Below, piece after piece: positions 1-64,000 of a stretch of 64,000 nt of DNA. Source of the DNA: Malacoraja senta (Eukaryota). Numbering within the stretch: position 1 is the first letter of the stretch; the number at the start of each line of letters is the position of its first letter. The stretch spans positions 5,210,001-5,274,000 of the forward strand of contig CM075990.1 of the NCBI GenBank assembly GCA_038087875.1, given 5' to 3'. Under the pieces are notes generated by a model that was not told where the DNA came from, did no database searches, and saw only the letters and a program-made list of their open reading frames with translations. Made by a program: the position numbers and the translations under genes.

Positions 1-370
1 TGCCTCCTCTAAACCTCTCAATTCTTTCAAAACGTACTTTGTCTAGTTTTTGATCCCTTTTGCTGAAGGAAAGAGTGGTAAATGGGAGGGACATACTAGG
101 CCTCCCCTCGAATTTATGCACCTCAAGTTCCCATCATCGGTGTCCCCATGGCAACAATGAACCTTGACATCATGGTGAATTTCCTCTGCCTTCTCTTTTC
201 CTACCTTCCTAAACTCTTTTCTAAAGTCACACCTTTCCTATAATGTGGTGACCAGTTACATGAGATATTCAAGCTGGGATCTAGTCAGTCTGGAACACAG
301 CTCCAGCACAATCACCCTACTGTGTCTCAGTAAACAAAAGTAAACCATCCCATAAGCATTTTAAATTTAG

Positions 371-651
371 TTCATAAGTTCCAGGAGCAGAACTAGGCCA
401 TTCGGCCCATCAAGTTGACTACGCCATTCATTCTTGGCCGATCTATCTTTCCCTCTCAAACCTATACTCCTGCCTTCGCCCCATAACCACCAGCACCTTT
501 TCTAAGCAAGAATCTGTCAAACTCTGCCTTTAAAATATCCATTGACTTGGCCCCCACAGCCGTCTATGGCATTGAATTCCACGGATTGACCAACCTCTGA
601 CTAAATAAATTCCTTCTCATCGCCTTTCTAAAGGTATGTCCTTTTATTCTG
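371..651 (-). mobile_element. CR1/HER1-type LINE 3' fragment (in scd intron)
   Basis: Minus strand encodes the RT C-terminal motif NLFSQRLVNPWNS followed by the GGCCGAATGGCC 3' hairpin and simple-repeat tail typical of CR1 ends. Confidence 0.8.
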
Positions 652-957
652 TGTGAATGTAGTGAACTTGGAGTGGTTGTAGCCTCCAAGGTCATTTTCA
701 CTCCCCCACCCACACCATCGAGCCAATTATTCTGCATCGCCTTGTTGCTCCTCCAGGATCCCATGGACATCCACATTATTTGACCAGTCTGCCGTGGAAC
801 CTTGCCAAAAATTAGAAATATATAACATTCATGAATCACAGAACACAATGTCCTTCTCATTATCTGCTCAAAAAGACAACCAGTCAGACATAACTCCTCC
901 CCCCCCCCCCGAAATCCACAGAGAGTATTGTCAATTTAGCTGAGCATTCCTAAATAA

Positions 958-1180
958 AGAAGATAGGCACAAAATGCTGGAGCAACTCTGTGGGTCGGGC
1001 AGCATCTCTGGAGAAAAGGAATAGTTGACGGTTCAGGTCTCGACCCTTCTTCTGAAGATGGGTCTCAATCCAAAAATGCATCCATTCTTTTTCTCTAGAG
1101 ATGCTGCCTGACCCGCTGAGTTACTCCAGCATTTGGTGCCTATCTTCAGTGTAAACCAGCATTTGCAGTTCCTTCCTACA
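958..1180. mobile_element. Palindromic Penelope-derived module with degenerate hammerhead cores
   Basis: ~90-bp inverted arms (aagataggcacaaaatgctggag ... ctccagcatttggtgcctatctt) around a mutated CTGAAGA-GGGTCTC...GAAA core, plus a ~35-bp 3' extension; same family as 30586-30815. Confidence 0.75.
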
Positions 1181-1449
1181 CATTTCCCAAATAAAAGTTG
1201 ATTCTGGACCCGCAGAATGGATTCCAATAATCAGCCCACTGGTGAAGTTAATCCAAACGGCCATGCAATTCTTATTTATCCATTGCGTCTATTTTAAACA
1301 GTTTATGAGCACTCCCACACTCCTCTGGCACCTCACATGCAGCCAAAGAGGATTGAAAAAAAAGGCAAGGCCCCATAATTTTCTTGTGCTTTTAAAGAAA
1401 CAGTCTGGGATACATTTCAAGCAAGCCTGTGATTTATCCACCTTCTAAA

Positions 1450-2830
1450 ATGCCAACTGTTTAACATTTCATCTTTTATGTTTGTACATCCAATATTTAG
1501 AAATCATTTTGCCTTAATGGCTAGACAACCACTGTCCTCTTTTTCCACAAGATACTCAAATAACTGTACCCACATCCACTGTGTTCACTTGCAGGTCATC
1601 TTTGGCTCTTAAGTCCTCTCTAGTTAGTCACCTTAACTTTTGCAATTAAAATTACTTTGATCTTGACCTGTTTTTCCTATTTTCCTTTTTAATTGCACAA
1701 TGACATAACCTTTCATTTTACACAGAACCTTATCCTCATGCATTTAGCCATGCACGGGAGTCTAGGTTTGCCAGTTACACACTTTTCCTTTTTGTAAATT
1801 TTCCCCACAATCTCTCAAATCCCCTTCTTAAAACCATCCTCTTGCTTTCAAGTTGCTGTTCCTAGTTCAGCAATGCCAAATCACTTTGGTCCAATAAAAC
1901 TACTCTTCCTGCAGTCTGGAAGCTCTGTTCGTTCCCATTTTATATTTGTCCTCTCCCATGACCATGTTCAATCTAATGGAAATGCAGCCACTACTACACA
2001 AAAAGCCAACACACAAATACTCTTTCCTTCTGCCTAGCTACATTCCCCAAAAATAAATCAGAAGAGACCACCATTTTGTTGGGCTTATAACATACTAGCT
2101 GTAAAAAAAAAAAAAATCCAAGTGCTATTGAGGTATTTTGTGCTCTCTATGCCTTTCCCACTGACTGCATTCCAGTTAATTTTGGGACAACTGAAATGTT
2201 CTCACTAGTACTTCCCTGGCACTTTTGCACTGGTCAACATTTTTCTCCTCATACTGTTTGGGCTCTGCAGTGCACTTCAACAGTACAATTGTTCTCCTGC
2301 TCTGCAACACAATTATCTTCACAATGCCCTTATAATGTCAGTGTTCATTTCTTTAGCCAATATTGCCACAGCTCCATCGTATCTGACCAGGAAAGCTAAG
2401 CTTCCTATCCTTATTTTAGCCATTACTGAACTATAGCTTAAAAAACTCCCAATATCCACCCTCACCCTCAATTAAAATGCCATATTTTACTATGCTCCTT
2501 GCATTTAGGCAGCTAGAATTATTTTTCCTTGTTCATTTACATACTTTTGTTCCCTCTGCTTTTTAAATTCTGATTAAACTTTGCCTCACCATTCTTTCCC
2601 CAGATTACAAAACACAACTCACATCCCTGCCAACCCAGTTTAAACCCTCTTAAATGGCAATACAAACCCCAGCCTCAACCCTGTTGAGCTACAACCCAAC
2701 TAGACAGTGCATAATGTCCCAAGTCCACAGTAATTGAAGCCCTTTCTCCTCTGCATCTAACTGTTCTGCCCACCGATTTCCACATCCACAGGGACCGGAA
2801 TCATTGAGAAATCGTAACCTCTGAACGTCA
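1450..2830 (-). mobile_element. Ancient degraded CR1 (endonuclease region and ORF1 end)
   Basis: tatgctccttgcattt at ~2491 reads N-A-R-S-I on the minus strand; other patchy matches to the intact CR1 at 23900-25200. Confidence 0.45.
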
Positions 2831-2918
2831 TGCTACTTAAACCCTTTCCAAATTCCTCAATTTCATCCTCCCCCCCCCCCCCCCCCAACCCATGTGGTTG
2901 ACAACATAATGGATCATA

Positions 2919-3224
2919 GGGTGGCACAGTAGTGCAGCTGTAAGGTAGTTGCTGCCTTACAGCTCCAGAGATCGGGTTCGACTGACTATGGGTGCTGTCT
3001 GTACGGTTTTGTATGTTCTCCCCATAACCTGCGTGGTCTTTTCGCCAAGATCTTCCGTTTCCTCCCACACTCCAAAGGCATACAGGTCTGTACGTAACTT
3101 GGCTTGGTATAAATGTAAATTGTCCTTGGTGTGTGTGGGATAGTGTTAATGTGTGGGGGATGCAGGTTGGTGAGGCCTAGGTGGGCCGAAGGGCCTATTT
3201 CCACGTGGTATCTCCAAACTAAAC
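2919..3224 (+). mobile_element. HE1-type tRNA-derived V-SINE
   Basis: A-box/B-box head (gtggcacagtagtgcagc ... gggttcgact), V-domain-like core (gttctcccc ... tttcctcccacactccaaag), CR1-like tail gggccgaagggcct ... aaactaaac. Confidence 0.85.
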
Positions 3225-5054
3225 AGACTTCATCTCTTCTCTATGTAGCTCAAATGGTATCCAGCAGCACAACAGTAAAAATAAAATGGCTGCTTTAATA
3301 TTTTAAAATTCAGTCACTGAACATAGCTATCATTAGCAAGACAGACATGGGTCCTCCATCCCCCAGCATCCGAAAGAATCAACCACATTCATGGGTCTGG
3401 AAACTTAAAAGGACAAACCAGGCAATCAGATTTATTTCCCTGAAGCACTTTAGCAAACCAGATGGTGCATTAAAATCACAATCCATTAGTTTTATGATTA
3501 CTATAACTGAGACAACTCAAAATAACTAATGTAATTACTTGAATTTAAATCCCTCAGCTGCCAATGGTGGGTTTTGAACTCATTGCTGGATCAGTGCTTC
3601 AGAACTCTAGCTGCTAATTGCTTACTTCATCATAGATACATATGGCTGCTATTCCACCCATCATGTCTACTCCAGTTCTTAACAATATACCACACTTGGG
3701 CCCATACAATTCAGTTGTAGGAGCAGAATTAGGCCATTCGGCCCCATCAAGTCTACTCCACCATTCAATCATGGCTGATCTATCTTCCCCTCTCAAACCC
3801 ATTATCCAGTGTTCTCCCCATAACCCCTGACACCCGTACTAATCAAGAATCTATGAAATCTCCATCTTAAAAATATCAATTGACTTGGCCCCTACAGCCT
3901 TCTGTGGCAATGAATTATACAGATTTACCACATTCTCATCAACTTATCCCGCCCCCCAATCTTCTTAACCACCACCTACCTATACTATGTAATTAATCTA
4001 CCAACCAGACCATCCTTGAGAGGTGGGCAACTATTGGAGTACCTGAAGGAAACCCACACATTTACAGGGTCTATTAACAAACTCCCCACTAAGAACAACA
4101 GATTGGAGTGGGGCGAGTCAAGCTGCGAGGCAGTCTCTGTACCACCCTCCATGATCATAATTTCATTTTACCCCCGTTTAATGCCACTTCACCCGGATAA
4201 ATTATTCTGCTCAACAACAGGAATTAAGAGTTGTTGAAACACCCCTTCACTGAATAAAACCCCTCATCACTACGATTCTGGTGTTGAAAAAAAATGTCGA
4301 ATTTGCTAGATTAAATTGAATTGGTCAGTAATTAACCAACCAAATGATCGAGAGACAGGCAAACAGGATTCCAATTATTGAAACTTTAATATCTTCAACT
4401 ATTGGAAGTCTGAAATAAAAACAGAAAATGTTATAAACACCCAGATTAAGCAGTACCTGTGGAAAGGCATGCATTGTTAGCCAACTGTTATTTTTCTGCA
4501 GATGCTGCCTGACCTGCTGAGTGTTTCTAGTACTTATTGCCTTCTCTGGAGTGTTTGAGTTTGATAACAGTTTATACAATTATGCAAGGCATAGATAGAC
4601 AGGGTAGACAGTCAGAACCTCCCCCCCCCCCCCACCCCCCAGGGTGGAAATAAAGGTAAGAAACATAACTCTACGTTGATAATGTGGAATCTTAAAGGAG
4701 CTATACAGGGCAAGAGTTTTATTTATTTTTACACAGATAAGATAGTGGGATTTAGGGTTTTTCAGCTAGGCAAATGGATCATGTGCAGGCATCGATTAGT
4801 TTAACATGGCATCACAGTGACCCGTTGAGTTACTCCAGAATGTGGTGCCTACGTTCAGTATTGATGTTGTGGGCCAAAGGGCCTGTTCCTGTGCTGTTCC
4901 ATGTACTATTGTTGTCTGTTTACCGTCCTCCCCCTCGTGTGAGAGGGAGGAGGGGGAAGGAGAGAGAGAGAGCGAGAGAGAGAGAGAGCACGTAATCAAT
5001 ATTCGCCTCCTCTGCAACTCACAACTGCGGGTTATTGAAGCGGAAAGACTTTAC

Positions 5055-5185
5055 CTGAAAGGCCATGGAATTGGCAATGGCCAGGAACACCCTGAGCGGC
5101 GTGGCGGCGGTGTAGGAACGGTGACTCCAGAGCCGGTGAGCGCCTGCCGTCACCCCCAGAGCGCTCAGCAGGAAACAGAAGGCGG
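5055..5185 (-). CDS. scd: Stearoyl-CoA desaturase, internal coding exon with first His box
   Basis: Translates (A)AFCFLLSALGVTAGAHRLWSHRSYTAATPLRVFLAIANSMAFQ; HRLWSH His box; 131 bp flanked by tttccctgcag acceptor and GTAAAG donor; phase 1 start matches the upstream exon. Confidence 0.96.
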
Positions 5186-5560
5186 CTGCAGGGAAAGAAA
5201 AATACGCAGTTGAATCAGCCAGTGAAAGCCTCGACAAAACAACTGCAACCTTGTTTCCACCACTGAGGGCAATGAGAGAGAGAGGGGGGGATGAGAACAA
5301 AGGGTAGTGCAAAATACTTTAATACGCAGCGAGCATTTCATGCAGAAACCGAGCGCCATTGGCAGCGCAGCGCTTAGATTAGTCACAGGAATCTAACAAC
5401 ACGTTCATTTTAAATATTATTGCATCGATTTAATCAACATGACGCATGCTATTTTGCCTCAAACTGTTGCAAATATTAATGCACCGTTTGAACACGGGGT
5501 TGCGGGGGTGGAAAAATGAAGATGCATGCGATATATATAAAAATTAAAGTTTGTTTTTAC

Positions 5561-5840
5561 CCCAGAGCCAGGTCAGAGCCTTGGCGGACGGCGCCAGTGT
5601 GAGGGCGTAGACGGCGGCGAGATGGAGAGCGCCCATCAGGATGATATTCCGCCATACCATCCTCATGGGCGGCTTGACTTTCTTCTCCACGTACGTGGTG
5701 TCGAAGGAGTCGTCGACCGGCGGGCGGTCGTCCAAGTAGCCGGGAGAAGGGGCGAGCTGGTCGTCGGCAGGCGCCGGGCTGTGACTGCGGGCCGTCATGG
5801 TGGTGGTGGTGCTGCTGCTGCTGCTGCTGCTGCTGCTCAT
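5561..5840 (-). CDS. scd: Stearoyl-CoA desaturase (SCD1-type), first coding exon
   Basis: CCACCATG Kozak start at 5840; MSSSSSSSSSTTTTMTARS...YLDDRPPVDDSFDTTYVEK...VWRNIILMGALHLAAVYALTLAPSAKALTWLW; 280 bp ending in a phase-1 G|GTAAAA donor. The start codon is less certain than the exon itself. Confidence 0.92.
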
Positions 5841-5851
5841 GGTGGTGGTGG
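5799..5851 (-). repeat. Coding (AGC)9 and (ACC)n trinucleotide repeats around the scd start
   Basis: ggtggtggtggt-(gct)9-cat-ggtggtggtgg on the plus strand; encodes poly-Ser/poly-Thr. Confidence 0.9.
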
Positions 5852-6049
5852 AGGCGGCTGTGACTGTGACTGTTGCCTGTGCGAGGCAGCAGACCAACTC
5901 CGGATAGCAACACCAGCCTGTGGCGCTGTGTGCTCTTCTGTGCTGTGCAGCCTCCGCGATGCTGATGGACAAGTGGGTGTTGTTGGGGGATGAAGATGAT
6001 CAATAAAGCAGGCGGCTGATACTTTTCGGAAGACGGAATCACATTGCAT

Positions 6050-6110
6050 TCATTGGTTCAGCTCGCTTTGGTACCACCACACCCCAGAGCTGATTGGCCA
6101 TATATTGGTG
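6050..6110 (-). promoter_or_regulatory. scd proximal promoter: three CCAAT (NF-Y) boxes with SRE-like/GGTGGTACCAAA element
   Basis: Minus strand CCAATATATGGCCAATCAGCTCTGGGGTGTGGTGGTACCAAAGCGAGCTGAACCAATGA, about 210 bp upstream of the ATG; AP-1-like TGACTCA at 6207-6213. Confidence 0.7.
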
Positions 6111-7621
6111 GCATGTTATGCTTGCAACATTCGCACACAATTACATACCTAATATATGCGCAACGCAATACAACTTTTGCACCGTGCATTCAACCAGGGT
6201 GTGGAGTGACTCATCCCCTTTTCAATTTACGTTGCTATTTGCAGCCACAAATGCATTTAAAATTAAAACTTTTTTTTTTTAATTTCACGTCGCCCCTCTT
6301 TATTTTTAATTGCTTCTCGTAAGATAACGCGCCTTTCTGGTTGGAGGCAAGTAAATATCACCTGAGCGGACGAGTCAACGGCCTATAGTAACCCAAGGAA
6401 AATATAGGTCATTGTGCCAGGATTTCCCGCAGGTCCTAGTGTCCACCAATTCAATATCTCAACCCGTGGTAATTTTAAACTCTCTGCCTTTTTAATTATT
6501 CTTTAAAAAACGGTTTAAAAATGCACGGTTGTGTATTTTGCCCCTTTTCCAAACCGCGTGAGCATGTACGATAACATTAAATGACAATTTCGAAACCCAA
6601 GTTTTAATTTAACACAGTCACAATCTTTAGTTGGGATGCTATATTCTAGCGCATTATAATTCACTCGCGTTGCAACCCTTAAACAATTAAAGAAAGTAAT
6701 GTGTGTTTTAACTTGGAGCAACATCACTCCGTGTCAAATAAACGTATCCATTGAAGGCGTGAGGAGAGGAAGAATATAAACTGTTGCTTTCAATAGGTTG
6801 CAAAGTGTAAGCATCAATCAGTGCTGATGATATAGACTAAATAATGCGGAAATATTTTTTTTCAAGTCAAGCACAAAATGGGGTTGTGACTTTATACACA
6901 TGGTAGTTACTATATAAGTTTTTACATTCCTTCCACTTCTCCCAAAAGCCTTAATTGCATCGCATGAAGCACGGATTTAAATACATGTGTTAACATTCAT
7001 GTGGTGAGGCGAAGGGGGCTGAAGAAAACGCTGCTGTTCACTTTGATATTTACAATCAAAGGCATATTGTAGTCGCTGATTTCTGCGTGTTCTTATTTGG
7101 CTCGCCGCCTGCCTCCACTTTATCCGATAGTAACCTCCTCGTCCGTCATGTGATAATCTGGGCGGACTCTCTGAGTAACAGCGAGAGAACAAATTTGGAT
7201 ACACCCCCACGTCTCTTTTTTGGTTTTTGGTTTATCGCGAAACCCCCCCCTAGCAGTAACTTGCAATATAAAGCCTGGCACTGTCCTATCAATGACAGTC
7301 CCAATCTTTCTCCAGTATTGATCATTCTCGCCAATACTTGGAAATTTCTGGTAATCTAATCTCACAGGAGTAACGATAGCAAGTTGCAGTTTGAAACCAA
7401 TACTTTTAAATGTATATCATTCCCAGTAAATGCTGCGCTCGGAATACAAATAATTGGTTTAAAAGATTAAAAAACGATTCAAACTAAAAACAAAACTGCC
7501 CAAGGTGCTACACCAGAGACTGTGAATGCAATCTGATACCATCTTACCACAACCAGAGATCAGTCCTGAGGGACAAACATCCTCATTGGAGACCCTTAAA
7601 CTATACAGACCCTTAAACGAT

Positions 7622-8122
7622 ACAGGGAGTACAGAGAAGGTTCACCAGACTGATTCCTGGGATGGCAGGACTTTCATATGAAGAAAGGCTGGATAGACTC
7701 GGCTTGTACTCGCTAGAATTTAGAAGATTGAGGGGGGATCTTATAGAAACTTACAAAATTCTTAAGGGGTTGGACAGGCTAGATGCAGGAAGATTATTCA
7801 CGATGTTGGAGAAGTCCAGAACAAGGGGTCACAGTTTAAGGATAAGGGGGAAGTCTTTTCAGACCGAGATGAGAAAATCATTTTTTACACAGAGAGTGGT
7901 GAATCTGTGGAATTCTCTGCCACAGAAGGTAGTTGAGGCCAGTTCATTGGCTATATTTAAGAGGGAGTTAGATGTGGCCCTTGTGGCTAAAGGGATCAGG
8001 GGGTATGGAGAGAAAGCAGGTACAGGATACTGAGTTGGATAATCAGCCATGATCATATTGAATGGTGGTGCAGGCTCGAAGGGCCGAATGGCCTACTCCT
8101 GCACCTATTTTCTATGTTTCTA
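7622..8122 (+). mobile_element. CR1 LINE 3' fragment inserted in a Rex1-like 3' end
   Basis: ORF 7662-8033 is the CR1 RT C-terminus (LERRRLRGDL-like; FFTQRVVNLWNSLP) with a (TTTCTATG) tail. Confidence 0.9.
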
Positions 8123-10200
8123 TATTTGATCGGACCTTACTGGCTTTATCTTGCATTAACCGTCATCCCCTTATGTATCTGTACACTGTGAATGGCTCGA
8201 CTGTAATCATGTACTGTCTTTTCGCTGACTGATTAGCACGCAACAATAGCTTTTCGCTGTACCTTGGTTCACATGACAATAAACAAAACCAAACAAGGTT
8301 TAATTAAGTGTTGACCAGGACAGATGTGAATGGATGAAATAAAATGGGAGGAAGTTTGAATGGATCATAAACACTGACACAAACCACTGAGGGTGAAAAG
8401 GGGGCATGGAAAAGCACTGGCGGGTATGAATAAGGAAAATCTCAAACCATTTTAATGCTATATTAAGGGTAATGGGTAACAAGGGACAGATTAGGGTGAT
8501 AATTCACATTGAAATGTGTAGGAATTCACACATGGAGCTTGAGGTTGAGAGTGAGTATTTCTCATCTGTACTCACTACGGAAAGGACGTGAGAAAATAGG
8601 AGCAGCAGTAGGCCACCTGGCCTCACAAGCCAATCATTAAGATCAAGCCTGCTCTGCCCCATACCCTCTGCTCCTCTCTGCCATTTCCCCTTAGCGCTCA
8701 ATTCTCTGAACTGCCAAAACATATTTACTTCCCCTTCAATGTTCTGACGCTTTTAGGCAGAGAGTTGCAGAGATCCACCAACCTCGGTGAGAAGATATTC
8801 CATCATTCCCTCATTCGTGCAATGTCGACCTGTTATGCTGATAATAATAATAATAATAATAATAAATTTTATTTATGGGCGCCTTTCAAATCTCAAGGAC
8901 ACCTTACAGATTTTACGGAATGAAATAAATAGTAAAGACATCACAAGTACACAAATTAAAAAGAATTCAATCCGAACACAAAAATCAAAAACACAGTATG
9001 GAAGATAATGCTCCTGTATATTTCAATATGACCTTGTGCTTCCAGCTCAAAGAATTAGGTGGTGCAGCTGTGGAGTTGCTGCCTTACAGCACCAGAGAAA
9101 CGAGTTTGAGCCTGTATGGAGTTTGTACGTTCTCCCCATGACAACATGGGTTTTCCCCAGGTGCTCCAGTTTCCTCCCACATTCCAAGGACTTAATGGTT
9201 AATTGGCTTTGGTAAAAATAGTAAATTGTCCTTAGTGTGTAGGATAGTGCTAATGTATGGGGATCGCTGGTCGGCGCGGACTCGGTGGGCTGAAAGGCTT
9301 GTTAGAAACAGAAAATTTGTTGCAGGAATAGGCCATTCGGCCCATCAAGCCAGCTCCGCCATTCAATATGATCATGGCTGATCATCTAAAATCAGTACCC
9401 AGTTCCTGCTTTTTCCCCTTACCCCTTGATTTCTTTAGCCCTAAGAACTAAATCGAACTCTTGAAAACATCCAGTGAATTGTCCTCCACTGCCTTCTGTA
9501 GCAGAGACTTCCACAGATTGTGGATCGTGCTGTATCTCTAAACAAAACTAATTTGGATCCAATTTCTTTGGGTTTCTTTGGTTATTTTATGGTAGTATGC
9601 ATCACACTCGCCAGGAATGAGCCTAATAAATCTCTTTTGGATTGTCTCTAATGGCAGTATATATTTTATTAAATGGATAGATGATGTTTCAGATTGGGAC
9701 TCCTCTTCAGACTCAGACTGAAGAATCACGTGTCTGAAGAAAGGTCCCGTCCTGAAAAGTCGCCTGGCCATTTCCCTCCACAGATATTGCCTGAGTTCAT
9801 CTGACTATTTGTTTTTTACATTGTTTGCTTTCCTTTGAAATGAGAAGGCTGAGGGTAGACCTGATTGAAATATACAAAGTAATGAGAGGTTTAGAAAGCG
9901 TAAACACTAAGAGATATATATCCACTGCAGTAATGCATACAAGTGGAGGTTCTAGTCTAGTTTTAAAATAAGGGTAGGAGATGTGGAAGGGATTTGTGGA
10001 AGAATTATTTCACCAAGTGAATGATTGCAATCTGGAGTACAGTGTCTGGTTGGTGGTGGAGGCAGATACTCACACAAAGTTTACAGAATATTCAGATGAA
10101 CACTTGAAATGCCGTAGAAGGCTGTGGGTTGGAGAATGGGAATTGTGTAGATGGTATGATGGAGAGCACAGACACTGTGGGCCAAAGGGCCTCATTCTAT

Positions 10201-10289
10201 AGGGCAACTTGTTCTATTTGATCTTATTTGATTGTGCATACCAGGTTGATTGCATTCGTCGAAACAGGAAGGTTGCAATCTCCCACCCC
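10201..10289 (-). mobile_element. Internally deleted copy of the ribozyme-headed SINE
   Basis: Aligns to ~11381-11472 but lacks most of L3, the P3 3' strand and part of the P1 3' strand; same GGGGTGG 5' end. Confidence 0.8.
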
Positions 10290-11332
10290 AAGCAGCTGCT
10301 GTAAATCTGAAAGAAACAGAAACTGCAGGAAATGTTCATCTGATCAGGCAGTTAATGTGGAGAGAGATAGAGAGAGCAACGGAGTCTACAGATATGAAGG
10401 GTCACTGTGTTTCTCTCTCTACATGTGCTACTGAGTAACTCCAGCACTTTTTGTATTTATTTTTCAAACATTGATTAATTGGATGGAAAAGCCTGTTTCT
10501 CTGTTGTGAATTCTGAGTCAACATCGCTGTTGCTCAATTGATGAATATCAGCAGGCTAGTTTTGCAACTTTAACATTGCAACTGAACTTTCACCTACATC
10601 TGCTTGATATCTGCGCGTCAAATGCAGACATGATTGAAGCATGTTTGTCTGCAGCTGAACCTTGTCTCCCCAATCCCAGTTCACCCATCTCTCATTTACT
10701 CCTTTACACCCTACCTAAAAAATGCATTGATGACTGCATTCCTACAAAGACAATCAGAGTCTATCCTAACCCGAATCCTTGGATGAACAAGGAGATTCAC
10801 TCTCTGTTAATGTCAAGATCCAAGGCTTTCAAGCAGGATGATCCTGCGATGTACAGGGTGTGTATGAAGGAACTGCAGGTGCTGGTTTAAGCCGAAGATA
10901 GACACAAAATGCTGGAGTAATTCAGCGGGACAGGCAGCATGTTTGGAGAGAAGGAATGGGTGATGTTTCGGGTCGAGACCCTTCTTCAGGTGGTTAAATA
11001 TGATCTCTGCAAGGTTATCAGGGATACCACAAGAGAATTCCATAACATAATGAAGACTTGGGGGAATCAAGCAATGAGCCTCAACAACTGTGGTCGTTTC
11101 TTTTAGTTTAGTTTATTGTCACGAGTGCCGAGGTACAGTGTAAACCTTTCGTTGCGTGTCAGCGGAAAGACAATAGGTGATTGCAATCGAGCAATTCACA
11201 GTGTGCAGATACATGATGAGGAAATAACGTTTAGTGCAAGGTAAAGCCAGTAAAGTACAATCAAAGATAGTCCGAGGGTCTCCGATGAGGTAGAAAGTAG
11301 TTCAGGACTGCTTCCTAATTGTTGCTACCTTC

Positions 11333-11472
11333 TTCTTCTTCTTGCGTAAGGCATGCACAACTTAAAGTTGTAGCACAACTTGTTCTATTTGATTTTATTT
11401 GATTTTGCACACCGGGTTGATTGCATTAGTCGAAACAGGGCAGACCACGTGAAGGTTGCAATCTCCCACCCC
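11333..11472 (-). mobile_element. 140-bp non-autonomous non-LTR retroelement with (AAG)n tail
   Basis: Perfect 12-bp TSD GTTGCTACCTTC (11321-11332, 11473-11484); (AAG)n 3' tail; no pol III A/B boxes. Confidence 0.88.
11419..11472 (-). ncRNA. Predicted minimal HDV-like self-cleaving ribozyme (54 nt)
   Basis: GGGGUGG-GA-GAUUGCA-ACC-UUCACGU-GGU-CUGCCCU-GUUUCGA-CUAA-UGCAAUC: 7-bp P1 with G1.U, 7-bp P2, 3-bp P3, 7-nt L3, C-G P1.1, J4/2 CUAA with candidate catalytic C at 11429. Confidence 0.85.
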
Positions 11473-11943
11473 GTTGCTACCTTCATGGGCAACAAGCCAA
11501 AATCAGATCTCTGGCAACAACTTATCTCTACCAGATGAGCTCAATTCCTTTTGCACTCACTTTGAGCTGACAAAGTTCCACTGAGGCGTATCCCGCATCA
11601 CCTGCCAAGTGCACTTACTCTTAGCGTTACCTCATTCTGTTATTCTGTTGTTATATTTTAAAATTGTAATGCAAATCTGAGTAGTCTAAAAAATGTTTTT
11701 TTTTGCATTACTTGGATGTGTATTACAATTTTGCACCTTCTGCTCTTTTGTACTCATCATTCTATTTATTATAGTCATGCAGGATGGCCACAGGCCCTAT
11801 AGCCCAACTTGTCCAGGCCGACTAAGAAGTGGTCTTCTTTAAGTGGTCTAATGCCCTATAGAAGCATGTCCCATTTGCCCACATTTGGCCCCTATCCCTC
11901 TAATCTCTTCCTATTTACATACCTGTCCAAGTGGGTTTATTGT

Positions 11944-12215
11944 TGTGTAGGAAGGAACTTCAGATGTTGGTTTACACTGAAGATAGACACAAAATGCTGG
12001 AGTAACTCAGCGGGACAGACAGCATCTCTGGAGAGAAGGAATGGGTGACGTTTCGGGTTGAGACCCTTCTTCAGACTGAGAGTCAGGGGAGAGGGGACGA
12101 GATATGGAAGAGTACAAAGAGCATGTAATGTGTGAAAAGGACAGATCAAAGCATCAATCATTCTATCCAGAGATGCTGCCTGTCCCGCTAATTACTCCAG
12201 CATTTTGTGTCTATC
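11944..12215. mobile_element. Penelope-derived hammerhead module with partial inverted arm
   Basis: Minus strand CTGAAGAAGGGTCTCAACCCGAAACGTC core; inverted arm at 12167-12215. Confidence 0.75.
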
Positions 12216-13188
12216 AAATAAGTTTATTGTTGTATGTATTATTATGGTCTGTACACTGTTCACTGTAGGAGCTTCAAGCACTCTGGTGTACATGGCAGTG
12301 AACTAATCGGATCTGATTTGATCCGTGGCCTGAGAACTGAACAACTGTTGGGTGAGAAACAGCAAAGACCACAATTTTCCACACCAACAATCTGTTGCTT
12401 TTGAAACTTAGTATCCAGGCTAAGGAGGAAACACAAATCGTTCCAGCCAGAAGATAAGAAACAAACCCTGTGAACCCTCACTGCACTTCATGCTGTTCAT
12501 AGTTAACCTGGTGTTAACTCTAGTTTTGCAATAGTTGACGTAATGAGAAAGATAATGACACAGATAATGTAAGAGATAGAGAGCAGGAGAGAAGATACGG
12601 AGAATACGTAAGACTGACGAATTGTCAGATTATCCCGTGATTGGTGATTAGTAAGATTAGTTTTGTACAGAAACCTAGGTGATGGGTTGGGATTGGTAAC
12701 TCTGATTCACACTGATAAGTCTGGCTGATAACAAAACCAAAAGAAGATTTCACTAAAAAACAAAGTACAGTGGTCAGATGGTTGCCATATTTAAAACAAA
12801 TGTAGAAAGGAATTTAAGATATTCCAATCTCGAGAGGCTGGAAATAAAGAAGAAGTTAGGTGGAGCAGACTGACTTTGAGGAAGCATGGAATAATAGCAG
12901 GGAATGCATCCACTCCAGTGAGGGGGGGGGGCTTTCTAGAGCCCTAGTATGGGTGTTGAGGGCCAAAGGGACTGGTTTCCAGAGGGCCAGTATGGACATT
13001 GTGGGCCAAATGGATTCTTGGGGTGGCAGCTCAGTCACTCAAGCCTGATGTGCAGGCAGCTCACTCACGGCTGGTGGGCTGGCAGTTGACTCACGGCTAT
13101 TCCTTGAAATTCCATTTCAAGCAGGGTGCAAGGCCACCGAATTCGTGCTGTTTCCGACCACTTCAAGCAGGGTGCAAGGCCACCGAAA

Positions 13189-14724
13189 TCATCTGGATAA
13201 ACAGGGTCTGATTAGGAACAGTCAATGGATTTGTGCCTGGAAGGTCATGTTTGACTAATCTTCTTGAATTTTTTGAAGAGGTTACTAGGGAAATTGATGA
13301 GGATAAAGAAGTGGATGTTGTCTATATGGAGTTCAGTAAGGCCTTTGACAAGGTTCCACAAGAAAGCTTTTGGTGTGCTGGCCTTTATAAATCAGAGCAT
13401 TGAGTATAGAAGTTGGGATGTAATGTTAAAATTGTACAGGGCATTGGTGAGGCCAATTCTGGAATATGATGTACAATTCTGGTCACCACATGGAAGGTTG
13501 GTTAAGAAGGTTCAATTGTTGGGTATTAGTAGTGGAGTAGCAAGATGGATTCAACAATGGCAGAGAGTAATGGTGGATAACTGTTTGTCAGGTTGGTGGC
13601 CAGTGACTAGTGGGGTGCCTCAGGGATCAGTCTGAAGAAGGGTTTCGGCCCGAAACGTTGCCTATTTCCTTTGCTCCATAGATGCTGCTGCACCCGCTGA
13701 GTTTCTCCAGCATTTTTGTGTACCTCAGGGATCTGTGTTGGGTCCACTGTTGTTTGTCATATACATCAATGATCTGGATGATGGTGTGGTAAATTGGATT
13801 AGTAAGTATGCAGATGATACTAAGATAGGTAGTGTTGTGGATAATGAAGTAGATTTTCAAAGTCTACAGAGAGATTTAGGCCATTTGGAAGAGTGGGCTG
13901 AAAGATGGCAGATGGAGTTTAATGCTGATAAGTGTGAGGTGCTACATCTTGGTAGGACAAATCAAAATAGGACATACATGGTAAATGGTAGCGAATTGAG
14001 GAATGCAGTAGAACAGAGGGATCTAGGAATAACTGTGCATAGTTCCCTGAAGGTGGAATCTCATGTAGATAGGGTGGTAAAGAAAGCTTTTGGTGTGCTG
14101 GCCTTTATAAATCAGAGCATTGAGTATAGGAGTTGGGATGTAATGTTAAAATTGTACAGGGCATTGGTGAGGCCAATTCTGGAATATGATGTACAATTCT
14201 GGTCGCCAAATTTTAGGAAAGATGTCAACAAAATAGAGAGAGTACAGAGGAGATTTACTAGAATGTTGCCTGGGTTTCAGCACCTAAGTTACAGAGAAAG
14301 GTTGAATAAGGTAGGTCTTTATTCTTTGGAGCACAGAAGGTTAAGGGGGGATTTGATAGAGGTCTTTAAAATGATGAGAGGGATAGACAGAGTTGACGTG
14401 GATAAGCTTTTTCCATTGAGAGTAGGGAAGATTCAAACAAGAGGACATGATTTGAGAATTAAGGGACAAAAGTTTCGGGGTTACATGAGGGGGAACTTCT
14501 TTACTCAGAGAGTGGTAGCTGTGTGGAATGAGCTTCCAGTAGAAGTGGTGGAGGCAGGTTCGATTTTATCATTTAAAAATAAATTGGATAGGTATATGGA
14601 TGGGAAAGGAATGGAGGGTTATGGTCTGAGTGCAGGTAGATGGGACTAGGTGAGAGTAAGTGTTCGGCACGGACTAGAAGGGACGAGGTGGCCTGTTTCC
14701 GTGCTGTAATTGTTACATGGTTAT
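13189..14724 (+). mobile_element. CR1/HER1 LINE, 5'-truncated (RT domain to 3' end)
   Basis: ORF 13735-14649 with YADD motif and CR1 C-terminus; interrupts the 48-bp array. Confidence 0.92.
13629..13722 (+). mobile_element. 94-bp hammerhead module inserted in the CR1
   Basis: CTGAAGAAGGGTTTCGGCCCGAAACGTT core; flanked by the 11-bp duplication CCTCAGGGATC (13618-13628, 13723-13733). Confidence 0.85.
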
Positions 14725-15240
14725 AAGTGCAGTTTCATACCACTTGAAGCAGGGTGCAAGGCCACCAAATTCAAGTGTAGTTTCATACCACTTGAAGCAG
14801 GGTGCAAGGCCACTAAATTCAAGTGCAGTTTCCTACCACTTCAAGCAGGGTGCAGGGCCACCAAACTCAAATGCAGTTTCAAGCTACTTCAAGCAGGGTG
14901 CAAGGCCATCAAATTCAAGTGCAGTTTCATGCCACTTCAAGCAGGGTGCAAGGCCACCAAATTCAAGTGCAGTTTCATGCCATTTCAAGCACGGTGCAAG
15001 GCCACAAAATTCAAGTGCAGTTTCATGCCACCAAGCAGGGTGCAAGGCCACCAAACTCAAGTGCAGTTTCCTACCACTTCAAGCAGGGTGCAAAGCCACC
15101 AAACTCAAGTGCAGTTTCCTACCACTTCAAGCAGGGTGCAAGGCCACCAAACACAAGTGCAGTTTCATACAATTTCAAGCAGGGTGCAAGGCCACCAAAT
15201 TCAATTGCAGTTTCATACCATTTCATGCAGGGTGAAACCA
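14725..15240. repeat. 48-bp minisatellite, about 11 copies (about two more at ~13100-13188)
   Basis: Unit AAGTGCAGTTTCATACCACTTCAAGCAGGGTGCAAGGCCACCAAATTC; explains the 16-aa periodic ORFs in all three plus frames. Confidence 0.95.
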
Positions 15241-15649
15241 CCATAAAACCACCATAAAACCACACAAACCACCACAAAACACCACACTCACAGTTCAGTA
15301 GACATTCAGTGTGTTCAGTTGATTCACAGTTCAGACAGAGTCGTGACCTCTCCCTCTCCCATCTTGCAGAGACTGAGCCACACCCACACTTCTGGGTTTT
15401 ATAATACCCCCCCCCCCTCCCACCAGAAGGGGCGTGGCCTTCATGGCATGATTGACAGGAGAGAGATTCTCAACATTTTTAAAACACTAATAACACTTTT
15501 ATTTATCATTGATGGGAAGAATCCTCTGCACCTGATGAGCGGAGGGGGACTGAGTAAGATGGCCAAAAAGCACAGCCGTAAGTGGTAGCGTTTTATCTAA
15601 AATCAATATACAGTGCAAACAGGAAGATGTTTAGACTTTTAAGCATTTG

Positions 15650-15830
15650 CCATTTCAAACCAACCACCACCACCAACCATTTGCTGTGCTTTATTTCAAA
15701 CCAACAGCCACCACCACACATTTGCTGTGCTTTATTTCAAACCAACCACCACCACCAACCATTTGCTGTGCTTTATTTCAAACCAACCACTACCACCAAC
15801 CATTTGCTGTGCTTTATTTCAAACCAACCA
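15650..15830. repeat. 41-bp minisatellite, about 4 copies
   Basis: Unit CAACCACCACCACCAACCATTTGCTGTGCTTTATTTCAAAC. Confidence 0.92.
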
Positions 15831-17200
15831 CATTTTCATTTTCAAACCACATTAAGGGCACTCAAGGTCAGTAAAACCACACTCACAGTTTAGTAGACAT
15901 GTGTTCAGTGTTATTCACAGCTCAGACTGAGAGACGTGACCCTCTCGCTTTCCCCCATCTTGCAGAGACTGACTGAGGCACTCAACACTTCCGGGTTTTT
16001 ATAGTCCCTCCGGAAGGGGCGTGGCCTTCAGGAGAGAGAATCTCAACATTTTCTAAACACTAATAACTATTTTATTTTTCATCAATGGGAAAAATCCTCT
16101 TGTCCTGCACAGCGGAGGGGGACTCTGAGTAAGATGGCCAAAAATCACAGCCGTAAGTGGCAGCGTTTTTTCTAAAATGAATATACAAAACAACAGGAAG
16201 TGGTCAAGATCAGACTTTTAGTAATATAGATAAGATCACCCCTCATCCTCCTTCAAGTTTATGGTGAAATATTGTTTTGCTAATTTCTTTTTATCTGCAT
16301 TTGTATTTGATGTAAATTAATTTGACTCTTAGTTTTAGCAGATATAGCAGCCAGCATGCATTCAGTACCCATTAAAGTGCAGTTGTGTTAAAGGGTGAGA
16401 TAATCATGCAACACACAAACTGGCCCTTCAGCCCAACTCGTCCATGCTGACCAAGTTGCTCCATCTAAGCTAGTCTCATTTATCTGCGCTTGGCCCATAT
16501 CCCTCTAAATCTTTCCTATCCATGTACCTGTCCAAATATCTTTTAAAAGTTGTTGTTATACCTGTCTCAACTGCTTCCTCTGGCAGCTCGTGCCATGTGT
16601 GATATTTCAGTCATATAAATTCAGTGAGAAATTAAAATATCGGGCAACATAATTTCAATGGATGAAAGTTAAAGTATTAAAGGATAATTCTCCATTCTTG
16701 TTAGGTGAGAGTCACAATTAACTCCATTTTGCTGTATTTTTGTTAATGTTACCATTTTTAGTACTTTGCTGTGTGTGAAATTGTCTTTTGCATTTCTTGC
16801 ATGATAACAGGCTTCAAAAGTACTTAATTGACCTGTATGCTTTGGAATTAACTGAAGTCATGAAAGGTGCCATATAATTGATATTGATCTTGCTTTATTA
16901 CTGTCTCCTGTACCAGGTTGCACTAAAAAACTTTGTGTACATAATATTGAGTCAAATCATACTGCACATGACTGCAATCAATTCATATAATCAGGTACTT
17001 ATGAAGCCATACACAATTACAACAGGAAGAGCAAAGAGAGATATATATATATACCAGAGTGTAGAATATAGTGTTACAGTGTTATGGTGTTAATTACAAA
17101 GAAAGTACAGGGTCCACAATGATTATAAAAGCCCATTTCAGGCTACTTGTCTACATAAAAGGAAAGTAATCATCTATTCAGTGGGAAAGTAAAGCTGGTA

Positions 17201-17441
17201 CACAAAAATGCTGGAGAAACTCAGCGGGTGCAGCAGCATCTATGGAGCGAAGGAAATAGGCAACGTTTCGGGCCGAAACCCTTCTTCAGACGTATTCAGA
17301 CGATATATTCAGTCTGAAGAAGGGTATCGGCCCGAAACGTTGCCTATTTCCTTCGCTCCATAGATGCTGCTGCACCCGCAGAATTTCTCCAGCATTTTTG
17401 TGTACCTTCGATTTTCCAGCATCTGCAGTTCCTTCTTTAAC
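17201..17441. mobile_element. Palindromic Penelope-derived element with a hammerhead core on each strand
   Basis: ~95-bp near-perfect inverted arms, 20-bp spacer, ~35-bp 3' extension; 14-bp TSD AAGTAAAGCTGGTA (17187-17200, 17442-17455). Confidence 0.9.
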
Positions 17442-17569
17442 AAGTAAAGCTGGTAGCTTTGCGCTGGCTGTCCAACATTGCTGGCTCTGGAGAGAGTCCA
17501 GAAAAGGGTTGTAAGAATGATCGGGGAATGAGTAGGTTAACCTACTCATGATGAGCATTTGTTGGCACT

Positions 17570-17960
17570 GGGACCTCATTGAAACATACAAAATAATGAA
17601 AGGCTTGGATAGAGTGGATGTGGAGAGGATGTTTCCACTAGTGGGATAGTCTGGGACTAGAGGTCATAGCCTCAGAATTAAAGGACGTTCTTTTAGGAAG
17701 GAGATGAGGAGACATTTCTTTAGTCAGAGGGTGGTGAATCTGTGGAATTCTTTGCCACAGACGGCTGTGGAGGCCAAGTCATTGGATATATTTAGGCAAA
17801 GATAGATAGATTCTTGATTAGTACATGTATCAGAGGTTATGGGGAGAAGGCAGGAGAATGAGGTTAGGAGGGAGGAATAGATCAGCCACGATTGAATGGC
17901 GTAAACTTGATGGGTCGAATTGGCATAATTCTACTCCTATTCCTTATGACCTTATGAACA
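17570..17960 (+). mobile_element. CR1 3' fragment
   Basis: FFSQRVVNLWNSLP coding region plus 3' hairpin and (CTTATGA) tail. Confidence 0.8.
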
Positions 17961-19167
17961 TTGCTTGACTCAATTTCCTCCATAATCCAAAAGGATATTA
18001 AAAGATGCCCATTGCAAATGTACTCATTGTTGTCCCTACCAGATGAACCTCTACACCACAGACTTGTTCCCAAGATGCTGGTATGCCTTGTTCATACCTT
18101 CATGCAGATTGCAATCCCTGCTGATGTTGGCAAATTCTTATTGCTTTATGTTTTCTCCCCAACACTAAAATGAACAGGGCTGTAGGGAGTGGAGTCAAAG
18201 GCACTTTGCTGATTGAAAATATTTGGAACCATAAGATCAATGAAAATCCAGATTCCTTTAATTAAACTCAGCTAGACAGGGCCATTTGCAATAGTTGTTG
18301 GTTCTTGCCAGATAGGCTGGGACAGTTTTCTGGCATAAAAAAAAATTGGAATCATAGTGTCATGTAGCATGGAAACAAGCCATTCATCCCAGCATGTCCA
18401 TGCTGACCAGTGAGTACCCATCCCTGTTAATCCCATCTTCCAGCATTTGGCCCACAACCTTCAATGCCTATCGGTTCGATCCCAATTGTGGGTGCTGTCT
18501 GCACAGAGTTTGTACCTTCTCCCCGTGAGATCTTCGGTTTCTTCCCACACTCCAAAGATGTACAGGTTTGAAGGTTAAGTGGCTTGGTATAAGTGTGAAT
18601 TGTCCCTAGTGTATGTAGGAAGGTGTTAATATGCGGGGATCGCTGGTCGGCGCGGACTCGGTGGACCGAGGGGCCTGTTTCTGAGCTGTATCTCTAAAAC
18701 TAAAAAGGTAAAAACCAAGTAATTCAAGTTCTTATCTAAATATTTAATTAATTATGAAGTTGTGAGCTGCCAGAGGAGGTAGCTCAGATAGGTACAATAA
18801 CAAAATTAAAAAGAAACACTGGGCAGGTACATGGATAAGAAAGGTTTTAGAAGGATATGGACCATATACGGGCAATTGGGATGAGCTTGGATGGGCATCT
18901 TGGTCAGCATGGGCGTGTTAGGCCGAAGGGCCAGTTTCCCTGCAGTATGACTCTGAAATTAATGGTGTCAGTGAATCTGCTTCCACCACTCTCTCCAGCA
19001 GTTCATTCCAGGGTCTCAGCAATCTCTGGCTGAAAAAGATTAATTTCAAAATCCCTCTAAATCTCTTACTCCTTACTCTAAATCTATGTCCACTGATCCT
19101 ATCTGGTCTGATATGGGTAAACATTTCCTGCAGTCTATCTATACCCTGAACAATGAGTGTACCTTGT

Positions 19168-19480
19168 TGGTGGCACAGTGGTGCAGCCGGTAGAGCTGCT
19201 GCCTCAAAGTACCAGGGACCTGGGATCGATCCTGACAATGGGTGCTGTGTGTGTGGAGTTTGCACGTTTCCCCGGTGATCGGGTGGGTTTCGTCCGGGTG
19301 ATCCGCTTTCCATCCGAAAGATGTGCGGGTTTGTAGGTTAAATGGCTTCTTATAAAATTGCCCCTAGTGTGAGTGGGTGAGAGAGTGGGATAACTACTGT
19401 GAACGGGTGTTCAATGGTTGCCATGGATTCGATGGGCCAAAGGTCCTGTTTCCATGCTGTATCTCTAAACTGAACTAAAT
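19168..19480 (+). mobile_element. HE1-type SINE
   Basis: tRNA-like head, V-domain-like core, AAACT tail. Other partial or split copies at ~9056-9303(+), 18470-18705(+), 33800-34015(-), 38764-41100(+, split), 43508-44460(+, split). Confidence 0.85.
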
Positions 19481-19675
19481 TAAAGTAATGAGTGTATGGA
19501 TAGACGGTCTCTTCTTAACCTCCTCTGCTCATGGGAATATAGACCCAGCCTCTCTCACTCTCTCTTCATAATGAAACTCCCTATCCCAAGCAATGTCCTG
19601 GTAGGCTCACATCACCACCTCTGCACCCTCTCCAATACCTTCATGTCTTTCCCCTCATGTGCTGACCAGACCATT

Positions 19676-20085
19676 TTTGGCCAAAAAGAAACTGTATTCC
19701 GAATAAAAAATATATATTGAAAAAAACAGCAAAAAACACTCTTCAGGCATTGTCAGCGTTGATACATTCATTAGTATCATACCAAGTAGTGTTCACACCA
19801 ATCTTTAAACAAAACATCTTTGACACTCTGGGCCCCTTCTGGGGTGATATCCCTTCCCTTGTTTGAGGGGTGCCCCCACCGGACTCTGCTCCTCAATGTC
19901 CAGCAGCGGAAGGACCCTAGACTGTGGTCCTCCCCCACAGAGCCTTGGTGTTGGCTGCGCCGAGCTTCAGCAGGTACTCTTGCAGTCTGCAGCGGGCCAG
20001 TCGGAAACATTCCCCCATGGATATCTCGCTCTGCCGGGAGGCCAACAAGTTTCAGGCTGGTCAGAACTGCATGTGATATTCCAGC
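19676..20085 (-). mobile_element. L1/Tx1-type LINE 3' fragment
   Basis: Minus frame reads NLLASRQSEISMGECFRLARCRLQEYLLKLGAANTKALWGRTTV*, then an A-rich end; related plus-strand fragment at ~26746-26985. Confidence 0.6.
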
Positions 20086-20624
20086 TGAGGTCTGTACAAA
20101 TGAAATGAAAAAACTGAAGCATAATTCCCCTGCTCTTGCAGTCAGTGTCCATACCAATGAAGGCCTGTAACCCATTTACCGTCCTAACCATGTTAGCTGC
20201 CTGTGCTGCCACCTTCAAGTACACTACGATCCTGATTGCCTTTATGTCAGAATAGTGTGTATTTTACCTTATGTAGTTTGCCTCTGGGCAGAAAGAAGCA
20301 AGCAAGCCAACCTGCATAGGAATTATTCTTCCTGTAAAGAGTAGAAACAAAGAACGGCGATGCAGACTCGAAGGACCAAATGGCCTCCTCCTGCACCTAT
20401 TTTCTATGCTTCTATGTTTTGCTATGCAGATGGTGGTCAATATACAAAAGGACACAACATGCTGGAGTAACTCAGCAGGCCAGGCAGCATTTCCGATCGA
20501 GAATCTTCTTCAGACTGAGTGCAGGGGGGCGGAGAAGAAAGTTGGAAAAGAGGAGAGGCAGGACTATGCGTGGCAGGTAACCTGTTCATAGTACTTCTAT
20601 GCATGGTGCTTTAGACCTTAGTCT

Positions 20625-20909
20625 TTAGAGATAAAGCATGGAAACAGGCCCTTCGTTCAGCCCACCGAGTCTGTGCCGATGAGCGATCACCTCGTACACG
20701 AGCACTATCCTACACACTAGGGACAATTTACAGAAGCCAATTAACCTACAAACCTGCACGTCTTCGGAATGTGGGAGGAAACTGGGGCACCTGGAGAAAC
20801 CTACATGGTCGTAGGGAGAATGTACAAACCCCGTACGGACAAGCACCCGTAGTCGGGATCGAACCTGGTTCTCTGGCTCTTTAAGGCAGTAACTCTACTG
20901 CTGCCCCGC
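20625..20909 (-). mobile_element. HE1-type SINE
   Basis: Reverse-complement match to the SINE at 2919-3224. Confidence 0.85.
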
Positions 20910-21907
20910 CTTGTTTTGGGTGCTTAGATCATGGGGACACCTTCTGTTGTTTCTCAAGTCAATAGACTGGGTTGTTAATCTCCTTCTCCGCCCAGAGCTG
21001 AACAGCCAGAAACCTGCCTCTCAGAACAGCGAAGAGTTAGTTTGGTCCTGGCTGGAACAGAAATTTGAATTTAAATGAATTTAGAAAATTAATGGGTATA
21101 AATCACCCTGGAGCAACAAGGTTTACTGCTGGTACACAAAAATGCTGGAGAAACTCAGCGGTTGCAAGGGTTTTTGCGGAAGGCAGACATGGGGGGAGAT
21201 GGGAAGATGTGGCGAGTGGCGAGTGTCGCCACATCTTCCCATCTCCCCCCCTGTCTGCCTTCCGCAAAGACCGCTCCCTCCGTAACTCCCTTGTCAATTC
21301 TTCCCTTCCCTCCCGTACCACACCCTCCCCGGGCACTTTCCCTTGCAACCGCAAGAGATGCAACACTTGTCCCTTCACCTCCCCCCTCGACTCCATTCAA
21401 GGACCCAAGCAGTAGTTCCAGGTGCGACAGAGGTTCACCTGCATCTCCTCCAACCTCATCTATTGCATTCGCTGCTCTAGATGTCAGCTGATCTACATCG
21501 GTGAGACCAAGCGTAGGCTTGGCGATCGTTTCGCCGAACACCTCCGCTCGGTCCGCAATAACCAACCTGACCTCCCGGTGGTTCAGCACTTCAACTCCCC
21601 CTCCCATTCTGTATCTGACCTCTCTGTCCTGGGTCTCCTCCATGGCCAGAGCGAGCAACACCGGAAATTGGAGCAACAGCACCTTGGGGAGTCTGCACCC
21701 TGGGGGCATGAACATTGAATTCTCCCAATTTTGTTAGCCCTTGCTATATTTAAGAGGGAGTTAGATGTGGCCCTTGTGGCTAAAGGGATCAGGGGGTATG
21801 GAGAGAAACATAGCAACATAGAAAGATAGAAATTAGGTGCAGGAGTAGGCCATTCGGCCCTTCGAGCCTGCACCGCCATTCAATATGATCATGGTTGATC
21901 ATCCAAC

Positions 21908-24900
21908 TCAGTATCCCGTACCTGCCTTCTCTCCATACCCTCTGATCCCTTTAGCCACAAGGGCCACATCTAACTCCCTCTTAAATATAGCCAATGAACT
22001 GGCCTCGACTACCCTCTGTGGCAGAGAGTTCCAGAGATTCACCACTCTCTGTGTGAAAAAAGTTCTTCTCATCTCGGTTTTAAAGGATTTCCCCCTTATC
22101 CTTAAGCTGTGACACCTTGTCATGGACTTCCCCAACATCGGGAGCAATCTTCCTGCATCTAGCCTGTCCAACTCCTTAAGAATTTTATAAGTTTCTATAA
22201 GATCCCCTCTCAATCTCCTAAATTCTAGAGAGTATAAACCAAGTCTATCCAGTCTTTCTTCATAAGCCAGTCCTGACATCCCAGGAATCAGTCTGGTGAA
22301 CCTTCTCTGCACTCCCTCTATGGCAATAATGTCCTTCCTCAGATTTGGAGACCAAAACTGTACGCAATACTCCAGGTGTGGTCTCACCAAGACCCTGTAC
22401 AACTGTAGTAGAACCTCCCTGCTCCTATACTCAAATCCTTTTGCTATGAAAGCTAACATACCATTCGCTTTCTTCACTGCCTGCTGCACCTGCATGCCTA
22501 CTTTCAATGACTGGTGTACCATGACACCCAGATCGCGCTGCATCTCCCCTTTTCCTAGTCGGCCACCATTTAGATAATAGTTTGCTTTCCTGTTTTTGCC
22601 ACCAAAATGGATAACCTCACATTTATCCACATTATACTGCATCTGCCAAACATTTTCCCACTCACCCAGCCTATCCAAGTCACCTTGCAGTCTCCTAGCA
22701 TCCTCCTCACAGCTAACACTGCCCCCCAGCTTAGTGTCATCCGCAAACTTGGAGATATTGCCTTCAATTCCCTCATCCAGGTCATTAATATATATTGTAA
22801 ATAGCTGGGGTCCCAGCACTGAGCCTTGTGGTACCCCACTTGTCACTGGTTGCCATTGTGAAAAGGACCCGTTTACTCCTACTCTTTGCTTCCTGTTTGC
22901 CAGCCAGTTCTCTATCCACATCAATACTGAACCCCCAATGCCATGTGCTTTAAGTTTGTATACTAATCTCTTATGTGGGACCTTGTTGAAAGCCTTCTGG
23001 AAGTCCAAATACACCACATCCACTGGTTCTCCCCTATCCACGCTACTAGTTACATCCTCGAAAAATTCTATAAGATTCGTCAGACATGATTTACCTTTCG
23101 TAAATCCATGCTGACTTTGTCCAATGATTTTACCACTTTCCAAATGTGCTGCTATCCCATCTTTAATAACTGACTCTAGCAGTTTCCCCACTACCGATGT
23201 TAGACTAACTGGTCTGTAATTCCCCGTTTTCTCTCTCCCTCCCTTCTTAAAAAGTGGGGTTACGTTTGCTACCCGCCAATCCTCAGGAACTACTCCAGAA
23301 TCTAAAGAGTTTTGAAAGATTATTACTAATGCATCCACTATTTCTGGAGCTACTTCCTTAAGTACTCTGGGATGCAGCCTATCTGGCCCTGGGGATTTAT
23401 CGGCCTTTAATCCATTCAATTTACCCAACACCACTTCCCGACTAACCTGGATTTCACTCAATTCCTCCAACTCCTTTGACCCGCGGTCCCCTGCTATTTC
23501 CGGCAGATTATTTATGTCTTCCTTAGTGAAGACAGAACCAAAGTAGTTATTCAATTGGTCCGCCATATCCTTGTTCCCCATGATCAACTCACCTGTTTCT
23601 GACTGCAAGGGACCTACATTTGTTTTAACTAATCTCTTTCTTTTCACATATCTATAAAAACTTTTGCAGTCAGTTTTTATGTTCCCTGCCAGTTTTCTTT
23701 CATAATCTATGTTTCCTTTCCTAATTAAGCCCTTTGTCCTCCTCTGCTGGTCTCTGAATTTCTCCCAGTCCTCCGGTATGCTGCTTTTTCTGGCTAATTT
23801 GTACGCATCATCCTTCGCTTTGATACCATCCCTGATTTCCCTTGTTATCCACGGATGCACTACCTTCCCTGATTTATTCTTTTGCCAAACTGGGATGAAC
23901 AATTTTTGTGGTTCATCCATGCAGTCTTTAAATGTCTTCCATTGCATATCCACCGTCAACACTTTTAGAATTAATTGCCAGTCAATCTTGGCCAATTCAC
24001 GTCTCATACCCTCAAAGTTACCTTTCTTTAAGTTCAGAACCATTGTTTTTGAATTAACAATGTCACTCTCCATCCTAATGAAGAACTCAACCATATTATG
24101 GTCACTCTTGCCCAAGGGGGCACGTACAACAAGACTGCTAACTAACCCTTCCTCATTACTCAATACCCAGTCTAAAATAGCCTGCTCTCTCGTTGGTTCC
24201 TCTACATGTTGATTTAGATAACTATCCCGCATACATTCCAAGAAATCCTCTTCCTCAGCACCCCTGCCAATTTGATTCACCCAATCTATATATAGATTGA
24301 AGTCACCCATTATAACTGTTTTGCCTTTGTCGCACGCATTTCTAATTTCCTGTTTGATACCATCTCCAACTTCACTACTACTGTTAGGTGGCCTGTACAC
24401 AACACCCACCAGCGTTTTCTGCCCCTTAGTGTTTCGCAGCTCTACCCATACCGATTCCACATCCTCCAAACTAATGTCCTTCCTTTCCATTGCGTTAATC
24501 TCCTCTCTAATCAGCAACGCTACCCCACCTCCTTTTCCTTTCTCTCTATCCCTCCTGAATATTGAATATCCCTGGATGTTCAGCTCCCAGCCTTGGTCAC
24601 CCTGGAGCCATGTCTCCGTGATCCCAACTATATCATAGTCATTAATAGCTATCTGCACATTCAACTCATCCACCTTATTACGAATGCTCCTTGCATTGAG
24701 ACACAAAGCCTTCAGGCTTGTTTTTACAACACTCTTACCCCTTATACAATTATGTTGAAAAGTGGCCCTTTTTGATTTTTGCCCTGGTTTTGTCTGCCTG
24801 CCACTTTTACTTTTCACCTTGCTACCTATTGCTTCTACCCTCATTTTACACCCCTCTGTCTCTACGCTCACACATTTAAGAAACCCTTTCCCTTTAACTC

Positions 24901-25000
24901 CATCCTCCACTATCCCATTCGACACCCCACCCCCCTTATTCAGTTTAAAACCACCCGTGTAGCAGTGGCAAACCTGCCTGCCAGAATGCTGGTCCCACAC
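21908..25000 (-). CDS. CR1 ORF2: APE endonuclease-reverse transcriptase (uninterrupted frame)
   Basis: NARS, GITETW, GDFN and SDH endonuclease motifs; [18 protein letters not shown] and FADD RT motifs; the true start is probably downstream of 25000. Confidence 0.93.
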   Translation of the reverse strand: MWDQHSGRQVCHCYTGGFKLNKGGGVSNGIVEDGVKGKGFLKCVSVETEGCKMRVEAIGSKVKSKSGRQTKPGQKSKRATFQHNCIRGKSVVKTSLKALCLNARSIRNKVDELNVQIAINDYDIVGITETWLQGDQGWELNIQGYSIFRRDREKGKGGGVALLIREEINAMERKDISLEDVESVWVELRNTKGQKTLVGVVYRPPNSSSEVGDGIKQEIRNACDKGKTVIMGDFNLYIDWVNQIGRGAEEEDFLECMRDSYLNQHVEEPTREQAILDWVLSNEEGLVSSLVVRAPLGKSDHNMVEFFIRMESDIVNSKTMVLNLKKGNFEGMRRELAKIDWQLILKVLTVDMQWKTFKDCMDEPQKLFIPVWQKNKSGKVVHPWITREIRDGIKAKDDAYKLARKSSIPEDWEKFRDQQRRTKGLIRKGNIDYERKLAGNIKTDCKSFYRYVKRKRLVKTNVGPLQSETGELIMGNKDMADQLNNYFGSVFTKEDINNLPEIAGDRGSKELEELSEIQVSREVVLGKLNGLKADKSPGPDRLHPRVLKEVAPEIVDALVIIFQNSLDSGVVPEDWRVANVTPLFKKGGREKTGNYRPVSLTSVVGKLLESVIKDGIAAHLESGKIIGQSQHGFTKGKSCLTNLIEFFEDVTSSVDRGEPVDVVYLDFQKAFNKVPHKRLVYKLKAHGIGGSVLMWIENWLANRKQRVGVNGSFSQWQPVTSGVPQGSVLGPQLFTIYINDLDEGIEGNISKFADDTKLGGSVSCEEDARRLQGDLDRLGEWENVWQMQYNVDKCEVIHFGGKNRKANYYLNGGRLGKGEMQRDLGVMVHQSLKVGMQVQQAVKKANGMLAFIAKGFEYRSREVLLQLYRVLVRPHLEYCVQFWSPNLRKDIIAIEGVQRRFTRLIPGMSGLAYEERLDRLGLYSLEFRRLRGDLIETYKILKELDRLDAGRLLPMLGKSMTRCHSLRIRGKSFKTEMRRTFFTQRVVNLWNSLPQRVVEASSLAIFKRELDVALVAKGIRGYGEKAGTGY

Positions 25001-25623
25001 CTGTTAAGATGCAATCCGTCCCTTTTGTACAGTTCCCCCTTACCCCAAAACAGATCCCAGTGATCTAAGAATCTAAATCCCTTCCCCGTGCACCAGTTCC
25101 TCAGCCACACGTTCAGGTCCCCTATCTCCCTGTTCCTGCTCTCGCCAGCACGAGGAACTGGAAGCAAACCGGAGATAACAACCCTGGAGGTCCTGCTTTT
25201 CAGCATTTTTCCGAGCTCTCTAAAGTCACGCTGCAGAATATTCATCCCCTTCTTTCCGACATCGTTTGTGCCGACATGCACTACCACTTCCGGATGTTCA
25301 CCTTCGCCCTTGAGGATTTTCTGCACGCTGTCCGTGACATCCTGGATCCTGGCACCAGGAAGGCAGCACACCATCCTCGCATCCCGTCTGTTGCCGCAGA
25401 AACCCCTGTCCGTACCTCTCACAATGGAGTCTCCCACTACAATGGCATTGCCTGCCTTAGGCCTTTTTGGTTTTGGCTCAAGAGCCCTATTCGCATCGCA
25501 AGCCAGTCCGCCGCTCAGTGTAAACACGTCTTCTGTCCCAACAGCTTCTAAGCGGGTGAACCTGTTCACAAGACGTACAACACACGGGGACGTTGGCATT
25601 ACATGCTTCCCTCCCTTTCTCAC
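24940..25623 (-). CDS. CR1 ORF1 C-terminal SGNH/GDSL esterase domain
   Basis: VVGDSIVRG, PGA, VHVGTND and DGLHLN blocks of the SGNH hydrolase fold known from CR1/L2 ORF1. Confidence 0.88.
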   Translation of the reverse strand: MRKGGKHVMPTSPCVVRLVNRFTRLEAVGTEDVFTLSGGLACDANRALEPKPKRPKAGNAIVVGDSIVRGTDRGFCGNRRDARMVCCLPGARIQDVTDSVQKILKGEGEHPEVVVHVGTNDVGKKGMNILQRDFRELGKMLKSRTSRVVISGLLPVPRAGESRNREIGDLNVWLRNWCTGKGFRFLDHWDLFWGKGELYKRDGLHLNRCGTSILAGRFATATRVVLN

Positions 25624-27556
25624 CGTCTCCCACCTTCTCTCTTCCAGTACCTTAGGCAGGGATGGGATACTGAGTTGGATGATCAGCCATGATCATATCG
25701 AATGGCGGTGCAGGCTCGAAGGGCCGAATGGCCTACTCCTGCACCTATTTTCTATGTTTCTATGTTTCTATGTCTCCTCCCCTTCCTCAGCCCTCGGGCT
25801 GTCTCCTCCCATCCCTCAGCCCTCGGGCTGTCTCCTCCCATCCCTCAGCCCTCGGGCTCCTCCTCCGCCTTTTTCCTTTCTTCTCCCCACCCCCCAACAG
25901 TCTGAAGAAGGGTTTCGGCCCAAAACGTTGCCTATTTCCTTCACTCCATAGGTGAAACCCGCTGAGTTTCTCCAGTATTTTTGTGTACCTTCGATTTTCC
26001 AGCATTTGCAGTTTCTTCTTAAAGGTTTACTGCTGAATGTACACCATTTGGAAATTAAGAAGTCGGTTAAGTAAGATTATAGATCACAATATTATTTTAG
26101 CCTGAAGGCAGGCAGCATCTCTGGAGAGAAGGAATGGGTGACGTTTCGGGTCGAGACCCTTCTTCAGGTTTTATTTGAGCCTACTCCCCCTTAAAGTGGA
26201 TGGGGTTTCTAAACATTCAGCTGCTCATAATCCTTGCTATTAATTTGTTTTCAATGAAACTAGCTGGAAGTATTAATAAAAACACATTGTTCTTCCAACG
26301 GAGGAAGAGACGCCTGTAAGTGACTGTGGTTGACCAGCATGTTCCAAGTGCAGGTGTAATCATGTGAAGGAACGCACTGTGCCTTAAGATAGACTCAAAA
26401 AGTTGGAGTAACTCGGCGGGACAGGCAGCATCTCTGGAGAGAAGGAATGGGTGACATTTCCAGTTCAAGACCTTTTCAGACAATCTGAAGAAGGGTCTCG
26501 ACCCGAACCTCCATCCATTCCTTCTCTCCAGAGATGCTGCTTGTCCCGCTGAGTTACTCCAGCATTTTGTGTCTACTTGCTTAGCATATTATCTGTTTGA
26601 ATAAGGTCTCGCCCCCTTTCCTCTGAACTCAAGAAGTACACGTTCAAATCACGAAGTATCTCTAGGTGGGATAACCTCCTTATCCCTGGACTTACCCTGG
26701 TGTCTATCTTTGCTTTAAACCGGCATCTGCAGTTCCTTCCTACACTGACCCTTAATGCAGCCACCACCAGCGGTCTGTGGGGAAAGCCCTCCCTCTCATT
26801 CCACTGGGCACTGAGGAGTGGGGCTCCGTGTAAATGCCTCTCAAGCTCTTCACAGATGCATGGCTTAAGGAGGAAACATAAACAACGTTGACGCATTCTA
26901 AGACAACACACTGAATTGATGTTACAAACAGAGAGAAAGTCACGTCCCAAACAGCATATTATGAATAAAGTATATTTCTGAAAAAATACACAGAAAATGC
27001 AAAAGTAAAAGCTAAAAGAAGTTTCCAAATATATCATTTATATTTCAACATATTACCTTTGTGTGATAATATAGAACTAGTGTGAACTGGTGATTGATGG
27101 TCGACGTGGTGGGCCACTGCACCTGATTCCAAGCTGTAATTTTCAATTCATTTCAATTCAATTCAACTGGATCTGTTCCCTTTTGCTGGTCAGGATGCTT
27201 TTATACAATGGCCTTTGGAGTAGCTGAAATGTGACAATGGAAAGTCGCTGACCATTAGTGAAAGAGAACACAGATGATCACGTGGGCCAATTTGGGATTG
27301 CTCCTTCACTTTGGTGAGGCTACCAGGAAAAGTGGCAGCGTTGAGACCACGAGTTCTGTCGTTCTGACCGATGGCAATGTTTTATGTGCCATGGAACCGC
27401 AGACACCACCACAATCCAGCCAATTTCATTGAATAAGAAACTTACGGTAGCTTTGATATTAATCACTATTTCCTCCCATGGGGTGTGGAGCGTTAGATTG
27501 TTTATCCATGAATGTTTCGTGTCAGTGGTGTGGCTGGTGTGAACAATTACGTGTTA

Positions 27557-28570
27557 CCTGTGACTAGCGGTGTGCCTCAGGGTTCAGGGCTGGGCCCATT
27601 GCTGCTTGTCATCTGTATGAACGATTTGGATGAGAATGTACAGGGCATGATTAGTAACTCTGCACATGACACAAATGTGGGTGGTATTGTAGACGGTTGT
27701 CAAAAATCTGCAGCAGGATCTTGATCGCTTGGGCAGTTGGGCTGAGGAATGGTTGATGGAGTTTAATACAGAAGAGAGAGGTGTTGTATTTTGGAAAGTC
27801 TAATTCAGGCAAGATCTACACAGTAAATGGCAGGTCACTGGGAGCATTGTGGAGCAGAGGGATCTGGGAGTATAGGCACATAGTTCCTACAAGCTGGTGT
27901 CACAAGTAGATAGGGTGGTCAATAAGGCACATTGGCCTTCATCAATCAGAGTAGTTTACTTTAGTTTAATTTAGAGATGCAGCACGGAAACAGGCCCTTC
28001 GGCCCACCAAGACCGCACCAACCAGTGATCCCCGCACATTAACACTACCCTACACTCACTAGGGACAATTTTACATTCATACCGAGTCAATTAACCTACA
28101 AACCTGTGCGTCTTTGGAGTGTGGGAGGAAACCGAAGATCTCGGAGAAAACCCACGCAGGTCACGGGGAGAACGTACAAACTCTGTACAGCCAGCACCCG
28201 TAGTCGGGATCGAACCCGGGTCTCCGACGCTGTAAGCACCGTAAGGCAGCAACTTTACCAATGCGCCACCTACATTAAGTATTGGGTGTAGAAGTTGGGA
28301 GGTCAGGTTACAGTTGCACAAGACATATTGGTGAGGCCACATTTAGAATATTGTGTTCAGTTTTGGTCACCCTGTCATAGGAAAGATGTTGTTAAGCTGG
28401 AAAGGGCGCAGAAATGATTTATGAAAATGTTGCTAGCACTCGAGGGCCTGTGCTAGAAGGGAGAGGTTGAGCAGGCTGGGACTTTATTCCTTGCAGTACA
28501 GGAGGATGAGGGGTAATCTTATAGAGGTATACAAGATCATGAGTGGAAGAGATGGGATAACTGCGCAGTG
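27557..28570 (+). mobile_element. Degraded CR1 RT fragment with HE1 SINE (27960-28270, minus) inserted
   Basis: [15 protein letters not shown] motif; frameshifts; a full SINE in opposite orientation. Confidence 0.85.
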
Positions 28571-30585
28571 GCTCATCAAACACTGATTTTGTTTATGTCA
28601 GTGGTTCTAGACCTTTCAGTATTATCAGTAAAATGTGCTGGAGCTTTGAAAACAATTTATTCGTATCTTGCACCTGGCAAAATCACAAAAATACAATCGC
28701 AAACAAAAAAATAATTTCCAGATGCAGAAATTTAATTTCTTTACTTTGAATCGAAGCACATTCTTTACTTGGCACAGACCCCATATTTTGCCAAGCCCAA
28801 CCCTTTTATTAAGTAAATAGAAACTTTACTCCACGAGATGATTTTGTGTGTATGACACTGCGTTTGAAGCTGCCCCAAGATTAAACAGGAGCTGTGGTGA
28901 TTGCTGTTCACTGAAATGTCCGACTTGATGCAAAGCAGTTTACACACTTAAATGTACAATATTATGACCATAAGTGAAGGTTACAGACGGTTTTTGCACA
29001 GGTCCTGCATATATTTATTATATTTTTAGTTGTTACTAAAAATAGTTCAGGGCACCTCTCAAGTTGTGGTTTCAAGGTTCCTTATAAGAAGAAAGGAAAG
29101 ATTAAGTTATTTTAGGTTTGCCAAGCACTTTGGTACAAAGTCATTCACATAGAAGCACGTGCAAAAACAGTGGGGCGGCAAGTGTTAGGTCATTATTCCA
29201 CTCTATCAACATTTGTTGTGCAAGTGTCTAGGTTTTGCAAAATGTTTGCATTCAAAAACGTGTCATCTGATCTTCCCCTCCCAGTGTTTGGGTCACAAGG
29301 TTGGCCAGAGACTGACTGGAAGAGGATGGACTTTAGAGTCCATATATTTAGGAGGTAGGAGCAGGGAGCAACCCGCAACTGGATCCGTGATGACGTTAGA
29401 ATGGTGCATCAGGGGTCGGCAAGGTGCCGGTTGATAACAGCATTGTACACTAGAGATCACAGGGCGGGTGGTGAAGATGGAATTCTGCGTTTGGGAAAGG
29501 GGCTGAAGAACGATTGTTTCCTTCAAGTATTTTTGGGGGGGGGGGTTAAGGGGGAGAGGGGAAGGATACAAGAAAATAGGGGAAGGAGCAGGTCATCTAT
29601 CGCAGTCGCTGCCTCAAAAAGGCTGCCAACATCATCAAGGACCCACACCATCCCGGCCACACACTCATCTCTCGGCTGCCATCAGGTAGAAGGTACAGGA
29701 GCCTGAAATCTGGTCCATCCAGGTTCAGGAACAGCTACTTCCCCACAGCCATCAGGCTATTAAACACAACATCAAACATACTCTGATCTATAACAGCCTA
29801 CTGCACTTTAACTGTTTATCTATGTGTATATATATATGGTCTATGGTATATAGACACACTGATCTGTTCTGTATTTACGCCTACAATATTCTGTTGTGCT
29901 GCAGCAAGCAAGAATTTCATTGTCCTATCTGGGACACATGAAAATAAAAACCTTCTCTCTCTCTCTCTCTCATCAGGCCCTTCAACCTTGTACCATCATT
30001 TAATATCTTCGTTGTATATCTATGTAATGATCCAGGTCAGGTCGGGGGGGGGGGGGGGGGAGTTCCCCCCGCCACGGGTACCATGTAATCCCGTGCAACC
30101 TGCTCCATGGTCAGATAGTCGGCGACTAAACCGTCTCCCCCGCCTGGTTTGCCAGGTGACGAGGGGGCTGTGGACCCCCGGCAGGACTAATAACAAGACC
30201 TGTCAAAAGGCGGATGTGCTTCTAGTGAGCCAACGGCCATCCACACTTCAGTAGAAGTTGCGATCACTGTCGTACATAGCATTGTAAGGCACTGTGACCG
30301 TTGATAGTCTCCAATCTCCAGTCTGGCTCCAATCTCTTCTGTGCCACTTTTCCATACCCCTCTATTTATCACTCTATCAAATACTTGTCCACCTCCACTT
30401 TAAATAGCTCTCATGATCCAACTTCTCCCACCCATCAGGGCAAGCGATTGCAGAGATTTACTACCCTCTGTGAGGTAAACTCTACACAACGTACTCCAGT
30501 TTTAAATGGCCGGCCCTTGCATTGTAGCCATGTCCGATTGTTTATGACTCTCCCAACATCTACCCTGTCAAAGCCTGCTTAGCAT

Positions 30586-30815
30586 CTTGTGTAGGAAGGA
30601 ACTGCACATGCTGGTTTAAGCCAAAGATAGACACAAAACGCTGGAGTAACTCAGCGGGACAGGCAGCATCTCTGGAGAGAAGGAATGGGTGATGTTTCGG
30701 GTCGAGACCCTTCTTCCAGTCTGAAGAAGGGTGTCGAACCGAAACGTCACCCATCCCTTATCTCCAGAGATGCTGCCTGTCCCGCTGAGTTACTCCAGCG
30801 TTTTGTGTCTATCTT
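30586..30815. mobile_element. Palindromic Penelope-derived hammerhead element (second family)
   Basis: Inverted arms ~30624-30716 and ~30720-30815; 11-bp TSD CTGCTTAGCAT (30575-30585, 30816-30826). Confidence 0.88.
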
Positions 30816-31632
30816 CTGCTTAGCATATTATCTGTTTGAATAAGGTCTCCCCTCCTTTCTTCTAAACTCAAGAAGTACACGTTCAAATCACAAAGTCTCT
30901 CTTGGTGGGATAGCCTCCTTATCCCTGGACTTAGCCTGGTGAATGTCCTTAGTATTGCCTCAAATATTTCTACAGTATATCTATTTTTAGGTAAGGGGAG
31001 CAAAGTTGTAAGCAGTGTTCCAGGCGAGGCCTCAGCTACACTCCGCACAATTGCAACAACACCTCCCTATTTTTAATCTCCAATCCCTTTGCAACAAAGG
31101 CCAGAATACTGTTTACCTTCTTAATCACTTGTTGGAAGGACTGGAACCACTTGGGAGATTGCTAGGTTGTGTTGGTGGTTGGGAAAGGGCTGCAGAACAG
31201 GGTGGCTGGAGAGTATGGGAATTGGTTTGTCCAGTACGGGACCGCCCTTGTCCCGTATTTGACTGCTACTACCCAGATCGCCGCATCCGGCCCCGCCTCA
31301 CCCGTCCCGACATAGGGCGAGGCAGCAGCAGCGCCTCGCCCGTGGCCCCGTCGGTCGGCAGCCCGGGCAGCTTTCCGGACTTCAGACCTTCGTTTAACGC
31401 CGACACCACCACCCCTCCTTCTCATGGCTGATCATCGGTTCATGAGTTGGATGGGGTGCTGGACTTTGCAAGCGACATCGCCCGGGCCAAAACTCTGCAG
31501 CTGGCCCACCGGCTGGGCTTTGTGTGCTGTCCAGCACCCGGGCCAACTCATCATTCACCCAGCCACGGCTAAGTCGGTCAACGAATTGCCGTCGGGAATT
31601 TGTCCTGTATTTTGACCTTTTGTCTCTTATTT

Positions 31633-31936
31633 ACTTACTTACTGCCTATTATGCCTCCTGGCATGTAGGGCAGCAACAAAGGTCCTCCACTCAGTAGTGT
31701 TGATTCCTTCAGTTGCTGTTTCGGTAACATATTTGTTTTACGAGACAGGGTTGTTAGCCCTGTGCTCAACCTCCAACCTGGAGGACCAGTGGATCGCTCT
31801 TCGTCTCGCCTCTACCCTTCGACCTGTCCAGCATGGGAGACCCTAACAGGAGACGAATCTCCCGCTGGCATAGCTCTAGGGGTCACTGAGACACACAAGC
31901 TCCCCGACCACGACAAGGTTGCAATCCAACGGGGAG
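31633..31936 (-). mobile_element. RTE-derived bipartite SINE, full length
   Basis: 13-bp TSD TTGTC(T/C)CTTATTT (31620-31632, 31937-31949); RTE-like 5' UTR head ACCTTGTCGTGGT; (TAAG)n tail. Confidence 0.85.
31790..31936 (-). ncRNA. Predicted HDV-like ribozyme with extended P4
   Basis: P1 CUCCCCG/CGGGGAG, P2 UGGAUUGC/GCGAUCCA, P3 ACC/GGU, L3 UUGUCGU, J4/2 CGAA (candidate catalytic C at 31803). Confidence 0.7.
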
Positions 31937-34325
31937 TTGTCCCTTATTTGGGAGTGAGAAAGTTGGCAACCCTACCGGAGAGGGTGCTGGTAGTTGGGAG
32001 CGCCAGGGCCTGTGATCGGGGAACACAGGGTTGATGGCACACAAGGAATGAAGGATTACGCTTGGAATGTTTTCTCTGGAACGCCGAAGTTTGCGATAAG
32101 ATCTGATAGAAAAATACAAAACTATGAGAGGCATAGATAGGGTAGACAGTCAAAATCTTTTTTACCCCAGGATGTAAAAATCAAGTACTGGAGGGTATTG
32201 CTTTAAGGTGAGAGGGGCAAAGTTTAAAGGAGATGTGTGGGGCATGTGTTTTTTTACACAGAGGTGATCAGTGCCTGGGAGGTGTTGCTTCAAGCACTTA
32301 GTGGCATTTATAAGACTTTTGGATATGCACATGGATATGCAGAGAATGGAGGGATATGGGTTATGTGCAGGTAGATAAGTGATGGGATTGGCATCATGTC
32401 TGGCACAGCCATTGTGGGCCGAAGGGCCTGTTCTTGTGCTGCACTGTTGTATGTTCTAAAGTTCTCCCACCCAGCCTACAGGTGCTTCTGGCCAGTGCTT
32501 AGAAATTTGTTGATGGCTCTGAACAATTTCTAAGCCTTGGGCCTTTGGAATAAACCGAACAATCACTGCAAGGACAGGGATGGGGCCATTGGATCGGTAT
32601 TTCCAGCAGCAGGCCAGGCACAGATGACTGAGTGGATTTCTCTCTTTCCCTGCGATTTCATGAAGGGAATTTTTCTCGTTTCATGCTTCTTTGCAGTCCT
32701 GCAACGTACAGAGTACAATGGTTAGTTGTTTATATTACAGGCTCCCAAGCCTAAAGGCAAAATACTGTGATGAAAACAGTAGGTAGAAACCGCTGTTGGT
32801 GAAGTGCTCATGTGACCACCACTGTCGTATCCAAACAAGCTTCTTCCGCTCTTTAATGAGGATATTTTTTAATGAGATACCTGCTAACATAAACTGGTGG
32901 CCTGAAAACAAGTTGCGGCAGGGTGGAATATTGTCTTAATCCAGAGGTTAAACAAGCTATGATTTTATTCCTTAGAGCGCAGGAGGATGAGGGGTGATCT
33001 TAGAGAGTAAGTCTTATAAGACTATTTCTATTAAGAGAGAGTTAGATAGAGCTCTAGGGGCTAGTGGAGTCAAGGGATATGGGGAGAAGGCAGGCACGGG
33101 TTATTGATAGGGGACGATTAGCCATGATCGCAATGAATGGCGGTGCTGGCTCGAAGGGCCGAATGGCCTCCTCCTGCACCTATTTTCTATGTTTCTATGT
33201 TTCTAAGACCATGTCAAGAATAGATAGAGTGAATGCACAGAGCCTCTTGTCTTGAGTAGGGGAATCAAGAACCAGAGGGCATAGGCTTAAGGTGAGGGGG
33301 GAAAGAGTTAATAGGAACCTGAGGGGCAACTTTTTTTTACAGAAAGGATGGTAGGTATATGTATTGAGCTGCCGGAGGAAGTAGTTGAGGCAGGTACTTT
33401 CACAACGTTTAAGAAACAATTAGACATGTACATGGATGGGATAGGTTTAGAGGGATATGGGCCAAATGCAGGCAGGTGGGACTAGTGGAGATAGGTACTG
33501 TTATGGATGTTGGTTGGAGTGGGAAAGTTGGGCCGAAGGGTTCGTTTCCAAGCTGAACGAATAAATGACTCTATTACAGAGAATGGCAATATTACACTTG
33601 TTTCTACATGTCTTAGAGCCAGGAAATTATTTTCCCGACTTTTCAAAGGGGATTTATATTTATTATAGCACCTTTCACAGGCATATGGCCCCTCCGAATA
33701 ATATCAATAGCAGTGCGTGAACCACAGTTCATCTCCGGCACTCTGACTGAAACCTTTGCCCTCACTGAGATCTGTGATCAAATGTATCCACACACTTTTA
33801 TTTAGTTTAGTTTAGATTAGTGATACAGCATGAAAACAGTCCCTTCGGCCCACCGAGTCCGCGCCGACCAGCGATCACCTGTACACTAGTTTTATCCTAC
33901 ACACTAGGAACAATTTACAGAAGCCAATTAATCTACAAACCTGCCATCTTTGGAATGTTGGAGGAAACCGGAGCTCCCGGAGAAACCCCACGGCATCACA
34001 GGGAGAACGTACAAATCAGTACAGGCAGGATGGTGGGTGTAGTCCGGATCACCTCTTATCTATGTGCTTTGCTCGAGGCAAGATGGTGGCCACTCTCAGT
34101 GTCCCAACCACAGGATTATTCCAGGAACTGCTGTTGACTCACCCACACTTCACACTCAAGGGGAGACTCCATCAACTTTTCCTTCAGCCATGTGGAGTTT
34201 TATGAACAACACTAAAATTAATGCCAAGAAACTGCTGCAAAGTATTTCCCCGGCCTGTGTTACTGTAAACAAAAATAGTAGATGGTTTAATTTGATATTG
34301 CTGCACTCCAGGTTGAAACCTCCAG

Positions 34326-37300
34326 GGGAGACTTTAAACTAGAATGGTTGGGGGGAGGGACTCAAATAGAGAAAGCTATTAGACAGTGTGTGAGGCAGGA
34401 GGCAGAGAAGGAAAGCACTCAGACCCAACATGTAGGGGGGAAAGAAGAAAACAATAATAAACAGAGAATAAGAGGTGGTGGGGTTCTCAAATGGGTGAGC
34501 AGAGAAACAGAGGGGTGTAAAATGCGGGCGGAAGCAATAGGTAGCAAGGTGAAAAGTAAAAGTGGCAGGCAGACAAATCCAGGGCAAAAATCAAAAAGGG
34601 CCACTTTTCAACATAATTGTATAAGGGGTAAGAGCGTTGTAAAAACAAGCCTGAAGGCTTTGTGTCTCAATGCAAGTAGCATTCGTAATAAGGTGGATGA
34701 GTTGAACGTGCAGATAGCAATTAATAATTATGATATAGTTGGGATCACGGAGACATGGCTCCAGGGTGACCAAGGCTGGGAGCTGAACATCCAGGGATAT
34801 TCAATATTCAGGAGGGATAGAGAGAAAGGAAAAGGAGGTGGGGTAGCGTTGCTGGTTAGAGAGGAGATTAACGCAGTGGAAAGGAAGGACATTAGCTTGG
34901 AGGATGTGGAATCGGTATGGGTAGAGCTGCGAAACACTAAGGGGCAGAAAACGCTGGTGGGTGTTGTGTACAGGCCACCTAGCAGTAGTAGTGAAGTTGG
35001 GGATGGCATCAAACAGGAAATTAGAAATGCGTGCAACAAAGGCAAAACAGTTATAATGGGTGACTTCAATCTACATATAGATTGGGTGAATCAAATTGGC
35101 AGGGGTACTGAGGAAGAGGATTTCTTGGAATGTATGCGGGATAGTTATCTAAACCAACATGTAGAGGAACCAACGAGAGAGCAGGCTATTCTAGACTGGG
35201 TATTGAGTAATGAGGAAGGGTTAGTTAGCAGTCTTGTTGTGCGTGCCCCCTTGGGCAAGAGTGACCATAATATGGTTGAGTTCTTCATTAGGATGGAGAG
35301 TGACATTGTTAATTCAGAAACAACGGTTCTGAACTTAAAGAAAGGTAACTTTGAGGGTATGAGACGTGAATTGCCCAAGATTGACTGGCAATTAGTTCTA
35401 AAAGGGTTGACGGTGGATATGCAATGGAAGGCATTTAAAGACTGCATGGATGAACTACAAAAATTGTTCACCCCAGTTTGGCAAAAGAATAAATCAGGGA
35501 AGGTAGTGCATCCGTGGATAACAAGGGAAATCAGGGATAGTATCAAAGCAAAAGATGATGCGTACAAATTAGCCAGAAAAAGCAGCATACCAGAGGACTG
35601 GGAGAAATTCAGAGACCAGCAGAGGAGGATAAAGGGCTTAATTAGGAAAGGGAAAATAGATTATGAAAGGAAACTGGCAGGGAACATAAAAACTGACTGC
35701 AAAAGTTTTTATAGATATGTGAAGAGAAAGAGATTAGTTAAAACAAATGTAGGTCCCTTGCAGTCAGAAACAGGTGAATTGATCATGGGGAACAAGGTTA
35801 TGGCGGACCAATTGAATAACTACTTTGGTTCCGTCTTCACTAAGGAAGACATAAATAATCTGCCAGAAATAGCAGGGGGCCGCGGGTCAAAGGAGATGGA
35901 GGAACTGAGTGAAATCCAGGTTAGTCGGGAAGTGGTGTTGGGTAAATTGAATGGATTAAAGGCCGATAAATCACCAGGGCCAGATAGGCTGCATCCCAGA
36001 GTACTTAAGGAAGTAGCTCCAGAAATAGTGGATGCATTAGTGATAATTTTTCAAAACTCTTTAGATTCTGGAGTAGTTCCTGAGGATTGGAGGGTAGCAA
36101 ACGTAACCCCACTTTTTAAGAAGGGAGGGAGAGAGAAAACGGGGAATTACAGACCAGTTAGTCTAACATCGGTAGTGGGGAAACTGCTAGAGTCAGTTAT
36201 TAAAGATGGGATAGCAGCACATTTGGAAAGTGGTGAAATCATTGGACAAAGTCAGCATGGATTTACGAAAGGTAAATCATGTCTGACGAATCTTATCGAA
36301 TTTTTCGAGGATGTAACTAGTAGAGTGGATAGGGGAGAACCAGTTGATGTGTTGTATCTGGACTTTCAGAAGGCTTTCGACAAGGTACCACATAAGAGAT
36401 TAGGATACAAACTTAAATCACACGGTATTGGAGGTTCAGTATTGATGTGGATAGAGAACTGGCTGGCAAACAGGAAGCAAAGAGTAGGAGTAAACGAGTC
36501 CTTTTCACAATGGCAGGCAGTGACTAGTGGGGTACCGCAAGGCTCAGTGCTGGGACCCCAGCTATTTACGATTTATATTAATGAACTGGATGAGGGAATT
36601 GAAAGCAACATCTCCAAGTTCGCGGATGACACTAAGCTGGGGGGCAGTGTTAGCTGTGAGGAGGATGCTAGGAGACTGCAAGGTGACTTGGATAGGCTGG
36701 GTGAGTGGGCAATGTTTGGCAGATGCAGTATAATGTGGATAAATGTGAGGTTATCCACTTTGGTGGCAAAAACGGGAAGGCAGACTATTATCTAAATGGT
36801 GGCCGATTAGGAAATGGGGAGATGCAGCGAGACCTGGGTGTCATGGTACACCAGTCATTGAAAGTAGGCATGCAGGTGCAGCAGGCAGTGAAGAAAGCGA
36901 ATGGTATGTTGGCTTTCATAGCAAGAGGATTTGAGTATAGGAGCAGGGAGGTTCTACTGCAGTTGTACAGGTCTTGGTGAGACCACACCTGGAGTATTGC
37001 GTACAGTTTTGGTCTCCAAATCTGAGGAAGGACATTATAGCCATAGAGGGAGTGCAGAGAAGGTTCACCAGACTGATTCCTGGGATGTCAGGACTTTCAT
37101 ATGAAGAAAGACTGGATAGACTTGGCTTATACTCGCTAGAATTTAGGAGATTGAGAGGGGATCTTATAGAAACGTACAAAATTCTTATGGGGTTGGACAG
37201 GCTAGATGCAGGAAGATTGTTCCCGATGTTGGGGAAGTCCAGGACAAGGGGTCACAGCTTGTGGCTAAGGGGATCAGGGGGTATGGGAGAGAAGGCAGGT

Positions 37301-37410
37301 ACGGGATACTGAGTTGGATGATCAGCCATGATCATATTGAATGGCGGTGCAGGCTCGAAAAGCCGAATGGCCTACTCCTGCACCTATTTTCTATGTATCT
37401 ATGTATCTAT
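34326..37410 (+). mobile_element. CR1 LINE, ORF2-length copy with frameshifts
   Basis: ORFs 34348-36795, 36705-36980 and 36974-37312 are consecutive parts of APE-RT; internal deletion near the 3' end; CR1 tail. Confidence 0.95.
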
Positions 37411-37938
37411 GAAACGAACCACGTTTGTAGGAAAGAACTTCAGATGTTGGTTTGAACCGAAGATAAACACCAAAAAGCTGGAGTAACTCAATGGGATAAG
37501 GCAACAACTCTGGAGAGAAGGAATGGTTGAAGTTTCGGGTTGAGACCTTTCAGTCTGACAAAGGGTCTCGACCCGAAATGTCACACATTCCTTCTCTCCA
37601 GAGATGCTGCCTATGTTACTCCAGCTTTTTGTGCCTATCTTGAAACAAACACATTACCTTTCTAAAGGAAAGACACAAAGTGCTGGAGTAACTCAACAAG
37701 TCAGGCACAGCAGGAGGACATGTATAGGTGAAGTTTCGGGCCCCAACTCAAAACGTCAAGTCTGAAGAAGGGTCCCGTCACAAACGGTCACCTATCCATG
37801 TTCTCCTGGGATGCTGCCTGAGTTACTCCAGTATTTCATGTCTTTACTTGACAAACCAGCATCTGCAGTTCCTTGATTCTACATTACCATTTCATCTTTG
37901 TGTTTTTGAATTTTGGACAAATAAAGTTTTCAAATGCA

Positions 37939-38248
37939 TTTAGTTTAATTTACAGATACAGCGTGGAAACAGGCCCTTCGCCCCAGTGAGTCTGCACCGA
38001 CCAGCGATCCCCGCACTATCTTACACACACTAGGGACAATTTACATTTATACTGAGCCAATTAACCTACACACCTGTACGTCTTTGGAGTGCGCGAGGAA
38101 ACCGAAGATGTTGGAAAAACCCCATGTGGTCACGGGGAGAACGTACAAACTCCATACAGACAGCAACCATAGTCGGGATTGAACCCGCGTCTCTGGCGCT
38201 GAAAGCGCTGTAATGCAGCAACTCTACCGCTGCGCCACCGTGTCGCCC
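37939..38248 (-). mobile_element. HE1-type SINE
   Basis: Full head, core and tail on the minus strand. Confidence 0.88.
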
Positions 38249-38940
38249 AATGCTGTATTCAAAATGCATGATGTATTCTAAACTAAACTCTCTTAACCAA
38301 GGCACACTGTTTCTTCCCGCATTTGTTTAAAGAGTGAGGTTGGTTAAACTCTCGATTATTCTGGTTGGACAACCCAGACAACCCATTGGCATTTTTAGTT
38401 TAGATACACCATTGGGAGTTTAATAACGTGCTCCCATGTTTCCCTGAGAAAACTCCACCATCTTTCTCATGTTTTCTGTGTTCCACCAGTTCTGGTCTTT
38501 CAAACATTCCCATTTTTAATTGCTTCAGCTTTAGAATTCATTTCTTGATACTTTCTCCACTTTTTTTTAACCTTATTCCCACCTGTTAAGATACTTCTTA
38601 AATCATAATTACTTGTCCAAGGTCTTGATCATCTCTCCAAATGATATCGTGCTGCCCTGAGGATTGTTTGCACCCAGAAGATGTTATTCCCCCCCAAACA
38701 TATACATTATTCATCTACTTTGCAAATACTTACTACAGGACATTTCTAGTCAGCACATGGACGTTACAGTGGTGCAGCTGGTAGAGCTGCTGCCTCACAG
38801 TGCCAGAGACCCAGGTTACGATCCTGAGCTTGGGTACCATCTGTGTGAAGTTTCCACGTTCTTTCTGTGACAATGTGGGTTTCCTCCGGGTGCTTCGGTT
38901 CCCCCCTACATCCTAAAGACGTGCGGGTTTGTAGGTTAAT

Positions 38941-40962
38941 CCCCAGGCCACCCTTGACTCCCACACAGACATTGACTCCTATACATCCTCTGTTCTGGAC
39001 TTTATAAACTCCACCATCAACAGTGTCACCTCCCTCAAACGGGTGACCATATTCCCGAATCAGAAGCCATGGATGAACAGCGAGGTCAGGCTACTGCTGA
39101 AAGCACGGGACACCGCTTTCAGGTCAGGCGATGCCCGAGCCTATAGTTCATCCAGGGCTAACCTGAAGAAGGGCATAAAGAAGGCCAAGCACTGCCATAA
39201 GCTCAGGATTGAGGAGCACTTCAACAACAACTCCGACCCCCGACACATGTGGCAAGGCATCCAGGCCATCACGAACTTTAGACCCACCAACACCACCCCC
39301 ACATCCAGCAACGGCCTCCTTCCTTGAGGAGCTTAACCACTTCTATGGCCGCTTTGATAGGGACAATCGGCAGTTGGCCATCAAGGCGGTGCTCCCTGCC
39401 GATCACCAGCCCCTCTCACTCACCCCCTACGACGTGTACGTGGCACTGAGTAGGACTAATGCACGTAAGGCTGCTGGCCCTGACGGCATCCCCGGCCGCG
39501 TCCTCAGGGCCTGTGCTGCGCAGCTGACAGACGTCTGGACTGACATCTTCAACCTGTCACTTGCCCAAGCAGTTGTGCCCACGTGCCTTAAATCCACCTC
39601 CATCGTGCCGGTGCCAAAACACTCCACTGCGGCAAGCCTCAACGACTTCCGCCCAGTTGCACTTACTCCCATCATCGCCAAGTGCTTCGAGAGGCTGGTC
39701 CTGGCACACCTCAAAGGCTGCCTACCCCCACATTGGATCCCTATCAGTTTGCCTACCGCAAGAACAGGAGTACGGAGGATGCCATCTCAACGGCACTTCA
39801 CTCCGCCCTCTCCCACCTCGACAACAGAGACACTTACGTAAGAATGCTGTTCATCGATTACAGCTCAGCATTCAACACCATCATACCCTCTAAACTGATC
39901 ACCAAACTCGGTGACCTGGGCATCGACCCCTCCCTCTGCAACTGGATACTGGACATTCTAACCAACAGACCCCAGTCTGTTAGGTTAGACAAGCACACCT
40001 CTTCAACCCTCACCCTGAACACCGGCGTTCCACAGGGCTGTGTGCTGAGCCCCCTCCTCTACTCCCTCTTCACCTACGACTGCACACCTGTACATCATCA
40101 AGTATGCAGATGATACAACGGTGATTGGCCTCATCAGCAACAACGATGAGTCGGCTTATAGGGAGGAGGTCCAGCTCCTAGCAGCATGGTGTGCTGACAA
40201 CAACCTGGCCTTAACTCCAAGAAGACCAAGGAGCTCATTGTAGACTTCAGGAAGTCTAGGGGCGCACGCACACCCCCATCCACATTAATGGGACGGAGGT
40301 GGAACGTGTTTCCAGCTTCAGGTTCCTGGGGGTCAACATCTCCGATGACCTCTCTTGGACCCACAATACCTCAACTCTGGTCAAGAAGGCTCACCAGCAT
40401 CTCTTCTTCCTGAGGAGACTAAAGAAGGTCCATCTGTCTCCTCAGATTCTGGTGAACTTCTACCGCTGCACCATCGAGAGCATCCTTACCAACTGCATCA
40501 CAGTATGGTATGGCAACTGCTCTGTCTCCGACCGGAAAGCACTGCAGAAGGTGGTGAAAATTGCCCAATGCCTCACCGGTTCCTCACCCCACCATTGAGT
40601 CTGTCCAAAGCAAGCGTTGTCTGCGAAGGGCGCTCAGCATCGCCAAGGACTGCTCTCACCCCAACCACAGACTGTTTACCCTCCTACCATCCGGGAGGCG
40701 CTACAGGTCTCTCTGTTGCCGGACCAGCAGGTCCAGGAACAGCTTCTTCCTGCGGCTGTTACACTACTCAACACTGTACCTCGGTGACTGCCAATCACCC
40801 CCCCCCCCCCCCCGGACACTCCTCCCACCAGGATTTATTAGATTTATTTATTTACTGCTCATATTTATGTCGCTTTTCTAGGGAGATGCTAACTGCATTT
40901 CGTTGTCTCTGTACTGTACACTGCACAATGACAATAAAGTTGAATCTGAATCTGAATCGGAT
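38941..40962 (+). mobile_element. Rex1/Babar LINE, 5'-truncated and frameshifted, inserted in an HE1 SINE
   Basis: [49 protein letters not shown] and YADD motifs; (CTGAAT)n tail. Older fragments at ~10710-10855, 29580-29945 and 55700-56650(-). Confidence 0.92.
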
Positions 40963-43570
40963 CTAATTGGGCATTGTTAATTGTCCCTAGTATGTAGGGA
41001 GTAGATGGGATAACATAGGACTAGTGTGAATGGGTGACTGGTGGTTTGCGCGGACTTGGTGGGCCGAGGGCCAGTTTCCAAGCTGTATTCTAAACTAAAC
41101 TCCCAAAACTAAGACACACTGTTTCTTCCAGCATGGTTCTGTGGCAGTTTGCCATGGCAAAGAAGGTCCCAGCGCAGTGGCTAATCTCAGGGCAATCCAG
41201 GGACTCCACAGTGGACAACTCTGGGGAGGGTAAAGTCCTGTCCCCATCTCCACTGGCTCCATTTAAATTGCATGCCCCAGGCCTGTAAAAAATATAAATA
41301 TTTTTATAAAATTATTTAAAAATAGGAGACGGCAATATGTTAAATACACAAATATAATCAATTAAAAGCTTTAATCTAATTTAATTAAATCAAAGAAAAA
41401 TCTTCACTAGCCTTTTTTGCTGTAGCCAGGTTCTCCCATGCATTTAGGTGGACCCATTGTACTGGCATCAATTTTAAGCGCCAGTTCAACTGGTGGCTTT
41501 TTCCAGCTCGAGAGTTGAAACCTGCAGATAGCGCAGTGGATATCCAACACTTCAGCACTAACGCTGCATGAAGAAGGTTCCCCACCCGAAACGTATCCTA
41601 CCATGTTCTCCAGCGATGCTCATGTTCTCCAGAGATGCTGATCTTCTCGGGAGATCTTCTCCAGATCTTCATTGGGAGATATAAGATCAGCCATGACTGA
41701 ATGGCGGAGCGGACCTGATGGGCCAAATGGCCTTATTCTGCTCTTATCGCTTATGATCTTATGATGCTGCCTGATCTGCTGAGTTAGTCCAGCTGGTTGC
41801 GTCTAGCTGAGTGAAAGGATGTGATCTGGCATTCGACTGGGAACGTCCAGCTACGGGCATGTGTTGTAATCACCAGCAACATGAAACATGCTTTATTTTA
41901 CTTCCCGCAATGGGAGGGTTCCTCAATCAAGGGCTGAGTTCCCAACTCAATGTTCATTGTAATACGCGGAAAGTTCGCAAGTAAGCAAGTTTATTAACAT
42001 TCAGAGTCCAATAGACAATAGACAATAGGTGCAGGAGTAGGCCATTCGGCCCTTCGAGATCTTGTGATCTTGGCTGATCATCCCCAATCAGTACCCTGTT
42101 CCTGCCTTCTCCCCATATCCTCTGACTCCACTATCATTAAGAGCCCCATCTAGCTCTCTCTTGAAAATTATCCAGAGAACCGGCCTCCACCGCCCTTTGA
42201 GTCAAGGCATGTCCAGCAACAGATCTTTAATAGAAAATGGAGGTGGATGCTATGATAACTTTTTACAATCATACAGCACCTTTAATATGACAAAATATTT
42301 TGAAAAGTCACTTCAGAGGAGCATTTCCAGGCAACATTTGACACTGAACTACATAAGGAGCAAATCTACTGTTGGGAGGTGCATGGAACCAAGGCCAATG
42401 GATGGAGCTATGCTGCCAGGTATGTTCCCAGTATTACACTGGAGTGTGCCTGAAAGACTAAATAGATTACTTCTGTTCTTGAGGATGTATGGCCCATGTG
42501 TTCATAAGTTCATAAGTTATAGGAGCAGAATTAGGCCATTCGGCCCTTTAAGTCTATTCCGCCATTTAATCATGGCTGATCTATCTATCGTTCCCTCTCC
42601 ACCCCATTGCCCTGCCTTCTTCCCATAACACCTGACACATGTCAAGAATCTATCAACCTTTGCCTTAAAAATATCCAGTGACTAGGTCTCCACGGCCTTC
42701 TGTGGAAATGAATTCCACAAATTTACCACCCCACTGTCACGGAAAGACCTACAGTTGCTATGTTTTGCTACATTAGGTCGACTCCTGATTTAATCAAATT
42801 CCCTCTCCCCTGATTCTCAGTCTGAAGAAGGGTCTCGAACTGAAATGCCACCTATTCCCTTTCTCCAGAGATGCTGCCTGACCCGCTGAGTTACTCCAGC
42901 TTTTTTGTGTCTGTCCCTGATTTAGTCAATGTCTCTTTGCTTGATTCTGAGTTGATTCTGACAGGCCTTCTGACTTTGTAATCTTTTCACAGAAAGTTGA
43001 GCAGGCTCGGAACAATTTTCTTATCGAGGCATGTCAGCTAGTATTGATGCCAGCTTTTGCAGTAATTGTTGCACTTTGGACATGAACCAAAATCCTAAGC
43101 TAAACAACTGAGCAGCTCCAATCAGTGTGATCTCACTGATCGCATTCTTTATGATGTTTTTATTTTATAGCACAATATGGATCCAAAGAATGGGAAATTA
43201 TGTGCACGAGAATAATGGAACATTGGCTAAAATAAATTGTCCTCAGCAGTTTTGCTGATAGGCATATGCTGAGTCCGACATTTAAATGCATACTCACCTG
43301 ATGTGACACTGGTTTGGAGTAATACTCTGACACAGCTATCATGCAATCTCAGTAAATTACAGCACCTGTTCACTCTAATCAGATATATTCAATGCTGTAA
43401 ATGCATTGCACCTGGGAATCAGCACACAGATCTTCCATGGGATTATTTAGTCACATTTACTGTTCTCTGATAATAATAAGACTGGCATTATATTTCATGT
43501 AATAAGGTGTGGCACAGCTGGGGCTCACAGGCCAGAGACCCGGGTTCGATCCTGACCTCTGTGTGGAGTT

Positions 43571-44227
43571 CAAAGGTTCAAAGGTTCTTTATTTGTCACA
43601 TACACCAATTGGTGAAGTGAAATGCGGATTGCCAAGGCAGCACATTAAAAAGAATACAACATAACAATAATAAAGAAATTTAAACATAAAAACATCCCCC
43701 CACAATGGTTCCCATTATGAGGGAAGGTGCAAAGTCCAGTCCCCATCCCCATGTCCACCCATAGTCGGGCCTATTTAGGCCTCCGCAGTCGCCTCTACGG
43801 AGGCCCGATGTTCCAGGCCCTTCTCGCTGGATGATGGTGCTCCGGTGTCAGGTGAATCCTCACAGCGGCTTGGGAAACCTGGAACGGCCGCTTCCTTACC
43901 AGAGACCGCAGCTCCCGAAGCTGACAGGCCGCGCTGGATGGAGCTCCACCACTGGCGATCTCGGCGAGAGATCCCAGGCTCCCGATGTAAAGTTCAGCGC
44001 CGCCGCCCGCAGCTAGCCGCTCCACAGACCCGCAGCTCCGCGATGTTTTCATCGGTGGTTCCAGCGCGGTGACCCGGGCAAGGCATCGCCCGCTCCGCGA
44101 TAGCGCTCCAGCGCTGTGCCGTCGCCGAAGCCGAGGTTCCGGCCGGTCCCCTCAAGAAACGCCGCTCCAGGCCCCACTGGTAGGCCGCGAGGACGGGTCG
44201 AAGGTGCTGCTCGGAGGAAAGCTCGGA
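43571..44227 (-). mobile_element. GC-rich non-coding retroelement fragment with Rex1-like tail, inserted in an HE1 SINE
   Basis: Minus 3' end TGACAAATAAA-(GAACCTTT)n; splits the SINE at GGAGTT|TGCACG. Confidence 0.55.
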
Positions 44228-45139
44228 GGAGAATTTGCACGTTCTCCCTGTGACTATGAAGGTTTCCTCTGAGTGCACCAGTTTCCGCCCCCGTCCCAAA
44301 GACATGCGGGTTTGTAGTTTAATTGGCCTCTTGTAAATCGCCCAGAGTGTGGAGGCAATTGATGCAAAAGTGGGAAAACAGAATGAGTGAGAGCAGGTGA
44401 TTAATGGCCGGTGTGGACTTGGGCCGCAGAGCCTGTTTCCATGCTGAATCTATCAATCAATTCTATCAATATCTATTGTAGCGTTACTCAGAATGTCTGG
44501 AATTATATTTTTGATAATTATAGAATTGCGAATTATTAAACTTTTTCAAGGCCTTTCACTTAGTGGGGTAGTAGTTACCTGAAGTATGTCAGGAAAGAAG
44601 GCAACCTATGCCTCTGTGTGGAACCCTGGAAGAGTTTGGATAGGAAAAGTTTAGAGGGATATGGGCCAAACGAGGTCAGGTGTGACTAGTGCAGATGGGG
44701 CATCTTTCTCCGAATGTGCTAGTGGGGCTGAGCGGCCTGTTTACATGCTGTATGACTCTATGGCTCTTTGAGTCATTTAAAAGAAGTAAGAAACCATTGC
44801 AAAACACAGTAATGTGTAGCAGCTTCAATGTGTAGCAGCTCAGATGCTGATTGAACGCTGACAATCCATAGAGCACCAGTTGGACGTTCAGCTTGCCCTC
44901 CGGCCAGGAAGCTGGCCTTGTTCACCAGCTGTAGAAACAAGGAACTGCAGATGCTGGTTTACAGAAAAGGGCACAAGGTGCTAGAGTAACTCAGCAGGCC
45001 AAGCAGCATCTCTGGAGAATATGGATTGGTGATATTTGAGGTTGGGACTCTTCTTCAATCCATGAAGCCAGTGATACTGAAGCCATCCCATCTCATTGCC
45101 ATTGATTGGAATGACAATTCGGCACCTTCAGTAATATCT

Positions 45140-45680
45140 GAAAATCCAATGATATTTCAAACAGATTCTTGTTGATATATGAGAGGGGGGGAGAGTGGAG
45201 GGAGAGGGGGGAGAAGGGGGGAGAAGGAGTGGAGACAACTTTTAGGAAGCCAGAGATACACGGCTGTGAAGCTTGGCGGACATTTAACATTACCGGTCGG
45301 TTATCCTCGGTTCTGAAAACGACTGCTTACGTTTTTGTTTCCCAATGAGCCAATGAAATTCACCGGTCAGCACCGGCTACAACCTTCGAGAACCTTCGAC
45401 CTCCTGGCAACCCACTAGGACCTCCTGGCGACCCACCTGCGGCACGAGAAATCTCGCTACTCTTCATGGCGGCTTCATTCTAGTCGCTGCTAATTTTTCA
45501 ACATGTCGAAACATTTGCGCCGACCATAACCAGGCCGTGACTAGTTCACAGAATGCGGGAACTCCTCACAACCGCGAAGGCGACTCCCCGGCAACCACCC
45601 GCGAACCATGTGGCGACTGCATAGTCTCCTGCAGTCACCTAAAACGTCGCCTAGGTGGGACTTGGTCTAAGTGGGACCTA
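45140..45680. mobile_element. Truncated Harbinger-like MITE
   Basis: Right end GTCGCCTAGGTGGGAC resembles the TIRs at 57330 and 62638; left TIR missing. Confidence 0.45.
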
Positions 45681-47059
45681 CGTCTCAATAAAGTGCACTT
45701 GAAATGACTGGAGCCAGCACAGTTGTTCTAGACTCTAGAAACATATGGAGAAGGTTAGAGCTAGCATGCTTAACCATACAGTGAATAATGGGTACCCGGA
45801 CGTGGCGCCGACGGACGAGAGGCCGAAGCAAAGAAGTGGAAGCCAAATAACCAAATGGAAACGAAGCCGAAACGCCAAATAACCGAAAGGGCGGAACGCC
45901 TAAAAGCCAACTAACCGAAAGGCTGCATCGCCTAAAACCAAACTCACCGAATGGCCGCTCTGTCAAAACGCCACCTACCCGTGCTGGATACAACTTATGA
46001 GGCTTTGCACTGCCAACATTTCCAGATAGCTGTTGAAGTTGCTTGTCCCAGTGTAGATTAGTCTTCAATATTTAGGGATGCATCTCCAGTGAGGTCAGTA
46101 TCTATATTTATCTATATTAAATTGCTCTTGAACTATCTTCTTGATCACACGTAATTATGGATGGGGATGGAACATAATAATCAATCTTCCTTAATGGAGG
46201 TAATTATACATTTTAAGTTATTCTTACCAAATAATATATGGCCATTTTTCCAGCCTGTTATGAGTGCCCACTCCCATTTACGCATTGGCATATCAGGCTG
46301 CAGCAGAAATTGTAAACTACATGATGCTTCATTATATAATTATCTAAGCAGCTCTTTAGATATTTATATATATAATGCTGGCTCATTTTGTTAGTTCTTG
46401 GGATGTGGTCGGCACTTCCAGGGCAGCATTACTTGCGCCTAGATGGTAGTGATCATCTTTTTCTTTGAGACGATTCAGTGAGTTTGAGTTTCACAGAATA
46501 TTGTGATACGGGAATCCGAAGTTTTGTCCCAGTTGTGTCTAAGAAACGGCCCAAATCAGGATATGCTGTGACTTGGTGATAAGGTTTTTTGATTCATTGT
46601 TGCTTGTATCAGATAGTGAGCAAGCTATGATTTTATTCTTTGGAGCGCAGGAGGATGGGGGGGGGGGGGGGGGGGGGTGATCTTATAGAGGTGTATAAGA
46701 TCATGAGGGGAATACAATGGATAAATGTACAGAGCCTTTTACCTTAGTAGGTACCAGGGTAGGGAAATGAAGAACCAGAGGTGAGAGAGGGAACAATTTA
46801 ATAGGAACATGAGGGACAACTTTTCACACAGAAAGTGGAGGGTTTATGGAACGAGCTGCCAGAGGACGTACAGTAGTTGCTGCAGGTACAATGACAACAT
46901 TTAAAAGACATATGGACAGTCACATGGACAGGACAGGTTTGGAGGGATATGGGACAAACACAGGCTGGTGTAGATGGACCATCTTGATCGGCATGAGCAA
47001 GTTGGGCTGAAGGGCCTGTTTCTGTGCTATGTAACACTGTGAATATCAACATGCTGGTA

Positions 47060-47876
47060 AGTTGAGTTGAGTTGAGTTTGAGTTTCCTTTATTGTCATTC
47101 AAACTTATTAGTTTGAACAAAATTGCGTACCTTGCAGCCATGACAGAAAATAAAGTAACAGAACACACAATGAACACGGTTTAACATCCATCACAGTGAC
47201 TCCAGGCACCTCCTCATTGTGATGGAAGGCAAAAAGTCTTAAAGTCCTTATCTCTTCCTTCCTTGTTCTCCCTCTGCGTTGAGGCGATCCAGGCTTTCGA
47301 TATTGGGCCCCCCGTCGGGTGATGGCAAGTCCCGCAGCCGAATCCAAGCTCTGCGAACGGGCCGATTCAAACTCCGCGGCCCAGGGCGGACGAAGCTGCC
47401 ACCCTCCAGTCAAGCGGACGAAGCTGTTGTTGCGGGAGCTCCGGAGAATCGGTCACCAACCTGGGACCTGCGAGCTCCCGATGTTGTCGTTCCACTGGGT
47501 CTGCGGCCGAAGCCTCCGAGGCTCCGAAGTCGGGCCGCAGCCGCAGCGCCACCACAGCCCCGAAGTCGGCCAGCTTCGCGATGGTGAGTCCACAGGCTCT
47601 GCCTCCGGAGCCTCGGGGTCAGTCCCAATTGGAGGCCGCCAGCTCCACAATTAGGCCTCGGAGCAGACGGAGACGGAGACGGGGATACGACAAAGAAAAG
47701 GTCGCATCCCCTTGAAGGAAGAGACTAAAACAAGTTTCACTCACCCCCCACACATACACAACTAAAAATAAACTAAAACATACATCTAACAAGACAAAAA
47801 AAAACAAAAATAAAGGAAAAGACAGACAGACTGCAGGCGAGCCACAGCTGCTTGGGCAGCGCCACCACTTCCGGAC
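47060..47876 (-). mobile_element. GC-rich SINE-like element with Rex1-like 3' end
   Basis: Minus 3' end AATGACAATAAAG-(AACTC)n matches the Rex1 end at ~40927; no RT coding. Confidence 0.55.
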
Positions 47877-48477
47877 AAGAACAGACATTTTGCATTTTTT
47901 TAACCAAGATGTTACAAAGGAGAGTTTCAATTGCCCCAAAACAGCAGATGTGGTACAGAACTGGGTGAGAAGCCAAACGCAGAGGACAGTGATGTACAGT
48001 TAGTGTTTCAGATTTCGAGAAGTATACAGTGAGGTCTCCGATAGTTCTTAGGAGGACCACTGCTCTCTTTGAAACATAGCAATGATCTGCATCTGGGTTT
48101 TCATTTTGATGACACAAGGAAATACTAATGTGTTGTATGCATTGTGCTTGGTGGTAGCCTTCAGGAGGAGAGAAATGGGCAAGTGCTGCTGTAATTGAAC
48201 ACAAAGTGATGACGTTGGTCGGAAGCACGTAGAAAGCCAATCTAAACTAAACTGTACAAGTTTGGGGAAGATGGGGAAACAATGAGGTATTTTAAAAGGT
48301 TTGATAAGATGAGAACTTTTTTGAGTTGTAAGGATTCAGGTCGCTTGAAAGGGTGTTGGAAGCAGGTACAATAACAAGATTGAAAGTAGAAGTAAATGCA
48401 CACAGAAGGAGGATTACATTTGTAAGACCACCGGGAAATGGTGGGGAATGGAATTACTGGAATACTTCTTTCAAAGA

Positions 48478-48623
48478 CTTCTCCGTAGATTGTCACCTTG
48501 TCGTGGTGGAGAAGCTTGTGTGGACCTGAGATCCTGAGAGCGATGCCGTCTGGAGCTATGCTCCTGGCAGGGCCACCCATGGCGGTAAGGTCGAGGGGGA
48601 GGTCTCTGACAAAGAGCAATCCA
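48478..48623 (+). ncRNA. Predicted HDV-like ribozyme with extended P4
   Basis: P1 CUUCUCC/GGAGAAG, P2 UAGAUUGU/GCAAUCCA (one mismatch), P3 ACC/GGU, L3 UUGUCGU, P4 GACCU/AGGUC, J4/2 CAAA (candidate catalytic C at 48610). Confidence 0.7.
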
Positions 48624-48901
48624 ACCAAGACCTCAACGGTGGAACAGGCGGAGTATGATGGCTGACTTTAGTGGAGCGTCACAACGGCTGGGAAGGTGGA
48701 TGAAGGCTGCAGTAGAAAAGGGTCTCCGGTCGTCTTGGACTCCATGCCACTGGATCCTGACCCAGACCTGTCAAGGACTGTGGGGTGGCTGTCTGTGCAC
48801 CAGTCTCCCCACTTTAAACAAAGTCACGCACAGGCTTCACCCATATAGGGAATAGCAACCCTGGAGACACCCATGGTCAAGGGGGCCTAAGTAAAGTAAA
48901 G
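48478..48901 (+). mobile_element. RTE-derived bipartite SINE, full length
   Basis: Perfect 11-bp TSD TCTTTCAAAGA (48467-48477, 48902-48912); RTE-like head; (TAAAG)n tail. Confidence 0.87.
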
Positions 48902-49414
48902 TCTTTCAAAGAGTCATCATGTTCGAATGTGTTGATGGACCTCTCTCTTTGGCCTTATCTCTATGATTCTCTATCTGAATGCTTTGTTTTCACCAGAAAA
49001 GTAGTCAGTTTATTGTTGTGTGCACAAGTATGGGTTAGTTTAGTTTGGAGATACACCATGGAAACAAGCTCTTCAGCCCAGTCTGAAGAAGGGTCTCTAC
49101 CCAAAATGTCACCTATCCACGTTTGCCCGAAATGTTGCCTGACCTGCTAAGTTACTCCAGGACTTCGTGCCTTTCGTGTATTAACCAGCACATGCAGTTC
49201 CTTGTCTACACAATAATGGTGTCGACCTGCTTCACCATGAATAGGGGACAGTATAATTTGTGGTGGTTTATAGAGTCAAAGAGGATAGGATATCAGTTCA
49301 TTTATGTTTCGATGTTTTGGAGCATGGGTGCTCATGGCTTGGCAGTCATATTGAAGGCTCTTAATGTGGGCATGGGGGCTGAGCAATTCAAGAGACTTAC
49401 CTGATTGGGGTATT

Positions 49415-52400
49415 AGATACATAGATACATAGAAAATAGGTGCAGGAGTAGGCCATTCGGCCCTTCGAGCCTGCACCGCCATTCAATATGATCATGGCTG
49501 ATCATCCAACTCAGTATCCCGTACCTGCCTTCTCTCCATACCCCCTGATCCTTTAGCCACAAGGGCCACATCTAACTCCCTCTTAAATATAGCCAATGAA
49601 CTGGCCTCAACTACCCTCTGTGGCAGAGAGTTCCAGAGATTCACCACTCTCTGTGTGAAAAAGTTTTTCCTCATCTCGGTCTTAAAGGATTTCCCCCTTA
49701 TCCTTAAGCTGTGACCCCTTGTCCTGGACTTCCCCAACATCGGGAACAATCTTCCTGCATCTAGCCTGTCCAACCCCATAAGAATTTTGTACGTTTCTAT
49801 AAGATCCCCTCTCAATCTCCTAAATTCTAGCGAGTATAAGCCAAGTCTATCCAGTCTTTCTTCATATGAAAGTCCTGACATCCCAGGAATCAGTCTGGTG
49901 AACCTTCTCTGCACTCCCTCTATGGCTATAATGTCCTTCCTCAGATTTGGAGACCAAAACTGTACGCAATACTCCAGGTGTGGTCTCACCAAGACCCTGT
50001 ACAACTGCAATAGAACCTCCCTGCTCCTATACTCAAATCCTCTTGCTATGAAAGCCAACATACCATTTGCTTTCTTCACTGCCTGCTGCACCTGCATGCC
50101 TACTTTCAATGACTGGTGTACCATGACACCCAGGTCTCGCTGCATCTCCCCGTTTCCTAATCGGCCACCATTTAGATAATAGTCTGCCTTCCCGTTTTTG
50201 CCACCAAAGTGGATAACCTCACATTTATCCACATTATACTGCATCTGCCAAACATTTGCCCACTCACCCAGCCTATCCAAGTCACCTTGCAGTCTCCTAG
50301 CATCCTCCTCACAGCTAACACTGCCCCCCAGCTTAGTGTCATCCGCAAACTTGGAGATGTTGCTTTCAATTCCCTCATCCAGCTCATTAATATAAATTGT
50401 AAATAGCTGGGGTCCCAGCACTGAGCCTTGCGGTACCCCACTAGTCACTGCCTGCCATTGTGAAAAGGACCCGTTTACTCCTACTCTTTGCTTCCTGTTT
50501 GCCAGCCAGTTCTCTATCCACATCAATACTGAACCCCCAATACCGTGTGATTTAAGTTTGTATCCTAATCTCTTATGTGGTACCTTGTCGAAAGCCTTCT
50601 GAAAGTCCAGATACAACACATCCACTGGTTCTCCCCTGTCCACTCTACTAGTTACATCCTCGAAAAATTCTATAAGATTCGTCAGACACGATTTACCTTT
50701 CGTAAATCCATGCTGACTTTGTCCAATGATTTCACCACTTTCCAAATGTGCTGCTATCCCATCTTTAATAACTGACTCTAGCAGTTTCCCCACTGCCGAT
50801 GTTAGACTAACTGGTCTGTAATTCCCCGTTTTCTCTCTCCCTCCCTTCTTAAAAAGTGAGGTTACGTTTGCTACCCTCCAATCCTCAGGAACTACTCCAG
50901 AATCTAAAGAGTTTTGAAAAATTATCACTAATGCATCCACTATTTCTGGAGCTACTTCCTTAAGTACTCTGGGATGCAGCCTATCTGGCCCTGGTGATTT
51001 ATCGGCCTTTAATCCATTCAATTTACCCAACACCACTTCCCGACTAACCTGGATTTCACTCAGTTCCTCCATCTCCTTTGACCCGCGGCCCCCTGCTATT
51101 TCCGGCAGATTATTTATGTCTTCCTTAGTGAAGACGGAACCAAAGTAGTTATTCAATTGGTCCGCCATATCCTTGTTCCCCATGATCAATTCACCTGTTT
51201 CTGACTGCAAGGGACCTACATTTGTTTTAACTAATCTCTTTCTCTTCACATACCTATAAAAACTTTTGCAGTCAGTTTTTATGTTCCCTGCCAGTTTTCT
51301 TTCATAATCTATTTTCCCTTTCCTAATTAAGCCCTTTGTCCTCCTGTGCTGGTCTCTGAATTTCTCCCAGTCCTCTGGTATGCTGCTTTTTCTGGCTAAT
51401 TTGTACGCATCATCTTTTGCTTTGATATTATCCCTGATTTCCCTTGTTATCCACGGATGCACTACCTTCCCTGATTTATTCTTTTGCCAAACTGGGATGA
51501 ACAATTTTTGTAGTTCATCCATGCAGTCTTTAAATGCCTTCCATTGCATATCCACCGTCAACCCTTTTAGAACAAAGAGATCAGATACAGAATCAAGCCC
51601 TCAAGATCGCAGCCGAAGAACTGGCTCCAGTTTTGCAGTTCATTTTCCAACAATAGCTTGACTCAGGTGATGTTCCGCTGGATTGGAGGAAGGCTAACAT
51701 CACTCCTCTCTTTAAGAAAGGTTCAACCACCAACCCAGCGAATTATCGTCCTGTTTCATTAACAAGTACTTGCTGCAAATTACTGGAGCATGTAATTGAT
51801 AGTAATCTGATGCGACACGTGAGCAAACATAATATTCTTGCTGACAACCAACATGCATTTAGGAGGCATAGATCATGTGAGTCTCAGCTTATCCTGACGA
51901 CAAATGACCTGGCCAAACATCTTGATGGTAATGTCATCACGGATTTAGTAGTGCTGGACTTTTCTAAAGCATTTGATGTCACCCCACACCAGAGACTGCT
52001 TCGGAAGCTTGACTTCTATGGTATTCGTTCCAACACGAAACGATGGATTTCCAGTTTCCTGACAAAACGTCTTCAGCGTGTGTGTGTGAACGGAAAGAGC
52101 TCCAATTGGCATCCAGTGTTGAGTGGTACACCTCAGGGCACAGTACTTGGCCCACATCTGTTTTTGCTTTACATAAACGACATCCATGAAAAAGTCGCAT
52201 GCACGACCAGACTATTCGCTGATGATTGTTTGCTGTACCGTCCAATTAAGTCAGCTGATGATGAAGATGCTCTCCAAAAGGACCTCGATACAATGGTTGA
52301 GTGGTCACACCAATGGGGCATGCAGTTCAACCCTTCCAAATGTGAAACCATGCGTGTCACCAGAAAGAGGAATCCAGGCAAAACATCGTACAATATACTT

Positions 52401-54205
52401 GGTACCACCCTTGAAGAATCCAAACAAACCAAGTATCTTGGCATCAAATTGCAGAATGACCTGCGTTGGAATGGTCAGACTCATCATGCAACGGTGAAAG
52501 CAACAGGTGTCCTAAATTTTCTGAGGCGCAACTTTCATCATTGTTCAACTTCTGTCAAGGAGAAGCTATACTTCACCCTCGTTAGACCTCATTTGGACTA
52601 CGCAGTTGCATGCATGGGACCCATACACAAATAAAAACATTTCTTCCATCGAACGGGTCCAAAGACAGGCAGCTCGATTTGTTACTAACACCTATGAGAG
52701 AGAAGCGAGTGTTACCAAACTTTTGATTTCTCTGGGGTGGAACCCTCTCCAAGACAGACGTGAAGCTCACCGTTTGACCTGTTTTTACAAAATGTTAAAT
52801 GGTCAGCTCAACATAGATTACAAGACCTACACCAAACCCAAACCAATTAGGAGCAGACGAGGACATTCGATCCAATTTGAGATTCCAGCTGCCAAGACAG
52901 ATGTGTGCAGCAATTCATTCTTCCCCCGCACAATTAAAGCATGGAATAATCTTCACCCTACCATAGTGACCCAACCAGATGCAACTAAATTTAAGGTAGC
53001 TCTTTCTTCCCAAAAACCCTTTCTGGCTTAAGTCCTCCCTCCACCACCTCCAGTTTAAATTCCATTTGGAATATTTTGGAGGACCAAGAAACCAAGAACC
53101 AAGAACTAATTGCAGGTCAATCTTGGCCAATTCACGTCTCATACCCTCAAAGTTACCTTTCTTTAAGTTCAGAACCGTTGTTTCTGAATTAACAATGTCA
53201 CTCTCCATCCTAATGAAGAACTCAACCATATTATGGTCACTCTTGTCCAAGGGGGCACGCACAACAAGACTGCTAACTATCCCTTCCTCATTACTCAATA
53301 CCCAGTCTAGAATAGCCTGCTCTCTTGTTGGTTCCTCTACATGTTGGTTTAGATAACTATCCCGCATACATTCCAAGAAATCCTCTTCCTCAGCACCACT
53401 GCCAATTTGATTCACCCAATCTATATGTAGATTGAAGTCACCCATTATAACTGTTTTGTCTTTGTTGCACGCATTTCTAATTTCCTGTTTGATGCCATCC
53501 CCAACTTCACTACTACTGCTAGGTGGCCTGTACACAACACCCACCAGCGTTTTCTGCCCCTTAGTGTTTCGCAGCTCTACCCATACCGATTCCACATCAT
53601 TTAAGCTAATGTCCTTCCTTTCCACTGCGTTAATCTCCTCTCTTACCAGCAACGCTACCCCACCTCCTTTTCCTTTCTCTCTATCCCTCCTGAATATTGA
53701 ATATCCCTGGATGTTCAGCTCCCAGCCTTGGTCACCCTGGAGCCATGTCTCCGTGATCCCAACTATATCATAATCATTAATAGCTATCTGCACGTTCAAC
53801 TCATCCGCCTTATTACGAATGCTCCTTGCATTGAGACACAAAGCCTTCAGGCTTGTTTTTACAACGATCTTACCCCTTATACAATTATGTTGAAAAGTGG
53901 CCCTTTTTGATTTTTGCCCTGGATTTGTCTGCCTGCCACTTTTACTTTTCACCTTGCTACCTATTGTTTCCGCCCACATTTTACACCCCTCTGTTTCTCT
54001 GCTCACCCATTTAAGAACCCCACCACCTCTTATTCTCTGTTTATTATTGTTTTCTTCTTCCCCCCCTACATGTTGGGTCTGAGTGCTTTCCTTCTCTGCC
54101 TCCTGCCTCACACACTGTCTAATAGCTTTCTCAATTTGAGTTTCTCCCCCCAACCATTCTAGTTTAAAGTCTCCCCAGTAGCCTTTGCAGATCTCCCCGC
54201 CAGGG
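49415..54205 (-). mobile_element. CR1 LINE, ORF2-length, split by an RTEX-like insertion
   Basis: ORF 52915-54294 (APE half) and 49492-51561 (RT half) join exactly across the insertion. Confidence 0.95.
51574..53101 (+). mobile_element. RTEX-like non-LTR retrotransposon, 5'-truncated
   Basis: RT motifs SCESQL, LDFSKAFD, GTPQGTVLGP and FADD; C-terminal SFFPRTIKAWNNL; (CCAAGAA)n tail; AGAAC duplicated at the junctions. Clade assignment is tentative. Confidence 0.75.
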
Positions 54206-57103
54206 AGACTTGGTTGTCCCCCTGAGAGATTAGGAAATGACTTCATCTCATGCCCCAGATGCAGTAATCCTCTGGGTGATGAAATATGAGCCACGCCAGC
54301 TGAACCTCTCGAGTAATGAAAAATGACGTGTAAATGGTGCGTTTCACTCTGGGGGTGGGGTACGGTCAGGGGAATGTTTTCAACAACACTTTTTCTGGAA
54401 AGAAAGCACCTGAATTTCTAAATAAAATTACAGTATTGTGATCAGTTTTGGTCACCCTGCTTATAGGAAAGATGTTATTTAGCTGGGAAGAGTGCGGTGA
54501 AGACTTACAAGGATGTTGCCAGGACTTGAGGGCCTGAGCTATAATGAGAGGTTGGGCAGGCGCGGACTTTATTCCTATGAGTGCAGGTGGAAGAGCGTTG
54601 ATCTGACTGAGATGTATAAGATCACGAGGGGAATAAGTAAGGTAGATGCACAGTCTTTTACCCAGAGGAGGGGGAATCAAGAACCAGAGAATATAGGTTT
54701 GAGGTGAGAGAGGAAAGATTTAATAGGAACCTGAGGGGCAACTTTTTCACACAGAGGGTGTGGGTAGATGGAACCAGCTGCCAGAGGAGGTAGAGGCAGG
54801 TACTATAACAACATTTGGATAGGAAAGGTTTAGAGGGATATGGGACAAACACTGGCATGTTGGACTAGGGTAGATGGGATGTCCTGGTCAGCAAGGGGAA
54901 AATGGGCTGAAGGGCCTCTTTCCATGACTCTATGACACTGAGTAATGTGAATACATCTTTTTGCAGGAAATTATGGAAAAGTATCTTGCTTTGAAAGTAA
55001 CAGTTCAGATCCTTATTTTGGACTGATGTCAAACAGAAGAATAATACATTCTTATCTGACCTTTAACACAGTGAAGTCGTACACTGGCTGACTTCCTGGT
55101 GAACACAACTGTTGAAGGTCCTTTAAGAGCAAGGCTATTGGCCCAATTAACAATTACTTTGTCACCAACAAGTTGTCCTTGAAAATTTGGATTCACAAAA
55201 AATAAGCAATTATGGAGATTGCTCCCTGTGCCGTTATCAGACAACAGTAAAAAGAAAGTAATATTGGAGCAAAAAGAACAGAAAATAGCAGCAGGTGTCA
55301 GTGCTAGTGCAGAACGCCTCAGGCACGAAGGTGCTACTGAAATATTACTTTAGATTTTTGCTCCAATGTAAAAATTGGGTTGGATTTCACTGGTTCTGCG
55401 GCTGGATTTCCATGCTTCAATAGAGGTCATGAGTTCAACAGTATCTAATTATCAAATGCACTGACAATGAAGCAATTAAATTCTCCCTTGTGAAGATAGA
55501 CTCAAAATGATGGAGTGACTCGGCCGGCAGGCAGCATCTCTGGAGAGGAGGAATGGGTGAAGTTTTGGGTCGGGACCCTTCTTCAGACCAGCATCTGCAG
55601 TTCCTTCCTACACAAAATTCTTCCTTGCAGCAGCTTAACAAGCCTGTAAACGCAATACCCGCAGATAGTATATAATAATATTTTTTTAATTTCACAAACT
55701 AACACAAATGCAAAAACCAAAGCAATGAGTGCAACCAAAGACAATCATTGGAAGGTCATGATTGCTAAGGGTAGTGTGGTGGAGTGTTCAGTGCTTGTGA
55801 TTGTTGGGAAGAAGCTATGGCCAGGGCGGTGTGGGTCTCTGATGATGTTGGCTGCCTTTTTCAGGCAGCGCCTCCTACTGTTCACTTCGATTGGTAGGGA
55901 GATCAGTATCTGTGATGGACTGGGCAATGTCCACCACTCCGTGTAATCTCCATCGCTGATAGCTGTTCCAGATGCCAAACCAGGCCATGATGCAAGCAGT
56001 CAAGATGTTCTCTACCGTATACCTGTAGAAGTTCAATAAAGCATTCATCGACATACCAATTCTCCTCCATCATCTAGGGGAGTCGATGTGCTGATGGGCT
56101 TTCTTTGTGAGTACATCAATGTATTGGACCTAGGACAGATCTTTGGTCATTTGCTGACCCAGGAACTTGAAGCTGTTGACTTCACCACCGTCTCTTCAAT
56201 GAAGACAGGTGGATCCTTGGCTTTCCCCTCCTGAAGTCAACAATCAGATCCTTGGCCTTGCTGATGTTGAGAGTAAGATTGTAGTTCTGACACCATGCAA
56301 TCAGATTATCATCGTCCCTCCTATGCTCTGATTTATCATTATTCGTCCAACAACAGAGGTATCCTCAACATATTTATAGATGGCACTGGTGTTGTGTCTA
56401 GCAACACAGTCGTGGATACAGAGAGCATAGAGTAGGGAACTGAGCACACAGCCTTGACGTACTCTTATGCTGATGGCTTTCGAGAAGGAAGTGGTATTGT
56501 TGAGTCATATCAATTGTGGTCTGCCGATGAGGAAGTCTCGGATCCAGTTCCATGTGGGTGAGCAGAGACTTAGCATTCTGTGTTTGATTCTAAGTTTGGA
56601 GGGGATGATGGTGTTGAACGCCAAGCTGTAGTCGATGAAGAACAGCCTAATGGCTGACCCTGATTGGTCCTGGTCTTTTCTCGCCCCCACCCCTTCTTCA
56701 ACTCCCCCCCCCCTCAACCCCCTTCTTTCCGCCTGAGGAAGGGTCCTGACCCGAAATATCAGCCATCCCTTTTCTCCAGAGATGCTGCCTGGCCCGTTGA
56801 GTTACTCCAGCACTTTGCGTCTATCTTTGGTATAAACCTGCACCTGCAGTTCTTTGTTTCTACATAGTGTTCTTATTGTTCTCTGGAGTATTTCCAAAAT
56901 TTTCTGGTGGTTTCAGATTTCCAGCATCTGCATTAAAATATTTTTTTAAATTTTAGAACTGGTTGGGACAATGGGCATTAGATCTGATCCCTCAGTTGTA
57001 CAAAGGTCACGGCTGCTGCAACTGGAGCGGTTCCATTCATTTGAATTAGTCACTGACGATTAAACAAGTAAGCAGAAGTTTGTGTCTTAACTTACACAAG
57101 TAA

Positions 57104-57330
57104 AGGGCCTGTCCCACTTTCACGACCTAATTCACCACCTTTTTTACTCGTGGACATTTTTCATCCGGCTAGAAAAACGCCCCGACCTACTTGATGCCAC
57201 GAGTACCTACGACAAGCATCACAACCTACCTACGACCTCCTACGACCTCGTGACGAACATGCTGCGAGTATGAGTCAAGGGCAAACTCGGCAGAGGTCGT
57301 GAATTAGGTCGTGAAAGTGGGACAGCCCCT
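57104..57330. mobile_element. PIF/Harbinger-like MITE
   Basis: 32-bp TIR AGGGCCTGTCCCACTTTCACGACCTAATTCAC (1 mismatch); flanked by TAA / TTA. Confidence 0.85.
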
Positions 57331-58324
57331 TTAATCAAAACCCGTCAAATTTATTTTGAAGGTGAATATCATTTTCAAAAGCGGTTGAAAATTTGTAAAT
57401 ATTTCATGCTTTAGGATGTGAGATTTTTGTGATTCAAATCCCACACTGCAGCCATCCAGCTGACTGTTCCTCTATCATGTTGGTTGCTACTAAAATCATT
57501 TCCTGCTAATATTATATTTAGTAGAATTACTTGGTATTTGAAGCATAGATAGAGACCATTCACCCTAACTGATTCATCAGTATTTCTGCTGCATATGTGC
57601 ATTCGTTATCCCTTAGTTTATCTAACTTTGACAGCTTACTACTCTATTTCTCTGTTACGTGTTTATCCAGCTACTATTTTAATACATTTATGCTACGGTA
57701 TTTGCATCATTACTCCTTACAATAACAAGGTCCACATTTTAATAATTCTCTGGAAATTCTTCCTAATTGTTTAATGTACTTAATCCATAGCTGTGTTCTC
57801 TCCTTCACTTGAAACCCTATCTTCATTTAACTTTTTAAATTTTAGTTATCACTATCAGATTACCTCTTTTATGTAGAAAAAGGAACCCCAAGCCTGTTCA
57901 ATTTTCTTAATAGATATAATCTCTTTGTTCTAATATGTTATTCTAATAAATCTTTCATCTTCTGTCTTCTGCATTACTACTTCTTTCTAACATGGGATCA
58001 GAACTGTTTGCAATGCCCAAGGCATAATATAGCCAAGGTTTTATTTATGATTAATGTTATTTTTCGGCATGAAATAATATAATCTCAACCTGATTATACT
58101 TTTAGATAATATCTCAATTTATGTATTTGAATGAATAATCTGTTTTGCATCTGTGTTTTGTGGTACAATATTAAAGACACACCATCACACACAAGTAAAG
58201 GGCCTGTCCCACTTTCACGACCTAATTCACCTAATATCTTCTCCACATCCATCCAGTCAAATGACTTGCTAAGGAGGACTACAGTCGTAATTAATATCCC
58301 TTGAATGTTGGTGTAGTCTCGGGG

Positions 58325-58640
58325 TTTAGTTTAATTTAGAGATACAGCTTGGAAACAGGTCCTTCGGCCCACCGAGTCTGCACCGACCAGCGATCCCCGC
58401 CCATTAACACTACCCTACACACACGAGGGACAATTTACATTTATACCAAGCTACAATTTACCTACAAACCTGTAAGTCTTTTGAGTGTGGGAGGAAACCG
58501 AAGATCTTGGAGCAAACCCACGCAGGTCACGGGGAGAACTTACAAACCCCGTACAGACAGCACCCGTAGACCGGATCGAACCCTGGTCTCCAGCGCTGCA
58601 AGCGCTGTAAGGCAGCAACTCTACCGCTGCGCCACCGTGC
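58325..58640 (-). mobile_element. HE1-type SINE
   Basis: Full head, core and tail on the minus strand. Confidence 0.88.
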
Positions 58641-59097
58641 AGGGTAAAAAGTAATTCATTAATAAATCTAATATTAATCTGGAGAACCAGAATCCTGATC
58701 ACTAATTAAACTAAACAAAGTTTAAACTTCATTACAAAACTTGAATGGATTAACTAATTAATTACATTCAATAATTGGTTTGTAAAAATGGAGTTTGTTC
58801 CATTAGATTTTTTCACAAAAATGCAGTACTCATCTAATTTAATGCTTGGGTTTGCAGAAAACATAGCAATTTGAGATTATTTCTGAAATATCAATCCTTT
58901 TAAGCACTTATTTGGTGAGGAGACTTTGTGCTTAGGGTTTTTTCGATATTCAGCAAAGGTGTGATCGTTGATCTTTGACTAATACTGGTCAAGATGATAT
59001 TCTTCCTCAATATCATCCCACTTTTCTGACCTTCACCAAACAGTGAGCTGACTAAAGCCCCAACATCACATGGCCACAGACCCAGTTTCCATTCACA

Positions 59098-60297
59098 TGT
59101 GGATGTAGTATATCTGGACTTTCAGAAAGCCTTTGATATGGTCCCACACAGGAGATTAGTGGGCATAATTAGAGCACATGCTATTGTGGGTAGGATATTG
59201 ACATGGATAGAGAATTGGTTGGCAGACGGGAAACAAAGAGTAGGAATAAACGGGTCCCTGTCAGAATGGCAGGCAGTGGCGAGTGAAGTGCCGCAAGGCT
59301 CGGTGCTGGGGCCGCAACTATTTACAATATATATTAATGATTTAGATGATGGAATTAAAAGTAACACTAGCAAATTTGCTGATGACACAAAGTTGGGTGG
59401 CAGTGTGAACTGCAAAGAGGATGCTAGGAGGTTGCAGGGTGACTTGGACAGGTTGAGGGAGTGGGCAGATGCATGGCAGATGCAGTATAATGTAGATAAA
59501 TGTGAGGTTATCCACTTTGGTGGCAAGAACAAGGCAGATTATTATCTCAATGGTGTCAGATTAGGAAAAAGGGAAGTGCAACAAGACCTGGGTGTCCTTG
59601 TACACCAGTCACTGAAAGTAAACATGCAGGAACAGCAGGCAGGGAAGAAAGCTAATGGCATGTTGGCCTTCATAACGAGAGGAATTGAGTAAAGAGGTCC
59701 TTCTGCAGTTGTACAGGGCCCTGGTGAGACCACATCTGGAGTATTGTGTGCAGTTTTTGTCTCCTAATTTGAGGAAGGACATCCTTGCTATTGAGGCAGT
59801 GCAGCGTAGGTTCACGAGGTTAATTCCTGGGATGGCGGGACTGTCATATGAGGAAAGATTGGAAAGACTGGGATTGTATTCACTGGAATTCAGAAGGATG
59901 AAACTTACAGAAACATATAAAATTATAAAAAGACTGGACAAGCTAGATGCAAGAAAAAATGTTCCCAATGTTGGGGGAGTCCAGAACCAGGGGCCACAGT
60001 CTAAGAATAAAGGGGAGGCCATTTAAAACTGAGATGAGAAAAAGCTTTTTCACCCAGAGAGTTGTGAATTTGTGGAATTTTCTGCCACAAAAGGTTGTGG
60101 AGGCCAATTTACTGGATGAATTTAAAAGAGAGTTAGATAGAGCTCTAGGGGCTAGTGGAATGAAGGGATATGGGGAGAAGGCAGGCACGGGTTACTGATT
60201 GTGGATGATCAGCCATGATCGCAATGAATGGCGGTGCTGGCTCAAAGGGCCAAATGGCCTCCTCCTGCACCTATTTTCTATGTTTCTTTGTTTCTTT
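59098..60297 (+). mobile_element. CR1 LINE, 5'-truncated with frameshifts
   Basis: YLDFQKAFD and FADD motifs, CR1 C-terminus and tail. Confidence 0.92.
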
Positions 60298-61074
60298 GAC
60301 ATTAGGGTTTGTTTGATGTCACGAGTTTGAAGTTGTCAGCCATTTCGGTCACAGCCACCGGAAAAAGATGAAGCAGATATAGCAACTTCACATGTCTAGA
60401 TTAGGACCAGTCCCTAACCTAGCAATACAGCAGTGCTATGATGTGTGTACAGTGTGGTCAATGCATGATGCGCCCATGACTATTTGTCTGTGGTCTTCTG
60501 TTGGAAACTTTAAAATTGCCCAAAGGCCTTTGCCCTGGGGATAGGTAGGTGATACGTTGTCGAGGGAGGAGTGAAGGACAAGGGCTTTATTGGAGGAGTG
60601 GGTGTTATGGGGATCCTTAGAGGATAGTAGTATGATTAAATGATTGCTACATTAAGCAGGAGATATAAGTGGTTGGCGGTGTAATGTTTGTTGCTTGAAT
60701 CGTTGCTTAGCGGATAGGCCAGCGGTTTGGTCCAGATAGTGAGATAGGTGGTGGATTATACACGTGGGTAGGATAGGGTTCAATACTATTGGCGTTACTG
60801 AAGGATAAAAGATAATTATGAGATTTAGAGAGGTCCAAATCCAAGAAGCTCTGTTTGTCATAAGATCATAAGATCATTAGGCCATTTAGCCCATCATGTC
60901 TACTCTGCCATCCAATCATGGCTGATCCATCTCTCCATCCTATCCCCATTCTCCTGCCTTCTCCCCATAACCCCTGACACCCGTACTAATCAACAAAGGG
61001 CCATTGGTCCCACGGAGGCCAATGACAACTGCTCCCAGGAAGTGATTGTAGGAACAAGGTAATTGTGATTCCTA

Positions 61075-61389
61075 TTTAAGTTTTCATTTTAGAGATACAG
61101 CGCAGAAACAGGCCCTTCGGTACACTGAGTCTGAGCCGACCGTCGATCCCCACAAAGTAACACTGTTCTACACTTACTGGGGACAATTTACAATTTTACC
61201 GAAGCCAATTAACCTACAGACCTGTACGTCTTTGGGTTGTGGGAGGAATCCAGAGCACCCAGAGAAAGCCCACGCAAGTTACGGGGAGAACATACAAACT
61301 CTGTACAGAGAGCACCCATGGTCAGGATCGAACCTGGATCTCTGGTGCTGTAAGGCAGCAACTCTACCGCGGCACCACCGTGCTGCCCC
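61075..61389 (-). mobile_element. HE1-type SINE
   Basis: Reverse-complement match to the other copies. Confidence 0.85.
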
Positions 61390-62362
61390 ATTTGATTTGG
61401 AAATTGGATCATATGCGCAAGCACTCAGTTGAAAAAGTGAAAACCTGTAGTAACAGGATAGATGGCAAACTGGGATAAGCAAGATAAGTTTTAGTATTTT
61501 AATTGAACTTTCCCCTAACTTCTCTTGCCTTAAGAGCTGTCGATAAATTTCCACTGTGAAAAAAAATCTCTAACCGACATCAGCCCTGAGCACTTCATCT
61601 CCAATTTTAACCACATATTACCTAAGAATCAAACAGCATAGAAACAGGCCCTTTAGCCCAGCAAGTCCGCCCTCATTTACATTAGTCCCATTAATTCTCC
61701 GCATATTTCCAACAACTTCCCCCCAGACGATTTATATCATCCTGTAGTGGGCTCCCACAGCAGACAAAAATATTTCCTTCTCCCCAGTCTCTAAAATCTT
61801 TTAATTGGCTTAAATACTTCTATTAGATTTCCTTTTAATCTTTTATCGTAAAGAAGATTTGAGATAATCCAGTTGAGGTGTTAAAGGTGATTAAGGAATT
61901 GGTAAAGGTAACAAATACTTGAGTTGCAACCAAAATAATCCTATTCCTTCACCATGCCAAGGGTAAATTAGATTGTGCTCCATCACTTATCGGAGGTGGG
62001 AAGATATCAACTGTTGTTGCTTCTTAGTATTGGTTGGATTTTAAGTTATAAAATCATAGGGTTTTACTGTGTTGAAAAATGCCCTTTGGCCCAACTTGTT
62101 CACACGGGCCAACATGTCCCATCTACACTAGTACCACCTGCCTGCATTTGGCCCATAAACCTCTAACTTTGTCCCATCCATCTAAAACCTCTGTCTAAAT
62201 GTATCTTAAATATTGTGATAGTGAAAGTTAATTTCATTTAGATTTAAGGAAATATAAATAGGATAGTTCCCCTCTCCCCTGACTGTCAGTCTGAAGAGGA
62301 GGCTCGACCTGAAACGTCACCCATTCCTTCTCTCCAGAGATGTTGCCAGTCCCGCTGAGTTA

Positions 62363-62638
62363 AGGGCCTGACCCACTTGGCGATTTTTTCGGCGACTGCC
62401 GGCGTCATATCAGTGTCGCCAAAAGATTTTGAACATTTCAAAATCTAGCAGCGCCAAAAAAAAATTGCGACACTTGAAAAAAACACCGCGCGTCATACGT
62501 CATCACGCCGTGTGATGCCGCGTCACCGCCGCATCACGCCGCGTCACGCCGCATTATGCTGCGAACTTTTCGGTGACCTGCTACGTCAGTCAATGATGCC
62601 GGCAGTCGCCGAAAAAACCGCCAAGTGGGACAGGCCCT
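62363..62638. mobile_element. PIF/Harbinger-like MITE inserted in a hammerhead module
   Basis: ~50-bp imperfect TIRs starting AGGGCCTG; perfect TTA TSD (62360-62362, 62639-62641) that restores the GAGTTACT consensus of the host repeat. Confidence 0.9.
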
Positions 62639-63906
62639 TTACTGCAGCATTTTGTGTCTATCTTCGGTCACAGAGGACCCCTGCACGACTTGTCTTCCCC
62701 TCCAGGCAGTACCGACCCATCCGCCGGAAGAAAGTGGAGGCTTTGGAAAGGGTGCAGAGGAGGTTTACCAGAATGTTGCTTGGATTAGGAGGTATTAGCT
62801 CTAGGGAGAGGTTGGGCAGGCTAGATTGTATTCTCTGGAATGCTGGAGGTTGCTGGGAGACCAGATTGAAGTATGTAAAATTACATGGAGTGGATGTCAG
62901 AATCTTTTTCCCAGGATGGAAAAAAACAAATTTATAGAGGGCATAGATTTGAGGTGAGAGGGGCAATGTTTAAAGTGGATGTATTAAGGCGCTACTCGGG
63001 GTAGTGGTTGAAGTATATATGTTAGTGGCATTTAAAAGACTTTTGCATTGGCACATGGATACGTAGGGAATGGAGGGATATGGGTTATGTGCAGGTAGAT
63101 AAGTGATGGTATTGGCATCATGTTCAGCACAGACTTTGAGGGCCAAAGGTTCTGTTCTTGTGCTGTATGTTCAATGTTTTATGTTGTAACCCTTGGTGTG
63201 TCCACCTCTCCATCTATATCAATGTCTATTTCTGCCTCCTGTTTGCTTCTCAGTGTCCAGCTGATGGTGCATCCGATCCATGCGGCTGAGAGGAGTTACA
63301 AGTGAGCCTGGTCGTCTGTGCTGCAGTGCATGGGTGTGCAGGTCTGGCACCCTCTGCAGTCAGCTAGTGGTTCTTTCCCTTTAAAGTGAAGTGGAAAAGA
63401 TTTAATAGGAATCTGAGGGGTAACTTTTTCACACAAAGGGTGGTGGGTGTATGGAACGAGCTGCCAGAGGAGGTAGTTGAGGCTGGGACTATCCCAACAT
63501 TTAAGAAACAGTTGGACAGGTACATGGATAGGACAGGTTTGGAGGGATATGGACCAAACGCGAGCAGGTGGGACGAGTGTAAGTGGGACATGTTGGCCGG
63601 TGTGGTCAAGTTGGGCCGAAGGACCTGTTTCCAAACTGTATCACTGCATGACTGTACGACTAGATCTGCCAGTGAGCTCTCGGTATGTTTTGGTCCTTTG
63701 TTTCGGGTCAATCACCTTTCATCCCAGCTCATGAAATGTTATCAACCTGAAACATTCGATGTAGAAACAAGGAACTGCAGATGCTGGTTTGCAAAAAAAA
63801 GACTCAAAGTGCTGGAGTAACTCAGAGGGTTAAGCAGCATCTCTGGAGAATGTGAATAGGTGACGGCTAAATGAAGAATAACACAAAACTATCGGGCAGA
63901 AGTTAT

Positions 63907-64000
63907 GTGGCACAATGACACAGCGGTAGAGTTGCTGCCTTACAGCGCCAGAGACCCAGGTTCGATCCTGACTACAGGTGCTGTCTGTATGGAGTTTGCA
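63907..64000 (+). mobile_element. HE1-type SINE head (runs off the window)
   Basis: tRNA-like A box and GGTTCGATCC B box. Confidence 0.8.

Follow-up and report, generated by a model that had tools for sequence, protein, structure and literature searches.

In this study, we analyzed a 64,000-nt stretch of the Malacoraja senta genome (hereafter the window) and focused on a repeat on its minus strand at positions 31633-31936, a non-autonomous bipartite RTE element of 304 nt with a tetranucleotide-repeat tail. Sequence comparison indicated that this element, which we refer to as family A, is a deletion copy of an RTE retrotransposon, and that its first 146 bases quite probably constitute an HDV-like ribozyme cutting just before position 31936. 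The boundaries of the element, its parent LINE and the covariation of three helices (P1, P2 and outer P4) could be read directly from the sequence, and they are presented first.

Boundaries and parentage of the element

The element is flanked by a target-site duplication (TSD), whose 5'-side copy (31937-31949, 13 nt) and 3'-side copy (31620-31632) are identical at 12 of 13 positions, with one mismatch. The initial annotation had used this duplication to place the 5' end on the first C of P1. Independently of the TSD, reads and contigs that carry empty sites of the host repeat joined position 31619 directly to 31937, so that the 5' end of the element is 31936, the first C of P1, as had been claimed. 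The insertion target was itself another high-copy repeat (31570-31632 and 31937-31975), and its empty sites were abundant in the reads; we presume that the end of this host repeat resembles the terminal repeat of a DNA transposon.

A sharp 5' boundary was also observed in other copies of family A and in three further families (B, C and D) described below. First, 27 of the 30 fetched family A loci, including the copy in the window, aligned from nt 1, and TSDs were detectable in 27 of the 29 loci examined: 20 of these stopped exactly before C1, four ended 1-3 nt inside C1 and three ended 2-5 nt outside it, all of which is to be read with the bias to complete 5' ends that arises because family A and B copies were the top matches to a full-length query. 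Second, in family D, where the 3' end was found in 17 of 30 loci, five of the 12 detectable TSDs ended exactly at C1, five ended 2-6 nt inside and two outside. Finally, the agreement among copies fell to background from position +1 to -1 in each family (26/28 versus 9/28 in A, 19/21 versus 7/21 in B, 17/22 versus 9/22 in C and 18/30 versus 14/30 in D), the change being least sharp in D. The copy in the window is identical to the family A consensus across nt 1-155.

We then examined the origin of the element. In its own genome (1.94 Gb), family A was found at no fewer than 887 candidate places, and the 40 that were scored were 97-100% identical. When the genome was searched for PF20049, which we take to be a domain characteristic of RTE ORFs, 150 matches were scored, and 20 stretches around them were fetched. 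In three of these (L072, L074 and L081), a 2.8-4.6-kb LINE has nt 1-245 of the element at its 5' end (91-97% identity) and carries nt 245-304 at its 3' end (92-97%), and these shared ends surround an RTE ORF that bears PF20049. Four more of the 20 stretches had the 3' end in common with family A. Loose read ends at 31692 marked the same internal-deletion junction, which divides the part of the element downstream of the proposed ribozyme into the rest of the 5' UTR of the partner LINE (31692-31790, minus strand) and the last codons of the RTE ORF together with the 3' end and the tail (31633-31691, minus strand). Judged by this comparison, the family A element is an internally deleted RTE LINE that retains the first 245 and the last 60 nt.

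The initial annotation had named the element an RTE-type SINE. Its RTE origin was confirmed by the three LINE copies, whereas the SINE part of the name did not hold: we also considered a strict SINE with a tRNA, 5S or 7SL head, but nt 1-245 are entirely LINE 5' end and no Rfam match to such a head was obtained. What we found instead were colinear 5' and 3' ends with the middle deleted, many near-identical copies, TSDs of their own and a microsatellite tail, that is, the features of a bipartite non-autonomous LINE, a class named by Kojima in 2018 (PMC5786205). Pattern searches for the 3' end of the parent LINE and for further families returned mutated copies only, and a search of RNA records with part of the parent LINE's ORF listed no record carrying it. 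In general look, the repeats resemble those known from cartilaginous fishes.

A probable HDV-like fold starting at the first nucleotide

The predicted fold of the window copy lies on the minus strand and involves P1 (element nt 1-7/31-37), P2 (10-16/140-146), P3 (18-20/28-30) and a candidate catalytic C at nt 134, which corresponds to window position 31803. The two strands of P1 (31930-31936 and 31900-31906) form seven Watson-Crick (WC) pairs out of seven, so the perfect pairing from the first C reported in the initial annotation was reproduced, and the HDV-family rule predicts cleavage immediately 5' of 31936. P2 (31921-31927 with 31791-31797) comprises six WC pairs and one GU pair. A 3-bp WC P3 with its 7-nt L3 occupies 31907-31919, in which the counterparts of U20 and G25 (CPEB3 numbering) are U31916 and G31911; P2, P3 and this U- and G-containing loop were all found at HDV spacing, in agreement with the annotation. 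The J1/4 bases C and U (31898-31899) are the predicted P1.1 partners, giving G31914-C31899 beside U31915.U31898. The P4 domain (31804-31897), previously put at about 90 nt, measured 94 nt, with an outer helix formed by 31892-31888 and 31808-31812. J4/2 (31798-31803) starts with C31803, the putative general-acid cytosine equivalent to C75. The four-base linker claimed for this junction is present, but two extra bases follow it before P2; together with one unpaired A before P3, these bases render the P2/P3 junction irregular in family A, and irregularities there were also seen in families B and D.

Two further features of this region were conserved across families. One is the 5x4 internal loop that forms the P4 base (31897-31893 and 31807-31804), to which the HDV model assigns no clear role; the other consists of the two bases that precede the putative catalytic C, for which this model gives no reason.

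To evaluate the fold, we compared four RTE-type families of the M. senta genome that are only ~72-80% alike. Family B is a second RTE LINE family, whose homologous 5' end leads into an ORF start of its own. Families C and D were obtained with an internal pattern that contained neither the P1 nor the P2 5' strand (94 matches versus 0 in the control); neither was linked to its own ORF, and they are classed as RTE by the homology of their 5' ends. A looser internal pattern gave 1276 matches versus 2 in the control, the first 100 listed belonging mostly to family D. The consensuses were built from 28 of 30 loci for A, 21 of 30 for B, 22 of 30 for C and 30 of 30 for D, the other loci having failed the anchoring pattern or belonged elsewhere. 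Because MAFFT placed the ends of P1 and P2 wrongly between families, the core served as the anchor for counting pairs.

In all four families, P1 is a 7-bp helix and its first C is the first base of the element. Over the four consensuses, which are a small and related sample, P1 was WC-paired at 28 of 28 positions with two-sided changes at five of its seven pairs, and when P1 strands were exchanged between families only 2-6 of the seven pairs were kept. Of 28 pairs in the first seven positions of P2, 26 were WC and 2 GU, with two-sided changes at three positions; for outer P4, 18 of 20 were paired, again with two-sided changes at three positions. On the other hand, the core was nearly constant. 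P3 was near-invariant (11 of 12 WC, with an A.A mismatch in family B). L3 was 7 nt long, contained U20 and G25 in all four families and varied only at its fourth base (position 23), and the linker read C-N-A-A throughout (N being G, G, U and A), only the base after C varying. The P1.1 candidate bases, G-C plus U.U, were likewise invariant in all four families, these being the bases paired in the model of the initial annotation; a two-sided change appeared only against CPEB3. P1.1 and P3 being nearly invariant, they show no covariation of their own within the four families. The annotation had proposed a covariation analysis of RTE 5' ends and a variant HDV-like fold there; carried out on these four families, the analysis supported such a fold starting at nt 1, as suggested by the covariation of P1, P2 and outer P4 combined with the boundary at C1.

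The window itself contains a second element with the same 5' motif, a non-autonomous family D copy on the plus strand (48478-48902, ~425 nt) with a 10-nt TSD ending at 48477; in its first P2 pair, G is replaced by A. When both strands of the 64-kb window were searched, an HDV-type descriptor matched only twice, at the element starting at 31936 and at this family D copy. An Rfam scan of positions 29000-35000 with E values up to 10 gave no HDV-family match, though the HDV fold is not defined by matching a library model. An old and decayed family E (L147 and L165-L187) apparently has the same layout with a different, apparently compensated P2; it was kept out of the counts as too decayed. In 12 loci of a BovB-like RTE lineage with a different 5' UTR (L066 and L230-L241), no similarity to the 5' motif of families A-D was found, the true 5' end probably not having been reached there.

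Proposed catalysis and competing readings

From this fold we infer P1.1, catalysis and the route of transcription. Copies of the element would be transcribed by read-through from host promoters, and the RNA would fold into a double pseudoknot in which P1.1 is a single G-C pair beside U.U. C31803 would then serve as the general acid and the U.G pair of L3 would position Mg2+, so that cleavage before 31936 could free a 5'-OH RNA beginning at P1 from the host transcript. The protein of the partner LINE would recognise the retained 3' end and insert the RNA in trans, generating a TSD of 10-13 nt. We propose that release by cleavage, followed by insertion of an RNA that starts with P1, would make new copies begin on the first P1 base or slightly inside it.

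A different reading, which we consider rather unlikely but the most serious of the alternatives, is that the fold is HDV-derived but has lost its catalytic activity, in family A at least, and has been kept as a structural cap (an exonuclease block or a site where the RTE protein or the ribosome binds), the 5' end being set by an internal promoter at C1. The RNA reads are consistent with it. In a single run of raw RNA data (137 reads, ~6% of the run, the species perhaps being another), no pile-up of read ends was listed at 31936, and nine reads passed 31936 into unlike flanks, their strand not being resolvable. Folding also lends it some support, since in the pseudoknot-free fold of family A C31803 was trapped by pairing in an alternative P4 register, with a probability of 0.99 for the element alone and 0.23 with 60 nt of native flank. 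This register lies ~2 kcal/mol below the homologous one and was not conserved in families B-D. There are precedents as well: the first 77 nt of L1Tc are described as serving as promoter as well as ribozyme, and the start site coincides with the cleavage site (PMC3185411), and the R2 template RNA is reported to be guarded from 5' decay by an HDV fold (PMC13708176). However, while the helices varied over families of such divergence, the C-N-A-A pattern of the linker stayed invariant, as did the U.G positions and the bases of P1.1, and a promoter would need no perfect P1 from nt 1 in all four families. Both points speak against this reading.

The fate of the candidate catalytic C in existing copies was also visible in the reads. 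It was lost in 5 of 19 RNA reads, about a quarter, and at ~11% of the contig depth in X22, the former likely through CpG decay. The base lies in a CpG (31803-31802) in families A and B, so one transition would inactivate many inserted copies.

Thermodynamic folding as used here cannot score the pseudoknot: a plain MFE fold (z = -2.35 for the whole element) recovered six of the seven P1 pairs but neither P2 nor P3, as expected for a pseudoknot. In a second alternative, already raised in the initial annotation as the finding that would speak against the HDV fold, L3 pairs with the bases around 31803 so that P2 is extended by this helix, which together with P1 would give a different fold or else a stable off-state. 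Such pairing is not trivial to dismiss, as 18 of the 20 helix cells were pairable across the four families, the constrained fold reached -53.1 kcal/mol against a free minimum of -56.2, and the two invariant bases before the C, which the HDV model leaves unexplained, would find a place. However, the helix showed no two-sided change: both variable positions changed on one side only, leaving two uncompensated mismatches (A.A in B and U.U in C), and its ensemble probability in family A was 0.03 or less. We thus regard it as improbable as a replacement for the double pseudoknot; the conserved L3/J4-2 complementarity might act as an off-state. Finally, chance complementarity in a GC-rich 5' end is hardly credible: the HDV-type descriptor was composed post hoc, after the motif had been seen, but it matched 0 of 2000 dinucleotide shuffles for each of the four family consensuses, the compensatory changes were family-specific, and in families C and D the P1 3' strands were seen first and the complementary 5' strands were found afterwards at the element ends.

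Relation to known ribozymes and retroelements

The general idea behind the proposed ribozyme is already known. HDV-like ribozymes at RTE 5' ends with cleavage at the 5' junction were published by Ruminski et al. in 2011, as cited in PMC5786205, PMC3774820 and PMC6765202, and Kojima has already linked such ribozymes to bipartite RTEs. According to the citing papers, the RTE ribozymes resemble the present case in clade, in a fold at the extreme 5' end, in predicted cleavage at the 5' junction and in the proposed release from a co-transcript, whereas we found no description there of a G-C P1.1 combined with C1-G37 and a 94-nt P4. The bipartite elements RTE-N2_Lch, RTESINE1/2, WALLSI3 and Bov-A likewise consist of the 5' and 3' ends of a parent RTE (214 + 70 bp in RTE-N2_Lch versus 245 + 60 here); a ribozyme is only speculated in that account to explain their retained 5' ends, and we found no structure analysis of them there (PMC5786205).

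The closest structural likeness was to mammalian CPEB3, whose L3 is given as U20 U21 C22 A23 C24 G25 U26, with C22-G37 and U21.U38 forming P1.1 (bioRxiv 10.1101/2022.09.22.508989; PMC4836649). Families A-D share with it a 7-bp P1, a predicted P1.1 of one WC pair plus U.U and a 7-nt L3 with U20, U21, C24, G25 and U26, the loops being identical apart from the P1.1 base and position 23. In contrast, the WC pair is swapped here (G22-C in place of C22-G37), the element starts with C, its P4 is much longer, and it is a multi-copy retroelement rather than a single intronic locus. The one-pair P1.1 of CPEB3 is reported to show compensatory rescue in pairwise mutagenesis (PMC9901934).

Other systems share parts of the variant architecture. 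L1Tc of Trypanosoma cruzi is described as cleaving at C1 and having a one-pair P1.1 (PMC3185411), in line with the comparison drawn in the initial annotation, and its ribozyme is common to an autonomous LINE and an internally deleted partner, NARTc, as the predicted one is here; on the other hand, L1Tc/NARTc belong to the Ingi clade rather than RTE, their ribozyme spans 77 instead of 146 nt, and its activity was shown for L1Tc and is predicted here. The HDV-like ribozymes found in C. briggsae and in Ackermannviridae are reported to be fast, to need the catalytic C and G25 and to have a P1.1 of U:A plus U:U or C:U (PMC13635239), which is similarly non-standard in its pyrimidine-pyrimidine pair and differs in its WC pair (U:A versus G-C). 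In R2 ribozymes, P2 and P3 mismatches are tolerated and P4 is described as very variable, long or absent (PMC3774820). Our literature search did not find the G-C P1.1 variant or this RTE lineage described, and Ruminski et al. may already cover it. Overall, we tentatively raise the possibility, with doubt somewhat outweighing confidence, that a vertebrate RTE lineage carries an active HDV-like subtype so far unrecognised, with a C1-G start, a reversed G-C P1.1 and a large P4.

These results provide a testable structure for the sharp 5' ends of RTE elements and their deletion derivatives, and would widen the HDV-like consensus to a G-C P1.1, which was missed here by the Rfam models; earlier ribozyme descriptors were also regarded as too restrictive in a trypanosomatid study (PMC4035085). 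If such an active subtype exists, the genome would hold thousands of self-cleaving sites able to cut host transcripts in sense orientation. With no fewer than 887 candidate places for family A and the 1276 pattern matches, active copies could truncate host pre-mRNAs. RTE UTRs are being engineered for RNA-based gene insertion (PMC13708176), for which a self-cleaving 5' module would matter.

Elsewhere in the window, we observed a 48-nt tandem array at 14651-15285, long LINE-like fragments with 94-99% identity at 21800-24900, 34300-37400 and 49400-54200, and many short hairpin-forming repeats.
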